Assembly: GCA_048939015.1 (NCBI GenBank)
Contig: JBHLPW010000008.1
Location: 18,497 to 82,496 of the forward strand
Direction of reading: 5' to 3'
Source: Promethearchaeota archaeon
Lineage (GTDB): Archaea > Asgardarchaeota > Lokiarchaeia > Sigyniarchaeales > SOKP01
Length of the DNA: 64,000 nucleotides
Positions 1 through 64,000 of the stretch are shown here, piece by piece. The notes beneath the pieces are model-generated. The model saw nothing but the letters and a program-made list of their open reading frames with translations. It was not told the DNA's origin and made no database searches. The position numbers and the translations under genes were made by a program. Within the stretch, counting starts at the first letter, position 1, and the number at the start of each line of letters is the position of its first letter.

Positions 1-92
1 GATAATGCCCCTTTTTCACATTCATCTATACATGCGCCGCATCCTGCACAGCGATGCTTATTAAAAACTAATTTTCACTTTATTAGAAACAT
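1..92 (-). pseudogene. 5' part of a 4Fe-4S ferredoxin-like gene running off the window edge, with an interrupted start
   Basis: Minus strand reads ATG(92) F L I K TGA(77-75) KLVFNKHRCAGCGACIDECEKGAL, a CxxCxxCxxxC motif. An out-of-frame GTG at 78 would be in frame if one A were removed. Confidence 0.55.
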
Positions 93-150
93 GAATTTTA
101 GATTAATAAAAACTACAATTTTAGATAATTTAGGAGAATCTAATCCTTAA

Positions 151-312
151 ATGTTATTCTTATATTTTATTGCTTATATTATTCAATTACAATTTGAACA
201 GCTTAAAGCTGAAGATATAAAATCCATAAAAGTTGAAAAAGAATGGTTAAAAGAAATTTTATATGAGCTTAACAATTTAAGATATGTCCATATTTACTGT
301 CTTCGTAAATAA
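151..312 (+). CDS. Possible 53-aa small protein or gene remnant (MLFLYFIAYIIQLQFEQLKAEDIK...)
   Basis: Open frame ATG151-TAA312 read by hand; AGGAG upstream; no recognisable motif. Confidence 0.25.
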   Translation: MLFLYFIAYIIQLQFEQLKAEDIKSIKVEKEWLKEILYELNNLRYVHIYCLRK

Positions 313-334
313 ATTGAGAAAAAGTTTATTAAAT

Positions 335-556
335 TTAAGCTTCATTTAATTGATAATAAAATCCTTCATTTTTCAGGATTTTCAAAATTCCTTGCCTTCT
401 ATAAGTATTGAAGAGCTTCTTTACTTCAGGAGTAGGTATTCCATAATTTTCAGCTATGATTTCAATCATAAACTTAGGAAATTTCTTATAACTCTTTTGT
501 AAAGAGTGAAGAGCTTCCAAAAACCTTTCTGAATAATCAATTTCTGATAAAACCAT
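335..556 (-). CDS. Small basic hypothetical protein, probable winged-helix DNA-binding fold
   Basis: 73 aa; GAGGAG RBS; pattern IAENYGIPTPEVKKLFNTYRRQGILKI..GFYYQL resembles HTH plus wing. Confidence 0.6.
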   Translation of the reverse strand: MVLSEIDYSERFLEALHSLQKSYKKFPKFMIEIIAENYGIPTPEVKKLFNTYRRQGILKILKNEGFYYQLNEA

Positions 557-621
557 TCTCCTCAGCTTTAATTATTTGAAAATTATTGGAATTTAATACT
601 TATAATATTCTTAATTCTATT

Positions 622-701
622 AATAATGTGATGTATCGGATATATAAAGGTTAGCATATAGAAGCAATTAATGTGGTGATAAAGTGTCACATCACATTAT
701 T
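622..701. promoter_or_regulatory. 13-bp inverted repeat pair flanking a TATA-like box upstream of the 335-556 gene
   Basis: AATAATGTGATGT (622-634) and its reverse complement ACATCACATTATT (689-701); TTTATATA on the minus strand near 641-648; related half-site AATGTGGTGA near 670. Confidence 0.45.
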
Positions 702-763
702 TTAAAAATAAAAACTATTAGAAAACATTAGAAAAACATCAAGGCAAGGTAAAATCGTTGTAT

Positions 764-1219
764 TTAATCATCTGCAAACCAATATCGTTTACCTACTTTT
801 ATCCAGTTTTCTAATCCCATCTCTTTTATGCTTTGAAAGTTTTTTAAATGAGAATCGCCATACAATTCTTTCTTAACTGCTGTTCTGAGAATTTCACATT
901 TTTCATAACTTTCGCATTCATAACATGCGAAGAATCCCTTTTCACGACAGCACTTTCTAACTTTGCAACTATGCTCATCATCTTCTTTTTCCCTGCAAAT
1001 CTTTTCACATTTTAGTTCCGTAATGAACTGGAGCATATCATGAAATTTATAATATTCTTTTAGTTTCTCAGTAAATATATTCTTCGCAGTATGTTCAAAT
1101 TTATATTTAGTAAGTTGTTGATTTAACTTAATGGCTGCATCAGCAATTTCACCTGAATAACCAGCACAATCTCCACAATAAAGCCCACAATATGCAAGTA
1201 ATTCTTTTTTATCTTTCAT
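764..1219 (-). CDS. DUF3795-type Cys-rich protein
   Basis: YCGLYCGDC...C...CKVRKCC....ACYEC....C pattern. Confidence 0.8.
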   Translation of the reverse strand: MKDKKELLAYCGLYCGDCAGYSGEIADAAIKLNQQLTKYKFEHTAKNIFTEKLKEYYKFHDMLQFITELKCEKICREKEDDEHSCKVRKCCREKGFFACYECESYEKCEILRTAVKKELYGDSHLKNFQSIKEMGLENWIKVGKRYWFADD

Positions 1220-1383
1220 TGTTATTCTTTTATAATTATGGGAACTTGAATTATAAACGTTTGCCTATTGAAGTAGGGGTTAATTTGCATATAAAGAAAC
1301 TTATAAAAATCAATTATCCATGGAACTAAGAATTTTAAATACACATATGAATGTCTTAAAATAAATTATCTGTTTTTAAAAAA

Positions 1384-2277
1384 TTAAATGATCCCTAATT
1401 GATTTATTATATAACTCATCCATAAACCTGGTTTTTTAGGAATATCAAAATCTATCCACGCACTTTTCATATAAGATGTGTCTACCTGCCAGTATCCATC
1501 AGATTGTTGCTTTCTGTTTAATAGTTTTTTAGCATCTTCACAGCGTTTATCTTCTAATAAGTCATTAGCTTTTAGAAGAGATAATATTTCAATAATGTTT
1601 GATCTATAGGTATAAGGATAAAAGTTCAAGATGATGGAATCCTCTATTGGCTTATCTACTGATAATTTTTTGTAAACTCTATGTTGAAGGATATATTCTA
1701 AACCTTGAGCAAGTTTAGTATTAAGCTCCTCTGAGCCCCCAAAATACTTCTTATATTCGGTAAGAGTGATCATCGATTTTATGATACTGTAATAACAAGG
1801 AACTTTTTTCATACAACCTCCAAACCTAGTATACAGATCCTTTCCAGGCCATGAACATTCTTTACCTCTCTCAACTGATTGATACTTCAATATCCAGTCA
1901 ATACCAGCATCTATTTTCCGTTTATCTTCATATTGCATCTTTATTAGAATTGTTGTAATCATAGCATTATGGCAAGCGAGTAAATTTTCCTTAGTTCCCT
2001 CCAATGAAAAACCCTCTTTAATATAGGACTTATCTACAAGAACTTTAATCCATTCCTGAACTTTTTCATATGTGTTTGTAAAAGGAATTTCTGAAAGTTC
2101 TAATAACCGCCATTCAAGAGCTCGGATACCCACAAAAGTAACTGGAGGTCGTTTAGGTGGTTCTAATAGTTTTGAAATAAGCTCTGATTGTTCCAACATT
2201 TTCTTTGCTTCTTTTAAAGCTATTTCTTCACCCCTATCATAAGCTTTTTTCAGTGTTAAAGCCGAGTCTTCAGTCAT
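1384..2277 (-). CDS. Hypothetical protein, alpha/alpha-toroid (prenyltransferase/squalene-cyclase-like repeat) fold
   Basis: GIDWILKYQ and LLNRKQQSDGYW QW-like motifs; 297 aa. Confidence 0.6.
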   Translation of the reverse strand: MTEDSALTLKKAYDRGEEIALKEAKKMLEQSELISKLLEPPKRPPVTFVGIRALEWRLLELSEIPFTNTYEKVQEWIKVLVDKSYIKEGFSLEGTKENLLACHNAMITTILIKMQYEDKRKIDAGIDWILKYQSVERGKECSWPGKDLYTRFGGCMKKVPCYYSIIKSMITLTEYKKYFGGSEELNTKLAQGLEYILQHRVYKKLSVDKPIEDSIILNFYPYTYRSNIIEILSLLKANDLLEDKRCEDAKKLLNRKQQSDGYWQVDTSYMKSAWIDFDIPKKPGLWMSYIINQLGII

Positions 2278-2448
2278 ATATTATATCAATCTTTCCTAAA
2301 TAATGAATTTTCTTGAAAAACCTTTATTTTTATTAATATTAAATAAAACTAATTATAGTTTTTTGTGGATAAATTAAAGAAATAACATTAATAAGGATTC
2401 AAAACGATAAAATATAATCTAATATTTCACTAATCATTTAGAGAATGA

Positions 2449-3693
2449 GTGCTTATGCCGTATGATTTGATAATTGTTGGAGGCGGTCCAGGTGGGGCTA
2501 CTTCTGCCAAAATTGTGGCAGAACAAGGGTTAAATGTTTTACTCTTAGAAGCTGGGGAGGAAGGGCGGTATAAATGTTGTGCGGGTGGTATTCCTATGAG
2601 ATGTGAGGATTTTTCTCCTATTCCACATGGAGTTAATGAACGTGTAATTACTGGGGGTGTGTTAGTTACTCCTAAGAAGGAACCGATGGAATTTGAAGCT
2701 ACAGGAGAGAAAAATAAAGGTTTTTGCATGTTTCGAACTGACTTCGATAAATATTTACTAAATCAAGCCCGTGATGCTGGGGTAGAGGTGAAATATAAGT
2801 TCCGAGTAAAGAATGTTCATATTAAGGAGGATAAAGTAAAAGTAATAGGACCGAATGAATATGACTGCAAGTGTATTGTAATTGCTACAGGTATTGGTGG
2901 TGCCATTCTTCAGAGGAGTCTTGGAATAGAAGTACCTCCAATGATAAATGCGGTTCAAGCAGAGTTTGCCATACCAGAAACTATCATAGATGAACAATTC
3001 GGCAATAAAATTTGGGAGTTCTTTAACACTTCATTGATTGATCATGGAATTGCTTGGGCGTTCCCCAAGCTTAATGCAGTAAGTATTGGTGTATTGGGTA
3101 AAGGTGTGAAGAAAACACACTTTGATGCATTCCTCCAGTCTCCTCAGATGAAACAAAAATTAGTTAATGGCGATATGATGACTTTCAGTGGTCGTAAGAT
3201 TTGGGCAGCGCCTATCCCTGATAAAATGATTAAAAAACCCTATGGTAACCGAGTTATGGTTATTGGGGATGCGTGTGGTACAGCAGACCCTATTTTATAT
3301 GAAGGAATTTATCAAGCTCGTATGTCAGCTAAGATTGCTGCTGAAGTTTTCTGTAAAGCTTTTGAAGAGGGAGACTTCGGAGAAAAAAGTCTTTCTAGAT
3401 ATAAAAAGCACCTTCTGAAGGAACTCTATAATGAAGAATTGCGATACAGTTATAGATTCCACCGATTATTATTTCATAGTAATCAATTAGAGAACTTAAT
3501 CGAAGCAACGTATTCTTTAGCACAAGAAGATCCTGATATGCTGGAATCAACAATTGCTTTATTCTCAGGAACTCAAACTAGGAAGCAGATCTGGGAAAGA
3601 TTAATGTCCAACAAATGGAAACTTATTAAAAATCTAGGTATTTCAAATAGTTTACGTTTAATTCCTTCGTTGCTTCGCGCTTTACGTATATAA
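2449..3693 (+). CDS. Geranylgeranyl reductase family FAD-dependent oxidoreductase
   Basis: IVGGGPGGA dinucleotide motif, KCCAGG, RTDFDKYL, AWAFPK, IGDACG..DPILYEGIYQA. Confidence 0.85.
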   Translation: MLMPYDLIIVGGGPGGATSAKIVAEQGLNVLLLEAGEEGRYKCCAGGIPMRCEDFSPIPHGVNERVITGGVLVTPKKEPMEFEATGEKNKGFCMFRTDFDKYLLNQARDAGVEVKYKFRVKNVHIKEDKVKVIGPNEYDCKCIVIATGIGGAILQRSLGIEVPPMINAVQAEFAIPETIIDEQFGNKIWEFFNTSLIDHGIAWAFPKLNAVSIGVLGKGVKKTHFDAFLQSPQMKQKLVNGDMMTFSGRKIWAAPIPDKMIKKPYGNRVMVIGDACGTADPILYEGIYQARMSAKIAAEVFCKAFEEGDFGEKSLSRYKKHLLKELYNEELRYSYRFHRLLFHSNQLENLIEATYSLAQEDPDMLESTIALFSGTQTRKQIWERLMSNKWKLIKNLGISNSLRLIPSLLRALRI

Positions 3694-3713
3694 ATTAAAT
3701 AACAATAAGTATT

Positions 3714-4562
3714 TTGAGTATTAATCAAATGAATATTGGTATCTTTTATTTCTCAGCAACAGGAATTACAGAAAAAATTGCAAATCATATCGCTGTGATT
3801 TTAAGAAAAGAAGGAAATATCGTAAAACAAAAAAATATTATAACGCCTGAGAGTAGGCGAAATGCTATCGATTTTTTAGAATTTGATGCATGCATCTTCG
3901 GATTTCCCGTTTTTGGAGGAAGACCTCCAACTATTGCGGAGGAATGGATGAGCACGTTAGAGGGTAAGAATCTGAAGTGCTCCATGTTTTTTACTTATGG
4001 TGCTCGAGATTTGGAATGGGCACATCAAGTAACATATTACTTATTAACAAACGCGAATTTTAAGGTGGTTTTATCAGCAGAATTTATCGGTGCCCATTCA
4101 TTTAACGTCGGAGAGGGGTGGTCATTAGCAGAAGGTAGACCAAATCGACTAGATTTTGATATTGCTAGGCAGTTTGCCATAGAATCAGTTAAGAGGTTTC
4201 ATGGAGAGCTTTTATTTAATTTTGATTTATCAAAGTTTGTTTATGAGCCAAGAGAGACAGAAGAGACAGAAGAAACAGATGGACCATTTGCTATTTTTTA
4301 TCCTTTTCGAGAACAGAGTGAATGTAGTATGTGTTACTTGTGTGAAATCGAATGTCCAGCAGAAGCATTTAATGCGAACTCAGGAGAACCAGATAAAAGT
4401 TTATGTATTCAATGTATGCATTGTGTAACAATCTGTCCAGATAAGGTATTACAAATTGGTGATGTTTCTCATATATTCAAGGAATACTTTATAGATAAAT
4501 GGGGATTAACTGAAGAGGTAGTCAATAAAAAAAGGAGTAGGCTTGTTTTTGGGAAAGATTAA
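3714..4562 (+). CDS. EFR1-type flavodoxin/ferredoxin fusion
   Basis: YFSATGIT flavodoxin loop, GFPVF, two CxxCxxCxxxCP motifs; ATG3729 is an alternative start. Confidence 0.85.
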   Translation: MSINQMNIGIFYFSATGITEKIANHIAVILRKEGNIVKQKNIITPESRRNAIDFLEFDACIFGFPVFGGRPPTIAEEWMSTLEGKNLKCSMFFTYGARDLEWAHQVTYYLLTNANFKVVLSAEFIGAHSFNVGEGWSLAEGRPNRLDFDIARQFAIESVKRFHGELLFNFDLSKFVYEPRETEETEETDGPFAIFYPFREQSECSMCYLCEIECPAEAFNANSGEPDKSLCIQCMHCVTICPDKVLQIGDVSHIFKEYFIDKWGLTEEVVNKKRSRLVFGKD

Positions 4563-4630
4563 GAAAGTATTAATAGAATTAATTTCATATTAATTTAAAA
4601 ATATAATAGAAAGAGTAAGACTACAATAAA

Positions 4631-4717
4631 ATGATGACAGATTCGATCCTATTAATGCTCCTTATTATTCTTTTTGGGGCATTTGGATTCTTTTTTATGT
4701 TCTTCTTTGAATTTTAA
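4631..4717 (+). CDS. Possible 28-aa single-TM microprotein (MMTDSILLMLLIILFGAFGFFFMFFFEF)
   Basis: Hand-read ORF in an intergenic gap; uniformly hydrophobic, but T-rich DNA gives this by chance. Confidence 0.25.
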   Translation: MMTDSILLMLLIILFGAFGFFFMFFFEF

Positions 4718-4784
4718 GAGGTAAGTTCCTCTGATTATATCAGAAGGGTTATTTTAATTGATATTTTGCTATATTTAATTATAG

Positions 4785-6059
4785 TTACACTTCATAAGCC
4801 CATTCTCCATTTCGCATAACTGGTTCTATAGTACCATCCTCCAATATACCATCTACATTCATTTCTCCCGAACCAATCATAAAATCAACATGGATCAAAC
4901 TATCATTACCGCCAGCAGCCATGAATTCTTCCTCTGTTAAATCATCACCATCTTTCAATGACTCTCTATAGGCTTGACCTAATGCGATGTGATTAGAAGC
5001 ATTTTCATCTATTAAAATATTATAAAAAAGCATCCCCGTCTGTGAAATTGGACAACTATTAGGTACAAGAGCTATTTCACCTAATCTTCGGGCTCCTTCA
5101 TCAACTTCAATGACTTTAAGTATATGATCATGACCTACTTTTGCTTTTGCTTCAATTATACGCCCTTGAGAAAATTTAAGAATACACTTGTCAACAATTT
5201 TTCCTTGAAAGAGAACGGGTCGTGTAGTTTTAACAACCCCATCAACCTTATCTTTATGTGGCATTGTAAAAACTTCTTCAGTAGGTATGTTAGCTGTAAA
5301 ATCAATTCCTTTTAGTGTTTTTACGCTTCCACCTTTCCAAATATGATTCTGAGGTAAGCCAACTGTCAAATCTGTTTCCGGAGAAGTTAATTTTAAGGCA
5401 GTGAACTGTTTCTGATTTAAATAATCGCATCTCTTATGGAGGTTCTCATTATGTTTTTGCCATGCTGAAGTAGGATCTTCTTCATCTATTCTACATATTT
5501 TAAATATAACTTCCCATAATTTCTGAATTCTTTCATTTGCAGGAAGATCTGGAAATAATTTATTTGCCCAATCTTTGTTTGGTGTCGATATAATTAACCA
5601 GTTCAAAGCGTTTTGAGTAAGAAGATCTAGAACAGGTTTAGCATGTTTAAGATAATTGCGCTGGAATTTTGAAATTAGATTGGTGTCCACATCTTTGAAT
5701 AAATCAGGTTGTGGATTCATAATATGAAGATTCGCATCTCCAGCTTGAGAAATGTCGAGTCTCGCATCTATTCTCCATTGTGGATATTCCTCAAGCGCCT
5801 CCTCAGGACCATATTGAAATCGCATCAACCTTAATTCCAGATCACCCCATACTACATCAACTAATCTAGCCCCCATTTGATACGCTTTCTTGGTAATTAT
5901 ACGTACTAATTGAGCATTTTCAATCGATGTGCCATCGGAATTTGATGATGCCCCACCGATGAGTAACCGCTGCCCTGGTTGTAAATTTAACCCAACTTTT
6001 AATATCACGTCAGCATATTTTTCCAATTTTTGCTCAAATTCAGTAGATATTATGTTCAA
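4785..6059 (-). CDS. Aminopeptidase, peptidase M29 (AmpS/PepS/aminopeptidase II) family
   Basis: ANIPTEEVFT, LGEIALV, DENASNHIALGQAY, SLIHVDFMIG. Confidence 0.93.
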   Translation of the reverse strand: MNIISTEFEQKLEKYADVILKVGLNLQPGQRLLIGGASSNSDGTSIENAQLVRIITKKAYQMGARLVDVVWGDLELRLMRFQYGPEEALEEYPQWRIDARLDISQAGDANLHIMNPQPDLFKDVDTNLISKFQRNYLKHAKPVLDLLTQNALNWLIISTPNKDWANKLFPDLPANERIQKLWEVIFKICRIDEEDPTSAWQKHNENLHKRCDYLNQKQFTALKLTSPETDLTVGLPQNHIWKGGSVKTLKGIDFTANIPTEEVFTMPHKDKVDGVVKTTRPVLFQGKIVDKCILKFSQGRIIEAKAKVGHDHILKVIEVDEGARRLGEIALVPNSCPISQTGMLFYNILIDENASNHIALGQAYRESLKDGDDLTEEEFMAAGGNDSLIHVDFMIGSGEMNVDGILEDGTIEPVMRNGEWAYEV

Positions 6060-6163
6060 ATCACCTTTATAATTATTTAAAGTTAGTTTGTAATAATTAA
6101 AAAGGCTTTAGAACAATAAGACATATTTTTAAAAAAAGAAAAAAATGATGTTAATTCAAATAC

Positions 6164-7744
6164 TTACCATATATACGAACCTATTAACTGCATTAGAATA
6201 GCTTGACCAAATACAACGATTAATAATATTCCAAGCTCGGATCGAGAGATTCGATTATAAGATTCTTGAATATAGATCGCTACTGGAATTAATAAGAATG
6301 GATAGAGAAACATAGCGGCTCGGGCGGTTTCTCCATGGTCATAAGCACCAAGAGCAAAAATTATTAATAATGTAATAATTGCAGCAGATACTAAGTGATA
6401 TAATTGAGCAGATGTATCATCTAATAATTTTCTTCTCTTTAATATTCTGAAACCTTGATAGAACAAGACTATCAATATTGGTCCGAAAAACATTAAAATA
6501 TCCATAATGTTTTTGACTCGAGTGGTAAAGTATTCAAATGGATTGGTAATTAATTTCCAACCTTGAGAAGTTTCTGCTGTCATTGCGGTCAAGAATGAGT
6601 TTATGTAATTAAAATTTAATATTAATAGGAGTAATCCATATATTCCTATTATTCCCAAAATAATTGCAATTAAACGCTGAGAATCTTTTAACGTTCCTTT
6701 TATTCCTTCTTTACTTAGTAACATATCTCTTTTTAGAGATCCTTTTCTCTTTAGATTAAATATTTCATAAAAACAAAGACAAACTATAATAAACAAAGCC
6801 ATAAAGGAGATAAAGGAGGCCAAGAAAGCACATAATATACAACCAATAATAGAGATAACTTTCTTTTCATATAAATAGAAATAAATTACCCCAATAATTA
6901 ATGTAGTTACAATCGCGTAGATATTTGCGAGATAATAGACTTGAATTGCTGGAAGCAAGAGATACACGAAAATCATGTACCTAGGAACCTCTCCTTCAAA
7001 AAGTCTCTTGAAAATACCATGTAAAAAATAGGTAGAAAACATTGCTGAAACTACACAAATAGCAATTGCTATAATTCCAGGAGAATTGAATAATAGAAAG
7101 AAGATATATATGATTAAAACTGCTCCTGGAGGGTGAGTCCTTGCATGAACAGAAAGAGAATCTTGGAGGGCTTCAAAATCACGTATAAAAGAGATTGGAT
7201 TTACAATTTGAATTGCATCTGTATAAATTTCACCATTACCACCAATGGTACTGACAATTCCACTCTCCCAACCACTTATTAAGTTGGTGAAAATGATTAA
7301 TAAGGTTCCAAATAACACGACCAAATAAATATTTAGGTTTCTTGGTCTACTTCTAAAAAAATATTGAATTACGATTAAAAAACTAAGAAAAATAATAGCG
7401 AATAATACTACTTCAGAAATAGTGGGCAAAGAAAATGAACCCCAAAATGGCCAAATATTTATTCCACTTCCGTTCAGAGGAGAGATTTGTGAGACCCCAG
7501 GAAGAGGCATACCTTCAGGGGGAAGGTCTCCCGTCATAGGGCCTCGAGTTATTGAAGTCAATGATACTATTAAATAATATAATCCAATTATCCCGAGCAA
7601 TATAAACAATGTATATATAAAGGATTTGATATTACTCCTAGAAAAAATAATCAAATTCTCATTTTGTTTGTGGCTATCATTCTCTTTTTCCATTACATCA
7701 TGTTCAAATTCCCAATCATCTTTGTTAACCATAAAATCTGTCAC
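6164..7744 (-). CDS. Polytopic membrane protein, probable GT-C fold (lipid-linked sugar) glycosyltransferase
   Basis: About 12 TM segments; extracytoplasmic EIYTDA...HARTHPPG loop; GETAR late loop. Confidence 0.6.
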   Translation of the reverse strand: MTDFMVNKDDWEFEHDVMEKENDSHKQNENLIIFSRSNIKSFIYTLFILLGIIGLYYLIVSLTSITRGPMTGDLPPEGMPLPGVSQISPLNGSGINIWPFWGSFSLPTISEVVLFAIIFLSFLIVIQYFFRSRPRNLNIYLVVLFGTLLIIFTNLISGWESGIVSTIGGNGEIYTDAIQIVNPISFIRDFEALQDSLSVHARTHPPGAVLIIYIFFLLFNSPGIIAIAICVVSAMFSTYFLHGIFKRLFEGEVPRYMIFVYLLLPAIQVYYLANIYAIVTTLIIGVIYFYLYEKKVISIIGCILCAFLASFISFMALFIIVCLCFYEIFNLKRKGSLKRDMLLSKEGIKGTLKDSQRLIAIILGIIGIYGLLLLILNFNYINSFLTAMTAETSQGWKLITNPFEYFTTRVKNIMDILMFFGPILIVLFYQGFRILKRRKLLDDTSAQLYHLVSAAIITLLIIFALGAYDHGETARAAMFLYPFLLIPVAIYIQESYNRISRSELGILLIVVFGQAILMQLIGSYIW

Positions 7745-7892
7745 CTTTTCTTAAAAAAGTATAATACTATTAAGGAAAATCATAAAATTGTAATTTTTAA
7801 ATGCTTTCAGACCAATGTTCCCAAAGATTTTTTATAACCATAAGACTATTATTTTCAAGTGAAAAGATTTTCCTTGGTCAAATTTAAACAGG

Positions 7893-8195
7893 ATGCCATC
7901 TTCTCAGTACCGTTCAACTAATATTATCATCCAAACAATTTTAGAAGGAATACTAAGAGCATTCAAAGATAAGCGAAATCCTCGAAAAGGAATAATTAAA
8001 TCACACTTAATTGAATATTGTGGATTAAAAACAAGTACAGCGGATAAATATTTTAAGAGAATGGAAAAAGCAGGTTATATATCATCATATGAAGAAGCTT
8101 GGGGAGAACGAGTGAGAATTGTTTACGAGATTACTCCAAAAGGTCATGAAAGATATGAATGGTTCGTAAAAATCAATACAGAATTAGGAGGTTAA
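7893..8195 (+). CDS. Archaeal winged-helix transcriptional regulator (HTH_45-like)
   Basis: RS..II..ILE, GLKTSTADKYF..ME..GYI, YEITPKG. Confidence 0.8.
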   Translation: MPSSQYRSTNIIIQTILEGILRAFKDKRNPRKGIIKSHLIEYCGLKTSTADKYFKRMEKAGYISSYEEAWGERVRIVYEITPKGHERYEWFVKINTELGG

Positions 8196-8203
8196 AGAAT
8201 ATA

Positions 8204-8866
8204 ATGAAAGATTCGCTTGAAAATAATATTAAACACAATGCAGAAAAGAATAATTTTGAAACAAATTTCTCAAGAATGGAGAGAGGTGGCTTGAATTATA
8301 TTAAAAATGAAAGAAATTATTTGATACTTAGTGCGCTTGTTCCTATTTATATTATTATTGTCCAATGTATCAATTTAGGATATATTTTTACAGCACCACC
8401 GCTTAATCCATTAGATCCTCGACCACCTCCCAATATAATTAACGTATTTACTCCTATCAGTATTTTATTAATTATCTCGTTCTTTGCTTTAGTAAATTTT
8501 AGATATCTACTTGTATGGAAAAATAAAGTTAACCTCTATGAGGGGAAAAAAACGGGTAAACAAAAATCATTAACTTCTTTATTCTATGATATTATTCGAA
8601 GCATGGAAAAAATTAAGATAATCTTCATTATAGTAAATATAATTAGTATATACTATTTCATGTGGTTCGTTCTATGGGTATTAAGGATAGTGGCACCACT
8701 TCATCCGCCACCACCGCTTCATGTTAACATTTTAAATGATTTATCACTATTAGGTTTATTAATTTACTTGATTCTTCAATGGAAGCATTTTATTCAATGG
8801 AACAGAAAATTAACGCAATTAAAGCTTTTTGAGCAGAAAATTTATTCTGAAATATGTGAATCATAA
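8204..8866 (+). CDS. 4-TM membrane protein with Pro-rich loops, co-transcribed with the wHTH gene
   Basis: ORF 8159-8866; likely start ATG8204 after AGGAGG; four hydrophobic helices; C-terminal W..KL..L..FE helix. Confidence 0.7.
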   Translation: MKDSLENNIKHNAEKNNFETNFSRMERGGLNYIKNERNYLILSALVPIYIIIVQCINLGYIFTAPPLNPLDPRPPPNIINVFTPISILLIISFFALVNFRYLLVWKNKVNLYEGKKTGKQKSLTSLFYDIIRSMEKIKIIFIIVNIISIYYFMWFVLWVLRIVAPLHPPPPLHVNILNDLSLLGLLIYLILQWKHFIQWNRKLTQLKLFEQKIYSEICES

Positions 8867-8939
8867 TACTGAGGATTATAGGTCGATAGCTAAAAAAAAT
8901 AAAAATTTCTAGCCAAATTTACTGAAATTTATGATATTT

Positions 8940-10079
8940 TTAAGGTAATCCTGCCTTTTTCTTACATTCCTTAATATGGCGACATTCAGTTTTACGAAAT
9001 GTATAATGAGGACATGTACAGGTCCATGTATTATCAGAATGTAATTTTACTTGATAGATTTTGCTTGGATCGCTTGAGCTTAGTATCTCCCATTCCTGCT
9101 CCTGTACATTAGGTTTTTTTGCCTTTCCTTTTAGTTTATCTTTCATACTTCTTTTTTGTATAATTTTAATGCTAGAGACTCTTTTGAGCATTTTTATTTT
9201 CTGAATAGAGTCTAAATTTACTGTGCCTCTACAAGAAATTAACTGTCCTTCCTTAAGCTTAAATTTATTATAAGCGTTATCACTTATTCTTACCAATAAT
9301 TCATCCAATTCTCTAATATCATCCTGTTTTTCAAGTGGACTTATAAAAACATCCTTTAATGTAGTAAGAAAGTAGGTAGTGGTATGATCTTGCCATTCTT
9401 GTTCCTTTTCTTCAAATTTCATTAACTCAGCTTCATGAATAAGTACTCTCTCGTTAATGTATTCATCTAATATAGCATCTTCTGATCCCCCATCTATTAG
9501 TCGAAATTCCCCTTCTTCTTTAGGCAGGATTTTAATATTTTTCACTCTCTTCTCAAAATCTTTTGGTAAGGAAGTTAATGTCCAGTCTGACAGATTAAAG
9601 TACCCTTGTTGTAAGGAAAAGATAAATCCAATCCAAAAATGATTACAAAATCCCATATTTGCTCCAATTCTACAATCGCAATCCCGTTCAGGATTTTGGA
9701 TATTCTCAGGAGTTATTGCAATATATGAGGTTGTTTCCCAATTAAATCCTTTAAAAGCTAACTCAACTTCATGCTTCTTAGGATTTACAACTTTAATATT
9801 TGTTATTGTTTCTCTTTCTTTATTCTGGATTTTGTTAAAAGCGGTATTAATACTTTCAGCAATTATTTCAGGCTCTTTTTCAATTAACAACTCTTTTTTT
9901 TCTTCCTCTGATAATGAATCCAAAATGAAGGTAATTAATTCATCCCGTTTAAATTTAGAAAAACCCTTAATACCGAATTGTCTGCATATTTGCTTCAACT
10001 CATCCATATTAAAAGAAAAAAGCAGCATATTCAGGTATTTATCATCCGAAATTGCACGTTTACTTTCTTTTCTAGTAAT
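8940..10079 (-). CDS. Double SWIM zinc-finger protein with N-terminal HeH/Rho-N-like motif and probable OB-fold
   Basis: ELKQICRQFGIKGFSKFKRDELI; CDC-x8-CNH; C-terminal CTC-x9-CRH; frame open upstream of ATG10028 to ATT10079 behind GGTGG. Confidence 0.7.
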   Translation of the reverse strand: MTRKESKRAISDDKYLNMLLFSFNMDELKQICRQFGIKGFSKFKRDELITFILDSLSEEEKKELLIEKEPEIIAESINTAFNKIQNKERETITNIKVVNPKKHEVELAFKGFNWETTSYIAITPENIQNPERDCDCRIGANMGFCNHFWIGFIFSLQQGYFNLSDWTLTSLPKDFEKRVKNIKILPKEEGEFRLIDGGSEDAILDEYINERVLIHEAELMKFEEKEQEWQDHTTTYFLTTLKDVFISPLEKQDDIRELDELLVRISDNAYNKFKLKEGQLISCRGTVNLDSIQKIKMLKRVSSIKIIQKRSMKDKLKGKAKKPNVQEQEWEILSSSDPSKIYQVKLHSDNTWTCTCPHYTFRKTECRHIKECKKKAGLP

Positions 10080-10124
10080 ATTATACCACCATGCGTCTAT
10101 TATTTATAAAAATTTATTGATTCC

Positions 10125-10586
10125 TTATTCATGATTAGGAAACTTTATTCCATATGTTTCAGTTAAATTTTTAAACGTATCTAATTCAACTTGGGCTTGT
10201 TTGCTAATTTTACCACGCATTACTTTAAGGATAAACCTTGTAAAAGCTGATTTACTGGAACCATTCCACGTCATGGAAATTTTAGTGCCATTAGGAACCT
10301 GTTCAAAAATTGTTTCAAGTTCAATATCCATCCCTTGACCAGAGACTTGAGAGAGAATTCTCTTCCCCTCCTCATAAGCTAATAACTTATCCTCTAGGAT
10401 ATAGGGACGTCCTTTCTCTAAGTAATGTAAATGAGCGGTGGCACCAATTTCTCCAAATTCCCCTTTGATAGATTCTACCTTTTCTAAATATCTTGTCCAA
10501 TGAAGCATGTTTTGAGGATCTATAAAAGCTTTCCATACAATATCTGGAGGTTGGTTAATAATTGTTGATATTTTGAATTTTGCCAT
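10125..10586 (-). CDS. SRPBCC (START/polyketide cyclase-like) family protein
   Basis: INQPPDIVWKAFIDPQNMLHW N-terminus; C-terminal helix ELDTFKNLTE. Confidence 0.85.
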   Translation of the reverse strand: MAKFKISTIINQPPDIVWKAFIDPQNMLHWTRYLEKVESIKGEFGEIGATAHLHYLEKGRPYILEDKLLAYEEGKRILSQVSGQGMDIELETIFEQVPNGTKISMTWNGSSKSAFTRFILKVMRGKISKQAQVELDTFKNLTETYGIKFPNHE

Positions 10587-10635
10587 TATACTATACTTAA
10601 AATATCACTCCTCACATTTGAATTTTAATTGATTC

Positions 10636-11217
10636 TTAATTATCATTAAAATAACCATTTTTAATAATTTTTTGAGGATTAGATGCATAGCCGTTCTCAT
10701 CAATTCCTCCGAAATTTTTTATAATTTCACTTGGAATTGGATTATTGCCAATTCTAAGTGTTTTTAACTTACTAAGACATTCAAGTCCTTCTATATTAGT
10801 TATTAAATTACCATAAAGGTTAAGACTTATTAAATTAGTGAGTTGATTTAATCCTTTAATTTTTTCAATTCTATTATCCTCGAAGGATAAGACTTCTAAT
10901 TTGTTCAAGTATTCCAACCCTTTAATTTCTCGTATTTTATTATCCGAAAGAAATAATATCCTCAAATTTTTTAGGTTCTCTAAACCCGTAATTTCTTTTA
11001 TGTTATTACCATATAAGTTTAATTTCTCTAAATCTACTAATGAGTCTAAATTTGTGATTTTAGAAATGTTATTTTTAAAGAGAAAAAGCTGTTTTAACTT
11101 ATTTAACTCCTTTAAGCCTTGGATTTGCCTTACGTCATCTATTTCCATATCACCTAAATATAAAGCTCCTTTTTTTACATACACTTTCTTATTTTTGACT
11201 TCTACGAACATTTTCAT
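10636..11217 (-). CDS. Leucine-rich repeat protein (SDS22-like 22-aa repeats)
   Basis: About six LxxLxLxxNxIxxIxGL repeats. Confidence 0.9.
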   Translation of the reverse strand: MKMFVEVKNKKVYVKKGALYLGDMEIDDVRQIQGLKELNKLKQLFLFKNNISKITNLDSLVDLEKLNLYGNNIKEITGLENLKNLRILFLSDNKIREIKGLEYLNKLEVLSFEDNRIEKIKGLNQLTNLISLNLYGNLITNIEGLECLSKLKTLRIGNNPIPSEIIKNFGGIDENGYASNPQKIIKNGYFNDN

Positions 11218-11392
11218 ATATAGAGAGGATTTTCATTCATAATATTTAATAGTCTAAGGATTTCTTTAAATCCTATTAAAATTAAATTTAGATTTTGCTA
11301 TCTGATAAAGATTATTAAACTTCCTCTCTTAGTTTAATTTATTATTTTTAATAATTTTAACACTTATATGAAATCTAAAAGGAGGATTAAAA

Positions 11393-12424
11393 ATGTTTTA
11401 TGAAGATAAATGCACTCTTTGTGGAGAGTGTTTAATGAAGTGTCCGTATTTAGCATATCCTGAGGAAAAGGCTAAAATTGAGTTTAAAAAATTGATCGAT
11501 GGTGAGCCAACTCCCGTTACAGCGGATTGTATTACATGTGCTGCTTGTAATATGTTCTGTCCTGAGGGTGCCAATCCATTCGATTTAATCAACGATAGAC
11601 AGGAGGAGACTGGAACTTTTGAATTGACTAAACAAGCCCAGTTAAATCTTAAGATGGGTACTCGACTGAAATCTAAAGTTATTGAGGGAGAACCGGGAAA
11701 GCCTGTCATGAATCTCTGTGTTATGGGAGATTTACATCCTGGAGTTATTGAAGGACAACTCTTTGAGGGATTAACCCTTCTTAAAGGAGCAGACTACTTC
11801 TGTTATTTTGGACTGATACATATGGGAACACCAAGTGTAATTAAGGATAATGCTCAAACATTTGTAGATAATCTTGCTAAGACTGGTGCTAAGGAAATTA
11901 TATGTTATCATGATGATTGCTACGCTATGTTAGCCAACAAAGTTAAAGAATATGGTATAGCCCTACCATTCAAACCGATTCATATAATAGAATATCTTCG
12001 AGATTATGTTAAAGAACACCAAAATCAGATAAAAAAACTAGATATGAAAATAGCATTTCAACAACCTTGCGCTTCAAGATATACTTTCGAGAAAGATACA
12101 ATTTTAGATGAACTCTTCCAATTAATAGGGGTTGATAGAGTAAAAAGAAAATATGACCGAATAAATGCTCTCTGCTGTGGTAACGCCCAAGCAGGTATGG
12201 TTAATGTATCTAAAGAAGTAGAAGTGGAATGGAGGATGAAAAATATAATGGATGCGAAGGATGCTGGAGCTGAAGCGATGGTGTTTTTGTGTCCTATGTG
12301 TATTTTAGGCCTTAGAGGTAGATCGAAAGCACAAGGATTAGAACCCTACATTCTTAGCAATCTTGTACGCCTAGCATTAGGAGAAGAACTTACTCACGGG
12401 GGAGCAGGAAAAGTTTTTGAATAA
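11393..12424 (+). CDS. Fe-S oxidoreductase with CCG domain (HdrD/GlpC-like)
   Basis: CTLCGECLMKCP, CITCAACNMFCP, QQPC, LCCG, CPMC; AGGAGG RBS. Confidence 0.85.
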   Translation: MFYEDKCTLCGECLMKCPYLAYPEEKAKIEFKKLIDGEPTPVTADCITCAACNMFCPEGANPFDLINDRQEETGTFELTKQAQLNLKMGTRLKSKVIEGEPGKPVMNLCVMGDLHPGVIEGQLFEGLTLLKGADYFCYFGLIHMGTPSVIKDNAQTFVDNLAKTGAKEIICYHDDCYAMLANKVKEYGIALPFKPIHIIEYLRDYVKEHQNQIKKLDMKIAFQQPCASRYTFEKDTILDELFQLIGVDRVKRKYDRINALCCGNAQAGMVNVSKEVEVEWRMKNIMDAKDAGAEAMVFLCPMCILGLRGRSKAQGLEPYILSNLVRLALGEELTHGGAGKVFE

Positions 12425-12484
12425 TTTACGTAAAAACTTCAAATTATTTACAAAATTGAGAAGAATAAATATTCTATTTTAATT

Positions 12485-13126
12485 TCAATATTTCTTCATA
12501 CATATTGCTGTGATCCAACCTTTGTCATAATTTTCAAATATTTGGATATTGGAATAACCTGCATCTTTCAAAAATTCTCTGTACTCATTAGGAGTATGAA
12601 TAGGAAAATCGCCTAATTTTGACCAATTTTCAGCTATTTTTCTCTTTTTTTCATTATTACATATATATCCTTCATTGGTTAGTATCAAATGTCCATTTGG
12701 TTTAAGAACTCTATATATTTCTTGGAGATCTCTTATTAAGTCTGGCCAAAAGTAGGATGTTTCAAAACCAGTTACTAAATCAAAATAATTATCCTCAAAA
12801 GGTAAAGAAGATACAGAACCTTGATTTATTTCAACCGTACCTTTTTCAATAAACTTCTTGTTTACTTTCATACTAATATCAACTGCGGTTTCTGAATAAT
12901 CAATTCCAAAAATTTTTCCATCTGTAATAGTTTTAGCAAAATGTTTTATATTTCCTCCTCCACCACATCCAATATCAAGAATAGCGTAATTTGGTTCTAT
13001 TGAAAAGTTTGATAATCCCCATTTTGCTAATTTTGAATGCCCTCTATTCATGCCTCTCGCAATTAATCCTCCCAATTTACCGTTAGGTTTTCTAACTTGA
13101 TTTACTAAAATTTGTTTAAGATCCAC
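12485..13126 (-). CDS. Class I SAM-dependent methyltransferase
   Basis: ILDIGCGGG, GIDYS, LPFEDNYFDLV, RVLKPNG. Confidence 0.9.
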   Translation of the reverse strand: MDLKQILVNQVRKPNGKLGGLIARGMNRGHSKLAKWGLSNFSIEPNYAILDIGCGGGGNIKHFAKTITDGKIFGIDYSETAVDISMKVNKKFIEKGTVEINQGSVSSLPFEDNYFDLVTGFETSYFWPDLIRDLQEIYRVLKPNGHLILTNEGYICNNEKKRKIAENWSKLGDFPIHTPNEYREFLKDAGYSNIQIFENYDKGWITAICMKKY

Positions 13127-13174
13127 TTTGTTATCTCCTTATCTTATTATTAAAAGTCTATTTAATTTTGGTTT

Positions 13175-13939
13175 CTATTTTATTCCATATAATAAACCCA
13201 TTGTTTTCAATTCAGATTTTACTAATTTAGGCATTTCTAACTCATGAACAGTTTCGATAAAATTGACCTGTTGAATCCCCCATTCTTGAATTTGTCCTAT
13301 TAATTCTTCAGTTATTCCATATTTTCTTTTGTTTTTAAAGGTATCGTGTAAAGAAAATGTACCACCCTTTTTCAAGACACGTAAGGATTCTTTAATAAGT
13401 TTTCTTTTATCTTTTGTATCTCTTACTTCATGATATACAAAATTGCTTACAATAGCATCAAATTCATTATCCTCAAATGGTAAATTCGAGGCACTTGCCT
13501 TCTGAAACATTATATTATTTGCCACACCTTCATTTTTTGCATTCTCTTCGCATTGTTGTTTAGAATAATTCCATCCTTTTCCCCAATAATCAATTCCATA
13601 TACATTAGATTCATGATATTTCTTTGCGAGTTGTATTGCTAATGCTCCTGCTCCCGTACCTACGTCAAGAGCTTTTCCTTTGCCGTTCCAAGGCAATTTT
13701 TCGATTACTAGATTCCAAATCTTATATTGTATTTCTTTATTATTCAATGAAAAATACCAATAAAGATATAACATATAACTGAAAGGTAAAAGCCATATCC
13801 CTGCTAACACCCATAAAATTATTTTTAGAGTAAGTGATAGTGGAAATATAGTGGGAAGTAACAATCCTAAAAATACTACAACAAAGAAGTAGATCATATT
13901 TCGAGGGACCCAATTTCCATAATCTATTGATTGCTCCAC
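13175..13939 (-). CDS. Class I SAM-dependent methyltransferase with two N-terminal TM helices
   Basis: ALDVGTGAG, GIDYW, LPFEDNEFDAIVSN, RVLKKGG. Confidence 0.9.
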   Translation of the reverse strand: MEQSIDYGNWVPRNMIYFFVVVFLGLLLPTIFPLSLTLKIILWVLAGIWLLPFSYMLYLYWYFSLNNKEIQYKIWNLVIEKLPWNGKGKALDVGTGAGALAIQLAKKYHESNVYGIDYWGKGWNYSKQQCEENAKNEGVANNIMFQKASASNLPFEDNEFDAIVSNFVYHEVRDTKDKRKLIKESLRVLKKGGTFSLHDTFKNKRKYGITEELIGQIQEWGIQQVNFIETVHELEMPKLVKSELKTMGLLYGIK

Positions 13940-13996
13940 TTTTTATCACTAAATTATATTTATTTTAGTAATGATAATCTATTATCATATTTAAAT

Positions 13997-14010
13997 TTAG
14001 GCATGCCTAA
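13997..14010. promoter_or_regulatory. Perfect 14-bp palindrome TTAGGCATGCCTAA, probable operator of the methyltransferase pair
   Basis: Directly abuts a TTTAAATA TATA-like box on the minus strand, about 55 nt upstream of the 13939 start. Confidence 0.6.
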
Positions 14011-14185
14011 TTTGCTTTTTTTAATATCATAAAAATTATGGATTAGTTAGGAAAGCATTAATCTAATATAAGAGATTCTAAATATTTGATAAAATAAAGT
14101 ATCTTATTTAGATATTGGTTTACAATATTAATATTTTTATATTCAAGATAAATCTTTTTCAAGAATCTTCAATAACAAATCAGTA

Positions 14186-14518
14186 TTAGAACTTTAAATA
14201 TGAGCGAAATTTACGTCCTTGAGCTTCTATAATACATTCTTTACCTTGAGGATTTATCGTTAAAACAGCTTTATCTATAACCTCAAGTGAAATTCCTTCT
14301 TTTGGAAGCACTTCATGAAACCAGTCAATTATGGATTTATAATATCTTTCTACATCATCTCCTTCCAAGTCTGGTGTAAATGTGCCTTCCTTTAAGTCTA
14401 TTATAATTTCGGATTCAGGAGTATAATGATAAAAGGGATCTACTAAATATCCTTGTGAATCTCCCGACGATTCTCTAATCAATTGGTTTACCACTGACTT
14501 TAATCTATTTAACTTCAA
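14186..14518 (-). CDS. Hypothetical protein
   Basis: 110-aa ORF with protein-like composition filling the gap. Confidence 0.6.
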   Translation of the reverse strand: MKLNRLKSVVNQLIRESSGDSQGYLVDPFYHYTPESEIIIDLKEGTFTPDLEGDDVERYYKSIIDWFHEVLPKEGISLEVIDKAVLTINPQGKECIIEAQGRKFRSYLKF

Positions 14519-14738
14519 ATCTACTATACAATTAGTTTTTTTAATAGAATTTATTATTATACTTTATTCTAAATTAAAGCATATTATTTAATTCTATATT
14601 TTTTAAATAATAGTTAGACACCTTGTTTTGATTTTGGACCTGAAAATGAAGACTATAGTTCCCTAGCCACCATTTGCCCTTATATACTTAAATATCATTA
14701 CTCCCATGTTTATTATAATAAATCTGAAGGTGGAACTT

Positions 14739-15470
14739 ATGGAAAAATTCATAAATGAAAAAAATGGATTAATAGAAAGCCAAAAATCATTATATATTAG
14801 ATTTAAAAGAGTAAATAGGTTATTTAAAATTCATTTCACATCATTAACCATGATATTTCTTTTCTCATTAGCATTTATTATTATTTGGATATATCTAATG
14901 ATCACTGGACAAGCAACAACAGGTCTTTCTCAAAGATATGGCCTATTTGGAAATATTATCACTATTATCCTAACTGTAGCTCTTGTTATTTTTATCGTTC
15001 AGATAGGATTTCAGATTTATATTTTTAGTTTCTTTTTAATTAAAGGAACACGTTGTCTTAGGCAGATTAAAGGTAAAGAAGAAACAAGGACCGCTCTTTA
15101 CAAAGGAATTGTCCCATATATAACGAATTTTTATACTTTTTTCAAACACTTTTCAAAAGAAAGAACTAATTTAGTTTTATTAGTAAAGACCTTCTTATTC
15201 TTTAATTTCTTCTCAGGATTTATCGGCATGATTCTACTTACACGCCTTTTAAATGCCGAATTTATTAATGAACCCTTTTTATTTTACCTGTTTTTATTAT
15301 TTATTTCAATGTTTATCTTCTGGTTGATTAATTTGATGACTTCATTGAAAATAAGAGGTAAGATCGCCAAATGGGAAAACTTATTCCCTAAGTTAGAAGA
15401 GTGGGCTCAAGATTTAGAAAATTTTTCTTCTGAACACACATTTTTTTCTAATGAGAAAGAGCCCATATAA
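14739..15470 (+). CDS. 4-TM membrane protein, co-transcribed with a wHTH gene
   Basis: ORF 14706-15470; likely start ATG14739 after AAGGTGG; four TM helices; C-terminal KWENLFPKLEEWAQ helix. Confidence 0.7.
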   Translation: MEKFINEKNGLIESQKSLYIRFKRVNRLFKIHFTSLTMIFLFSLAFIIIWIYLMITGQATTGLSQRYGLFGNIITIILTVALVIFIVQIGFQIYIFSFFLIKGTRCLRQIKGKEETRTALYKGIVPYITNFYTFFKHFSKERTNLVLLVKTFLFFNFFSGFIGMILLTRLLNAEFINEPFLFYLFLLFISMFIFWLINLMTSLKIRGKIAKWENLFPKLEEWAQDLENFSSEHTFFSNEKEPI

Positions 15471-15492
15471 TTATCATTTTGGTGATGTTTGA

Positions 15493-15783
15493 ATGAGTTC
15501 TTCAAGACGTAGTAAATTCGAAATCTGGGCTGAAGTATTGGAATTTTGCTTAAGAGAAAAGAGAACTCAAACATGGTTATTAAGAGAAACACGGTTAAAA
15601 ACAAGCGCGATTAAAGAAACTCTACAATTTCTCTTATCTCGCAATTTAATTGAACAATTGAATGATGAGGATATTATTAAATATTGTACTACTGAACGAG
15701 GAGAAGAAGTATTAAAACGATTCTATACCTTAGTAAATGACTATTTTGATTTAAATCATAAGAGAAGCAAAAGTAATGAGTAA
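15493..15783 (+). CDS. Archaeal winged-helix transcriptional regulator (HTH_45-like)
   Basis: RRSKFEIWAEVLE, LKTSAIKETLQFL...LI, YCTTERGEE; GGTGA RBS. Confidence 0.85.
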   Translation: MSSSRRSKFEIWAEVLEFCLREKRTQTWLLRETRLKTSAIKETLQFLLSRNLIEQLNDEDIIKYCTTERGEEVLKRFYTLVNDYFDLNHKRSKSNE

Positions 15784-15818
15784 ATTCGATATTAAATTTT
15801 ACAATGATTAAAAACAAA

Positions 15819-16433
15819 TTATAGGTCATTCAAAATTTCATTGATAACTTTTTTAAAAACCTTATAAGGTTGAGCTCCAATAATAAATCTGTCCTCAATA
15901 ATGAAAGTAGGGACACCATTTATTCCATATGTTCTTAATTCTTTCAAGGTCTCTCGCAATATATTGGAAGGTTCGTCTGTTTCTAAATAATTTTTTATTT
16001 CATCCTTATCTAATCCAACCGATTCAGCAAGATCTAATAAAAAACTTTTGTCTCCGATATCTTTGCCCTCTAACCAATACGCCTCTAGTACTAATTTATG
16101 AAATTCTTCAAATTTCCCTTGTTTGCGAGCAAATTCAGAAATGAATAAAGCTAATCGTGAATTTGGTAATTTGTCAGCAAACTTAAGTTGTAGACCATCC
16201 TCATCCGCAAGCCGTTTAACATTAGCGAATGCCATCTCTAAATAACCCTTAGGAAAAGGCAACTCGTTAACTTTTGCGCCCTGCTTTGGCGTTTCGGGAT
16301 GAATCTCAAATGGTCTCCACTCAACATCAAGATTATACTCTTTCTTGAGTTGTTTCATTCGATGATATCCTATATAACAAAATGGACAAATATAATCAGA
16401 ATACGCAATAATCTTTAACTTTCTTTGATTCAT
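15819..16433 (-). CDS. DsbA/FrnE family thiol-disulfide oxidoreductase
   Basis: SDYICPFCYIG, WRPFEIHP, GINGVPTFII, GAQP. Confidence 0.92.
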   Translation of the reverse strand: MNQRKLKIIAYSDYICPFCYIGYHRMKQLKKEYNLDVEWRPFEIHPETPKQGAKVNELPFPKGYLEMAFANVKRLADEDGLQLKFADKLPNSRLALFISEFARKQGKFEEFHKLVLEAYWLEGKDIGDKSFLLDLAESVGLDKDEIKNYLETDEPSNILRETLKELRTYGINGVPTFIIEDRFIIGAQPYKVFKKVINEILNDL

Positions 16434-16598
16434 GTGTACGCTTAAAAAGAAAGTATAATCTTAAATAGTTTGTTCAATTGAAAATTAGGAAAAATTTGGC
16501 TAAGGTTTATTCTTTAGAAATTTCTAAATTATTAATTAGGTTATATTTTAATATTCAATATTATGATATCAAATAAGATGTGAAAATGAGAAGGATTA

Positions 16599-17996
16599 AT
16601 GCCAGATAAAGAACAAAAAATACTTAAGAGTAAAGTGGCAATAGCACGGCATTATTTACCCGTAGAAGAGCGTATAAATAATTTTGAAGAGGTTAATCTA
16701 GGATATTTAGATTTAGAGGAAGTAATCAAAGAATGCGAACGTTGCCACCAATGCTTTAGAAATAGCGATCCTGAAATAAAACCCCCTCCTTGTATGAAAT
16801 ATTGCCCTACTCATTGTAATTCTAGAGAAATTATTAGAAATGTGTTAGATAATAAGATCGACGAGGCTCTCAAGATTATTTATAAACATTATCCCTTTCC
16901 AAGAAGTGTTGAAAGAGTTTGCCCCGGTTATTGTCAACTTCATTGTACTGCTGGTATAAAAGGAGATCCAATTGAAATTCCGATGATAAAACGATTCTTA
17001 GTGGATAATTATGGTCCGCTTGAAGATTACTTTAAATGTAAACCTGACATGGATAAGAAAGTAGCTATTTTAGGTTCTGGACCACTTGGTCTCACGGTTG
17101 CATTTTATTTAAGGAAATATGGAATTAAAACGACTATTTTTGAAAAACATGATATAATTGGTGGAATGCTTACCACTGAAATCCCCGAATTTCGATTACC
17201 AAGGTCAGTTTTGAATACAGAAATAGAAAACTTAAAACATTGTGGAATTGAAATCATAACGAATAAAAGTATTGATAAGAAATTTAGTATTAACCAAATT
17301 TTTCAGTTAGGTTATCATATTATAGTAATAGGTATCGGTGCTCAGAAAGCTAAAATCCTTGAATTTCCAGGAAGAGATACAAAAATTGTTCTACAAGCTC
17401 TAAAATTTTTAAAAAGTCATAATCTTCAAGAAAACATACCTAATCTGAAGAATAAGAAAGTAGTCGTAATAGGGGGCGGAAGTACTGCCACAGATGCTGC
17501 TAGGGTTGCTAAGCGACTTGGAGCAGATGTATCTATTTTATATCGAAGAGAAAAGGAGCATATGCCTGCTGGTAAAGTTGAAATTAAAGATACAGAAGAT
17601 GAGGGTATATATATCGAATTTTTAATAGAACCAAAAGAATTTTATTGCTCTGAAGATGAAACTAAAGGAATTATGTGCCAAAAAATAGAACTGGGAGATA
17701 TAGATGCTACTGGTCGTCCTACTCCGATCCCTATTGAGGATGTAGAAATTAAAGTTGAAGCTGATTATATTATTGAAGCTATTGGTCAAGAAATCGACTT
17801 AACTGGATTTGATAAAGATAAATTTAAGTTAACAAGAGCAAATACTTTTATTGTAAATGAAAAGTTCTTCACAAACGTTCCTAGAGTGTTAGCAGGAGGA
17901 GATTGCGTGCTTGGATCGAAAAGTGTGGTTGATGCTGTAGCTCATGGAAAATTAATCGCAGATCAAATCTACTTTTTTTTAAAAGATAAGCATTAA
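16599..17996 (+). CDS. GltD/SudA/NfnB-like FAD and Fe-S NAD(P)H oxidoreductase
   Basis: ERINNFEEV, ECERC..C...PC...CP, RVCP..CQ..C, GSGPLG, IPEFRLP, IGGGSTATDAAR, YRRE, GGD. Confidence 0.88.
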   Translation: MPDKEQKILKSKVAIARHYLPVEERINNFEEVNLGYLDLEEVIKECERCHQCFRNSDPEIKPPPCMKYCPTHCNSREIIRNVLDNKIDEALKIIYKHYPFPRSVERVCPGYCQLHCTAGIKGDPIEIPMIKRFLVDNYGPLEDYFKCKPDMDKKVAILGSGPLGLTVAFYLRKYGIKTTIFEKHDIIGGMLTTEIPEFRLPRSVLNTEIENLKHCGIEIITNKSIDKKFSINQIFQLGYHIIVIGIGAQKAKILEFPGRDTKIVLQALKFLKSHNLQENIPNLKNKKVVVIGGGSTATDAARVAKRLGADVSILYRREKEHMPAGKVEIKDTEDEGIYIEFLIEPKEFYCSEDETKGIMCQKIELGDIDATGRPTPIPIEDVEIKVEADYIIEAIGQEIDLTGFDKDKFKLTRANTFIVNEKFFTNVPRVLAGGDCVLGSKSVVDAVAHGKLIADQIYFFLKDKH

Positions 17997-18071
17997 AAAA
18001 GATTAAGAAAACTATATTAAGAAAAAATAGTAAGTTATAGTATTAACTAGAGAAGATTAGGTCTTACAGAT

Positions 18072-19172
18072 ATGTCGGAAAAAGTTTGGTATAAAGCTGC
18101 TAAATTGATAGTAAGAGCGAGTGGTAATCCTTTATTTCAAGCCAATAATACATTGGTTGATATCTTAAAAACTCTTCTAACTGAAGAACAAGTTAATTTT
18201 TTGCTTAATTTTAGGAAACCGAAGTTGACATTGGAAGAGTTGAAGGAAAAAACCGAAATGAATGAAAATAAATTAATGGAATTGTTAAATTCTTTAATGG
18301 ATAATGGAATTATAATGGATGTGCCGTTGGAAAATTCTCAGATAATGCAATACTGTCTATTAGCACCTGTAGCAGATACTTTTGAATATTCTCTTATTGG
18401 AGAGCGCCCAATTGAGCAAAAGAAGAAATTAGCTCTTCTTTTTGAGAAAATGTTTAAAGAAACAATAGAGTTGGTTCAAACTAATTATGAGGGCTTACAA
18501 CCGATATTTAAGGAAAGATTGCCTATTTTTGCAAGAATTATTCCGATTGAAAAGGAAATAACCGTTCCGCAGGAAAAAGTATTGCCATTGCATGAAGCTT
18601 CTAAAATTATAGATGAACAGGATATTATATGTCTTTCTGAATGCCCTTGTAAACTTGAAAAAGCTCTTTTAGGAGATCCTTGTAAAACCTCTAGTGATAG
18701 ATTTAGGTGCTTTCATTTTGGAAATATGGGTCGTTACTTTTTAGACCATGGGCTAGGTAAATCTGTATCTAAAGAAGAAGCTAAGAAAATCCTACTAGAA
18801 GCTGAAGAAGAAGGGCTTGTTCATAAGACATTTCATGATGATTTTAGTTTCGATAAAAAGGAAAATTCAATTTGTAATTGTTGTAAGTGTTGTTGTATTC
18901 TCTTTCAAATGTATTATCGTGGCATTTTATCATTTCATACTATGACATCCTACATTGCGAAAGTAGATGAGAACAAATGTGTAGGTTGCAGTGTTTGTGT
19001 GGAAAAATGTCCGATTGAAGCAGTATCTTTAATAAATGATAAAGCTCATAACGACGAAAACAAATGTATAGGTTGTGGAGTTTGTGTTCATCATTGCCCT
19101 GAGAATGCTAGGTCTTTAGAACGAACTGAAGAGAGAGAGATATACCTTCCTCCATTAAAAATGAAAGAATAA
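18072..19172 (+). CDS. 4Fe-4S dicluster protein with Cys-rich core and N-terminal HTH-like segment
   Basis: CPC, CNCCKCCC, two CxxCxxCxxxCP motifs. Confidence 0.82.
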   Translation: MSEKVWYKAAKLIVRASGNPLFQANNTLVDILKTLLTEEQVNFLLNFRKPKLTLEELKEKTEMNENKLMELLNSLMDNGIIMDVPLENSQIMQYCLLAPVADTFEYSLIGERPIEQKKKLALLFEKMFKETIELVQTNYEGLQPIFKERLPIFARIIPIEKEITVPQEKVLPLHEASKIIDEQDIICLSECPCKLEKALLGDPCKTSSDRFRCFHFGNMGRYFLDHGLGKSVSKEEAKKILLEAEEEGLVHKTFHDDFSFDKKENSICNCCKCCCILFQMYYRGILSFHTMTSYIAKVDENKCVGCSVCVEKCPIEAVSLINDKAHNDENKCIGCGVCVHHCPENARSLERTEEREIYLPPLKMKE

Positions 19173-19339
19173 ACATACACTACGTAAAGTTAAGGGTCCA
19201 TTTATGTTTCTATCTCATTCTTATTTAATGATGTTGATTAATTCTTTGGAGTAAATTCCCACAATTAATATACGTTAAATTAATTAATCATTTAAAATAA
19301 TCCATATGTAGTTTCCATTTGGATTAATTTTGATGTATT

Positions 19340-21067
19340 ATGTTAGAAAGTAAAAAGAATTCTAAATTTGGCTCCAGTTCCTTATTAACAATTTTAATTT
19401 TTATAATAATCATATCCTTATTAGCCTGGATTACATATGGTACATATGAAGGTATTATTGGTAGTTTAGCTTATTTGATCATTGGATTCTTAAACTTTTT
19501 TCCATGGATTATTCCATTTGTGGGAATTCCATTGGGTATATTGGATGTATTAGATATCTTTGGCTTTAAAATGTATAACTTCACATTAAATGGCGCCCAT
19601 TTAAACTCTAGTTGGTTACCTGGTACATGGTTTTTGATTATTTCTATCATTGGGAGCATAATTGATATTTTTTTGATGTATCTTATAATATCATGGTTAA
19701 TAGGATTAAAATATAAGAAGAAGGAACCAAAATCCAATTTAGCTCTAATAAATTGCAGTATTATTGATGGAAATAGAGAAAGTGAAATAATTCCTAATGG
19801 AGTTATCCTAATTAAAAACATTGTAGAAAAAGAAGAACAACCGGGCAAAATTTTCGGAGTTGGCACTGAAAACGAAATTGATATTCCAAAAGATTATAAA
19901 AAAGTTGACTTAAAAGGTGCTTATATTCTCCCGGGTTTGATTAACGCGCATTGCCATTTGATGGGAAGCGGAAAGCCTACTAAATTGATGAAATTAAGCG
20001 ATAATACCATGAAAAAGTTATTTAAAATCCTTGCTACACCATTCGGAAAATTAATTTTATTTAAACTTATGAAAAGAAATTCATTAAATGCCTTACAAAG
20101 CGGGGTTACCACAATGCGTTCTATGTCAGACCCGTTATATATCGACTTAAAACTAAGAGATCGAATAAATAATGGCAAAATAATTGGACCAAGATTATTA
20201 TGTGCTGGTAAAGGAATTTGTATCACGGGAGGCCATGGTTGGATAAATTCTTTCGTAGCAGACTCTATTCCTGAAATTAGACAAGCTGTAAGATGGAATT
20301 TACGCATGAGAGTTGACCATATAAAAATCCTTTCTACTGGAGGTGTTATGGATGCGAGAAAAGTAGGAGAAGCTGGACGCCCCCAAATGACTATAGAAGA
20401 GATAGAGACTGCATGTTTTGAAGCCCATAGAGGCGGTTTATTAGTTGCAACCCATTGTGAGTCCACGGAAAGGATAAAAGAAGCTTTAGAGGGAGGAGTC
20501 GATAGTATAGAACATGCTGCCGAAATTCCTGATGATTTAGTTCCCTTAATTATAAATAATCCTAAAACTTTAAGAGGATATACGGTAATTGTTCCCACCA
20601 TTTCTGCCGGTATGGGAATGGCTGTTTTGCCCAAAGAAGAGACTAAAATTACGTCAGAAAGCTTTGAAAACGCTCAGATTATTGAAAAAGGAATGATTTC
20701 AGCATTACGAAAAGCATATAAGGAAAAAATGAGAATATCGTGTGGTACTGATGCATCTGTTCCCTATTCCGTACAATATGAACTATGGAAGGAATTAAAA
20801 TATTACTTGAAATATACCGATATGAGTGTACAAGAAGCAATATATTATGCCACATTAGGAAATGCAGAAAACATCGGTATCGATGATATCACGGGGAGTA
20901 TTGAAACTGGAAAGTTTGCTGACCTAATTGTAGTTCCAGGGAATCCTTTAGAAAAAATTGATTATTTAGGCGAAGTTACAAATGTGATTATCAGAGGAAA
21001 TCTTATTAAAAATCCTAAAGTTAAAAGAATAAAAAAACTGAAAGAATTTCCCCCAATCGAGATTTAA
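19340..21067 (+). CDS. Metal-dependent amidohydrolase (Xaa-Pro dipeptidase-like) with an N-terminal membrane domain
   Basis: PGLINAHCH, ITGGHG, IKILSTGG, ATHC, SIEH, GTDA, GSIETGKFADL; first ~120 aa contain 3 hydrophobic helices. Confidence 0.85.
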   Translation: MLESKKNSKFGSSSLLTILIFIIIISLLAWITYGTYEGIIGSLAYLIIGFLNFFPWIIPFVGIPLGILDVLDIFGFKMYNFTLNGAHLNSSWLPGTWFLIISIIGSIIDIFLMYLIISWLIGLKYKKKEPKSNLALINCSIIDGNRESEIIPNGVILIKNIVEKEEQPGKIFGVGTENEIDIPKDYKKVDLKGAYILPGLINAHCHLMGSGKPTKLMKLSDNTMKKLFKILATPFGKLILFKLMKRNSLNALQSGVTTMRSMSDPLYIDLKLRDRINNGKIIGPRLLCAGKGICITGGHGWINSFVADSIPEIRQAVRWNLRMRVDHIKILSTGGVMDARKVGEAGRPQMTIEEIETACFEAHRGGLLVATHCESTERIKEALEGGVDSIEHAAEIPDDLVPLIINNPKTLRGYTVIVPTISAGMGMAVLPKEETKITSESFENAQIIEKGMISALRKAYKEKMRISCGTDASVPYSVQYELWKELKYYLKYTDMSVQEAIYYATLGNAENIGIDDITGSIETGKFADLIVVPGNPLEKIDYLGEVTNVIIRGNLIKNPKVKRIKKLKEFPPIEI

Positions 21068-21147
21068 TTTTTTTATATTCTAAGAGATTTTATTCCTTTC
21101 CTTTCAAAATAAGAATCCTTTTGAGAAATATAAAGGAAAAAAAAAAG

Positions 21148-22398
21148 TTATTTCTTAATTCTTCTGATTACAATAACTGTTAATATAATCAACAAACTAT
21201 ATACTACATAATAATTATATCCTGGTATTGGTGGACCTAATGCTGAAATTATTTTGAAATAATCACTCCAATCATATTGACTTGAATTATCTGAATTTAT
21301 GATTTTTACTCTCCAATCTGTTCCAATCTCAATATTTTCATCAATGGCCCAATGCCAGAAGCCAGTGTTTGAAACATTATAATCACTATACTTCAGAGCA
21401 TCTCCTTTATATATTTCAATATCCACATTGATAATAATTCCTGTAATTGACCAGGAAATACTGTGGCTAGTTCCTTGTTGCCAAGAATCTGAACTTGTCG
21501 GCCTGTTAATTGTTATCGTCCCTGATCCAACATTAATCGAAAAATAGTCACTATATCCATACAAATTTGGATCATTATAATCTGATATTTTAATTCTATA
21601 ATCTGTTCCCCTATAATTTCCAGTTGGAGATACATAAAAATCGTATTCACCATCATTTACAGCTGATGTGTATGTAATATTTTCTATTAGAGTAGTTCCC
21701 TTATATAGCTGAATTTTTACATCTTCAACTGTACCGATACTCGTCCATCTAATACCATAAAAAGCTGAATCCACCCAAATTGAGGAAGAGCTTGGGTATG
21801 TGACTGTTATTTCTGCATTCTCAGGATACGTCCAAATGATTTGAGGAGCACTTTCTGGGCTAAAATATCCTTCTCTTGTCAAAATAGGGCTATTATCATC
21901 TACATAATCTTCATTTTTTATATAAGCACAGATCGAGATATTATTTCTGCCAGTGATAAAATTTGAGACATCAATCTTATAAATGTCAGTTCGATTTATG
22001 AGTAAAGTACTAATTTCAATTCCTTTTGTAGGTTTATTAAGCCAAGTCATTGAAAATTCACCCCATTGCTCCTCTATCAAACAAATTGTTACATTTTTTA
22101 TCAAAGTAATAAAGCCACAATACAATGAGATTTCTGCTTTCGTAAAGTTGGTTGGTTTATCTGAGAAAGAAAAGTAAAAATACGCCTCAGCATCATATAC
22201 ATGCAAAAATGCTCCCGCTAATGCATAATCTACCGATCCATAATTAGTTGAATTTTCATAAGAATTTACATATGTATCTTTTTCTGCTATTGTAGAAATT
22301 GTTTGATCCCTAAGTATCGCTCTTGCAGGAGGAGCAAGAAATGTAAATCCTGCAATAAATAAAACACATATCAAAATTGCAACTGTTATCTTTTTCAT
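21148..22398 (-). CDS. Secreted surface protein: DNRLRE-like domain, two Ig-like (Kre9/Ser-Thr-rich GPI-type) domains, IPGY C-terminal sorting signal
   Basis: Signal peptide; KDTYV..NYG, W.E..MTW.NKP; two ITxxxP..W..I.W..V.I.LYKG..YRIKI..SDYF.I repeats; IPGY-TM-RRIKK. Confidence 0.75.
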   Translation of the reverse strand: MKKITVAILICVLFIAGFTFLAPPARAILRDQTISTIAEKDTYVNSYENSTNYGSVDYALAGAFLHVYDAEAYFYFSFSDKPTNFTKAEISLYCGFITLIKNVTICLIEEQWGEFSMTWLNKPTKGIEISTLLINRTDIYKIDVSNFITGRNNISICAYIKNEDYVDDNSPILTREGYFSPESAPQIIWTYPENAEITVTYPSSSSIWVDSAFYGIRWTSIGTVEDVKIQLYKGTTLIENITYTSAVNDGEYDFYVSPTGNYRGTDYRIKISDYNDPNLYGYSDYFSINVGSGTITINRPTSSDSWQQGTSHSISWSITGIIINVDIEIYKGDALKYSDYNVSNTGFWHWAIDENIEIGTDWRVKIINSDNSSQYDWSDYFKIISALGPPIPGYNYYVVYSLLIILTVIVIRRIKK

Positions 22399-22699
22399 TT
22401 TAGTTTGCCCTTTTATTAAAATTCACAAATAATCAAATTAAAATTTTAAATAGGTTTTCGCAAAATTACACAATAATGTATAAATTACATTTATGTTCAA
22501 ATCATATAAATGTTTTACCTAAGACATGAAGATATTAGAAATTTAAACTTTATGTAATTAATAAAATATCAAATCTTATACTCCGTATTTGGCACCAACA
22601 TATAAAACATCCAGAGTAATTGGTCCAATAACTACAATTTTTTTTCAATTAAACTAGATTTATATTAACCATTAAGGATAAAAAATATAGTTAGAATGA

Positions 22700-23941
22700 T
22701 TAATAAGCCTCATCTTTAATTTTGGAGGGTATTTCTTTTACTTGTTGGGCTAATTCCATTGCTATTTTTTCACCTTTTTCAAGTTGTTCTACAGTAGGAT
22801 AGCCATTGAAAGTAAGTGATTCTAAAATATCCCAATGCATATTTTCAGCTAATTTATCAAAATCTTTCTGTGCTCCCCCACTCCATCCATAAGATCCAAA
22901 ATAAAGCACTTTTTTATGTATAATGCGCTTTTTCTTTAATAATTCCATGAAATATTTCATAGGGGGAAACATTCCATATTCATATGTTGGTGCTCCTATT
23001 ATGAGACCTGCAGATTTATAAGCATCTGCAAGAGCGAACGAGGGATCCTCATTAGGTAATCGATGTACCTTTATAGGTATACCTACTTTACTAATCCCTC
23101 TTAAAACTGAATTCAACATTACTTCTGTATTACCATACATACTTCCCCAGACAACACAAATCGCTGGTTCCGCGTATTCTTTATTGTAATTAGCAAACCG
23201 TTTATACTTCTTTACTATTACATCCGGGGAGCTACGCCAAACTAAACCATGTGAAGGTGCGATCATATTAATTTTTAAATTTGATAATTTTTCAATTGCG
23301 TTTAATACATTACCTGAGAATGTAGATATAATATTAGCATAATAACGTAGCATTTCTGCTTCCCAATATGGTTTACTCTCATCTGGGGTTTCATCTTCGA
23401 ATATACATCCTTGGTGAACCCCAAATGCTCCAAAAGCATCACCAGCAAATAAAATTCCCGAACTCTTTTCATAAGTAACCATTGTTTCTGGCCAATGAAC
23501 ATTAGGAATTTCAACAAATTCTAATTTCTTATTTTTTCCTAAATCAATTACATCGCCAGTTTTAACAGCCTTTAAATTACTTTCAATATGGTAAAATGCT
23601 TTTACTAAATCTACTCCTTTCTGAGTTGATATAATTTCTGCGTCTGGAGATAAAGAATTTACTAAATATGTAAATCCGGTATGATCAGGTTCAAGATGGT
23701 TTAAAATAATATAATCTATGTCTGATAATTTAATTGAAATCGATTCAAGATTTTTAATTAGGGTTAGAGCCGCTCCGCCCCATTCTCTAACTAATTCAAT
23801 TATAGCTATTTTGTCACCTTTCACAATATATGAATTTAGAGCTACACCATTAGGAATTGGCCATATACCCTCAAATAAATCCTCTGTATGAACGTTAGCT
23901 CCTATCCAATATATGTCATCAGTTAATTTTATAGCAACCAT
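22700..23941 (-). CDS. fprA: Flavodiiron protein (type A flavoprotein; O2/NO reductase)
   Basis: NSY, NHLEPDH, HWPE, GDAFG, PSHG, SMYGNT, FGSYGWSGGA. Confidence 0.92.
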   Translation of the reverse strand: MVAIKLTDDIYWIGANVHTEDLFEGIWPIPNGVALNSYIVKGDKIAIIELVREWGGAALTLIKNLESISIKLSDIDYIILNHLEPDHTGFTYLVNSLSPDAEIISTQKGVDLVKAFYHIESNLKAVKTGDVIDLGKNKKLEFVEIPNVHWPETMVTYEKSSGILFAGDAFGAFGVHQGCIFEDETPDESKPYWEAEMLRYYANIISTFSGNVLNAIEKLSNLKINMIAPSHGLVWRSSPDVIVKKYKRFANYNKEYAEPAICVVWGSMYGNTEVMLNSVLRGISKVGIPIKVHRLPNEDPSFALADAYKSAGLIIGAPTYEYGMFPPMKYFMELLKKKRIIHKKVLYFGSYGWSGGAQKDFDKLAENMHWDILESLTFNGYPTVEQLEKGEKIAMELAQQVKEIPSKIKDEAY

Positions 23942-24046
23942 TAATGCTCACATAACTATTTTAAGAACAAAATAAAGTCTATTATCTTTTAATATTCATA
24001 AATCAAATTAAATCCTACCCTAATTTATTATTAGGATCACTTAACA

Positions 24047-24979
24047 TTAAAGTGTAGAAGTTTGATTCTGTATAATGGCTTTAAGCTCTTTTACCCGACT
24101 TCGTAATGTAACTTCAGTTGTTTTTGCAGCTTTTGCTACTTCTATCTGAGTTTTTTTGAATTCAGTCTTCAAAGCAACCATATATAACACTGCAGCAGCT
24201 AAACCTTTAGGATCTTTTCCAATTAAAATTTGCCTATTTTTCTTACTCCTATCAATTATCTTTATAGCTTTCATTTGTAATTCTATTGGTAATCCTAATC
24301 TATTGCCAAAAAGAAAAATCAGCTTATTAACTGAAATTGGATGATAATCTAAATGTAAACGTGGGAGTACTTTTTTAACAATCAAACTCAAGGATCGAAA
24401 TAATGTACGGTGAGGAACCATTGACACATCAGCTACATCGTCAAGTAATTTTGGAAATTCATGAATTCTGATGGCAGCATATATAGAGGCTGCAATGAAT
24501 CCATCGATTGACCTTCCCATTGTAAGTTTTTGTTTAACTACTTCATTGTATATTTTCCAAGCTGTTTCAGTAATATATTTGGGAATATTAAGTTTTGACG
24601 CAAACTGCTTAAATTTCGGTTTAGCTTCCCATAAATTCCTTTCCAAAGAATTTATTAGCGACCTTTGAATTTTTGAGAGCCTTGAAAAAAGTATACCTGA
24701 TTTCGCATTAATTGTTTGTCCTTTTGAATCAATTCTACCTGTAGGAAGAATAGTTCTTGGACCAAATTCTCTCCACGAGGGCTCCGTCTGTCTTCTATTT
24801 TTAACTTCTTCCCCTGTATAAGCTCTACGTTCATTTTTTACAAAAACTTGTCCTAAAATGGTACCACAATTTATACAGATTTTATTTCCACTTTTAACTT
24901 TCACACATGGATTATCACAACAATGATCTACTTCTGAACAAATTTCGATTGGGAAAACAGTATGTTCCTTCTTATAAAT
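24047..24979 (-). CDS. tfb: Transcription initiation factor IIB (TFB) paralogue
   Basis: Zn ribbon CCDNP...CINCG, two cyclin folds with GRS and GKDPKGLAAA, TQIEVA...TEVTLRSRVKEL. The first Cys pair lies upstream of GTG24904, so the start is probably ATT24979. Confidence 0.88.
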   Translation of the reverse strand: MYKKEHTVFPIEICSEVDHCCDNPCVKVKSGNKICINCGTILGQVFVKNERRAYTGEEVKNRRQTEPSWREFGPRTILPTGRIDSKGQTINAKSGILFSRLSKIQRSLINSLERNLWEAKPKFKQFASKLNIPKYITETAWKIYNEVVKQKLTMGRSIDGFIAASIYAAIRIHEFPKLLDDVADVSMVPHRTLFRSLSLIVKKVLPRLHLDYHPISVNKLIFLFGNRLGLPIELQMKAIKIIDRSKKNRQILIGKDPKGLAAAVLYMVALKTEFKKTQIEVAKAAKTTEVTLRSRVKELKAIIQNQTSTL

Positions 24980-25204
24980 TTGAATTACTCCCTTAACGGT
25001 AATTAAGAATCCTTTTTAGATGGGAAAGATTAGATTGGTTCTTATCCCCAATATTCCCCTAAAAATATAAAGTGAAAAATTTGAGCCTTATATTAAATAA
25101 GCTATAAGCATGTAAGACATAATTTTAAGAAGTTAGAAGCAAAATAACATTAATTGAGATTTTTAATGAAAAATCCTAATAATATACAAGGCTTAATAAT
25201 AATT

Positions 25205-25627
25205 ATGGATACAAAACGAAAAACTTTCTTAAAAGAAGACTATGTTCAAGGATTTCCAGCGTATTGTGGATTTATTGTTGAAAATGTGGGTAATGGTGAA
25301 TTCCAGTCCCGTCTTGTTATTAAACCTGAACATAGACAAAAAGAGGGTTATGTTCATGCGGGTGTTCTCGCTACAATGGCAGATCATACAGCAGGGTATT
25401 CTGCATATACCCTAGTACCCGAAAACATGCGTATTCTCACAATTGAATTCAAAATTAATTATTTGAAACCTGTTAAAGGTGACGAGATTATTTGTAAATC
25501 CAAAGTAATTAGCGCAGGAAAGAAAATAATCGTTTCTGAATCTGAAATATACTCTAAATCCGAGAAAAAAGAAGATCTGGTTTCAAAAGCAATGGTAACT
25601 CTAATTGCTGTTAATTCATCAAACTAA
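25205..25627 (+). CDS. PaaI family hotdog-fold thioesterase
   Basis: GYVHAGVLATMADHTAG, TIEFKINYLKP; likely start ATG25205. Confidence 0.9.
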   Translation: MDTKRKTFLKEDYVQGFPAYCGFIVENVGNGEFQSRLVIKPEHRQKEGYVHAGVLATMADHTAGYSAYTLVPENMRILTIEFKINYLKPVKGDEIICKSKVISAGKKIIVSESEIYSKSEKKEDLVSKAMVTLIAVNSSN

Positions 25628-26585
25628 AATTAATTTGATTTATTATTGTTTTTATACTATTTGCTGAAAATTTAAAATTTTTTATCTCTTCTTCATCAAG
25701 TTCAATATTAAGAGTTCCTTGTACACCACTTTTATTTATAATACATGGTAAACTTAAATATAAATCATTAATTCCATAGAAATCTTCAATAAGAGTTGAA
25801 ACTGGTAGTATTGTATTTTCATCATTAACTATTGCTTTCGAAATTCGAGCTAGTGCTAATCCAATACCATAGGAAGTTTCTCCTTTCCTTTCAATTATCT
25901 TATATGCAGATTCTTTTACTTCCTCAAAAATTTTCATGAATATTTTTTGAGAATCTTGAATCTCTTCAATGTTGCACATTTTAGTATATTCTTTAATAAG
26001 AGTTCCCCCAATCATAGCACTACTCCATACTGCAAATTCACTATCTCCATGTTCTCCCAAAATGTAACCATGTACATTGCTTGCATTTACCTGACAATGT
26101 TTACCTAACAAATAACGAAATCTCGCAGTATCTAATGTTGTTCCTGAACCTAAAACTTCATTTTTGGGTTTTCCTGAGAGTTTATATGTTACGTATGATA
26201 AAATATCAACTGGATTTGAAACTATTAAATATATAGCTTCTGGAGCGTATTTCTGTATTTTTGGAATGATCTGTTTAAAAATATTTACATTACTTTTTAC
26301 CAAATCAAGTCTTGTTTCACCAGGCTCTTGATTTTTACCTGCAGTAATTACAACTATGTCTGACTCTTCAATATCCTCGTAATTCCCGGCAATTATGTCT
26401 ACGGGATTTGTATACGGTGCTGTGTGAGATAGATCCATAACTTCACCTTCCAATCTCAATTGATTTATATCTACCATAACAATTTCTCTAGCAATCCCTC
26501 TTATAACCAGCGCATATGCAAATCGAGTTCCAACGTTTCCACAACCAATTATAGAAATTTTTGGATGTAAACTTAATTTTTTCAA
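25611..26585 (-). CDS. ldh: L-lactate dehydrogenase
   Basis: IIGCGNVG, ITAGKNQEPGETRLDL (LDH-type Q), VSNPVD, GTTLDTAR, GEHGDS, KGETSYG; GTG26597 is part of the AGGTGA RBS, so the start is probably TTG26585. Confidence 0.9.
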   Translation of the reverse strand: MKKLSLHPKISIIGCGNVGTRFAYALVIRGIAREIVMVDINQLRLEGEVMDLSHTAPYTNPVDIIAGNYEDIEESDIVVITAGKNQEPGETRLDLVKSNVNIFKQIIPKIQKYAPEAIYLIVSNPVDILSYVTYKLSGKPKNEVLGSGTTLDTARFRYLLGKHCQVNASNVHGYILGEHGDSEFAVWSSAMIGGTLIKEYTKMCNIEEIQDSQKIFMKIFEEVKESAYKIIERKGETSYGIGLALARISKAIVNDENTILPVSTLIEDFYGINDLYLSLPCIINKSGVQGTLNIELDEEEIKNFKFSANSIKTIINQINFSLMN

Positions 26586-26886
26586 GAAAAATATCACCTA
26601 TTATATTGGTTATAATCAGATATATAACTATTTTGTTTAAAAAAAATAGAAAATCAATTAATTTGGTAAAAGAGGTATTAATTTTTTTAAATTAGAATAT
26701 TTTACTGAAGAATTTATCTTTTAAAATATGAAGTTGGAAGATGATTTCATAAATTAATATATAGTAAAATTTTGTAAATATTTCTAAACCTTTAGATATA
26801 TATATCTAAGATAATCGTATTGATTAGATAAGATTTGAAAAGAGTTCAGATTAATTAATGAATTAAATATGAGGTGAGAATAACTC

Positions 26887-28095
26887 ATTAAAAGTTTTAA
26901 TTATAAATATTTGATTATTGGAGGAGGAATGACTGCAGATGCAGCTGTTCATAGTATTAGGGAAATTGATGTTGAAGGAACAATTGGATTAATAAGTAAT
27001 GAAGAATATGCCCCCTATGCGCGTCCTCCATTATCGAAAGGTCTTTGGACAGGAGATGAAGGAATCGAGGATATTGACTTAGAGACATCTAATATGAACC
27101 TTGAAATGCATTTTAATCAAAATGTAATAAAGATTGATGCTGAAAATAAAAAAGTTTACGATAATAATAAGAATGAATATAATTACCAAAAATTACTGAT
27201 TGCTACAGGTGGTACACCTAAAAAACTTCCAAATATTGAAGAAGAAGGAATTATTTATTACCGTACACTGTCAGATTATAATAAATTAAGAGATAGTGTT
27301 GAAAAGAACGAAAGATTTGGAATAATTGGAGGAGGATTTATAGGTTCAGAAATTGCAGCTGGGATAAAAATGTATAAGCCAGATGCTGAGGTTACAATGA
27401 TTTTTCCTGAGAGTGGGATTGGTGCGTTCATTTTTCCTAAAAAATTGAGTGACTATATAAGTGATTATTTTCGAGAGAATGATGTCAAAGTTTTAGCAGG
27501 AGAGTTAGTTGTAAAAATTACTAAAGAGGATAAAACTTATTTGGTTGAAACAAAAAGTGGGAAAACATTAAAGTTTGATATGGTCATCGCAGGATTAGGA
27601 ATTACTCCCAATATTGAACTGGCAAAAGAAGCAGATTTGGAAGTTGAAGATGGAATTGTAGTAAACAAGTACCTTCAGACAAGTAATCCCGACATTTATG
27701 CTGCTGGGGATGTAGCAATTTATCATAATCCTTTACTTGGAAAGTATATTCGGATTGAACATGAAGATAATGCTATAAAGATGGGAGAAATTGCTGGTCA
27801 AAATATGGTGGGAAAAGAAATAACATTTGATCATCTTTCAATGTTTTACTCTGATTTATTTGAATACGGTTATGAAGCAGTAGGTATTTTAGATTCAAAG
27901 TTAGAAATAGTAGAAGATTTAGATGAATCTTTAGAAGAAGGTATTATATATTACTTAGAAAAAGGAAAAGTTCAAGGAGTTCTTTTATGGAATGTTTGGG
28001 ATAAAGTTGATGAAGCTAGAGAATTAATCGCTGAACAAGGACCATTTTCATCCAAAGATTTAAAGGGTCGTATAAATATTCTGGCTATTCATTAA
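26887..28095 (+). CDS. FAD-dependent NAD(P)H oxidoreductase (ferredoxin reductase/AIF/MDAR-like)
   Basis: IIGGG, PYARPPLSKGLW, LIATGG, GGGFIGSEIA, AAGDVA, RIEHEDNA, FYSDL, LLWNV; probable ATT26887 start after GAGGTG. Confidence 0.88.
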   Translation: MKSFNYKYLIIGGGMTADAAVHSIREIDVEGTIGLISNEEYAPYARPPLSKGLWTGDEGIEDIDLETSNMNLEMHFNQNVIKIDAENKKVYDNNKNEYNYQKLLIATGGTPKKLPNIEEEGIIYYRTLSDYNKLRDSVEKNERFGIIGGGFIGSEIAAGIKMYKPDAEVTMIFPESGIGAFIFPKKLSDYISDYFRENDVKVLAGELVVKITKEDKTYLVETKSGKTLKFDMVIAGLGITPNIELAKEADLEVEDGIVVNKYLQTSNPDIYAAGDVAIYHNPLLGKYIRIEHEDNAIKMGEIAGQNMVGKEITFDHLSMFYSDLFEYGYEAVGILDSKLEIVEDLDESLEEGIIYYLEKGKVQGVLLWNVWDKVDEARELIAEQGPFSSKDLKGRINILAIH

Positions 28096-28139
28096 AATTA
28101 TTATTAATAATAATTACAAATTATTGGAGGGTATTAATC

Positions 28140-28289
28140 ATGAAAAGGTTCGAAAAATATCTTAAGAATTGGAAAGAAAATAGTTCTGATCTTGATGAGG
28201 AGGAATATAGAATATCTGAAGGATGTTGTTTATTTCATAACAGAAGTGAATTAAGTAATTTCGACGATATAAATGATGACAATAGCTAA
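28140..28289 (+). CDS. 49-aa acidic small protein with a Cys-Cys pair
   Basis: GGAGG RBS at 28126-28130; MKRFEKYLKNWKENSSDLDEEEYRISEGCCLFHNRSELSNFDDINDDNS. Confidence 0.55.
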   Translation: MKRFEKYLKNWKENSSDLDEEEYRISEGCCLFHNRSELSNFDDINDDNS

Positions 28290-28340
28290 AATATTATTTA
28301 AAACCTTTTTTTATAGTTTTCAAATTTTTTGGGATTAATT

Positions 28341-29186
28341 ATGCGATATGTAGAATTAGGAAAAACGGGAGAAAAGATAGCAGTTTTAGGACAAGGTCTT
28401 TGGGGTACATCGAGGTTAAAAGGCTTTTTTAAAGGTCGAAATTATTACGAGAATATTAAATCTGCTTTGAGATATGGTATTGAATTAGGAATGACACATA
28501 TTGATACAGCAGAATTTTATGGGATGGGTAAAGCAGAGAAAGTATTAGGAGAAATTATTAAAGATTATGATAGAGATGATTTGTTTATCACATCTAAACT
28601 CTTTCCTATTCATTTTAGAAAAAATACTATGAAAAAGGCAGCTAATAAGAGTTTAAAAAGATTAGGAATTGACTATTTAGACCTCTATTTAATTCATTGG
28701 CCTTCAAAATTTATATCGATTTCAAAGGAAATGAATGTTCTTGAAACTTTAGTAAAAGAAGGAAAGACTAGATATATTGGAGTGAGTAATTTTAGTGTTA
28801 AACAATTTCAAAAAGCTCAGGAATCTCTTAAAAAGGAAGAACTAGTTAATAATCAACTTCATATTAATATAACTAATCAAAAACACATTCATAACTCTCT
28901 TTCTTATTATCAAAAAAATAGAATCACTGTAACAGCATATAGTCCACTTGGTCATAAAGGTTATACAAGATTAAGAGGCAAAATAAGAGAAGAGTTAGAA
29001 AAAGTCGCATTAAAATATAATGCTACAATACAACAGATAGCAATTGCATGGTTAATTAATCATGATAACGTAATAACAATACCTAAGGCATTTAATAGAG
29101 ATCATGTCTTAGATAATGTAAAAGCAATAGATATCCCTCTATTGAAAGCAGATGTACAAAGTATAAATAGGTTAGGAGGATTTTAA
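28341..29186 (+). CDS. Aldo/keto reductase
   Basis: HIDTAEFYG, ITSK, DLYLIHWP, IGVSNFS, AYSPLG, IPKA. Confidence 0.93.
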   Translation: MRYVELGKTGEKIAVLGQGLWGTSRLKGFFKGRNYYENIKSALRYGIELGMTHIDTAEFYGMGKAEKVLGEIIKDYDRDDLFITSKLFPIHFRKNTMKKAANKSLKRLGIDYLDLYLIHWPSKFISISKEMNVLETLVKEGKTRYIGVSNFSVKQFQKAQESLKKEELVNNQLHINITNQKHIHNSLSYYQKNRITVTAYSPLGHKGYTRLRGKIREELEKVALKYNATIQQIAIAWLINHDNVITIPKAFNRDHVLDNVKAIDIPLLKADVQSINRLGGF

Positions 29187-29233
29187 TAAGTTTTATAAGT
29201 AATCCTTTTAATCCTTGACGTTTAATATTTATT

Positions 29234-30106
29234 ATGGAAATCGAAGATATCTCTAAAAGTGAAAAAGAGGCTTTGGTAGACCTAAAGAGACATATCTCTG
29301 GAGATATATCCGATATTGATTTTAAAATTGAGAATAGGCATATTATCGAGATGCAATTTCCTCCAGAAGGTGTATCAGAATATTCTTGCCGAAGAGAGGT
29401 AAATCTATATGAACTTCCAGAATCTATACGTAATTTGAAATGGCTTCAAGTTTTGGATATTTCAGATAATGAATTAGAGGAGCTCCCCGAGACCATCGGA
29501 AGTTTACCTTCTCTCCGTGTATTAAACCTAGATGAAAATCCTATTAGTTCCTTTCCAGAATCAATAGGTAATTTAACATCACTCCAAGAATTATCATTAA
29601 TCCATCAACATGTGTTAAAATATAGTAGTAAAAGGTTAAGGAAGCTACCGGAATCTATTGGAAATCTTAAATCACTATTAAAACTATCTTTATGGGAAAA
29701 TAAAATAACTTTACTTCCTGAGTCGTTTGGAAAGCTTAAAAATCTTGAAGAGTTAGAATTAAGTTTTAATAAGATAAGTAGACTCCCTAAGACATTTGGA
29801 AACCTTGAATCGCTTCGTGCATTTTTATTTAGGGCAAACAAATTAAAGATTCTACCTGATTCATTTAGTAATTTAAGAAAGCTCCAACAATTAGACATCT
29901 CTTATAATCAATTAAAAGAAATACCTGAGTGGTTTGGTAAACTTGAATCATTGACAATATTAGATATTGAACAAAATAATTTAACTCAACTTCCAGAGTC
30001 CATATTGAATTTATCAAACTTAAAAAGTATAAATGCTGGTGTAGGGAATTCGTTTGATGAGTCTTCCACTGTTATTTTGAATAAGATAAAATATCGGCAC
30101 TCCTGA
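29234..30106 (+). CDS. Leucine-rich repeat protein (23-aa LPxxIGxLxxL repeats)
   Basis: About nine LPES(I/F)G.L..L..L.L..N.L repeats. Confidence 0.92.
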   Translation: MEIEDISKSEKEALVDLKRHISGDISDIDFKIENRHIIEMQFPPEGVSEYSCRREVNLYELPESIRNLKWLQVLDISDNELEELPETIGSLPSLRVLNLDENPISSFPESIGNLTSLQELSLIHQHVLKYSSKRLRKLPESIGNLKSLLKLSLWENKITLLPESFGKLKNLEELELSFNKISRLPKTFGNLESLRAFLFRANKLKILPDSFSNLRKLQQLDISYNQLKEIPEWFGKLESLTILDIEQNNLTQLPESILNLSNLKSINAGVGNSFDESSTVILNKIKYRHS

Positions 30107-30223
30107 TTTGTTTTGGTTTCATTTACTACATTATTATCCAATATAACAAACAAATATAAAATTAAGGCTGAATTAAGATAATATCATCTAATTTATATAT
30201 AAAACAATAAATAACTCGTAATC

Positions 30224-32482
30224 ATGAAATTTAAAAAAAAAATTAACAAATATACAATATTTTTAAGCTTAGTTATTGGCGTTCTTCTGTTCCAATCTAT
30301 CTTCATATACTCATTTATAATAATTGAAAGTGAAGAAAATGTTGAGAAGCAGAAGCTAAAAAACTCAGATTTCTGGGTTTTACCATATAGAATTCATATT
30401 GATAACAATTGGTCAGATACAGCATCCGCTTATGATTGGTGTTCGGGTCTTGGAACACCACAGACACCATATAAAATTGAGAATGTAACAATAGACGCTC
30501 AGAATTCAGGCAGTTGCATCTATATTCTGAATACAAATGATCATTTTATCATCCAAAATTGTACATTAATAAATTCTGAAGCATCACCACACGGGGCAAT
30601 AAGGCTATATTTTGTTAGTAATGGTAAGATTATAGATAACAATATTACAAAGAACAATGGTCGAGCAGTTAGTTTATATGTTGGGAATAATATACTCGTT
30701 GAAGATAATAATATTGTGAATAATGGCTATGGAGTTACACTCTCATATTCCAATGGAAATGAAATTATTAAAAATGATATACAAGATAGTAATCTTTATG
30801 GTATTTATCTCTATGATGCTGATAATAATGTAGTGATGGAGAATGAAGTTGTACATAACGGATATTATGCAGGAGGATATCATGGAATCTATATTACTGA
30901 AAGTTCAGCACCTACAGACTGCCTTAATAATACGGTTAAACATAATAATGTACAAAATAACAGAAAAAGTGGAATATACATTAATTCGTGTGACAATAAT
31001 ACGATATTTGGAAATTCTGTTGAAAATAACCTTGAATATGGTATTTACTTCTATGATAGCGATGATATTATAATAATCGGAAATAAAATTAACGATAATG
31101 GATATGGTTGTATAGCAAATCAATCGAGTGTCAATTATAAAGATGAATGGAATGTGTGTAATGATGTTATTGATCCCTTTACAATTGATGAGACAGGAGG
31201 TGGAGATTTCACCTGGGCTCAGGTTTCTCAATTTGCTTGGGTTGATGGAAGTGGTAGTTATTCTGATCCTTATATGTTAGCAGATCTTTCCATAGATGCT
31301 CAATCAAGCGGATCTTGTATTGTAATTGATACTTCATTTAACAAACATTTTGTTATTAGTGGCTGTACCGTCGTAAATGGTCAAGCTTCAGGAGGAAATG
31401 CAGGAATTAGGTTGAACGATGTTCAGGATGGAACTATCACTTTAAATACCATTATGAACAACTATATTGGCATTTACTTAGATCATGCTGAAAATGTTAC
31501 AGTTAGTGATAATGATCTATATGACAATTTGGGACAAGGTATTATCTTATATCAGAGTCCACAGAATTATATTCTCGACAACGACCAATACGGGAGTATA
31601 TACTATGGTTTACTAGTTAATACGTTTAGCAATAATAATACAATTAAAGGCAATGTTTTCCGAAACAATACAGGAGCTACGGGACATGGAGATGGAATAC
31701 GAGTTTTGGACAGTGATGATAACAGGTTCATTGATAATACTCTTATCAATAATGATCGGGGAATCAAAATTGAAGATGATTCACATAATAACACTATAAC
31801 ACAAAATACTATTCAAAATAATACAGATTATGGTGCGTTGGTCATAGCTAATACTCGAGTGTGCCGTGATAATTTATTTTATCTAAACGATTTTAACAAT
31901 CCATTAGGATTAAATGCATATGATAATGGAACCGATACTAATTGGGACAATGGCGCAACTGGAAATATTTGGAATGATTATAGCGGTGTCGATGCTAATG
32001 ATGACGGATTTGGTGATACACCATATGTACTTCCAGGCATTGGGGGTGGGCAAGACAATCTACCAATTTTTGACGATGGTGATAGTATTGCACCTGTTGT
32101 TACAATTCTCGCTCCAATAGACAATTCGAGATATAACATTACTGCACCATCATATCAGATAAGTATAGTTGAAGATAATCTCGATTCTTACTGGTATATT
32201 ATATCATGGGACAGTGGAGAATCACCGGCATTTACAGCTAGTTTGTCAGGAACAGTAGATCAAGCCTTATGGGACTCTTTACCTTTAGGTAATTATACTC
32301 TGACCGTATATGCTAATGATACAGCGGGAAATATAGGCTCAGATAGCGTGACCATTATTATAGAAGGTTTACCATCTGGTTCCCCTGCAATTCCATTCGG
32401 ATCTTTCTATCTCATTATAAGCCTTGTAAGTGTGGCGATAATACTGATTTCTATAAATTATAAACTTAGGAAGAAGTTTTAA
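30224..32482 (+). CDS. Surface protein with two parallel beta-helix (NosD/CASH) modules, an Ig-like domain and an IPFG-TM tail
   Basis: N-terminal TM; G.GT...PY.IEN and GSGS..DPY module starts; N-rich GIYL repeats; GN.W.DY.G.D...DG.GD.PY; YANDTAGN; IPFG-TM-RKKF. Confidence 0.85.
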   Translation: MKFKKKINKYTIFLSLVIGVLLFQSIFIYSFIIIESEENVEKQKLKNSDFWVLPYRIHIDNNWSDTASAYDWCSGLGTPQTPYKIENVTIDAQNSGSCIYILNTNDHFIIQNCTLINSEASPHGAIRLYFVSNGKIIDNNITKNNGRAVSLYVGNNILVEDNNIVNNGYGVTLSYSNGNEIIKNDIQDSNLYGIYLYDADNNVVMENEVVHNGYYAGGYHGIYITESSAPTDCLNNTVKHNNVQNNRKSGIYINSCDNNTIFGNSVENNLEYGIYFYDSDDIIIIGNKINDNGYGCIANQSSVNYKDEWNVCNDVIDPFTIDETGGGDFTWAQVSQFAWVDGSGSYSDPYMLADLSIDAQSSGSCIVIDTSFNKHFVISGCTVVNGQASGGNAGIRLNDVQDGTITLNTIMNNYIGIYLDHAENVTVSDNDLYDNLGQGIILYQSPQNYILDNDQYGSIYYGLLVNTFSNNNTIKGNVFRNNTGATGHGDGIRVLDSDDNRFIDNTLINNDRGIKIEDDSHNNTITQNTIQNNTDYGALVIANTRVCRDNLFYLNDFNNPLGLNAYDNGTDTNWDNGATGNIWNDYSGVDANDDGFGDTPYVLPGIGGGQDNLPIFDDGDSIAPVVTILAPIDNSRYNITAPSYQISIVEDNLDSYWYIISWDSGESPAFTASLSGTVDQALWDSLPLGNYTLTVYANDTAGNIGSDSVTIIIEGLPSGSPAIPFGSFYLIISLVSVAIILISINYKLRKKF

Positions 32483-32671
32483 ATTCTATTAATTTATACC
32501 ATTTTTTTTATATTCTTTATTTTATTAATATCTCCATATCTCAGAAATCTATATAATTACACCCAATAACAAAATCATTATAAAAATAATAATGTTATTT
32601 GAGATAGTATTGTAGTTTTTAGTCATTTTTTGTTTATTTTTATTGTTTTTGAAAAAAAAAATATTATGAAG

Positions 32672-32712
32672 TAATTGGCTAAAATGAAGATCTCCTTCAT
32701 TCTAGCCAATTA
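32672..32712. terminator. 18-bp-stem hairpin between convergent genes
   Basis: TAATTGGCTAAAATGAAG-atctc-CTTCATTCTAGCCAATTA; the single mismatch is a G-U pair in minus-strand RNA, with a U tract about 10 nt further on. Confidence 0.55.
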
Positions 32713-32782
32713 ATTGTGTTTCTGAACATTGGAAGGGATTTTAATGTCACTTGAATTTTAAAATAAATCAACTAATCATATT

Positions 32783-33160
32783 CTAACTTATTATAATATT
32801 ACATTGGATTAAATGCAATAGAGAGTTATATAAATCATGCAGATCAAATGGTTTTGATTTAAATTTTATAGCTCCTGCAGCTAATGCAGATTCTTCTATT
32901 TTGTTATCTGCACTCATCAATAAAATTTTTACTTGCTTATCTATTCTTAAAATTTCTTTTGCTGTTTCAATTCCATTTTTAAATGGCATTTTATAATCCA
33001 TTATGATTATATCTGGCTTATATTCAAAATTTTTGTATTTTTTAATTGCTTCTATGCCATCTTTAGCAGAATCGATGATATTAAACCCTTTAAATTCTAA
33101 AAATTGCGTACATAATTTTAAGAGAGATTCATCATCATCAACCATAAATATTTTATATAT
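32783..33160 (-). CDS. Stand-alone response regulator receiver (CheY-like)
   Basis: VDDD, IMDYKMP..NG, MSA, KPF; beta-1 strand extends upstream of ATG33145 to ATA33160 behind AGGTGA. Confidence 0.9.
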   Translation of the reverse strand: MYKIFMVDDDESLLKLCTQFLEFKGFNIIDSAKDGIEAIKKYKNFEYKPDIIIMDYKMPFKNGIETAKEILRIDKQVKILLMSADNKIEESALAAGAIKFKSKPFDLHDLYNSLLHLIQCNIIIS

Positions 33161-33210
33161 TTCTAATCACCTTTTTTTATTATAAAATTCCAAAAAAATG
33201 GAGTATTAGT

Positions 33211-34341
33211 TTAAACTTCTATTTCTATCAATAGAGTCTTCAATTCTTCAGCTAGACTTTCTAATTTATGAGAAGTTGCGGTTACCTGTTGCATTGACGC
33301 AGTTTGCTGTTCAGAACTGGTACTAATTCCTTGCATTGATTCAAAAGTAAAATGTATTTTGTTTATAATTGCATCAACTTTTTTACTACTGTTATAAGAA
33401 GCTTTTTTAGATTCTTCTGATAACTTTCGAACTTCATCTGCTACAACAGCAAATCCTCTTCCATGCTCACCAGCTCTACCAGCTTCAATTCTTGCATTTA
33501 AAGATAAGAGGTTGGTTTTCTCTGCCACATCGTTGACTAAGTCCATAACAATTCTAATTTCTTCTGAAGATTTCATTACATCTTCTGTATTTCTAGCAAC
33601 TTCTAGAGTTGTTAAAGAAATTTCTTCAGCAGAAGCATTTACTTCACTTGCATTGGCTGCTAATTCTGAAGCAATATTAGCAACATCGGTGCTAGCTGCT
33701 GATGCTGAATTCAACACCTTTTTTAAGCTTTCATTTATAAATAATATCCTATTTTCAATAAGAACTACTAAGCCCGTAACCATCATCATTATAAAGGAAG
33801 TGAGTGTAAGTAATGTGTAAATCTCTTGAATAAGAATCCCAAAAACGTCTAAAGCGATTATTAAAGGAATTGGACACAAAGAAATAAGTAAGAATGCATG
33901 TGTTGGTGTTTTCTTTTCTTTATAAATTCGAAAAAGCATTATAAAGCACAAAATAAACAATAGTGCAACAAAAAGAAATATATAAATCATTATTAGAATA
34001 ACTGAGGTAATAACTATTACAACTCCAATTATTTTATTTGAACCAGAAATTGAATGTCTTCCAAGAAATATTTGGTAATATTCTTTTAAGATAACTGTGA
34101 ATATTGAAATAGTGGCAGTTATTTGAAAAACAATTGAAAATAGTATTAAAAGTTCATTGTAATAGCTAGCTGTATTAAAAACAGTTCCTAGATAATATGA
34201 GAAATAAGCTACAACCCAACCCACTAAATCTTTACGTCTTATACAAACAAGTGCAAAAACACAAAATGATACAGATGCGAAACCAATCAAAGAAAACTCC
34301 ATAGTGATATAATTCAATACCTTTTCTACCATTTTTTTCAT
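33211..34341 (-). CDS. Methyl-accepting chemotaxis-like protein with 6-TM N-terminus and short signalling domain
   Basis: [40 protein letters not shown] hairpin tip; [11 protein letters not shown] methylation-like helix. Confidence 0.9.
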
Positions 34342-34605
34342 CTATTTTTAATATTTTTTTGAAAATCGATAATTTTTGACATCATTAATTTTAATTTTTG
34401 AACAAAAATTTTTTCTTAATTATATTGTTTTAATTTTCATATTTAAATATTTGTGATTTTCGGTTTCCGAAGGATCAGAGAAAAAACCTAAAATCCTTAA
34501 ATGAAATCAATTTCCAATATTGTAGAATTCATTTTGTAAGTTTTTGAAATAAAAAAATTTCAAGATCCGAAAAAATTAAATAGACATTTAGAGATATTAA
34601 TACTA

Positions 34606-35613
34606 ATGATTAAGAAAAATGAATATCCTGTTCAAAGTTCTTTAAGTTCTCTTAAAGACCTTAGCATTGGAGATATCGCAAATCTTTCAATGCTGCAAAT
34701 AATTATATTACAAATTCTAAAGCAATATAAGAAACCTATAATAAGACATACATTATATCAAGAGATAAAGGACTTCATATCGGGGATAAAAAGAAATCAA
34801 GTCGGCACTCAGGAACTATTCGCAGAAAGTTTCCAGAAGAAAAAAATTTCTCGGCTTTCTACATCGACCTTTTATAGTAATCTTAATTTTCTTGAGCAAC
34901 AGGGGTTTTTGGCGTTTAACAGAAATAAGAAAGGAAAAATCGATACTGTGAAAACATCCCCCTTAACCAATGTAGTAATTAATTTTCTAAGTGAATATTT
35001 CTTATTGAATCTAATTAAGGATCGTGAATTTGATATTTTAGCTTGTGAAAAAATTATTGAGAAAATTGAATCTTACCAACTTGAGAGCAAAAACACTGTC
35101 TTTTCAGTATGGTCTCACGAAAATATAGAACTTACTCTTATAAACTTCTTATTAAAAAAGTTTAATAGTGTATATTTTTTATCTTCAGAAATAACAACAG
35201 AAAAGCTTGTTGAAATTAATTTAAAGGATATTAATTTTACTAAAATAAGTGGGGGTTTAATTAGAGAGCCTGATAATGCATTTGATTATACATTTATTCA
35301 AGGTTATAATGAAAATATGGATTTCTATGGACTAACTCAAGTAGAAATTTTAAAAGAATTAGTAAGAGTTACCAAACCTGGAGGGATCATCTTCTTATTT
35401 ATTAGAACTTCCTTATCAAAAACAAAACATTCTTTAGTTGATAAAGTCATTACAAACAAAATAATTACCTTATATAATAATTACATATTAAAGAACGGAA
35501 AAGCACTAACCAAAAGTCAATTAAAAGATATATTAATTAATGCGGGTTTCGAAAAATACCAAATTTTTGAAGAACAAGGTGCTTTGATTGGTATAGGAGA
35601 AGTTCAAAAATGA
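34606..35613 (+). CDS. Winged-helix (PadR-like) domain fused to a degenerate class I methyltransferase fold
   Basis: LSTSTFYSNLNFLEQQGFL; C-terminal DNAFDY, LKELVRVTKPGGIIFL, LINAGFE; no GxG motif I. Confidence 0.7.
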   Translation: MIKKNEYPVQSSLSSLKDLSIGDIANLSMLQIIILQILKQYKKPIIRHTLYQEIKDFISGIKRNQVGTQELFAESFQKKKISRLSTSTFYSNLNFLEQQGFLAFNRNKKGKIDTVKTSPLTNVVINFLSEYFLLNLIKDREFDILACEKIIEKIESYQLESKNTVFSVWSHENIELTLINFLLKKFNSVYFLSSEITTEKLVEINLKDINFTKISGGLIREPDNAFDYTFIQGYNENMDFYGLTQVEILKELVRVTKPGGIIFLFIRTSLSKTKHSLVDKVITNKIITLYNNYILKNGKALTKSQLKDILINAGFEKYQIFEEQGALIGIGEVQK

Positions 35614-35671
35614 AGTATTATATAATTTAAAAATTAATTATATGATAGGATAGTTAGAAAAGAGGTCATGA

Positions 35672-36391
35672 ATTATACTTTTTAGTCAAATAGCTATACT
35701 CATCTTCGTACATAGTATTATTGTGTTTTTTATTATAACATTAATTATACTCATTATTAAAGTTCTTTTAAGAAATCCAAAGAGTCGATTAAATCAAATT
35801 TTTTCACTTTTTATGATATTAATTGCGTTGAATTATGTATTTGGTTTGATCTTATCTTATTCTTATCAAAGAGGATTTATATCATCTAGTTTTGTAATAG
35901 CTTTTAACATTTTATTAGAAATTATGATCATTTTTTCGGTAGGAATTATATTTTTATATGTTTCAATGCTTTATCGACCAAAAGTAATGTTAAAAAACAC
36001 AAATCAAATCTTATTCTTTGTAACTTTTGGAATATTAATGTTAGTCTTGTTCTTTATCCCTAACGGAGTACAACTCGAAGTGGGAACTGATTATTCTACT
36101 AATTTACCCTATTTCACTTATAGTCTTATAATTTTGATTCTGTTATTTATTAGTTCCAATATCATGTCTATTAAAATTTTTAATCGGCTTAATAATTCGA
36201 TTTTGAGAAAAAAATATAAATTTTTTTGGATTGGAATAATTTTGATTTTTTTTCACCCACTATTGTTAACTATTATTAGATTCATTAATAGTCCAATTTT
36301 GGAATTGATATTATTTATAGTTGCTTTATTTTTACTCTTTGGAGTGCTATTTATATATTATGGTTTGGGAGTCAATATTAAAGACGCTTAA
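35672..36391 (+). CDS. 7-TM membrane protein resembling a stand-alone HisKA_7TM-like sensor domain
   Basis: RNPKSRLNQIFSLF after TM1; about seven hydrophobic helices; frame open from ATT35672 behind GAGGT. Confidence 0.65.
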   Translation: MILFSQIAILIFVHSIIVFFIITLIILIIKVLLRNPKSRLNQIFSLFMILIALNYVFGLILSYSYQRGFISSSFVIAFNILLEIMIIFSVGIIFLYVSMLYRPKVMLKNTNQILFFVTFGILMLVLFFIPNGVQLEVGTDYSTNLPYFTYSLIILILLFISSNIMSIKIFNRLNNSILRKKYKFFWIGIILIFFHPLLLTIIRFINSPILELILFIVALFLLFGVLFIYYGLGVNIKDA

Positions 36392-36572
36392 TAATTCGTA
36401 AATCATAAAAAACATATAGTCAGAAGCTAAACAATCGTAGACCCTTTTTTCTATTAAAAATTAAGTAAAATTAGGAAAATGGAAAAAAAAAAGACTAAAA
36501 AGAGAAATTAATAAATCTAGTAACTATATGATTTAAATTTAAATATTATCCAAACTAAAATGTTGGTTAAAA

Positions 36573-37136
36573 ATGAAAACTGACAATGATAATATAAAAG
36601 GCATTTTACAGATACTTCAAGAGGGATATACCAAGAGAGATCCAAAATACATAGATACTTTCATGCAAATATACTCCTCAAAAGATTCTTCATTGATAAT
36701 TGGTACTGGACAAGGGGGAGATTTTCGAGGTTTTGAGAAAGCAAAAGAGCTTTTTCTATGGGATTGGAAATATTGGGGTGATGTCACGTTTGACATCGAA
36801 ACCACAGATATTCAAGTTAATGGAAATATGGCTTGGGTCTTTATATTTGCTGGTCTTAACTTAAAGCATAGTGAAAAATACTTAAATGAACTTGCTCTTA
36901 ATAGGATTAAAAGTACCCTCGAAAATGAAAAAACTTCAGAGAACGCAAAAATCGCAGATATTTTAAGATTAAGTTCCCTAAATTTCGTCGAAAAGGTTAA
37001 AGGTGAAGAATTTATTTGTCCCTTAAGAGTTACTGTAGTTCTTACCAAAGAAAAAGAGAACTGGTTCATAAATCATATGCACTTCTCGAATCCAATTGGT
37101 TTATTTAACTCCTTTCCCAGAAAAGAAGAAATCTGA
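36573..37136 (+). CDS. NTF2/SnoaL-like protein
   Basis: IIGTG, GNMAWV, RVTVVL.KE..NW.I.HMHFS. Confidence 0.8.
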   Translation: MKTDNDNIKGILQILQEGYTKRDPKYIDTFMQIYSSKDSSLIIGTGQGGDFRGFEKAKELFLWDWKYWGDVTFDIETTDIQVNGNMAWVFIFAGLNLKHSEKYLNELALNRIKSTLENEKTSENAKIADILRLSSLNFVEKVKGEEFICPLRVTVVLTKEKENWFINHMHFSNPIGLFNSFPRKEEI

Positions 37137-37198
37137 AAATTTTTTTATTCAAAGTTAGTGTTTACATATTATTCCTTAGAAGAATCTTAAAATTATTT

Positions 37199-38128
37199 TC
37201 AAAAAATTATTTCCTTTAATCTTGGAAATAAAGAAATAGCATTTTGTTGGACAATTTTCATAAGGTCTTCTCTTTCAAAATTATAATTTTGAAGACCTTC
37301 ATTCATTAGTTTTACAACCCTTTCGGGCAAAAATGGATAATCACTCCCATATAATACTTGTGTTGGTTCAACTAAACTCAGCAGAGAATTTAATGTATAG
37401 GGGGTTGCTGACACAGCAGTATCATAATAAAAGCGTTTCAACTGGTTAATTATCTTTTTATTTCCAAAAGTAATTCTCCAAGTTATAAAGGGAACTGTTC
37501 CTCCTCCATGTGAAAAGACAAAACTTATATCCGGAAAGCGTTTCGTTGCTCCTCTATGTATAAGATTAACAATTGCCCTCGTGGTATCAAAAACGAATTC
37601 TAAAACTGCGGGCTTTATTATCATGGGTAATGTATCTAAAGGAGGCACACTTGGATGTACATAAACCACAGCTTTCCTGCGGTTTAACTCATAAAAAAGA
37701 TCATCATAATGGGCATCTCCGATATAAATACCTCCAAAATTTGTAAGTAATACCACCCCATCTAACTCTAAGGTATCTAGGGCATACTCCAATTCAACTA
37801 TGGAAGCCTCTATATCTGGTAGGGGTAAAATGGCAAACGCACCAAAGCGATTTGGGTATTTATTCACTATATAAGCAGAGATTTCGTTACATTTGCGTGC
37901 TAGCTTTTGAGTGAAATCATTATCTCCAAAAAAAATACCTGGTGCAGAAATTGAATTAATTGCTATAGCTATCCCTTGCCTATCCATAAAAGCAAGAGTG
38001 TTTTCAATATCCCATTGAGGGAATGGTTCACCAACAGCATTTTTAATGCCTACTGAAGCTAAAGCAGTAAGATATTCTTTAGGTACAATATGATGGTGAA
38101 CGTCAATTTTCCGAGAGTTTATTGACAT
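37199..38128 (-). CDS. Amidohydrolase-2 family (ACMSD/aromatic acid decarboxylase-like)
   Basis: IDVHHH, VYVHP, FDTTRA, SHGGG, YYDTA, YGSDYPF. Confidence 0.88.
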   Translation of the reverse strand: MSINSRKIDVHHHIVPKEYLTALASVGIKNAVGEPFPQWDIENTLAFMDRQGIAIAINSISAPGIFFGDNDFTQKLARKCNEISAYIVNKYPNRFGAFAILPLPDIEASIVELEYALDTLELDGVVLLTNFGGIYIGDAHYDDLFYELNRRKAVVYVHPSVPPLDTLPMIIKPAVLEFVFDTTRAIVNLIHRGATKRFPDISFVFSHGGGTVPFITWRITFGNKKIINQLKRFYYDTAVSATPYTLNSLLSLVEPTQVLYGSDYPFLPERVVKLMNEGLQNYNFEREDLMKIVQQNAISLFPRLKEIIF

Positions 38129-38129
38129 A

Positions 38130-39254
38130 TTAATTTTTGAAATATGTAATTATTTTTTTCATACATTTATTTGAACTTGGAATATATTTAAGACCACATA
38201 ATATTGATACGTTAAATAGAATTATATGTTTTGCACCAATTTTGGCATAATTTTCAATTTGACCAATCACTTCATCAGGAGTACCATTTAAGTAAAAATC
38301 ATAACACATTTTACTAGGGATCTTTTCAAGTATTTGCAGCAATGAGTCTTTATCGTAATGTGTAGGAATAAATTCTAAAGTTCCATCAATATTTTCTCCA
38401 AGAGGATGTGATAACCCATATGGCTTGAAATCTTCATGATATAACGGAATTAGGTTATTTTTTGTAATTGGATTTTTGAGCATTTTATCGACTTCTTCCT
38501 TATCCTCATCAGTGATAACTCCCAAAATAATTGCAGGAGTAATCCTATTCATACTTCTATCTGTTTTCTGTGTGTAATTTCGAAGGATCCTCAGTTTCTC
38601 CTTATAAACTTCAGGTTTTAAAAATATAGGCAACCAACCATCACCTAATCTGCCAGTTATATCTAGCATTCTATTACCACGAGCTGCAATCCATATTGGG
38701 GGAAAGGATCCTTTCTTAAAAGGATTTAATCTGAGGAGAGCATTCTCTAACTTCCAAATTTTTCCATCATAATTTATTTGCTCATCACTTTCCCATAATT
38801 TTCTAATGATTGTAACGGCTTCTTCTAATCTAGTTACTGGTTTATCCCACTTAATCCCGTAGGGAACAGTATTTTCTTTTTCACCTGTTCCTATCCCCAA
38901 TATTGCCCTCCCCCTGGATATTTCATCTAAAGTCAGAAAAGTTTGCGCAAGTACCGCAGGATTCCTTCTAAAGGGTTCAGTTACTCCTGTCCCTAGGTAA
39001 ATTTTTTTGGTATTCAAGGCAGCTACAGTCATCATAGCAACAACATCATATATTAAATGGGGACTGGGATAAACAGTAGCAAGATCAGTAATATCTGGAG
39101 TCCATATTGATTCTGGTATCCAATTTAAGATATGATCGGCAAAAAATATGGAATCATATCCCTCTTTTTCATACATTTTAACTGTATTGATATTACTTTT
39201 GAAAGGTGGTATAAATGTTCCTTCTCTCCCTATCTTAAGATCGCTAATGTCCAT
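38130..39254 (-). CDS. LLM-class flavin/F420-dependent oxidoreductase (phthiodiolone ketoreductase-like)
   Basis: FADH, GTGVTEPFRRNPA, SRGRAILGIGTGE.EN..PYG, PPIWIAA.G..ML...G..GDGWLP. Confidence 0.85.
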   Translation of the reverse strand: MDISDLKIGREGTFIPPFKSNINTVKMYEKEGYDSIFFADHILNWIPESIWTPDITDLATVYPSPHLIYDVVAMMTVAALNTKKIYLGTGVTEPFRRNPAVLAQTFLTLDEISRGRAILGIGTGEKENTVPYGIKWDKPVTRLEEAVTIIRKLWESDEQINYDGKIWKLENALLRLNPFKKGSFPPIWIAARGNRMLDITGRLGDGWLPIFLKPEVYKEKLRILRNYTQKTDRSMNRITPAIILGVITDEDKEEVDKMLKNPITKNNLIPLYHEDFKPYGLSHPLGENIDGTLEFIPTHYDKDSLLQILEKIPSKMCYDFYLNGTPDEVIGQIENYAKIGAKHIILFNVSILCGLKYIPSSNKCMKKIITYFKN

Positions 39255-39285
39255 AATATCAAATTTTATAATTCTTTAAATTGGA

Positions 39286-40620
39286 TTATAATATTTTTTC
39301 AACAATATCGACCACCCGGTAACCACTTTCAACAGAACCAGGAGTTCCTATAAGACCTGGAGCGATACATGAATCTCCTACGTTAAATAAATTAGGTATC
39401 GGCGTTTCTATTGGCATACCATAACCAAGCCAAGTTCGACCTTCAGGCCACTCATTGATAATGCCACATGCTCTCATTTTTAAAATACGACCATGCTTTT
39501 CGAAATCTGGAAAAAATTCTTTAAGATCACTCTTAACCTGTTGCATTTCATATTTTATATCCATAGGATGGAGGGTTGATTCTGACTTAGCTGAAGTGTA
39601 AAAAAGATGTTGTCCCGGGGGAACAAGCTCAGGACAAATATTGCTAATAGGGATGACAGTTTTAATTCTTCGTGATCCCATTATTATTTCTAACCCATCA
39701 TGTATTCCTTCCAAGCATAGTGGTTTATTGCTTGTGACTAGAACTAGTAAACAAGGGCTTGGTCGGAGTTTTAAACGCATCTTTTCAAGATATTCATTAT
39801 TAAAATTTTCTTTTCCTGCCAGACTTACCGTTGATTTAACCCCTGTATTACTTATAACCATCTTGCATTTTATTTCAATTTGTTTTCCTGCTTTTTCAAC
39901 AATTACACTTGTAGCTTTTCCCTCTTTGACAACTATTTTCCTTGCAGGAGAATTAGTCCATACAGCTCCGGTTTTCTCAACTATTTTAGCAAGTTTTTCT
40001 GCTAGGCTGAGGTTTCCGTCAGGTGATACATAGAATTTAGTCATTTCTTGGAAAAGGAAAAATTGTGTCACAGGTAGTTCCCAAGAATGAGCCATCATCA
40101 ATCCTGTACAGAGAGTATCAAAAGCATCGTGCACTTTTTCATTCTCAGTATATTGGAGAAGCCAATCTCGCACAGTTATAATTTCTTGTTGATTTAATCC
40201 ACGCATTTTTTTATAATACCCACGCATAATCTTACGTAATTCGACAGGTTTCACTGGCCGTTTCTTCTTTTCAGCATCTTTTTTTTCAAGCTTGTCTATT
40301 ATATCAAGCACTTTTGGTACTCCTATTTCAGCTGGGATTTCATATCTTTCACCGTCAATTCTATAATAAACATTTGTTATTGGTCTTAAGGTGTCAGTCC
40401 TGATTCCCATTTCCTCAAGCAATTTTATAACCCACCCATCTGGGATAAGAATTGCACCAGTGGGTAATTTGAAACCTTCATACTCAAAAGTTGAAAATCT
40501 TCCTCCTATACGGTTTCTACTCTCCACTACAAGAATTTTAAATCCCTTACGTGAAAGGAGACTTGCTGCAGTTAATCCACCCAAACCTGATCCAATGATC
40601 ACTATATCATAATCAATCAT
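39286..40620 (-). CDS. Phytoene desaturase-like FAD-dependent oxidoreductase
   Basis: IIGSGLGGL, E....IGGRF......GF.LPTGA, TPIPNLFNVGD. Confidence 0.85.
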   Translation of the reverse strand: MIDYDIVIIGSGLGGLTAASLLSRKGFKILVVESRNRIGGRFSTFEYEGFKLPTGAILIPDGWVIKLLEEMGIRTDTLRPITNVYYRIDGERYEIPAEIGVPKVLDIIDKLEKKDAEKKKRPVKPVELRKIMRGYYKKMRGLNQQEIITVRDWLLQYTENEKVHDAFDTLCTGLMMAHSWELPVTQFFLFQEMTKFYVSPDGNLSLAEKLAKIVEKTGAVWTNSPARKIVVKEGKATSVIVEKAGKQIEIKCKMVISNTGVKSTVSLAGKENFNNEYLEKMRLKLRPSPCLLVLVTSNKPLCLEGIHDGLEIIMGSRRIKTVIPISNICPELVPPGQHLFYTSAKSESTLHPMDIKYEMQQVKSDLKEFFPDFEKHGRILKMRACGIINEWPEGRTWLGYGMPIETPIPNLFNVGDSCIAPGLIGTPGSVESGYRVVDIVEKIL

Positions 40621-40808
40621 AGTATCTAAACTAATTTTTAGATATTAATGATAATTAGCATTTAAGAAATAATAAAAGTTTAGACAATACCAATTATAAT
40701 AAATTAATGGATACTAACTTTTGGATATAAAAATATTTCTTAGATTTCTAGAGATTTTTTAATATGCGTATCTTAAATATTATCAGTAATAAAGAGAGAA
40801 TTATATTA

Positions 40809-41033
40809 ATGGTATCTAAACGCAATAAATATATAATTGGTTTAGTTGTTCTCATAGTGATTAGTGTTATTATGGCATTGATCGCGTCGAATATAATCGC
40901 TTTTAATGTGTGTGGAACTGAAGATCCTATTTGTACTTCTCGAATAATTTTTCAATGGTTTTTTCCTGCAATGGTGCTTTCGTTTCTTGCACTTGCTGGA
41001 TGTTTAGGTCTTGCGCTCTTAATACAAGCCTAA
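40809..41033 (+). CDS. Small 2-TM membrane protein with a CxxxxxxC loop
   Basis: ORF 40764-41033, likely start ATG40809; two hydrophobic helices around VCGTEDPIC. Confidence 0.6.
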   Translation: MVSKRNKYIIGLVVLIVISVIMALIASNIIAFNVCGTEDPICTSRIIFQWFFPAMVLSFLALAGCLGLALLIQA

Positions 41034-41146
41034 AATTAGAAGCTTATTCCTTGAGATCTGGTAAAATCGCATTATACTCTCGAATTCCAAGGGGATCATC
41101 AAAATTGAACATTCTTAATAAGAAAATAAGAAAAAATTTGTGATAA

Positions 41147-42484
41147 TTAAGATTTTTTAATATTTCTCTTAAGAATAATAGTTAAAACCGAAATTATACC
41201 AATTAGAAGAAATATATCAAACCCGGGTATAATACTTTGACCACAATTATTATTAGAGAAGATATTCCCTTCACAATCGAACTCATTGATACATTTCCAA
41301 TTATCGAGTAAAATATTATTTGAAATATTATTATAGTTACTTAGACGTAAATGCATTCCATAATAATCATTATTGTTTGCTGTATTTTTAGAAATCACAT
41401 TGTAATCGCTGAGTCCTAAAAATATGCCATCCTCACTGTTTTCATTTGCTGAATTCTCAGATACATTATTGTAATGACTGTGGTCTAATTTTATTCCATA
41501 ACCGTGATTCTTGTCTGCAAGATTATTATAAATGGTATTATTATTGCTGTAAAATAATGAAATTCCTGTATTGGTATGTGAAACATTTAAATTTGATATT
41601 ATAGAATCATTACAATTAACCAGTACTACTTGTCCAGCATTTGTGAAATTTTGTGCGTGTAGAGAAATTACACCTGTATAATAGTAGAGAATTCCTTGAT
41701 TCACTTGATTCAGAGTATCAATTTCATGTGAAATTAAACTAGCTATTGATGAATAAAAAAATTCTATTCCACATTCATCCATCAAATTCCCAGAGATAGT
41801 ATGATTAACCGAATGTTGCAAAAATATCCCTACATCATTATCCACTATTTTACAATTTGAAATAGTGTTGTTTTCGCAAGCATCTATATATATTCCATAA
41901 AAATTATTGTTATAAATAGTGTTTTCAATAATACTATTATTTTCACAATGGTCTAGACTTAATCCATTAAAGTTATAATTTAAAAAATTATTCGAAATTG
42001 TAATATTATAGCTATAGTCTAAGTATATCCCTCTTAAATTACCATTTGAACAATTATTATTTATTAGTTGAGCATTTCTTACATGTGATAAGTGAATTCC
42101 TGCATATTCATATAAATATCCTGAATTATAAACAGTACAGTTTTCAATTTTAAAATACTCTTCAGAATTTTCGATTAGGATACAGTCACCTTGGCCCCCA
42201 CTATCTATTATCAAATCCTCTATGAGATAAGGATTAAAATACGTACCTGCTCCAGTGCAGATTCCTGCTGCTAGGGCATCAGTCCAGTTGTTATCAATAT
42301 GTATTCTTTCGGATACTTTAGACATTGTTAATTGCTTATTATTTAAAACATAGTGGGTATCATCTGTACTTATATTTCCAATTCTCAGGTTAGAACTGAT
42401 ATTTAGCAGATATAAAGTTGCGAAAGTAGTGCAGATTCCTAAAGTTATTATTATAAAAATTTGATATTTAAATCTAAATTTCAT
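41147..42484 (-). CDS. Surface parallel beta-helix (NosD-like) protein with IPGF C-terminal sorting signal
   Basis: IHIDNNW..CTGAGT..NPYLIE; GI.L..S.NN.I repeats; IPGF-TM-KRNIKK. Confidence 0.85.
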   Translation of the reverse strand: MKFRFKYQIFIIITLGICTTFATLYLLNISSNLRIGNISTDDTHYVLNNKQLTMSKVSERIHIDNNWTDALAAGICTGAGTYFNPYLIEDLIIDSGGQGDCILIENSEEYFKIENCTVYNSGYLYEYAGIHLSHVRNAQLINNNCSNGNLRGIYLDYSYNITISNNFLNYNFNGLSLDHCENNSIIENTIYNNNFYGIYIDACENNTISNCKIVDNDVGIFLQHSVNHTISGNLMDECGIEFFYSSIASLISHEIDTLNQVNQGILYYYTGVISLHAQNFTNAGQVVLVNCNDSIISNLNVSHTNTGISLFYSNNNTIYNNLADKNHGYGIKLDHSHYNNVSENSANENSEDGIFLGLSDYNVISKNTANNNDYYGMHLRLSNYNNISNNILLDNWKCINEFDCEGNIFSNNNCGQSIIPGFDIFLLIGIISVLTIILKRNIKKS

Positions 42485-42637
42485 ATAGATTCCACCATTG
42501 CATTAAAGTATGGTTTCTACTTAATTAGCTATAAGAGAAATCACCTATAAAAATGTTCACCCCATATATGAAGAAATATTCTTAACATTTCTGTAATGTT
42601 AATAAAAAAATAAATTTGTTATTAGCAGATAATTTAT

Positions 42638-43612
42638 TTATACTAAGTTTTTGTAATTTTTTGCTATACACCTAATATGATGATGGTTTGTGCCACAGCA
42701 TCCCCCAAGAATTTGCATTTTAAAAGTTAAGAATAATTTAATCATTTTTTTAGCCCACGTTTTTGGATTTTCAGATAACGCTTTATTTATTATGTTCAAC
42801 TCCTCAGGACTCTTCGTTGAACCATTTCCTTGCAATCCTTTAAGTCGTGTTTGAACTAATTCTGTATTATTAGGCTCAGTATTGATCGCACTTAGACAAG
42901 TAGTAGGATGTACACAATTAACCATATATAAAATTGGTTTTGGTGCAACTGAATTATCAATAGTCGAAATTGCCTTATAAAGAGATGTACCATCAAGTAT
43001 AGTTCCGTCTGGACGAATAACAAAACTTATTATATACTCACAGCCAGATTCTGCCATCGCTTTGGCTATACCGAGTGCCTCTGAAAAAGCAGGTAATGTG
43101 CTAGCTAATAGAAAGTCTACTCCAGCACTATTTAACTCTTTTACTTGGACCTGATGAAAGTGATATGCCTCTTCACTTGATAATGCTTCTTTAGGATTAT
43201 ACGCATCTCCTTTACATCCCATCAATCCTCCTATCAAGGATGTTGCACCTTTAAGGCTAAAGTGCCTTCTTATCTGATCTAAAAAATTGAAACAGTCAAC
43301 ATTCACATCCTTATCTTTGTACTCTGCTAATTCAATACGTTCTGGATTAGTACGCCAAGTGGGTGTTAGATTGAGAATTGGTATCTCATATTTATATGCT
43401 ATAGACATATATTGGCTATAAATTTTTTTGAGAATATTCCTGCCTTTAACATCATATACCATAGAGGCATTTTGAATGAAAGGATTTAATTTATATTTGA
43501 ATTCGTGTTTTATTCTTTCGATTACAGGTCCTTCAGCTAGTACTAATGGATTTTCTAGAATTATATCCTTTAATGACATCTTCGAATCAAAATCTCTAAA
43601 ATATTTCAACAT
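42638..43612 (-). CDS. Homocysteine S-methyltransferase family protein
   Basis: TPTWR, GDAY, GVDFL, VNCVHP, ILGGCCGT...HI; ATG43579 is an alternative start. Confidence 0.88.
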   Translation of the reverse strand: MLKYFRDFDSKMSLKDIILENPLVLAEGPVIERIKHEFKYKLNPFIQNASMVYDVKGRNILKKIYSQYMSIAYKYEIPILNLTPTWRTNPERIELAEYKDKDVNVDCFNFLDQIRRHFSLKGATSLIGGLMGCKGDAYNPKEALSSEEAYHFHQVQVKELNSAGVDFLLASTLPAFSEALGIAKAMAESGCEYIISFVIRPDGTILDGTSLYKAISTIDNSVAPKPILYMVNCVHPTTCLSAINTEPNNTELVQTRLKGLQGNGSTKSPEELNIINKALSENPKTWAKKMIKLFLTFKMQILGGCCGTNHHHIRCIAKNYKNLV

Positions 43613-43649
43613 TTGTTATCTAAGTATAATAAAATTATCGTAATACAAT

Positions 43650-46600
43650 TTAAGCCTCGGGTAATAGAATTACAAAAGAATCTCCTTCGACCCATATTTT
43701 TCCATTGTAATTATTTAATACTCGTTCGACTAAAAGAAATCCTAAAATTATTTCTTTAATTTTACTGTCCTTTTCTCTCTCTTTTTGGAATATCAATTCT
43801 TTTCCTATATTTAAAATTTCTTTCTGATAATCAATAATTTTTACCTTTACATAATTCATGTCATCAATTTGATTTCTAACGATAATAATTTTAATTTCAA
43901 TTGTTGGATTTTTATTATATCTAATGGAACTGATAAGGATATTCACAAAAACATCTATTAAAAATTTATCAGCTTTTACAAAAAGATCTTCAAATGGGTG
44001 TTCGACAGTTATTCTAATTGTTTTATTGGAATAGCTGTTTGTAATAAATTCTTTAACATCATCAATTACATCATATAAATTTACAGGCTCAATTATGACA
44101 TTTGTTTCACTAATCATAGTTAATTTTTGGATTATATATATTAGAAGTTGACCATTTATGCATTGATCTTTAATAGAATCCAATATTTTTCTTTTAGGAC
44201 TTAAGATAATTTGATGATCCTGCTCGTTATATTCATCTACCGATCCTTGAATGTTCTTAATTATAGAACTTATATCTTTTATGAATAATTCTTTATAAAA
44301 ATACTCTCTATCTAATTCTTGGTGCATATATTCTTCACTTATGCGTAAGTTTTCTTCAGCTGACATACGGAGCATCACATTTTTAAAAATCTCTGAAATT
44401 ATGGTTAAAATTTCTAAATTCTCTTCGATCCAATAATTATGATCTGATATATTATCAAAACAGACTATTGCTTCTAAAATCCCATTGATTTTTATTGAAA
44501 ATGTTAGAAAGTTGTTCACTTTGTGATTCGTAAGAAAGTACTTTAAATTAACAGCTTCTCTAGGAAGCTCATCTACGTTTTTTACATAAAAATAATCAAA
44601 TTCTTTAAATTTCTCTATTAACCATGGAAAATTATTAATGTCTATACTTTCGGGTAAATTTAATTGGGGAAGAATTAACTTGCGAGACCAGGTATAATTT
44701 CCTTTAGTGAAACTAAAATTAATATTAAATATGTAAAGATATGCTCGTGTTGCTTTAATGAATTCACCGAGTTCTTTAAGTGAATCAATTATAGCTTCTT
44801 CAAATTTATGTATACCAACAAATCTAGAAATAATTTCAGCAATGATTGCTTTTAGTCTAGAAATTTTCTTTAGTTCCTCCTCTAACTTCTTCTGCTCTGT
44901 GATATTCTGACAAATAATTTGATAAAATGTCTCATCACCAATATCGACTAAAGATGATTGCAGATTTACCCAAATTAAATCACCATTTTTCTTATAAAGC
45001 TTAATTTCTAATGGAGAGAAAATTTTATCTCGTTCTTGCCTTTTCAGTCTTTCGAGAACATCCATTAGATTATCTTTGTGTATTAATGAAAGATCTACAA
45101 ATTTCCTTCCCATTAATTCATCTCTTGTATATTCTAGTGTTTCCTCTAAAACAGGATTAAAATCAACTAAATATCCCGCAGAGTCAATCAAAAGAATAGA
45201 AAAGGGTGAATCTTCAAAAAGATGACGGTATTTTATTTCAGAATGCTTTAACTTGACTTCTGCTTCTATTCTCTCGCTAATATTCCTAATAATATATTGA
45301 ATTAAGATTTGTCCACCCATCTGTACTTCGTTAAAACTAATTTCCACAGGAATTAAATTACCAGAACTATCAATAACCTCTAATCTTAAGGGAAATGGAT
45401 AATTAACCTGATCGAATACTTCCTCATTAAAATCGATATCAATTATATCACTTAATATTTGGCTTGAATGCAATCCAATAAAATCTTCAAATGGCCGTTG
45501 AAATAAAATCTCAGCCTCCTTATTAGCATCCATTATTATTCCGGAGTTCTTATCAATAATTAAAATGGCATCTCGAGCGGCTTTAAATAATGTCTCATAA
45601 TGTAATTCAGCTATTTTAAGAGCTTCAATTGCAGGTCGATATAGATCAATTTGATTATTTATTGTATTATGAATAATTTTAAGGATATAATTTATTTGAT
45701 CTTTATTTAAATAGTTCTTTTTTATTTCATCAAGATACTGAAGTATAGTGGAACTAAATTGGTTGATTATATTTTTAGGAATCTTTTCATTATAATAAAT
45801 TATTAAAGATAATGGTAATATCCCACCTCTAATACTCTCATTTGAAACATAATCGAAATAGATTGCTGCATTTGAATTTAAGTGAGGGAATGGAAGAATT
45901 ACAAAAGTTGGCTTAAACTCATCTCCTCCAAAAATAAATTGCGATATTGAGAAACTTTTAACAGATATCAATTCTGGATCATCAAATGCATCTTTGGGAT
46001 AAACAGCTTCTACTTTAAGACCAAGATTTTCATCCCAATGACTAAAAATTATGCTAACTTCACTTCTGGGTGTATAATGATCAATTCTTTCTGCAATTTT
46101 TAGCGAAAGCCAATTAAAAGCCTCATCAATATTTATGTTTTTAATCCCGCTTGTCAGATATGATTTCATTGGTCTCCTTGTGAGTTTCTTAACACCCATA
46201 GCTTCATCTAATTCATTTATATCTGGTTGTTTTAAATCAATTTTATTGTAAAGAATAAGAAGGGGCAGTTCCCATAATTCTGGTATCCCTGCAATTTCAT
46301 GCAATAATTCACGCGCAAATGAAAATTTAATTCTATCAGTTACATCTAAAACAAAAATTAATCCATCTTGATTTTTAAGATAAGGCTTCCACAGTTGTTT
46401 TGCTTTATATTTTCCAGGAATATCATATGTTAACAACGATACATTATTAACTAAAATTCTAGAAATGTCCACATTTATTGTTGGAAATGTTGTTTTTGAT
46501 ACTGATTTCCTTCGCGTTTTAATTATTGTAGATTTTCCTGCCATCGTTAGACCGAAAATTAATATTTTTGCCTCCTTTTGTTCAAATATAATTTCTTGCT

Positions 46601-47042
46601 CAGGAAAAGATGTATGAAAGGTTTCGAGTAATATTCTTATCTCCTCGAGCTTTGCAGAATCTCCGTTATAAATTCTAGAGTTCACATAAAACCCTTTAAA
46701 TGCATCTTTGATTTTTTTGAACTCTTCGACAAATCCTTCTAAAAACTCTTCAACTAAAGCAGAATTAATTTTGGATTTACCATCAATAACTAATGAGATT
46801 AAAAGGCGCTCCTCTTTCGTTCTTGAATATTCACTTGGAATTTTGAAAATTAAATTAGCGGTTTTAAAAGTTCCAAATGTATGTTTAAAAAATCCTTTTT
46901 CATAGAGATCTATTAACAATGGTACTTGTTTAATATCATCTCTTTGAATAGTTTCAGGCATTTTTAAAAAAATATATGGAGGAAAATATGGATTCCGATG
47001 ACTTAAAACTAACATTCTCAAATTAAAACAACCTCTTTTCAC
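43650..47042 (-). CDS. Multidomain protein: longin/uDENN-like, Arf-like small GTPase, longin/uDENN-like, PAS, PAS, GAF, pseudo-histidine kinase
   Basis: G1 GLTMAGKS (aa164-171), G2 PT188, G3 DIPG, G4 NKID, G5 TSG; two PAS domains ending RNISER and QNITEQK; GAF with RAYLYIF/CFDN; degenerate H/N/G boxes; likely start TTG47021 after GAGG. Confidence 0.85.
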   Translation of the reverse strand: MKRGCFNLRMLVLSHRNPYFPPYIFLKMPETIQRDDIKQVPLLIDLYEKGFFKHTFGTFKTANLIFKIPSEYSRTKEERLLISLVIDGKSKINSALVEEFLEGFVEEFKKIKDAFKGFYVNSRIYNGDSAKLEEIRILLETFHTSFPEQEIIFEQKEAKILIFGLTMAGKSTIIKTRRKSVSKTTFPTINVDISRILVNNVSLLTYDIPGKYKAKQLWKPYLKNQDGLIFVLDVTDRIKFSFARELLHEIAGIPELWELPLLILYNKIDLKQPDINELDEAMGVKKLTRRPMKSYLTSGIKNINIDEAFNWLSLKIAERIDHYTPRSEVSIIFSHWDENLGLKVEAVYPKDAFDDPELISVKSFSISQFIFGGDEFKPTFVILPFPHLNSNAAIYFDYVSNESIRGGILPLSLIIYYNEKIPKNIINQFSSTILQYLDEIKKNYLNKDQINYILKIIHNTINNQIDLYRPAIEALKIAELHYETLFKAARDAILIIDKNSGIIMDANKEAEILFQRPFEDFIGLHSSQILSDIIDIDFNEEVFDQVNYPFPLRLEVIDSSGNLIPVEISFNEVQMGGQILIQYIIRNISERIEAEVKLKHSEIKYRHLFEDSPFSILLIDSAGYLVDFNPVLEETLEYTRDELMGRKFVDLSLIHKDNLMDVLERLKRQERDKIFSPLEIKLYKKNGDLIWVNLQSSLVDIGDETFYQIICQNITEQKKLEEELKKISRLKAIIAEIISRFVGIHKFEEAIIDSLKELGEFIKATRAYLYIFNINFSFTKGNYTWSRKLILPQLNLPESIDINNFPWLIEKFKEFDYFYVKNVDELPREAVNLKYFLTNHKVNNFLTFSIKINGILEAIVCFDNISDHNYWIEENLEILTIISEIFKNVMLRMSAEENLRISEEYMHQELDREYFYKELFIKDISSIIKNIQGSVDEYNEQDHQIILSPKRKILDSIKDQCINGQLLIYIIQKLTMISETNVIIEPVNLYDVIDDVKEFITNSYSNKTIRITVEHPFEDLFVKADKFLIDVFVNILISSIRYNKNPTIEIKIIIVRNQIDDMNYVKVKIIDYQKEILNIGKELIFQKEREKDSKIKEIILGFLLVERVLNNYNGKIWVEGDSFVILLPEA

Positions 47043-47317
47043 TTATATTAAATTAAGCCAAATGACTACATAAATTAAGTTTTTTGAAAAAGATTAATGC
47101 GTATATTATCTATTCTAATGTAATTCTAATGTATATATTAAAGTTGTTAATTTTAGAGCATAGAACTTAACTTAGATAATAATAAAAATTCGAGTAAAAA
47201 AATGTTTCAAATTTAGAATTTTTAGAAAAAGTTTTGATTAAATAATTGTTTTCACAACCACCCTCTCTTAATTGTAGCAAACACTTATAAAAAAAATAAT
47301 CTTACTAAATTTTAATC

Positions 47318-47334
47318 CATGAATATAATTCATG
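47318..47334. promoter_or_regulatory. Palindrome CATGAAT-ata-ATTCATG, probable operator
   Basis: 7-3-7 inverted repeat 50 nt upstream of the 47384 gene and downstream of a TTATAAA box. Confidence 0.4.
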
Positions 47335-47383
47335 ATACACGAATCTTCTAAGGAATTAATAAATATAATAGAGGAAAGTACTT

Positions 47384-48340
47384 ATGGAATTTGTAGAAAT
47401 TGCTAATGATGTATATGCCTGCTTGCAGGAAGATAGAGGGTTAGGATGGAATAATGGTGGCTTCGTGAATCTTGATGGAGGGTTAGTTATTGATACATAT
47501 TATGATTTGAACCTAACAAGAGAGATGATTGAGTTTTATAAAACTGTATCACCTTCTGGGACTCATCCAAGAAGACTTGTAAATACTCATCACAATGGTG
47601 ATCATACTTGGGGTAATCAGTTATTTAAAGATGGTGAGATTATTGCCCATCGTCTTTGTGCTAAAGCAATGGAAAAAGAAAGAAAAGGTCATTATCCAGG
47701 GATATTCAATATGTGGATACAAAAACCTGAAACTACTCCACCTGAAATGAAACAATTTGCTGCAGCTTTAAGTCAGTTTGACATTTCGGAAATTGAAATT
47801 ACACTCCCGAATCACTTAATCGAAGATAAATTAGACCTTGAACTTGAAGGATATCCCTGCCAACTTATCTATGTAGGTCCAGCACACACTCCAGGAGATT
47901 TAATCGTCTATCTCCCCGAACATAAAGTTATATTTGCTGGTGATATTGTCTTTTGTGAATGCACTCCAATAGGTTGGGAAGGAATCCACAATAAATGGAT
48001 TGAAGCACTAGATCTCCTCGTATCTCTTAAGCCCGAGGTAATTGTTCCAGGACATGGACCTCTCTGTGGTATTGATGAAGCAAAAGAATTAAAGTCTTAT
48101 TTTGAGTTTGTATATTCGGAGGCTAAGCGGTTCTATGATGAAGGACTCGATCCACTCGAAGCATCGAAAAAGATCAATCTTGGACCTTATGCTGACTGGA
48201 CTGAGCCCGAGCGCTTATACTTTAATGTATTTAGAGCCTATAGAGAGTTCAAGATGGAAAAATCTTGGAAAGCCCCTCTTAAAGCCTCTGATCTCTTCGG
48301 TAATTGTATTGAATTACGAAAATACTGGGATAGTCTCTAA
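47384..48340 (+). CDS. MBL-fold metallo-hydrolase (cyclase-like)
   Basis: NTHHNGDHTWGN, AHTPGD, FAGD, VPGHG. Confidence 0.9.
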   Translation: MEFVEIANDVYACLQEDRGLGWNNGGFVNLDGGLVIDTYYDLNLTREMIEFYKTVSPSGTHPRRLVNTHHNGDHTWGNQLFKDGEIIAHRLCAKAMEKERKGHYPGIFNMWIQKPETTPPEMKQFAAALSQFDISEIEITLPNHLIEDKLDLELEGYPCQLIYVGPAHTPGDLIVYLPEHKVIFAGDIVFCECTPIGWEGIHNKWIEALDLLVSLKPEVIVPGHGPLCGIDEAKELKSYFEFVYSEAKRFYDEGLDPLEASKKINLGPYADWTEPERLYFNVFRAYREFKMEKSWKAPLKASDLFGNCIELRKYWDSL

Positions 48341-48460
48341 TATAATCTAATATAGAAACTTTAATTAAAATCAGACGCTGAATATACCTTTAGTATTGTT
48401 AACACATAAATGTACTAAAAGTAAATAAAATAGAAATTGTATAAATCTTGAGAATATTTG

Positions 48461-49939
48461 CTAAATCTCCAAAATTCCATCCCACGCCTTTCTTTCTTTT
48501 TCGAACAATTTATTAGCTGTTTTAATTTCATTTCCGAATATAAGTGTAGTTCTGCTTTTGCTATCATAAGTAGGCCAATTCGGAATACCCTCATGATTCG
48601 GGGTTCCATTATGAGCAAATGACAGCCATGCATCCATCATATTTTCGCATAATTTTTCTGTATTAGATGCATTACCTACTAAAGCTTTCATTCCGGGGTC
48701 TTTAAAAGTATTAAATACAAACGGAAGTTCAAGAGCATGACAAGCACCAAACATTCCATCACTTATAGAAGTCTCCCAAGTAAATAGATAGTTATAAGTA
48801 TTTGGTTGATATTTAGACTGTACTTCAAGAATTTGCAGTGTTGCAACTCGAAACATTAGATCAGTAACAATTGCATCCAACAATTCCTTTGGTTCAATTG
48901 ACAATAATCCTGTTCGTGCTTCTTTATAAGCATCAATGAGATTTCGAGCATTCTCAGAATTTATTCCCATCATACCTAAATAAAGCATTATAGCTTTTTC
49001 ATGACGAATTTTTCTTGTTAGAGGATTCAATGAAGTAAGAAGTTTGGCTTCATGAAGATTAGTTCCCATCATTAAATCAATATTTTTACATTTACCCTCC
49101 TTGAATACTGTTAAAGGATGCACAGGAATTGTCTCACCATCGATTACTGGTCTAAAAGGTAGTGCGCCTGTCTTTGTGATTTCATTTTGAGCTTTTATTA
49201 TATCTTCAGGTGCGATTTCACGTAATGCATTGATATCTCTATTCTTTATCCCTAATGCTTTCATTAAATCTTTAGTAGGTTTTTTTGTATCTTTTGGATC
49301 AATAAAAGGCATACTCTGTGCTATAATTCGGCGATATAAACCATCAGCAGCAGGCATCGCTGTTAAAGTAATAACAGAGTGAGCACCTGCAGACTCTCCA
49401 AAAATCGTAATATTACCTGGATCACCTCCAAATTTAGCAATATTATCATTAACCCATTTTAATGCTAAAATCTGATCTAGCATACCCATATTGGCAGTGA
49501 CACCAGGAATGTAAAGATAACCAAAAGCGCCCAATCGGTAATTTATCGTTACTACCACAACATCTCCACGTAAAGCTAAGTGGGTTCCATCATATGCAGG
49601 AGATCTACCTCCACCAAAAAGGAATCCCCCTCCATGTAGCCAAAACATCACTGGCTTTTTCTTATTATCAATGGCCGGAGTCCATATATTAAGTGTTAAA
49701 CAATCTTCACTTTCAGGTTGAAGTTTCCCAGTTACATCTTCCAATGCGGTATATCCTTGAAAAGCACAAGGTCCAAATTCAGTAGTTTCTAACACTCCAT
49801 CCCAAGGCTTTTTAGCTTGTGGAGGACTAAATCGTAGATCGCCTATGGGGGCCTCGGCAAAGGGAATACCTTTAAAAATGTGCAAACCATCTTCAGTATA
49901 CCCTTTTATTTTTCCACAATTTATTTCTACAACTGTCAT
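48461..49939 (-). CDS. Type B carboxylesterase
   Basis: GIPFA, EDCL.LNIW, HGGG, NYRLG, FGESAG, HALEL; likely start ATG49939 rather than 50068. Confidence 0.92.
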   Translation of the reverse strand: MTVVEINCGKIKGYTEDGLHIFKGIPFAEAPIGDLRFSPPQAKKPWDGVLETTEFGPCAFQGYTALEDVTGKLQPESEDCLTLNIWTPAIDNKKKPVMFWLHGGGFLFGGGRSPAYDGTHLALRGDVVVVTINYRLGAFGYLYIPGVTANMGMLDQILALKWVNDNIAKFGGDPGNITIFGESAGAHSVITLTAMPAADGLYRRIIAQSMPFIDPKDTKKPTKDLMKALGIKNRDINALREIAPEDIIKAQNEITKTGALPFRPVIDGETIPVHPLTVFKEGKCKNIDLMMGTNLHEAKLLTSLNPLTRKIRHEKAIMLYLGMMGINSENARNLIDAYKEARTGLLSIEPKELLDAIVTDLMFRVATLQILEVQSKYQPNTYNYLFTWETSISDGMFGACHALELPFVFNTFKDPGMKALVGNASNTEKLCENMMDAWLSFAHNGTPNHEGIPNWPTYDSKSRTTLIFGNEIKTANKLFEKERKAWDGILEI

Positions 49940-50069
49940 AATTAAATGTAAAATTGTAATAAATATAAAAAATATTTTGATTTTAGAAGAAAGGAAGTTC
50001 ATTTGTGTAAATAACAACTTAATAATAATAAAAAAAATCCATAAATCGGTTAAAGAGCCAAGAAACAAA

Positions 50070-51257
50070 TCATAAACGATTTATTTTTCCATTTTTCATT
50101 ATGTATTTTTCTGTCAATAATTTTGGATTCTTGGCCATGGTCTTCATGACCTGCTTATTAAGATTTTCAGTATTCTCTAAAATATTAAGTGGAGGTTTTT
50201 CCCCTATTGCCATTTGAGCTAATTCAGTAATATAGTATGAATTAATTTTCTTTTCTGTAGCATGTCTAGATAATGTTGCAAGACAACCAGTGCAGATATG
50301 AGCTATTATATCCGCATTTACAACTTCTGCTTCCAAAATCCTCTTCTTTGCTATTTCTGTTGACAACGTTCTGTTTCTTATCATAAGAGGCGCTCCACAA
50401 CAGAGAGATTTCTCTCTATTGTGTTTCATCTCTACAACTTCTGCACCAATAATTTCAAGAAATTCCCTCGGGCCATCATATATTTTTTTATCTAGCATTC
50501 TCCAAGGACATGGATCTTGAAATGTAATTCTTTGATCTATCTTATTTTTGATTTTTAACTTATCTTCATGGTACATTTCAATAAAATAGTCAATAATAGT
50601 TTGACCTTCCACTTTAAATCCATCGATAACTGAAGGATAAATGCCTTTAATCATAATATCACATCCGGGGCAGAATGTGATAAGTTTTTCTGCACCTATC
50701 GCTTTAAATTTCTCTTGTAATTCTAATCCTTTGATCCTTGCTTCATCTTTACCAAAATAAGAATGAGTATAGCCACCACAACAATACTTCATTCCACCTA
50801 TTAACGGTAAGTCTTCCAGTAAACTGGTTTTCGTCAAATCCGGAAAACAGTAGGGAATACCGCATCCAACATAAAACATCTTACTATTTTTTGGAGGATT
50901 TTCGTATTCATTTAAACCTCGTTGTTTTTCCTCTGTGTCAATTTCTAAAGCTATTGACATTAAATTATGAGGAATCTCTTCAGTTATAAGTCCTACACAT
51001 CTAACGCCATTCTCACGATAATCTTTTAATCGTATTTCTCTAATAAGTGAATATGGATTTGACCCCGTGGGACAAATCACATTACAGTAAGAACAACTGG
51101 CACAATTATTCATTATTTTTCGTGAAGTTCTCGTTTCAATCATTTTAGAAATCTCTTTTTTAGCCCTTTCTATCGGTAAATGCAAAAATGGACACTGTTC
51201 AAGACATGTACCACACTGCTGACAAGTTTCTTCATTATACATTTTAATAATCTCCAA
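50070..51257 (-). CDS. Fe-S oxidoreductase with CCG domains (HdrD/GlpC-like), paralogue of 11393-12424
   Basis: CQQCGTCLEQCP, CASCSYCNVICP, YCCGG, CPGC, QDPC, LCCG, CTGC. Confidence 0.85.
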   Translation of the reverse strand: MEIIKMYNEETCQQCGTCLEQCPFLHLPIERAKKEISKMIETRTSRKIMNNCASCSYCNVICPTGSNPYSLIREIRLKDYRENGVRCVGLITEEIPHNLMSIALEIDTEEKQRGLNEYENPPKNSKMFYVGCGIPYCFPDLTKTSLLEDLPLIGGMKYCCGGYTHSYFGKDEARIKGLELQEKFKAIGAEKLITFCPGCDIMIKGIYPSVIDGFKVEGQTIIDYFIEMYHEDKLKIKNKIDQRITFQDPCPWRMLDKKIYDGPREFLEIIGAEVVEMKHNREKSLCCGAPLMIRNRTLSTEIAKKRILEAEVVNADIIAHICTGCLATLSRHATEKKINSYYITELAQMAIGEKPPLNILENTENLNKQVMKTMAKNPKLLTEKYIMKNGKINRL

Positions 51258-51353
51258 GATTTTGAAACTAAATTTTTCGAGTTTATATTATTAAAAAATG
51301 TGATCACTTAATAAAAAATATAAACACACTATTACTTAATAAAAGTTGATTCT

Positions 51354-52112
51354 ATGAAAGAAGAATATAAAATTTTCATAAATAAAGTACCAGTATTAAG
51401 GAATAAAGCGAAAGCTATTCTAACTATATTCTATATTCTGAGTTTGATTTTATTAATGGTTCTTTATTTTTATTATATTGATCCAATCACATGGTTTATG
51501 CCAATTATTACTCAAACACTAATGGTTATAATCGTAATTATCATTTCATATATCCATTTTAATAAAGTAGACGATTATAGAAAAAAATATGGAATGCTAG
51601 CTTATCAACCATATTTTTATCGTTACATTATCCCATACATAGTATCTTGGTATGCTCTTTTTTATCATCCCCTTTTTATTAGCCATACGCCCCTATTTCC
51701 CTTTTTTGTATCCATTTTTATAGCCATTGTCTTATTTGTAATTTTGATCTTTATTACTTTACATATTGAGCGCGCAGGATTTAAACTAATTACTCATGGA
51801 ATGGACATTTATACTGTTTTTCCTGAAGAAACTACTGTCATCCGGGGAGAGATATATGGTTTTATTCGCCACCCTCTCTATCTAACACTCACCGTTGGAT
51901 GTTTTGCTTTATCATTTGTCGCTAATAACATCATCGCTATATCAGCGGCAATAATTCAATTGATTCCTAGTATTATTGTTGGAAAGATGGAAGATAAAGG
52001 TCTAATTAAGAGGGATGGAGAAGCTCATTTAGAGTATATTAATTCTACTGCACTTTTATTTCCATTTAAGAGGATTTTAGGATTTCTTAAACTTTTGTTC
52101 TTCTTTAAATAA
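51354..52112 (+). CDS. ICMT/PEMT-like membrane methyltransferase family protein
   Basis: Multiple TM helices; IYGFIRHPLY; ED..L....G..H..Y. Confidence 0.75.
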   Translation: MKEEYKIFINKVPVLRNKAKAILTIFYILSLILLMVLYFYYIDPITWFMPIITQTLMVIIVIIISYIHFNKVDDYRKKYGMLAYQPYFYRYIIPYIVSWYALFYHPLFISHTPLFPFFVSIFIAIVLFVILIFITLHIERAGFKLITHGMDIYTVFPEETTVIRGEIYGFIRHPLYLTLTVGCFALSFVANNIIAISAAIIQLIPSIIVGKMEDKGLIKRDGEAHLEYINSTALLFPFKRILGFLKLLFFFK

Positions 52113-52286
52113 ACTTTCTTTCTTTTTCAAATATTTTTTATTTAGAGATTAGCAGTTTTAGATTTAATCTTATCAAATTTTTTATTTCTATTGGTATACA
52201 AAAGTTTAAATTCATTATCATTGTATTCTAAGCTTAACTTTTATTTTAATTAATAAGGTTCTTTAGCAAAAATTGATGATTAAAAA

Positions 52287-53504
52287 ATGTCCAAATTTAA
52301 GATTAAAGAGTCAATGATCCATGGCAATATCGAGCCTGGATTTGAAGAAGTAAAGGAGGAATTTATTAATAATTTTAAAAAAGGAGAAGAAGTAGGGGCT
52401 GCGTGTACTGCTTACTATAAAGGTAAGAAGGTTGTAGATTTATGGGGCGGGTATCGCGATGCAAAATCCCGCAGTCCGTGGAAGGAAGATACTTTAGTTC
52501 TTGTTTTTTCCACAACTAAAGGAATTTCTGGATTAGCTTGTGCCCTTGCACATACAAAGGGATATTTTGAATATGATGAAAAAGTCTCAAAATATTGGCC
52601 AAATTTTGCTGAGAATGGTAAAGAAAATATTACAATAAGACAATTACTTTCACATAAAGCAGGATTATGTGCAATAGATGAACCTTTAAATTTAGAAACT
52701 TTAGGTGATCCTGATAAGATGGAGTCTGCAATTGCTAAACAAAAACCATTATGGGAACCTGGAAAATTACATGGATATCATGGTATTACGCTTGGATGGT
52801 ATGAGAGCGAGTTAATTAGAAGAACTGATCCCCAACATCGGACAATTGGCCAATTCTTTCGAGATGAGATTGCAAAACCTCTAGGATTAGAAATTTATAT
52901 AGGATTACCAGATAATATACCAGATGATCGAATAGCGAATATCTATGCTCCAATGTACCGACTTCGAATGATTTTTAACACTAAAAAACTTCCTAAAGAA
53001 TTTGTAAAAGCATTTCTTAAAAAAGGTACTATAACAAATAGAACTTTTGCTAATCCTAAACTCCTGCAAACGGTTAAAAGCTATAATCAGCGTGAATTGC
53101 GTAAGATAGAATTGCCCGCTGCAAATGGGATAGTCCAAGTAAGAGATGTCGCAAAATTATATGGCTTTTTCGCAACTGGTGGAAAAGAATTAAACATTAA
53201 ACAGGAAACTTTGAACGCTCTTATGGAACCAGCCGCTGTTCCAGATTTAGGCCCGTTAGACCAAGTACTTCACCTTAATTCACGTTTCTCTTTAGGATTT
53301 TTAAAGCCTTCACCAGATTTTTCTTTTGGTTCAGATGAAAATGCCTTTGGAACCCCTGGAGCTGGTGGATCCTTTGCATATGCTGATCCTACCAATCAGG
53401 TTGGATTTTGTTATGCCATGAATAAGTCAGGATTTTATTTGGTTGGGGACCCCCGTGAGAAAGTTTTGTCCGATACGTTATTTACATGTATTAAAAATTT
53501 ATAA
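52287..53504 (+). CDS. Serine hydrolase, beta-lactamase-like esterase (family VIII)
   Basis: VDLWGG, FSTTKG (SxxK), LLSHKAGL, GYHG, FGTPGAGGS..YADP. Confidence 0.9.
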   Translation: MSKFKIKESMIHGNIEPGFEEVKEEFINNFKKGEEVGAACTAYYKGKKVVDLWGGYRDAKSRSPWKEDTLVLVFSTTKGISGLACALAHTKGYFEYDEKVSKYWPNFAENGKENITIRQLLSHKAGLCAIDEPLNLETLGDPDKMESAIAKQKPLWEPGKLHGYHGITLGWYESELIRRTDPQHRTIGQFFRDEIAKPLGLEIYIGLPDNIPDDRIANIYAPMYRLRMIFNTKKLPKEFVKAFLKKGTITNRTFANPKLLQTVKSYNQRELRKIELPAANGIVQVRDVAKLYGFFATGGKELNIKQETLNALMEPAAVPDLGPLDQVLHLNSRFSLGFLKPSPDFSFGSDENAFGTPGAGGSFAYADPTNQVGFCYAMNKSGFYLVGDPREKVLSDTLFTCIKNL

Positions 53505-53529
53505 TTTCTTTTTTTATATCATAATTCTT

Positions 53530-53727
53530 TATCATTCAAGTGTTAATATTGGGGATGAAAATTTAATAGAGGGAAATGGGTTGTATTTTGAAGAAATCCA
53601 TATATCCTCTCTTTTTATAGAGACTCCAATAATACCAAGTTATCCGCTCCCCATACTGTTCTCTATTATTGCTTTTTCATCAATAATAATCATTTTTAGA
53701 TATAATCGTGTAAGAACTGAAACTTGA
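53530..53727 (+). pseudogene. Orphan C-terminal fragment of a surface protein (IPSY-TM-basic tail)
   Basis: ...ETPIIPSYPLPILFSIIAFSSIIIIFRYNRVR has no signal peptide or credible start; 5' boundary approximate. Confidence 0.45.
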
Positions 53728-53788
53728 AAAAATTTCTGAATTATAATAGAAAAACTTTGATAATAATCGTTGTTATTTACTTACAATT

Positions 53789-54247
53789 CTATCCTTGTAC
53801 TAATTTGATTCCGAATTCTCTGCACTTTGGAAGGTCTTCATTTGTTATAGGCCCTTTTGAGGGTCCTGTACCTTCAACTTTTATAGATAATCCTGGACTT
53901 GCTTTTTTTAAATCTGGTATCAATTCACCCATCTGTTCCTCCATCTTTTTAACCGCTTTTTCAAAATCAGCTGTGATGTAGGTATCAAATACAGCATAAG
54001 AATTTATTTTTAATTGAGATTTTGGAAGTTTATTGATAAATTTCTTTATTGAGCCTATATGACGACCGAAATGATTCGGTGATCCTATTAAAATTAAATC
54101 ATAGGAAGCTTCTTTTTTAAGATTTACATCTTTTACATTATTAACCATTACTTCATTTCCTTCAACAGAATTGATTCCTTCTGCAATTAATTTGGCTACT
54201 TCTTCAGTATTTCCATACTTTGTAGCATAAACTATTAAAACTTTCAC
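53789..54247 (-). CDS. Flavodoxin-like protein
   Basis: YATKYGNTEEVA, IGSPNH, AVFDT; GAGGTG RBS. Confidence 0.88.
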   Translation of the reverse strand: MKVLIVYATKYGNTEEVAKLIAEGINSVEGNEVMVNNVKDVNLKKEASYDLILIGSPNHFGRHIGSIKKFINKLPKSQLKINSYAVFDTYITADFEKAVKKMEEQMGELIPDLKKASPGLSIKVEGTGPSKGPITNEDLPKCREFGIKLVQG

Positions 54248-54446
54248 TTTAATACACCTCTTTTATTTGGATTTAATATCAAAATTAAACATTTAATAAA
54301 ATATTTTTTAATAGAATCCACGATTTCAAATAAAATCATATTAATTTACTATTTTTTCCCATTTTAAGATAAAATACTATAAATGAGCTAACTTATTACA
54401 ATTTATTAGATATAAATTTAAAAATCAATCTAAGTGTTAAAACTTA

Positions 54447-55022
54447 ATGAAAGTACTTTTACTGAATGGAACGCTCAAGAAAGATTCGGATATTGATGAA
54501 TTATATTCCTCAATACTAGAAGAACTTGAAAAAAAAGGATTCGAAACGGAGTCAATCATATTAAGAGAGACTAGTGTAGCAGCATGTCAAGGTTGTTTTG
54601 ATTGCTGGGTAAAAAGCCCTGGAGAATGCAGAACAGATGATTACGGTCGAGAAATAGCGAAAAAAATGGTTCAGAGTGATTTGATTGTTCATTTTACACC
54701 GATCACTTTCGGGGGATATTCTTCTGAACTGAAAAAAGTTATAGATAGGTTTATCCCAACTATCTTACCCTTCTTTTTGAAGAGGGATGGAGAGACGCAT
54801 CATGAGCATCGCTATGCACGCAGAGCTTCAATTATTGCTGTTGGCTTTTTAGAAGAAGCGGATAATGAGAAAGAATTGACATTTAAAGAATTAATCTATC
54901 GTAATTCAATTAATATGGGTACCCCAATTCACGAAGCAATTGTATACATTAAAAACCAAGATAAATCCGATTTTACAGACAACTTTAACACAATTTTACA
55001 AAAAATTGAGATGATTACATGA
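54447..55022 (+). CDS. Iron-sulfur flavoprotein / NAD(P)H-dependent FMN reductase family
   Basis: CQGCFDCWVKSPGEC, TPITFGGYSSELKKVIDR. Confidence 0.85.
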   Translation: MKVLLLNGTLKKDSDIDELYSSILEELEKKGFETESIILRETSVAACQGCFDCWVKSPGECRTDDYGREIAKKMVQSDLIVHFTPITFGGYSSELKKVIDRFIPTILPFFLKRDGETHHEHRYARRASIIAVGFLEEADNEKELTFKELIYRNSINMGTPIHEAIVYIKNQDKSDFTDNFNTILQKIEMIT

Positions 55023-55705
55023 AACTAGATAAAAAAGCGCTTCTTTTGGTAGGGAGCCCAAAAGGTGAGAAAAGTACATCAGCGTCTTTAGGAGATTATT
55101 TAATCTTAAAATTAAAAAAATTTGGGATGAGTAGCCAAAAATTGTTCATTCATAGGCTTGTTAATCGAGAAGAAAAATTACAGGAGCTTTTTCATATGAT
55201 TGAAAAGGTAGATTGGATAATTCTCACGTTTCCATTATACGTAGATAGCTTGCCAGCTCCCGTGATAAAAGCAATGGAATTAATTCAAGAAAATAGAACA
55301 TATCGAGAAAATAAAAATTCCCCAAATTTGATAACAATAGCAAATAGTGGGTTCCCTGAAGCATCCCAAAATTACACAGCTCTGAAAATTTGTAAAATTT
55401 TCTCTCAAGATTGTGAATTTACATGGAAAGGTGGAGTTGCGGTTGGAGGGGGTGGTGCAATCAACGGTGCTCCTCTATTAGAAAAAGGAGGAATGGTTAG
55501 GAATGTTATTAAGGGTTTAGATATAATTGCTGAAGCCTTAAATGATGATAAGGAAATCCCTCAAGAAGCCGTTGACCTATTAGCGAAAAAGTTTATACCA
55601 ACGTCTCTATATAGAAAATTTGGTAATCTTGGTTGGCGAGCCCAAGCGAAAAAGTATGGTGTAAAACAAAAAATTAGAGATACACCTTATAGCTTAAAGG
55701 ATTGA
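55019..55705 (+). CDS. Flavodoxin-fold NAD(P)H-dependent oxidoreductase
   Basis: GSPKG..STS, FPLYVDSLP, NSGFPE, GGGG; ATGA overlap with the upstream gene. Confidence 0.82.
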   Translation: MKLDKKALLLVGSPKGEKSTSASLGDYLILKLKKFGMSSQKLFIHRLVNREEKLQELFHMIEKVDWIILTFPLYVDSLPAPVIKAMELIQENRTYRENKNSPNLITIANSGFPEASQNYTALKICKIFSQDCEFTWKGGVAVGGGGAINGAPLLEKGGMVRNVIKGLDIIAEALNDDKEIPQEAVDLLAKKFIPTSLYRKFGNLGWRAQAKKYGVKQKIRDTPYSLKD

Positions 55706-55764
55706 TTGCATTCAAAAAAATTGGTAGAATATTGTAGATAAGTTCCGTTTGATTCCAAAAATCA

Positions 55765-55890
55765 TTAATTTATAAATGGAATTGCTAAATTCATAAAATA
55801 GTACATATCCTCGACACAAGAATAATCTTCTGAGCATCTTCTTCCATTATATTCTTCCCCACCAATTGATTCAAAATTTTCATTTTCCAT
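55765..55890 (-). CDS. 41-aa acidic small protein
   Basis: AGGAGGT RBS; MENENFESIGGEEYNGRRCSEDYSCVEDMYYFMNLAIPFIN. Confidence 0.55.
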   Translation of the reverse strand: MENENFESIGGEEYNGRRCSEDYSCVEDMYYFMNLAIPFIN

Positions 55891-56065
55891 TATTTTTTAC
55901 CTCCTATTTTTCTAAATACTTAACAGTATAACAGACATTTTTAAAGTTCGGGTAATATTTAATGGAAAAAAAGAACAAAAAAGATCTAAGATATAAGTGA
56001 AAAATAGAAAACTCTTACAAAATTAAATTTTCTTAGACCTAGCAAAAAACACTAAGTGTGTTCAT

Positions 56066-57016
56066 ATGAAAATGATAAGATTCTTAGAAAAACAAATGCG
56101 TAAAAGAGTATTCAGATCAATGAAAGATTACGTAGAAGAAGGGCAAGAAACCATTAAAGCTTTACCAGAATCTCCAGAATTTGGATTTTTTACATGGTTT
56201 AGAATTTTTCGTGAGAATAATATTGAAATAAAGTATAAGATAGCTATTCGGGCTATGCCTTATGCTATAAGGGCTATCTTAGGCATTCGAAAATCATTCA
56301 AAAGCCTTAAACGCAATCCAAAAACCTCCCGGACTTCAATAACTCCAGAAGAGATACATGAATTTGAAGAATATGCAAAATCCATAGGTGTGGATAAGAT
56401 TGGATATATAAAACTTACACCTGAGCTTATACTTGAACATCAAGAACTCCTATATGATAACGTGATTGTTTTCATAAAGGAAATGGATAAAGATCTTATG
56501 GCTCTCGCACCCCATAAAAAGACTATGGTGATGATAATGAAAACATATTATCAGATGGGTAAACAAGCTAACAAACTGTCCAAATTTTTACGCAAAAAAG
56601 GGTTTAGTGTCCATGCTGGACCTGCTCTCGCAGGATTATCTTTATATCCAGTTCTTGCCCAAAGAGCAAATTTGGGAGCAATTGGGAGACATGGCTTAGT
56701 AATTACACCTGAATTTGGTCCTAGACAACGAATCGCTGTGATCTATACAAATATTACCAATTTGCCTGTGGCACAGTCTAATACTTATGGGTGGATTTCG
56801 GATTTTTGTAAAACTTGCGTGAGTTGTATGGAAGCATGCCCTACAAATGCTATATATGAAACACCAATTCAAAAAGCGCATGGAAGATTAACCCATATTG
56901 ATGTCGGAGAATGTGCGAAGGGATTCCTTACCTACGGTTGTAGCATTTGCATAAAAGAATGCACATTTAATAAAATCCCTTACGATAAGATCAAGAAGAT
57001 AGCTAAACGAGTTTAA
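56066..57016 (+). CDS. Cobalamin/2x[4Fe-4S] reductive dehalogenase / epoxyqueuosine reductase-like protein
   Basis: LAQRANLGAIGRHGLVITPEFGPRQR, FCKTCVSCMEACP.NAI, C...GCSICIKEC. Confidence 0.8.
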   Translation: MKMIRFLEKQMRKRVFRSMKDYVEEGQETIKALPESPEFGFFTWFRIFRENNIEIKYKIAIRAMPYAIRAILGIRKSFKSLKRNPKTSRTSITPEEIHEFEEYAKSIGVDKIGYIKLTPELILEHQELLYDNVIVFIKEMDKDLMALAPHKKTMVMIMKTYYQMGKQANKLSKFLRKKGFSVHAGPALAGLSLYPVLAQRANLGAIGRHGLVITPEFGPRQRIAVIYTNITNLPVAQSNTYGWISDFCKTCVSCMEACPTNAIYETPIQKAHGRLTHIDVGECAKGFLTYGCSICIKECTFNKIPYDKIKKIAKRV

Positions 57017-57053
57017 ATTTAATTCAATTTGAAAAAAAAAAATAAAATATTTA

Positions 57054-57242
57054 TTATTTCTTACTCTGTTTGCGTATCACAACTATAAAAAAGATTACAA
57101 ACAGCACTGATGAGATTTTATGAATTGCATATAAAATTTCATAAATTATTCCTTCGAGTAAAATTGCTGACGCCCCACCAGTGAATAAGGAAATTATCAA
57201 TAAAATAATGATAATCAACATCCAGTTTGAGTCATTTCTCAT
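57054..57242 (-). CDS. Small 2-TM membrane protein
   Basis: GAGGT RBS; two hydrophobic helices with a His (AIHKISS); follows the EFR1 gene. Confidence 0.6.
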   Translation of the reverse strand: MRNDSNWMLIIIILLIISLFTGGASAILLEGIIYEILYAIHKISSVLFVIFFIVVIRKQSKK

Positions 57243-57261
57243 TGAATAGCTACCTCATATA

Positions 57262-58170
57262 TTATTGACTTTTGATCAATATCATATCTGACAACTTTAC
57301 ATGCGGATGATGGTAATGTACTGCATATTCAACGACTTTTCCATAAATTGAATTATTAGGACACCAAGTGAAGCACGCAAAGCAATTTTCACAATGATTT
57401 TGCCAGACTGGTCGACTATTAACCAATTTTATATTATTAACTGGACAGATTTGAACACAAATACCGCATCCATTACAGTTCTTGTTGTACCGAAAGCTTT
57501 TATCTGAAAGTAGAATCATTTCTTTAAACGGAATATTATTCGATTCTGATAGACTTTTATATCGCTTGTTAAAAACAGGCTTTATAAGTAAACGGAGGAG
57601 TGGAGCGTATATTAGTTTAGTCAATCTTTTACGTGTTTCCAGTTTCCCTCGTTTTCTTTGATTTATATAATTAGATATGTATTCTAACTTGATTTTCCAC
57701 TTAGATAATAATTTTTTATGCCTTGCTTCTGCTTTTGATCTGTTTTCATCTTTAAAATCCTTCCTAAGGAAGATTTTTTTTAACTTTTCTCCAAGTAATG
57801 GTGCATTATTATAGGTCTTTACAGAAAATCCACCTGCTAAAATACCACCACGAGACTTTATGACCTTGGCTACTCTTTCCATAGTAGTTCCAGGCATTCC
57901 ACTATGAGTACATACTGCAAATACATACTGTGAACTTCTAATCTTTATTTTATTGAGAAATCGTTCAACGATAAGAGGGATACCACTATTCAAATTCGTA
58001 GCAAAATAAACAGGAAAGACTATTCCTACGATATCTCCCTTGATTTCAATAGATTTTTTGCTTATAAGTGGTGCTATCGGAATTAGTTTTGCCCTTAACT
58101 TTTCTGCCATATCACTCGCAACTACTAATGAATTTCCTGTACCTGTAAAATAGTATATTTCTATATTCAT
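57262..58170 (-). CDS. EFR1-type flavodoxin/ferredoxin fusion
   Basis: YFTGTGNSL, VFPVY, CNGCGICVQICP, CENCFACFTWCP, YHHP. Confidence 0.9.
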   Translation of the reverse strand: MNIEIYYFTGTGNSLVVASDMAEKLRAKLIPIAPLISKKSIEIKGDIVGIVFPVYFATNLNSGIPLIVERFLNKIKIRSSQYVFAVCTHSGMPGTTMERVAKVIKSRGGILAGGFSVKTYNNAPLLGEKLKKIFLRKDFKDENRSKAEARHKKLLSKWKIKLEYISNYINQRKRGKLETRKRLTKLIYAPLLRLLIKPVFNKRYKSLSESNNIPFKEMILLSDKSFRYNKNCNGCGICVQICPVNNIKLVNSRPVWQNHCENCFACFTWCPNNSIYGKVVEYAVHYHHPHVKLSDMILIKSQ

Positions 58171-58182
58171 TTCATTTTCCCC

Positions 58183-58866
58183 CTATTTTTGAAACCTATT
58201 TTTCTTTACCATATCAAGAATGAATTTGATATGATCAGAAAGCTTCGTGTTAAGTGTGTCAATTACATCATTATAGTTAGACTCATCATAATTAAGGATA
58301 AATCCTTCGAAAAATAGGTAGATACAATAATTAAAGAATTCATGTGCTAATACTTTAGCATCATATTCTATGATATACCCAATATCCATCATTTTTTGGA
58401 AGACACTGGTCCAAAGTACATAGGATGGCTCTATAAATTGGTTTTTAAAAAAATCTAAGAATTTATCATTTTGGTATAATTCAATCCACATTAGTCGTAA
58501 TATTTTACGAAGGGTAGGGGCTTTTAATTGTTCTATCATTGGTCGTATTGCATTATCTAAAAGAATTTCAGGTTCATATTTTTCCAGCAGCTGATCTAAG
58601 GGTACTGGTGTTGAGCTAGATTTAGTTTCTTCTATAAGATAGCTAATGATGGAATCCATGATATCCTCTTTTCCTTTATAATGGCTATAGATTGAGCTTT
58701 CGTGAATATTAACTAGACGGGCTATATCCCGTACTGAAACAGCATTATACCCTTTTAGTGAAAATAAGTCAATTGCTACGTCTCGAATCTTTTCTTTAGT
58801 GCCTTTTGTTTCTTCTTCTGTTCCTTTTTTCCTTGGTTCCTTTACCATATCCTTCACTTTTTCCAT
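58183..58866 (-). CDS. TetR/AcrR family transcriptional regulator
   Basis: TKEKI...AIDLFS.KGY..VSVRDIA..V.I..SSIYSHYKGKEDI. Confidence 0.93.
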   Translation of the reverse strand: MEKVKDMVKEPRKKGTEEETKGTKEKIRDVAIDLFSLKGYNAVSVRDIARLVNIHESSIYSHYKGKEDIMDSIISYLIEETKSSSTPVPLDQLLEKYEPEILLDNAIRPMIEQLKAPTLRKILRLMWIELYQNDKFLDFFKNQFIEPSYVLWTSVFQKMMDIGYIIEYDAKVLAHEFFNYCIYLFFEGFILNYDESNYNDVIDTLNTKLSDHIKFILDMVKKNRFQK

Positions 58867-58881
58867 TTTCGTTTTGATGAA

Positions 58882-58951
58882 ACGAAAGTATTTCGTATCT
58901 AATAATTTAAAATTAATTTAAGTATTTAAACTTAACCAACAAACGTTTGTT
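58882..58951. promoter_or_regulatory. Palindromes upstream of tetR (probable autoregulatory operators)
   Basis: AACAAACGTTTGTT (58938-58951, perfect) just upstream of a minus-strand TTTAAATA; ACGAAA-gta-TTTCGT (58882-58896). Confidence 0.6.
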
Positions 58952-59270
58952 TGGTAATATAGAAATGATGATTGTATACCATACGTTAGCCTAAGTTCTG
59001 TCTATTCTTTCCTAGCTATACCAATATATGAGGAACTGCACCGATGAGAGAGTATAATAATCCATATGATAAGATAAAGTAAATTTCTAAATGAATTTAA
59101 TCCTGTATAAAATAAATATATCAATTTCAAAAAAGAATATAAAAAAAAAGGGTGAATATTTATCTAATAGTAGCCAATTAATTGTAAATTTTGAAATTCA
59201 ATTGATGTTCATTCTCAACAGTAACAGTTCTTATTACCGAGTTAAATTTCACTTCTCACTTACTATCTAT

Positions 59271-60194
59271 TCATAAATTCGGAACTGTAAGTCCCCCATT
59301 GAAGGCTTTCTTTAATTTTTTAATATCAAATTTTTTCATTGGTAAGAAGGCTTGCGTCAACCGATCAATTTGTTGACGAGTCCCAATTTCCATCATTTCA
59401 TCCATAATAGTTGGGAAGACCTGCCAAGAAACATTAAATTTATCTTTTAACCATCCACACTGTTCAGCTTCGGGTACTGCAGACAACTTATCCCAATAAT
59501 AATCAATCTCTTCTTGATTTTTACAGGGTATAAGGAGTGAGATCGCCTCGTTAAAGCTAAAATCGTGCCTACGAGCGCTATCCATTACAGCTATCCAATT
59601 ACCTTCAATCATAATGTCTGCGAACATTATTGTTCCCTCTTTATCAGGCTCCATACCTTTTGTATAGCGTGAAATTTGCCCTATCTTTGAATCCTTAAAA
59701 ACAGAAAGATAAAAGTTGATTGCTTCTTCTGCCTTTCCGCTCATTTCGCCTACAAACATGAGCGAGGGAACGATGAATGATCTGTCTTCTCCTTCAGGAT
59801 CGGAAAGGATGAGTTGCCAAGATACTCCAAATTTGTCTTCTATCCACCCATACCTCTCACTGAAAGGATATTTATCAAGTGCCATTAAGATTTTTCCACC
59901 TTTTTTAAATTCATTCCACATGGTATATAAACTCTCTTTAGCATTTTTGTCTCTAGAGGGATCAAAATTTAGGATAAATGAAATAGACGGATTAATCTTA
60001 AACACTGGTCCACCATTGATGGCCATAAATGGATGTCCAGAAAGCTCAAAGGAGACAATATCAGCATCTCCAGAGGGTGTATCATGAAGTGTAGTAATAT
60101 TTGTTATTTTTGAGTTAGGGAATACAGATATATAAAATTCTGCTGCTTCTTTTGCTTCTTTATCAAACCATAGATGTGGCGATATTTTTTTCAT
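59271..60194 (-). CDS. VOC family protein (PhnB/3-demethylubiquinone-9 3-methyltransferase-like, tandem domains)
   Basis: PHLWFD.EA.EAA.FY, YGWIEDKFGVSWQ, CGWLKDKFNVSWQ. Confidence 0.92.
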   Translation of the reverse strand: MKKISPHLWFDKEAKEAAEFYISVFPNSKITNITTLHDTPSGDADIVSFELSGHPFMAINGGPVFKINPSISFILNFDPSRDKNAKESLYTMWNEFKKGGKILMALDKYPFSERYGWIEDKFGVSWQLILSDPEGEDRSFIVPSLMFVGEMSGKAEEAINFYLSVFKDSKIGQISRYTKGMEPDKEGTIMFADIMIEGNWIAVMDSARRHDFSFNEAISLLIPCKNQEEIDYYWDKLSAVPEAEQCGWLKDKFNVSWQVFPTIMDEMMEIGTRQQIDRLTQAFLPMKKFDIKKLKKAFNGGLTVPNL

Positions 60195-60371
60195 TAAAAT
60201 TCCTCCTACTTCAATTATCTAATTAATTTAAAAATGGTATTTTAATCTATTCTTAATAATTGTTAATCAATTTTCAAAGGAGAGGTATATAAATTTTGTT
60301 TAATTTGACTTTTTTTTATAGAATAAAAAATTGAAAAGTTTACTTTGAAAAAAATTTCCGAGGATTTATAT

Positions 60372-60911
60372 TCAAGTAAAATCTGTGATTTTTTTACGCC
60401 CATTTGCTGATTCAAGTTGCAGCAACTTTCTCTTTATTTTGATTCCCCCACCATATCCTGTTAATGAGCCATTAGAACCGATTATCCTGTGACAGGGAAT
60501 CATTATGGCAATAGAGTTTTGTCCATTTGCATTAGCAACTGCTCGTACTGCCGTAGGTCTTCCAAGTCTTTTAGCAATTTCTAGATATGAAGCGGTCTTT
60601 CCAAATTTTATTTGTAATAATTCATTCCAGACTTTTACTTGAAATGGACTACCACGAATATCTAAAGGGACTGTGAAAACCTTTAAATTTCCATGTAAAT
60701 ACTTTTCTAGTTCATTTTCAGCTAATTCTATAAATTGAGATGTTCCATAGGTTACTGAGTCTCCATAGTATTTATTCATTCGTTTAAGGATACGTGGAAA
60801 ACTTTTTCTATATTTAAAATCGAGTAAACATAATCCTTTTTCAGAGGATCCAAATACCATGACCCCAATCGGGGTTTTTAGTTCTTTAAAGATTAGATTT
60901 CCTTTTTTCAA
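60372..60911 (-). CDS. ogt: Methylated-DNA--protein-cysteine methyltransferase
   Basis: FQ..VW..L..I.FG.T.SY, AVRAVA.ANG.N, IPCHRII, GYGGG. Confidence 0.93.
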   Translation of the reverse strand: MKKGNLIFKELKTPIGVMVFGSSEKGLCLLDFKYRKSFPRILKRMNKYYGDSVTYGTSQFIELAENELEKYLHGNLKVFTVPLDIRGSPFQVKVWNELLQIKFGKTASYLEIAKRLGRPTAVRAVANANGQNSIAIMIPCHRIIGSNGSLTGYGGGIKIKRKLLQLESANGRKKITDFT

Positions 60912-61058
60912 ACTAAATGTCTCTATGTTGTTTCTTAAATGCTATTATGTTTAACAATAAAATAAATTTTCTGATTATCATACTATTAAAAAAGATTACT
61001 TGACAATCTTCAAATTTTATAAGAAAAATAAAAAAAAGAAAAAGTTTAGACTTTTTCC

Positions 61059-61298
61059 TTAGGAAACTTTCGTTATCGCAAAAAAGGTATATTCTTCTCC
61101 ACTATGAATGTCTTTTGATAAATAATTTGGATTATATTGGTATAATTTAATAGTAAGTGAATCCCCCTGGGTAAAATTATTAATATCTGATAGAGAGACG
61201 CCAAGAACATTAGAATATGCACTCGAAGTACAAGCCCCGCAACAGATTTCGATATCATTTTGTAATTTAGTATTACTATTATTTTTTATGGAATTTGG
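61059..61298 (-). pseudogene. Start-less ~79-codon fragment resembling the C-terminal half of a C1q/TNF-like beta-sandwich
   Basis: ...NVLGVSLSDINNFTQGDSLTIKLYQYN...EEYTFFAITKVS*; bounded upstream by TAG; no ATG/GTG/TTG in frame. Confidence 0.45.
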
Positions 61299-61408
61299 CT
61301 AAACAAGTCTAGGAAAAATCTACCTTTATGTCTATAATTGATGAATATCGTTATAAAAGATAAAGGCATATCTTCATATTAAAGTAATATTTCTAAATTA
61401 ACTAAAAA

Positions 61409-63979
61409 GTGTATATAATGCGAAGAATTAGAACTTTCTTGATTATATTTTATATCTTTTCTATCTTAATCATACCTGGTTTTATAGTAACAAGTACTTT
61501 TAACAATCCTAGTACATTCTTTACCAAAAATTTTTCTCAAAATCAAAAGATTCACAATGGTATTTATAACGCGTACGATGTATGTGTAAGTGGAGATTAC
61601 ATTTATGTAGCGAATGCTAATACAGGTCTAGTAATAATAAACATCTCAGACCCAAAGAATCCAAAAAGTCTAATTTCTAAAGCTACAACAGGAGTTGCAC
61701 TTGGAGTTGAAGTTAGTGGTAATTATGCTTTTGTTGCAACAGGGAATACTGGTTTAGCAATCATCGATATTTCCGACCCCTTAAATCCAGGTGATCCTGA
61801 ATACTCAGACACGAATGATTATTCTCAACGACTGTTTATAAGTGGAGACTATGCTTATTTAGCAGATGAACTTTCAGGTTTAGCGGTGATTGACATTTCC
61901 GATCCAACAAATCCAGGAATACCCGTCTATGAAAATACAACTGATAGAGCTCGTGATGTATATGTTAGTGGAGATTATGCTTATGTAGCTGCTGGTGACT
62001 CTGGTTTAGCAGTGATTGATATTTCTGATCCGACCAATCCAGAATTAATCACTTATGAAGACACTATAGGAGAAGCTAGAAGCGTATATGTAAGTGGAGA
62101 TTTCGCATATTTGGCAATCGGCGCTGAAGGCTTAGCCATTATTAATATTACTGATCCTACTAATCCTGGAACCCCTGTTTATAGATACTTAACTGAATGG
62201 GCAAATGATATTGAAATTTATGGAGATCATGCTTATATAGCAGATGGGGATGCCGGGTTAGCAATTGTGGATATTACTGACCCAAATAATCCCGGAATGC
62301 CTTCTTACAAAGACACAGAAGGTAGTGCATGGGGAATTTGCATTGATGGGAATTATGCTTACATTGCAGATCGGCTTTCTGGTTTAGCGGTTATCGAGAT
62401 ATCTGTACCTATAAATCCAAAACCCCCTATTTACCGAGATACCTCTAATTGGGCTGTCGATATTGATGTTGATGGTGATTATGCTTATCTTTCCACGAGT
62501 AGCTTGGGTTTGATGGTAGTTAATATTTCAAATCCAAAAAATCCGGGAATACCTGTCTATAATGTTACCACGGGTGCTGGTTGGGGCATTCATATCGAAG
62601 GAGATTACGCTTATATTGCTGATGGATATTCAGGATTAGCAGTTATTGATATATCTGATCCCAAACATCCTGGTCCAGCATATTATAGTCCTACATCAGG
62701 AAATGCACGCGCAGTTGATATAAGTGGAGACTGTGCTTATATGGCAGTTGGGGATTTTGGCATGGCAATTTTAAATATTTCTGATCCCACTAATCCAGAA
62801 GTCATTACTTATGAAGACACTGATGGATACGCACGGGGTATCTATGTTGATGGAAATTACGCCTTTATTGCTGATGAAAGTTATGGTTTAGCCATAATTG
62901 ACATTTCTGATCCATCTAATCCCGGATTACCAGTATATGCAGATACAGATGGAACTTCCCGAAGTGTATTTGTGAGTGGAGATTTTGCCTATGTAGCTGA
63001 TGATCCTACGGGTTTAGCGGTTGTCAATATTTCTGATCCAACCAATCCAGAAACACTTGTGTATGAAGATACATTAGGAAATGCTAGGGATATTTATGTA
63101 AGCGGTGATTATGCTTTTATTGCAGATCAAAACAATGGGTTAGCGGTAATTGATATTTCTGATCCTTTAAATCCTGGAACACCTATTTATAAAGATACGA
63201 CGGGAGTTTCTTATGGAATATGCGTGGAAGGAGATTTTGCATATATTGCTGATTATGCTTCTGGTCTAGCCGTCATCCAGGTTCGAAAAAGGGTGGATTA
63301 TGCAGAACCTGTAATTTTGGACTCTCCTACTGATTTGACTGTTGAATATGGATACACAGGACAAACATTATCTTGGACTGCAGAAGATATTAATGCAAGC
63401 ACTTACACTATTGAGCTAGTCGGAACAGGTTTCGTTGTAAACTCTACAGCATGGTATAACAATACTCCAATGGTACATAATATCCCTGATGGATTTACTC
63501 CTGGATCCTATACCTATATAATCAACATAACGGATGTCTCCGGTAATTATATTACAGATAGTGTTATCTTTGAAGTCGAAGATATAACTGATCCAATCAT
63601 CACCTTTAGTTCAAACGACATATCGATTCAAGTTGGATACAGCAATATAAACCTTTCATGGATCGCGACAGACTTATTTCCAGATACCTATACAATTGAG
63701 TTAGTAGGATCTGGGATTGTAGTAGGACCCCTATCATGGACAGATGGCAGCCTCATCTCTTATTACATCCCTACTGATCTCGAATCTGGTGTCTACGAAT
63801 TTATTATTACCGTAACCGATGAAAGTGGGAACTCTGCGACTAGCACGGTGATAGTAACAATTACAGGTACATCAGGAGGAACGATCCCGTTTGGAAATCT
63901 TTTTGTCTTCTTCACGATTTTAAGCATTATTAGCTTGATTGTCTTGAGAAGAAAAAAGATTAAGTGTTCGGATCAATGA
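61409..63979 (+). CDS. LVIVD-repeat beta-propeller surface protein with two Ig-like domains and an IPFG-TM tail
   Basis: About 14 repeats of ~43 aa (VSGDYAY.A....GLA.IDISDP.NP); two .LSW.A.D....YTIELVG repeats; IPFGN-TM-RRKK. Confidence 0.9.
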   Translation: MYIMRRIRTFLIIFYIFSILIIPGFIVTSTFNNPSTFFTKNFSQNQKIHNGIYNAYDVCVSGDYIYVANANTGLVIINISDPKNPKSLISKATTGVALGVEVSGNYAFVATGNTGLAIIDISDPLNPGDPEYSDTNDYSQRLFISGDYAYLADELSGLAVIDISDPTNPGIPVYENTTDRARDVYVSGDYAYVAAGDSGLAVIDISDPTNPELITYEDTIGEARSVYVSGDFAYLAIGAEGLAIINITDPTNPGTPVYRYLTEWANDIEIYGDHAYIADGDAGLAIVDITDPNNPGMPSYKDTEGSAWGICIDGNYAYIADRLSGLAVIEISVPINPKPPIYRDTSNWAVDIDVDGDYAYLSTSSLGLMVVNISNPKNPGIPVYNVTTGAGWGIHIEGDYAYIADGYSGLAVIDISDPKHPGPAYYSPTSGNARAVDISGDCAYMAVGDFGMAILNISDPTNPEVITYEDTDGYARGIYVDGNYAFIADESYGLAIIDISDPSNPGLPVYADTDGTSRSVFVSGDFAYVADDPTGLAVVNISDPTNPETLVYEDTLGNARDIYVSGDYAFIADQNNGLAVIDISDPLNPGTPIYKDTTGVSYGICVEGDFAYIADYASGLAVIQVRKRVDYAEPVILDSPTDLTVEYGYTGQTLSWTAEDINASTYTIELVGTGFVVNSTAWYNNTPMVHNIPDGFTPGSYTYIINITDVSGNYITDSVIFEVEDITDPIITFSSNDISIQVGYSNINLSWIATDLFPDTYTIELVGSGIVVGPLSWTDGSLISYYIPTDLESGVYEFIITVTDESGNSATSTVIVTITGTSGGTIPFGNLFVFFTILSIISLIVLRRKKIKCSDQ

Positions 63980-64000
63980 TATCTTAGATATTTATAATCA

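Follow-up and report, generated by a model that had tools for sequence, protein, structure and literature searches.

An Arf-like GTP-binding domain between two modelled longins, joined to PAS, GAF and predicted pseudo-histidine-kinase domains in one protein of a Promethearchaeota archaeon

In eukaryotes, longins of the folliculin, NPRL2 and C9orf72 kind pair up and regulate small GTPases. Prometheoarchaeum MK-D1 contains small GTPases of the longin-GTPase, GTPase-roadblock and longin-GTPase-roadblock types (Tran et al. 2024, PMC10933270), and AArfs with an N-terminal longin have been described in Asgard archaea (Zhu et al. 2025, PMC11914678). Which GTPases are the partners of the FLCN/SMCR8-type longins of Asgard archaea is a question posed by another study (PMC12290439). 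A precedent for signalling from a kinase to a GTPase without a response regulator is the actinobacterial conservon/AGPS, which consists of the kinase CvnA, the roadblock protein CvnB, CvnC, the GTPase CvnD and an optional GAF protein, CvnF (PMC4316618, PMC13343842). For the full longin-GTPase-longin-PAS-PAS-GAF-kinase fusion analysed here, no describing paper was found. The initial annotation, which was made from the sequence alone, did not recognise the architecture as a described one, and this is correct in part. Longin-GTPase-longin/roadblock fusions of Asgard archaea (PMC10933270, PMC11914678) and the kinase/roadblock/GTPase system of Actinomycetota (PMC4316618, PMC13343842) are published, and gene products at JGI already bear the name 'PAS domain S-box-containing protein/small GTP-binding protein'.

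The gene was analysed within a window of 64,000 nucleotides, by which we mean the whole stretch of DNA (Table 1). The open frame given in the initial annotation was confirmed, and only its start shifts, probably to the ATG at 47015 (M10), which leaves a protein of 1121 aa. This ATG is the probable start because homologues open with MxxLxLSH, the first longin strand. Residue numbers are nevertheless counted from the GTG at 47042 throughout. The domains follow in the order longin, Arf-like GTPase, longin, helix, PAS, PAS, GAF, DHp and degenerate HATPase_c. This order had been proposed from the letters and is borne out by Pfam, NCBIfam, AlphaFold2 models, fold searches and family profiles; the GTPase strings quoted with it were all found in the ORF translation at the residues named. 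No transmembrane segment was found in the protein (the Kyte-Doolittle maximum over 19 residues is 1.5), and it is predicted to be soluble and cytoplasmic.

Table 1. Features of the fusion gene, with positions in the window and residues counted from the GTG
Feature	Residues	Position	Strand	Basis or remark
Whole ORF		43650..47042	-	1130 codons from GTG at 47042; single, uninterrupted
N-terminal longin	10-152	46587..47015	-	AlphaFold2 model and fold searches
Arf-like GTP-binding domain	153-318	46089..46586	-	Pfam Arf; solved relatives; motifs
Second longin	319-450	45693..46088	-	AlphaFold2 model and fold searches
Long helix	451-481	45600..45692	-	AlphaFold2 model residues 132-164, one continuous helix
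PAS domain 1	482-600	45243..45599	-	Pfam and NCBIfam
PAS domain 2	601-725	44868..45242	-	Pfam PAS_9 614-716; TIGR00229 600-724
GAF-like domain	726-897	44352..44867	-	Orthologue Pfam match and family profile
DHp-like helical hairpin	898-1010	44013..44351	-	Alignment, motif table, family profile
Degenerate HATPase_c	1011-1130	43653..44012	-	Pfam, comparison with intact relatives
Stop codon		43650-43652	-	

By its sequence the G domain is Arf-like, in agreement with the initial annotation. Pfam Arf (PF00025) matched residues 153-314 with E=2.3e-34 and 118.8 bits against a cut-off of 22.3, and the best solved relatives were eukaryotic Arf1 (E=1.6e-24), followed by Arf6, Sar1, Arl1 and Arl8. Pfam Gtr1_RagA gave no match in the protein at E<=1, and when just the G domain was used as query, a word-based search brought up nothing but fragments of this protein family. 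The nucleotide-binding motifs are G1 GLTMAGKST, G2 PT188, G3 D207-I-P-G, G4 NKID and G5 TSG, and the corresponding patterns GxxxxGK[ST], PT, DxPG, NKxD and TS[GA] show little or no variation across 29 aligned relatives. At the position after G3, 17 of these relatives have Q, 9 have K, 2 have H and 1 has Y. In the fusion protein and its clade K211 takes the place of the switch-II Gln that follows DxxG, and with this replacement the domain may hydrolyse GTP poorly. A defining feature of Arf proteins is an N-terminal amphipathic helix that is released upon GTP binding (bioRxiv 10.1101/2024.02.28.582541); a free N-terminal helix of that type is absent here, where a 143-residue longin precedes the G domain.

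Both flanking domains are longins as modelled, with NPRL2 and folliculin as the nearest eukaryotic folds. The two longins first proposed on either side of the GTPase thus find support in the AlphaFold2 topology, which is beta-beta-alpha-beta-beta-beta-alpha-alpha in each (pLDDT 92.6 for the N-terminal and 84.5 for the second domain), and in matches to solved longins. For the N-terminal longin, Foldseek matched NPRL2 (E=3.9e-5), VIA gave Z scores of 12.8 for the Loki longin 8yqg_B and 12.0 for both FLCN and NPRL2, and Atlas gave TM 0.75 for Folliculin and 0.69 for eukaryotic NPR2. The second longin matched NPRL2 (3.8e-5), 8yqg (6.6e-5) and Lst4 (2.5e-4) in Foldseek, with VIA Z scores of 15.3 for 8yqg_B, 11.9 for Lst4, 11.1 for NPRL2, 10.9 for C9orf72 and 10.7 for FLCN; its score in the protein Atlas feature search, just 0.83, is a lead only. 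Roadblock domains reached a VIA Z of only about 8 against both flanking domains, over about 100 residues. At the level of sequence, neither Pfam NPR2 (PF06218) nor Folliculin (PF11704) matched the locus at E<=1 when the genome was searched, and PDB searches with a profile of the second longin and with one of 80 diverse N-terminal longins returned chance helical matches only. This lack of a sequence-level match to NPR2, Folliculin and solved longins is counted against the main reading given below.

The helix that joins the second longin to PAS1, in which L475 and E479 are invariant, is probably a signalling or dimerisation helix, judging by its model. Two PAS domains, spanning 482-600 and 604-722, are supported by PAS_9 (79.2 bits) and TIGR00229 (E=4e-32), with matches above the model cut-offs. 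PAS1 contains no Cys, no cofactor motif was recognised in the PAS domains, and a phmmer search of the PAS pair against the PDB gave no match at E<=1e-4. Pfam GAF had no match in the fusion protein at E<=1; it did match an orthologue (P0095, aligned region 743-886) with E=1.1e-8, and the family profile of residues 726-897 matched solved GAF domains with E values of 5e-4 to 1e-3, including 6bhn over its full length (E=1e-3).

The DHp-CA family profile matched HK853 with E=4.3e-19. At the position of the relatives' phospho-acceptor His the fusion protein has K922, and the acid that follows it (H-D in the relatives) is retained as D923. HMMER places the His of HK853 one helical turn downstream, at S926, so that neither register offers a His. 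Pfam HATPase_c matched residues 1027-1129 with 25.1 bits, slightly below its cut-off of 26.4, compared to 59-64 bits in relatives with canonical motifs (H-box HD[I/M]N, G1 DNGIGI and G2 G-x-G-L). N1034 of the N-box and D1071 are retained, and the ATP boxes read D-Y-Q-K-E (G1) and L-G-F-L-L (G2). The core is predicted to be catalytically dead and unable to autophosphorylate, because the acceptor His and the G1 ATP lid are missing. The pseudo-histidine kinase of the initial annotation therefore stands, with K922 for the His and D-Y-Q-K-E where the relatives have D-N-G-x-G. Within the clade the CA domain has a mean identity of 83%, on a par with the GTPase (85%) and PAS1 (87%), which suggests that even a dead kinase domain is still used.

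A search of Asgard genomes for the same domain order found it within one GTDB family, where 29 of the 68 sampled genomes carry the protein family; in the other GTDB families of the phylum no member was found, except for one weak match to longin and GTPase only. Given this distribution, there is no support for the initial suggestion that the protein may capture prokaryotic sensing in the course of being rewired onto GTPase signalling of eukaryote type. A single family member is present in the genome itself, which is 94.9% complete. Neighbouring genes are not conserved among six loci compared, and no receiver gene was found beside the fusion gene or five homologues. The clade of the fusion protein has lost the acceptor His, the G1 glycines, the switch-II Gln, and GP and RG of the first longin, and in the tree it falls within a clade whose G1 box is degenerate (SH-aLRT 100). 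The tree is effectively unrooted, with its midpoint on a long branch, and yields no order for the gain or loss of GAF. Many proteins carry the same N-terminal longin in fusion with an Arf-like or Rag-like G domain. According to an architecture census this longin also heads PAS or GAF proteins that have no kinase or GTPase, and this genome encodes a 552-aa longin-PAS-GAF-PAS protein whose gene adjoins an Arf-like GTPase gene.

Our main reading, to which we give a probability of about 0.45, is that the state of the sensor is coupled to the GTP-binding head and that the output consists of protein contacts, not phosphotransfer, with either direction of the signal possible. The protein would be a soluble, probably dimeric multi-domain switch, in which an Arf-like G domain, predicted still to bind guanine nucleotides, is clamped by two longins of the folliculin/NPRL2/C9orf72 kind, and a continuous helix links this head to the two PAS domains, GAF and the histidine-kinase core. 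Since the kinase core has neither acceptor His nor G1 lid and the G domain has no Gln, we infer action through allostery and protein contacts. The helix would couple the occupancy of PAS and GAF by small molecules, together with the dimer conformation of the pseudo-kinase, to the longin-GTPase head, and the output would be the nucleotide state of the head or its binding partners; dimerisation, coupling, the direction of the signal and a GAP- or GEF-like role of the longins are all inferred parts of this picture. The longin-headed PAS and GAF proteins without kinase or GTPase fit the longin as a regulated output. Several observations count against the main reading. Where relatives keep an intact kinase, the head stands in the place that sensor kinases usually give to their input, which favours the opposite flow. 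With Gln, GP and RG lost, the head may no longer cycle and could be a static nucleotide-binding module, and no residue-level model places a longin arginine at the nucleotide. The initial annotation had PAS and GAF controlling the GTPase in place of phosphotransfer; as family relatives keep an intact kinase and carry the head N-terminally like kinase inputs, the reverse direction is just as possible.

Taken as an explanation of its own, such a reverse flow is a tentative alternative that we consider rather doubtful. The longin-GTPase-longin head would then be the input, sensing nutrients or energy by way of GTP/GDP or a partner, and DHp-CA would be the output. In the relatives this output would be phosphotransfer, and in the present clade it would be binding of the pseudo-kinase to a receiver or another kinase, independent of phosphorylation, for which repurposed pseudo-kinases of the DivL type offer a parallel. 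An N-terminal head is in the normal place of kinase input domains, and the pseudo-CA is conserved as much as the GTPase. Relatives with an intact kinase core (for example P0107 and P0108, each of 830 aa, and P0096 and P0101, each of about 970 aa) belong to the same GTDB family and resemble the fusion protein with 42-50% identity in the parts that they have in common with it, the longin-GTPase-longin head, the helix and PAS. Unlike the fusion protein, they keep the H-box His, G1 DNGIGI, the switch-II Gln, GP and RG; they mostly have no GAF, and some have a single PAS. Proteins of longin, PAS and DHp-CA without any GTPase (about 12 of 145 representatives) also speak for the reverse flow. However, neither a receiver nor a partner kinase is conserved nearby, the single family member in this genome leaves no intact paralogue for pairing, and many longin-PAS proteins in the census have no kinase at all.

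It is unlikely, in our view, that the longins form a built-in GAP pair of the C9orf72-SMCR8, NPRL2-NPRL3 or FLCN-FNIP kind, with R405 or R74 acting as arginine finger on the fused Arf-like domain and the sensor setting how fast GTP is hydrolysed. The nearest eukaryotic folds (NPRL2, folliculin, Lst4/FNIP and C9orf72) are consistent with it, and GP (before strand 2) and RG are at least 90% conserved across 80 diverse N-terminal longins of the wider family. In the second longin, W336-D337-x3-G341 is spaced as W33-D34...G38 of C9orf72 (residue numbers from PMC12290439), and R405-G-G is kept in the beta4-beta5 loop; these residues are near-invariant in 100 relatives. Both R405, which is nearly invariant, and R74, which varies in close relatives, lie in beta4-beta5 loops of the models, and the RG motifs of the two longins pair weakly in hhalign. 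The aligned ranges of VIA give no residue-level pairing of R74 with Arg78 of NPRL2, and a complex prediction that combined both longins with the G domain and GTP scored 0.03, which speaks for nothing either way. Against a GAP pair, the first longin of the clade has PP (P21-P22 in the fusion protein) at the GP of the relatives; at their RG the fusion protein has R74-T75, the Arg being K, N or G in close relatives. GP is kept in the intact-kinase relatives, and the second longin of the fusion protein has G341-L342. An arginine-finger GAP normally works together with the switch-II Gln, which this G domain does not have, and sequence-level homology to eukaryotic GAP longins is absent. We regard as improbable the idea of a natural single-chain longin-pair GAP with an Arf/Rag-like client under direct control of a small-molecule sensor, an archaeal counterpart of C9orf72-SMCR8 or GATOR1/FLCN-FNIP.

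It is very improbable that the kinase is still active, using another His, such as H907, which is nearly invariant, and an ATP site that has no lid. N1034 and D1071 are invariant and would suit it, but H907 precedes K922, the H-box position, by 15 residues and is missing in the canonical-core relatives P0107 and P0108. In addition, the ATP site lacks the glycines of G1 and retains only a reduced G2 box.

A chimera made in assembly or a pseudogene in decay, for which nothing but the unusual domain combination speaks, has a negligible chance and was rejected, since the full domain order is kept down to 40% identity in more than 100 database clusters from independent assemblies (NCBI, ENA, JGI and Logan; contigs of up to 287 kb for the fusion type), many of the sampled genomes contain open frames of about 1125-1148 aa, and each domain shows 68-87% identity within the clade. 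The soundness of the assembly was judged from this conservation across assemblies, in place of read coverage, and the mis-assembly considered in the initial annotation is thereby ruled out.

The family answers the question posed in PMC12290439 by gene fusion, as its N-terminal longin is covalently tied to Arf-like or Rag-like G domains. Residues 10-480 would provide a compact soluble system for testing longin GAP action, with natural variants of the family for comparison (switch-II Gln or Lys; GP/RG kept or lost). In this lineage, GTPase-regulator parts of eukaryote type are wired into ordinary prokaryotic sensing by PAS, GAF and kinase domains. Since the family is confined to one lineage among the sampled genomes, it has little direct bearing on the ancestor of eukaryotes. 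If the single-chain GAP idea were true, Asgard archaea would already have joined the sensing of metabolites to a GTP switch under longin control, a coupling that eukaryotes have at the lysosome. The wider set of PAS and kinase proteins headed by a longin, with 469 representative clusters, would in that case form a class of archaeal signalling proteins that has not been described.

Compared to the Asgard multi-domain GTPases (PMC10933270, PMC11914678), the fusion protein is alike in combining an Arf/Rag-like G domain with regulators of longin fold, in its Lokiarchaeia-type host and in having no conserved operon partners. Roadblock domains are present there, whereas both flanks of the fusion protein model as longins, and the extension by PAS-PAS-GAF and a kinase core is found in neither study. 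The eukaryotic longin GAP complexes, C9orf72-SMCR8 for Arf and GATOR1 NPRL2-NPRL3 and FLCN-FNIP for Rag, share the fold, and like the Asgard FLCN/SMCR8-type longins (PMC12290439) they have a small GTPase as partner; the wider family adds to this likeness the conserved GP/RG of N-terminal longins and WD-x3-G of the second longin. The fusion protein differs from them in having longins and GTPase in one chain with no DENN part, in the degraded GP and RG of its clade, and in having no NPR2 or Folliculin sequence match. With the conservon/AGPS it shares a sensor of histidine-kinase type, a GAF or GAF-like component, a regulator of the roadblock/longin superfamily and a small GTPase of the Ras superfamily, as well as the GTPase as proposed output; the conservon has no response regulator, and none was found beside the fusion gene. 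The conservon is bacterial and made of separate genes in a four-gene operon, cvnA-D, with CvnC (DUF742), an active, membrane-bound, HAMP-containing kinase and an MglA-type GTPase, whereas the archaeal fusion is a single gene without conserved neighbours that carries an Arf-type G domain and longins. The conservon/AGPS is thus an analogue of the fusion protein, and not a relative.

The gene at 43650-47042 (-) forms a single open frame of 1130 codons when read from the GTG at 47042 (longest ORF), and residues are numbered in that frame, as in the initial annotation. Translation most likely begins at the ATG at 47015 (M10), giving a predicted protein of 1121 residues, because homologues open with MxxLxLSH and this segment makes up strand 1 of the N-terminal longin. 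The database gene call for an identical protein begins later, at M28, which would remove the first two strands of that longin, and three starts (GTG 47042, ATG 47015 and M28) are in use for this gene. No stretch anywhere in the protein was hydrophobic enough for a membrane helix, and the protein is predicted to be soluble.

The solved proteins closest by sequence to the G domain were eukaryotic Arf1 (E=1.6e-24), followed by Arf6, Sar1, Arl1 and Arl8, and no Pfam match to Gtr1/RagA was obtained in the window protein. Where an N-terminal amphipathic helix defines the Arf family, the window protein is not a full member. The GAF-like region had no Pfam match in the window protein itself; the aligned region of P0095, a 41%-identical orthologue, is a Pfam GAF domain (E=1.1e-8), and a family profile of the region matched solved GAF domains at E of 5e-4 to 1e-3, one of them over full length. 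A family profile of the last 250 residues matched the kinase core of HK853 at E=4.3e-19.

Domains of the window protein (residues) and genes discussed with it (nucleotides; L-numbers are other loci, in the same genome or around homologues)
Feature	Position	Strand	Evidence or description
Arf-family G domain	153-314		Pfam, E=2.3e-34, 118.8 bits
PAS domains, two	482-600 and 604-722		domain-model matches
GAF-like region	726-897		matches via orthologue P0095 and family profile
HATPase_c, weak	1027-1129		25.1 bits; cut-off 26.4
Homocysteine S-methyltransferase gene	window 42638-43612	-	same strand, starts 38 nt downstream of the window gene
Longin-PAS-GAF-PAS gene	L002:259-1917	-	own genome, contig C70; 552 aa, without GTPase or kinase
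Arf-like GTPase gene	L008:1423-2460	+	345 aa; end to end (convergent) with the 552-aa gene
Tandem family members, two	L015:4861-7734 and L015:8001-10916		GCA_014728645.1, WJLH01000182.1; same strand, 267 bp apart
Robl_LC7 gene	L011:5166-5555	-	129 aa; divergently upstream of orthologue P0028
Arf/Gtr1_RagA GTPase gene	L014:4683-5654	-	323 aa; divergently upstream of paralogue P0099

The domains flanking the GTPase were modelled separately, each from an alignment of 25-26 relatives, and both models are confident, with pLDDT of 92.6 for the first and 84.5 for the second. The order of elements in both models (beta-beta-alpha-beta-beta-beta-alpha-alpha) is that of a longin, and the top Foldseek match of each was NPRL2 of GATOR1 (E about 4e-5), followed by the longin domain of a Lokiarchaeial 'Roadblock-Longin' protein (8yqg), Lst4, Npr2 and FNIP2. 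A second structural aligner, independent of Foldseek, gave Z of 15.3 (8yqg), 11.9 (Lst4), 11.1 (NPRL2), 10.9 (C9orf72) and 10.7 (FLCN) for the second longin and of 12.8 (8yqg), 12.0 (FLCN) and 12.0 (NPRL2) for the first, while roadblock domains scored lower, with Z near 8 over about 100 residues. In the ESM Atlas, the eukaryotic shapes nearest the first longin were NPR2/NPRL2 (TM 0.69) and folliculin (TM 0.75). These topologies and matches bear out the initial description of the flanking domains as 'longin/uDENN-like'. On the basis of fold and short motifs only, the modelled domains belong to the longin subtype of eukaryotic Rag/Arf GAPs; the Pfam NPR2 and Folliculin models had no match at the window locus, and family profiles found no longin among the sequences of solved proteins. 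The second longin ends, in its model, in a 30-residue helix that continues straight into PAS1, and this predicted rigid helical link joins the longin-GTPase-longin head to PAS-PAS-GAF.

Motifs were compared across 100 relatives of the window protein. Family members come in several lengths: those of about 830 aa carry a single PAS, those of about 950-970 aa carry a pair, and those of about 1105-1125 aa have a GAF in addition to two PAS domains. A well-supported group (P0095, P0096, P0101, P0107, P0108 and others) retains all expected catalytic features: an H-box of LF-x-H-D-[I/M]-N, a DNGIGI G1 box, a G2 box, a HATPase_c scoring 59-64 bits, a DxPGQ switch II, and a first longin that has 'SHF..YGP' ahead of strand 2 and carries 'Y-[A/G]-R-G' in its beta4-beta5 loop. 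A second clade in the tree (SH-aLRT 100) has G1 degraded to D-Y-[K/Q]-x-x and, with one exception, N, S, T or Q in place of the His. The window clade sits inside it, again with SH-aLRT 100, and carries further changes: Lys replaces the switch-II Gln, PP stands in place of GP, and RG has become [R/K/N/G]-T; the window protein reads K922-D923, D1071-Y-Q-K-E, K211, P21-P22 and R74-T75 at these sites. Retained family-wide are the G1, G2, G3, G4 and G5 nucleotide-binding motifs of the G domain, the N-box Asn and D1071, and W-D-x3-G and R-G-G of the second longin. Judged by its sequence, the window protein is not an active histidine kinase. Nor is its dead kinase domain drifting: mean identity within the window clade is 83% for this domain, compared with 85% in the GTPase and 87% in PAS1.

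When 1.84 billion representatives were searched with a profile of the first longin, 469 clusters of proteins of 81 to 2317 residues matched at E<=1e-3, and the matched longin was nearly always N-terminal. Pfam domains in the best 75 of the 469 included PAS (39), Arf (24), HATPase_c (13) and Gtr1_RagA (12). Sorted with family-built HMMs, which overlook distant domains, and consisting in part of fragments, the best 145 of the 469 representatives (P0126-P0270) comprised 55 with a longin alone, 39 longin-GTPase proteins, about 13 longin-GTPase-longin proteins with or without PAS, 3 of that order (with or without PAS) with a kinase core, about 22 with a longin and PAS domains and no GTPase or kinase core, and about 12 longin-PAS(n)-kinase proteins without a GTPase. 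GP and RG, a motif pair common to eukaryotic GAP longins and one class of Asgard longins (PMC12290439), were at least 90% conserved among 80 of these N-terminal longins. The N-terminal longin marks a large, apparently Asgard-restricted class of longin-headed proteins. Members of this class include a protein containing 14 PAS domains and a longin-GTPase-longin-PAS6-kinase of 2317 aa.

No conserved neighbours were found around the window gene and the homologue loci compared, and no receiver gene was adjacent to any of them. The homocysteine S-methyltransferase gene probably lies beside the window gene by chance, because this pairing was not seen beside orthologues; neither the Robl_LC7 nor the Arf/Gtr1_RagA neighbour is conserved across the family. 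Elsewhere in the same genome, the N-terminal longin of the 552-aa protein shares 35% identity with that of the window protein, and the gene for this 552-aa protein and the 345-aa GTPase gene look like an unfused version of the longin-GTPase-sensor pairing. Further multi-domain small GTPases of this genome (L003, L006, L007, L009 and L010), namely X-Arf (332 aa), X-Gtr1/RagA (413 aa), a 608-aa Arf-like protein and two roadblock-like-Ras proteins (397 and 347 aa), fit the known expansion of such proteins in the lineage. In the tandem pair, the kinase motifs of P0096 are intact; P0110, a highly divergent protein, lacks the second-longin RGG and any recognisable HATPase_c, and the two are possibly an active/inactive pair.

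Like other DHp proteins, the window protein would be a dimer, in which the helix would couple the ligand state of PAS/GAF and the pseudo-kinase conformation to the longin-GTPase head, with output through protein contacts instead of phosphotransfer. That the sensors regulate the head is the reading we tentatively favour (probability roughly 0.45), because many relatives are longin and sensors only, and because the conservon/AGPS components of actinobacteria act on a small GTPase. Signals could also flow in reverse, from the head as input to the (pseudo)kinase as output, as the domain order and the intact-kinase relatives suggest; we consider this somewhat less likely. A built-in arginine-finger GAP formed by the longins is attractive for the Gln-bearing relatives but weaker for the window clade, where the switch-II Gln and the first-longin motifs are lost, and seems improbable. 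An alternative phospho-acceptor His is unlikely. In the HMMER alignment, the His of HK853 falls one helical turn further downstream than that of the family; the residue at that site in the window protein is Ser, so neither register places a His at the acceptor site. The gene is also unlikely to be an assembly chimera or pseudogene, and mis-assembly at the GTPase/PAS junction, a concern of the initial annotation, is ruled out by the same full-length order in more than 100 clusters from different assemblies.

Those clusters came from a search of 5.8 billion proteins, showed identities down to 40%, and originated from NCBI, ENA, JGI and Logan assemblies, with contigs reaching 287 kb for this type and source names of Promethearchaeota or Lokiarchaeia and other Asgard MAGs. 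When the longin-GTPase-longin head was sought at E<=1e-40 in a sample of 301 genomes of the phylum, 29 of the 68 further genomes from the GTDB family to which the window belongs had it, a second GTDB family gave a single weak match (longin-GTPase only), and the head was found in 0 of 232 genomes of the 28 other families. One family copy is present in the window's genome, which is 4.86 Mb in size and 94.9% complete.

Longin-GTPase and longin-GTPase-roadblock fusions have been described in Prometheoarchaeum MK-D1 (PMC10933270), and Asgard Arfs carrying N-terminal longins are also known (PMC11914678). The PAS/GAF/kinase extension is absent from both reports and from archaeal/Asgard two-component surveys (PMC5847659, PMC10343646), and a full-text literature search found no paper on a longin-GTPase with such an extension. 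Public annotations are generic, with JGI names joining 'PAS domain S-box' and 'small GTP-binding protein'. The conservon/AGPS system dispenses with a response regulator, its kinase, GAF protein and roadblock acting on a small GTPase (PMC4316618, PMC13343842); the window protein is not a conservon. Since longin-GTPase fusions are known and the PAS/GAF/kinase extension is what the surveyed literature leaves unreported, the full fusion is a variation on known parts rather than a new category.

Follow-up and report, generated by a model that had tools for sequence, protein, structure and literature searches.

Pairs of longin domains acting together with Arf- or Rag-type GTPases are best described from the eukaryotic GAPs C9orf72-SMCR8 (Arf GAP), FLCN-FNIP2 (RagC/D GAP), and GATOR1 NPRL2-NPRL3 (RagA/B GAP). 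A GP motif was defined for the GAP longins, which have been reported to combine it with an arginine, and the motif pair was not reported for FNIP2, NPRL3, adaptins, TRAPP subunits, or DENND proteins; in the same study the C9orf72 residues are numbered W33-D34...G38-P39 (PMC12290439). That study (2025) leaves open whether Asgard longins with the GP motif act as GAPs and whether they partner with ArfR or Rag GTPases. In Asgard archaea, longin fusions to Rag- and Arf-like GTPases are known, including a longin-G-roadblock protein in MK-D1 (10.1101/2020.10.19.343400; PMC10933270; PMC11914678), as are NPRL2-like longins fused to two-component domains and Asgard Arf proteins with N-terminal longins (Liu et al. 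bioRxiv; Tran et al. 2024; Zhu et al. 2025). These fusions share phylum, building blocks, and idea with the protein described here. No paper was found that joins Asgard, GTPase, histidine kinase, and longin.

The window analyzed is a stretch of 64,000 nucleotides from contig JBHLPW010000008.1. One gene in it encodes what, judged by its architecture, would be a multidomain Asgard signaling protein of a Loki-type archaeon. A sequence-only reading of the window had described a longin-flanked GTPase with a switch II Gln-to-Lys change, and this observation is confirmed.

Gene and domain architecture

The features used below are as follows, with positions in the window.

43650..47021, minus strand: whole gene, 1,123 aa from TTG, stop codon at 43650-43652, present in the ORF list.
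46602..47021, minus strand: N-terminal longin (N-longin), aa 1-140, beta-beta-alpha-beta-beta-beta-alpha plus two helices, FLCN/NPRL2-like.
46977..46982, minus strand: Pro14-Pro15 just before beta2, at the position of the family-wide GP motif, here PP.
46821..46823, minus strand: Arg67, a candidate arginine finger that lies in the beta4-beta5 loop and is the arginine of the family-wide "ARG," codon verified.
46080..46586, minus strand: Arf-family GTPase, aa 146-314, with P-loop GLTMAGKS, switch I Thr181, NKID, and TSG intact.
46410..46424, minus strand: G3/switch II DIPGK, with Lys204 encoded by AAA at 46410-46412, translation verified.
45606..46064, minus strand: C-terminal longin (C-longin), aa 320-472, beta-beta-alpha-beta-beta-beta-alpha plus a long helical hairpin.
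46020..46037, minus strand: WDENLG, aa 329-334, in which W-D closes beta1 and G opens beta2.
45822..45830, minus strand: Arg398-Gly-Gly in the C-longin beta4-beta5 loop, aligned with Arg67.
44889..45599, minus strand: two PAS domains, about aa 475-711 (Pfam PAS_9/PAS/PAS_8; NCBIfam sensory_box, 111 bits).
43653..44324, minus strand: degenerate histidine-kinase end, about aa 900-1123, with Lys915 at the H-box position and Ser1031 at the N-box Asn position.

The order of domains is thus N-longin, Arf-family GTPase, C-longin, PAS-PAS, a further region at about aa 715-890, and the kinase end. Residues were numbered from the TTG at 47021. This is most likely the true start, because homologues begin with MRxLxLSH there, two genus orthologues (L002 and L003) have ATG at the same codon position, and a Shine-Dalgarno-like AGAGGT lies about 10 nt upstream. 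An upstream GTG at 47042 would give 1,130 aa, the ORF being listed at 43650-47042 on the minus strand. In the database the protein is called from Met21 (P0218, 1,103 aa), which loses beta1.

The kinase end lacks the phospho-acceptor His, the ATP-lid (N-box) Asn, and a HisKA domain (no Pfam HisKA match in the whole protein), so it does not qualify as a sensor histidine kinase. HATPase_c scored 25.1 bits, under its cut-off of 26.4, and no kinase relative of this end was found in the PDB by sequence. The H-box reads LFIKD here and LFAHD or LFIHD in the relatives P0013, P0030, and P0031, with Asn in most orthologues. On these motifs the kinase end is dead. The genes on either side have metabolic functions (homocysteine S-methyltransferase, MBL-fold hydrolase, carboxylesterase, and others); the one upstream is not conserved across 7 orthologous loci, and no response regulator adjoins the gene in the neighborhood examined.

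The flanking longin domains

Both flanks have the beta-beta-alpha-beta-beta-beta-alpha topology of the longin fold in AF2 models. The pLDDT was 87.5 for aa 1-473 and 94.1 for aa 1-142; the pTM of the aa 1-473 model was only 0.57 despite its well-folded domains, and how these sit relative to one another is uncertain. The flanks had been read as duplicated. BLASTP finds no similarity between them (E 0.30), but an hhalign comparison of their family profiles spans 103 columns (probability 87.5%, E 3.6e-6), and the two domains are homologous at that level. The alignment pairs the beta1-beta2 loop motifs, [F/R][D/N]xxx[G/P]P with WDxxxG[L/P], and pairs Arg67 with Arg398, both of which lie in the beta4-beta5 loop that by topology adjoins the beta1-beta2 loop.

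Of the earlier label "longin/uDENN-like," the longin half holds by topology and structural matches and the uDENN half does not, since neither flank is followed by a core DENN and dDENN and there is no Pfam DENN hit. In the structural comparison that the sequence-only reading had proposed, run here with the N-longin as a separate domain, the nearest eukaryotic neighbors were NPRL2/GATOR1, FLCN, Lst4, and C9orf72-SMCR8, with Mon1-Ccz1 and DENND scoring lower. The best eukaryotic fold matches of the N-longin are chains of longin GAP complexes (Foldseek to GATOR1 chains, E 6e-6), and the closest solved structural match is a dimeric Loki longin.

Sequence models did not recover this relationship. 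Pfam detected no longin in either flank of the protein or in sets of 86 and 7 relatives, and neither NCBIfam nor a PDB profile search using the N-domain alignment did so. Pfam NPR2 (PF06218) and Folliculin (PF11704) matched neither the protein nor its relatives, and whole-genome scans with them miss the gene. A profile search for standalone N-type longins returned Promethearchaeota proteins of about 190 aa, none labeled NPR2, and gave no sequence bridge to NPRL2. An ESM-Atlas cluster with NPR2 in 19% of its members is a lead only.

The "hairpin-P...RG" pattern of the sequence-only reading is strongest in the relatives (GP and ARG), but in the N domain of this protein it reads PP and SRT. At the GP position before beta2 of the N-longin, family members have G in 62/74 and P in 73/74. 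The protein itself has no GP in either flank (PP in the N-longin, GL in the C-longin), and GP is present in 5/33 family C-longins. Arg occupies site 67 in 71 of 81 family members, and the genus orthologues have R, K, S, or G there. At the level of the family, GP before beta2 with an Arg in the neighboring loop resembles FLCN, NPRL2, and SMCR8, whose R164, R78, and R147, respectively, we take to be the finger positions to compare with Arg67.

The C-longin motif has W in 33/34, D in 25/34, and G in 32/33 family members, and W in 77, D in 78, and G in 78 of the 78 Gln- and Lys-type orthologues (those with Gln or Lys at site 204). Its WDxxxG[P] pattern has the W33-D34...G38-P39 spacing of C9orf72. 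Arg398 is kept in Gln and Lys lineages alike and is absent from all five relatives with a grossly degenerate G domain. The eukaryotic longin-pair GAPs differ from this protein in that here the longins and the GTPase are on one chain, with no DENN or other C-terminal domain following the longin. Also unlike them, this protein matches neither the NPR2 nor the Folliculin model, it has PP for GP and Lys for the target Gln, and its Arg is unconstrained.

The GTPase and the coupled sites 67 and 204

The G domain belongs to the Arf family, with Pfam Arf at 118.8 bits in the whole protein and 121.1 bits in aa 1-473 (cut-off 22.3) and the G1, G2, G4, and G5 motifs present and conserved. The Arf N-terminal amphipathic helix is absent; the G domain is instead preceded by a 140-residue longin and a disordered linker. 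Asgard ArfR/AArf proteins (e.g., HodArfR1, PDB 8oul) differ in having that helix where a longin stands here, and in a DxGGQ G3 compared with DxPGQ in the present family and DIPGK in this protein. Rag/Gtr and Loki Rag-like proteins (PDB 8yl2, 9m28) are similar in having a C-terminal longin/roadblock-superfamily domain after the GTPase, probably for pairing; however, the C domain here has longin rather than roadblock topology, Pfam Gtr1_RagA scored only 15.7 bits against a cut-off of 22, and the G domain scores higher as Arf than as Rag.

HMMER aligned "ydipgkykakqlwkpyl" opposite "wdvggqdkirplwrhyf" of Arf1, which makes G3 DIPGK and places Lys204 at the catalytic Gln position; the Gln-to-Lys replacement in switch II claimed earlier is borne out by this alignment and by the coordinates. 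The Gln of DxxGQ is thus missing here and present in outgroup orthologues. Lys204 is found in 53/53 orthologues over 5.2 substitutions/site of tree, and 25 orthologues, outgroup or nested, have Gln. The Lys is derived, its clade lying inside the Gln-bearing orthologues behind nodes supported at 0.95-1.0. Taken as a family trait, the Lys does not stand up, as it arose essentially once inside a Gln-bearing family and is limited to a Loki-type clade. Within the Lys clade G157, G162, K163, T181, D200, G203, N259, and K260 are invariant, and site 262 is D or E. The strict invariance of Lys204 suggests a positive role rather than mere loss.

Site 67 changed 0 times on 5.49 units of Gln-background tree and 15 times on 5.21 units of Lys-background tree (binomial probability of all 15 falling on the Lys background, about 2e-5). 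This shift is the largest among the 1,123 sites; the next-best site has 7 changes. In P0030 a Q-to-Y change at site 204 coincides with R to L at site 67, and in a nested K-to-Q reversal (P0225/P0228) Arg stands at 67, where neighboring sequences have Lys or Asn. The N-longin overall changes 1.44x more on Lys branches, and part of the site-67 shift could be a clade effect, since Gln to Lys happened essentially once.

The coupling of Arg67 with Gln204 is claimed for the orthologous group of about 1,120-aa proteins. A whole-family contingency of GP/Arg against an intact GQ found no coupling, and 22 distant longin-GTPase paralogues with a grossly degenerate G3 still keep GP and Arg, so the arginine has an additional role independent of a competent GTPase in cis. 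What is new here is that Lys204 is derived and invariant and that Arg67 is freed from constraint on Lys branches. Neither the Gln-to-Lys clade nor the Arg67/Gln204 covariation is mentioned in the text of the published Asgard longin-fusion papers.

Possible roles of the longins and of Lys204

The sequence-only reading had proposed a built-in GEF or GAP. The site-specific rate shift supports a functional link between the longin Arg and the GTPase Gln; nothing specific was found in favor of a GEF. The shift suggests that in the Gln-type relatives Arg and Gln form a built-in, GAP-like partnership, which would be lost or replaced here. In the Lys clade the GAP signature of the N-longin has decayed, with PP in place of GP and Arg67 free to vary, so the Gln-type relatives are better candidates for a built-in GAP than this protein is.

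With slightly more confidence than doubt, we favor a reading in which the Gln-type proteins carry a longin platform with an Arg67-Gln finger GAP and the Lys lineage is a slow-hydrolyzing GTP-state module coupled to PAS. In Gln-type relatives the two longins would form a regulatory platform for the fused GTPase, and Arg67 and the switch II Gln would hydrolyze GTP jointly, in the manner of the arginine-finger GAPs FLCN, NPRL2, and SMCR8 but built in, the finger being supplied within one chain or across a dimer. In the alignments of the Lys lineage a fixed Lys has replaced Gln204, the nucleotide-binding residues are intact, GP is already PP, and Arg67 is unconstrained. The present protein would still bind guanine nucleotide, without the canonical Gln/Arg-finger route. 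Most likely it would be a slow-hydrolyzing module with a long-lived GTP state whose conformation is coupled to the PAS sensors, with output through the GTPase/longin surface instead of phosphotransfer. A bolder version, which we hold tentatively, sees the Gln-type proteins as self-contained longin-GAP/Arf switches using the Arg67 finger, a single-chain prokaryotic counterpart of C9orf72-SMCR8:Arf, and the Lys lineage as a switch rewired by the fixed Lys at the catalytic position, which might lock the GTP state or replace the finger in cis.

A candidate finger Arg that, within one orthologous group, is invariant only together with the catalytic Gln is sequence-level evidence for an archaeal partnership of longin Arg and GTPase Gln. 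The bolder version, if true, would tell on which GTPases Asgard longins with the GP motif act. Confirmation would make the longin-GAP mechanism older than eukaryotes and would show it tied, in Asgard archaea, to PAS sensor modules of bacterial type and not to membranes. The Gln-type and Lys-type proteins are natural matched pairs, and at about 470 residues they are fit for GTPase assays and structures.

The favored reading competes with one in which the longins are a mere dimerization or scaffold platform, comparable to the Rag C-terminal roadblock or MglB, that pairs within or between chains and holds a GTPase on the sensor dimer without catalysis, Lys204 marking a pseudo-switch. Longin and roadblock domains are dimeric GTPase platforms of a general kind (PMC10933270), and the dimeric Loki longin match, the paralogues with dead G domains that retain GP and Arg, and the C-longin motifs kept with either Gln or Lys all agree with it. 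We nevertheless think it unlikely, because it leaves unexplained both the GAP-longin GP and Arg signature of the family and why Arg67 alone of 1,123 sites is freed where Gln204 is replaced and is back where Gln returns.

More doubtful still is that Lys204 is an active replacement, its positive charge in cis substituting for the longin finger in a non-canonical, GAP-independent GTP hydrolysis. The residue does not vary among 53 orthologues spanning a long tree, where pure loss would be expected to drift, Arg67 turns dispensable at the same point, and every nucleotide-binding residue is kept. However, in Ras a Lys at the same position (Q61K) impairs hydrolysis, both intrinsic and GAP-stimulated, Arg67 is retained in distant paralogues that have Lys at site 204, and a catalytic Lys at the switch II Gln position is, to our knowledge, without precedent.

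A role of the longin pair as a built-in GEF of the TRAPP, Mon1-Ccz1, or DENN type is improbable: GAP-type longins outrank all GEF-type ones in the structural matches, the covariation partner is the hydrolytic Gln and not an exchange determinant, and TRAPP and DENND longins are reported to lack the GP motif (PMC12290439).

The view that the protein is a decaying relic from which catalytic residues are drifting away, suggested by several signatures (Gln, GP, His, Asn) being gone at once, is largely refuted by purifying selection in each of three domains (dN/dS 0.10-0.17, 8 species of the genus), by Lys204 and the C-longin WD...G...RGG being invariant or nearly so, and by full-length open frames in more than 50 metagenomic orthologues and in 10 of 18 other genus genomes searched (at least 76% identity, 1,123-1,153 aa).

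Gene and longin domains

Residues were numbered from a TTG start at 47021. Homologues begin MRxLxLSH; at 47021 the window reads TTG-AGA-ATG with AGAGGT ahead, and the start codon position is ATG in two same-genus orthologues, so a length of 1123 aa is most likely for the window protein. The public gene call (P0218, 1103 aa) begins at Met21, as do the calls of many orthologues, so that the N-longin loses beta1 and its GP-motif loop.

43650-47042, minus strand: ORF as listed, a single long ORF
46962-47021, minus strand: N-terminal 20 codons left out by the short call; the upstream TTG/ATG start is backed by homologues
43653-44324, minus strand: histidine-kinase end, degenerate throughout the ~1120-aa orthologous group

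The GC content of the window is ~30%. On the gene's own strand, a homocysteine S-methyltransferase gene (42638-43612, minus strand) follows 37 nt downstream. The other neighbour is a divergent MBL-fold hydrolase gene (47384-48340, plus strand) with no counterpart in the upstream flanks available for seven orthologous loci.

Pfam identified an Arf domain (118.8 bits for the whole protein, 121.1 bits for aa 1-473), a pair of PAS domains, and HATPase_c below threshold, with no match in aa 1-145 or 315-475. From PAS2 to the kinase end (44325-44888, minus strand, ~aa 712-899), there was no Pfam or NCBIfam assignment. The sequence-only reading had the GTPase flanked by duplicated longin-like domains, which was borne out by a profile match and a common AF2 fold order. 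BLASTP of the N flank against the C flank gave no pairwise similarity; profiles cut from the 86-sequence family alignment matched using hhalign (87.5%, E 3.6e-6, 103 columns), in a register where the beta1-beta2 loop motifs align and Arg67 (N-longin) pairs with Arg398 (C-longin). Both flanks have the longin order beta-beta-alpha-beta-beta-beta-alpha in AF2 models (pLDDT 87.5 and pTM 0.57 for aa 1-473; pLDDT 94.1 and pTM 0.89 for aa 1-142). The two longins are homologous to each other, and the window protein is an N-longin, an Arf-family GTPase, a C-longin, two PAS domains, and a degenerate kinase end. For the N-longin, GATOR1 chains came top in Foldseek (E 6e-6 to 3e-5, 18-20% identity). Language-model lookups placed both flanks near one Promethearchaeota cluster with Pfam NPR2 on 19% of its members, a lead only.

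An exhaustive profile search retrieved 525 representatives at E<1e-30, and the named homologues were all Asgard (Lokiarchaeia/Promethearchaeota, and MAGs labeled Thor, Hermod, Hod, Odin, and Heimdall). The family comprises longin-Arf (~315 aa, many), longin-Arf-longin (~470 aa), and longin-Arf-longin with PAS/kinase modules (700-2300 aa). The N-longin motif before beta2 is [F]-D-x3-G-P (G in 62/74, P in 73/74), and the beta4-beta5 loop Arg is present in 71 of 81 members; the C-longin has W-D-x3-G-[L/I/V/P] (W in 33/34, G in 32/33) and R-G-G (R in 28/34). The GP motif adjoins the arginine finger in FLCN, NPRL2, SMCR8, and C9orf72 and is reported to be lacking in FNIP2, in NPRL3, and in longins outside the GAP class, among them adaptins, TRAPP subunits, and DENND proteins (PMC12290439). 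The essential or conserved W33-D34 and G38-P39 of C9orf72 (PMC12290439) have the same spacing as in the C-longin of the window protein. Whether GP-motif Asgard longins partner ArfR or Rag GTPases is a question posed in that paper. Distant paralogues retain GP and Arg beside dead G domains, which limits the mechanism proposed below.

Lys204 is derived and fixed

The window protein has R-N-x3-P-P and S-R-T in its N-longin and DIPGK as G3. The replacement of the switch II Gln by Lys, noticed at first reading, held up: DIPGK falls on Arf1 DVGGQ in the HMMER alignment, with coordinates checked, which places Lys204 at the catalytic Gln position. In a tree of 79 orthologues (~1120-aa group), a single Gln-to-Lys change lies behind nodes with 0.95-1.0 support, with one reversal to Gln nested within the Lys clade (P0225/P0228) and an independent Gln-to-Tyr change in P0030. 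Lys204 is derived and fixed, being invariant in 53 Lys-type sequences, and the nucleotide-binding residues are intact (G157, G162, K163, T181, D200, G203, N259, and K260 invariant; D262 is D or E). None of C-longin W329, D330, G334, R398, G399, and G400 differs in more than two of the 53. Nucleotide binding is almost certainly retained. The dN/dS values across eight genus species were 0.17 (N-longin), 0.10 (Arf), and 0.12 (C-longin), and an orthologue with at least 76% identity and an open 1123-1153-aa frame was found in 10 of 18 other genus genomes searched. The protein is under selection, which excludes decay, the least credible explanation.

Arg67 covaries with Gln204

By parsimony on the 79-orthologue tree, site 67 underwent no changes on Gln-background branches (5.49 substitutions/site) and 15 on Lys-background branches (5.21 substitutions/site), to K, N, G, and T. 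With changes proportional to tree length, the chance of all 15 falling on the Lys side is ~2e-5. This is the largest background shift among the 1123 sites (runner-up, 7 changes); the N-longin overall changed 1.44-fold more on Lys branches. In P0030, Q to Y at 204 is accompanied by R to L at 67, and the reversal sequences have Arg67 while their neighbours have Lys or Asn. Codon 67 in genus orthologues is AGA, AAA, AAG, AGT, GGT, or GGA and codon 204 is always AAA, so the window's own Arg67 is probably an unconstrained variant. Unlike Arg67, Arg398 is retained in Gln and Lys lineages alike; it is lost in 5/5 longin-Arf-longin relatives with a grossly degenerate G domain.

We propose that, in Gln-type relatives, N-longin Arg67 is a candidate finger: alongside the switch II Gln it would serve in GTP hydrolysis as an arginine-finger GAP built into the chain, and the C-longin would supply the other half of the platform. 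The window protein would have given up this route and, by analogy with Ras Q61K, its GTP state should last long. That the longins are a purely structural platform is unlikely, as this leaves the site-specific shift at 67 unexplained. The strict invariance of Lys204 hints at an active "lysine finger" there, but this is more doubtful still, and we know of no precedent for one. GEF activity of the longins is quite improbable: the fold ranking disfavours it, the motifs speak against it, and the covariation is with a hydrolytic residue.

Asgard longin-GTPase fusions, including longin-G-roadblock in MK-D1 (PMC10933270), NPRL2-like longins joined to two-component domains (bioRxiv 10.1101/2020.10.19.343400), and Asgard Arfs that carry a longin at the N terminus (PMC11914678) are in print. 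Among the papers searched, none combines Asgard, GTPase, histidine kinase, and longin, and those read do not mention the Lys clade or the Arg67/Gln204 coupling. The tracking of Gln204 by Arg67 is a new result.

Kinase end and paralogues

The H-box acceptor His is replaced by Lys915 in the window protein and by Asn in most orthologues, and Ser stands in place of the N-box Asn, so output by phosphotransfer is unlikely. The His is present in deeper relatives P0013, P0030, and P0031.

The window's own genome (G000) has nine N-type longin copies, the window copy included. The eight others, in open frames of 171-554 aa, may be paralogous switches or partners that act in trans.

Further N-type (GP/Arg) longin copies in G000
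C70:30762-31253
C94:16993-17436
C82:13574-13957
C2:2711-3100
C85:53831-54256
C21:144822-145385
C118:12299-12706
C116:33819-34175

A standalone Promethearchaeota family of ~190 aa (P0141, P0151, P0153, P0166, and P0185; some on contigs >48 kb) consists of an N-type longin and a short tail, with the GTPase reduced to a P-loop-like "LSxxGK" stub. Longin-Arf paralogues P0058, P0065, P0073, P0075, and P0077 (~315 aa) have D-L-P-x-K as G3, lacking the Gly and carrying Lys in place of Gln, and retain the longin GP and Arg; this group indicates that, in the family at large, Lys arose at that position repeatedly. A second longin-Arf-longin-PAS paralogue, for which the window's genome (94.9% complete) gave no match, occurs in three genus genomes (G002:C18:69875-71281, G013:C32:28856-30268, and G007:C190:3236-4648) as open frames of 946-968 aa that share 47-51% identity with window-protein aa 2-473; its length and divergence are similar to those of Gln-type P0029 (959 aa).
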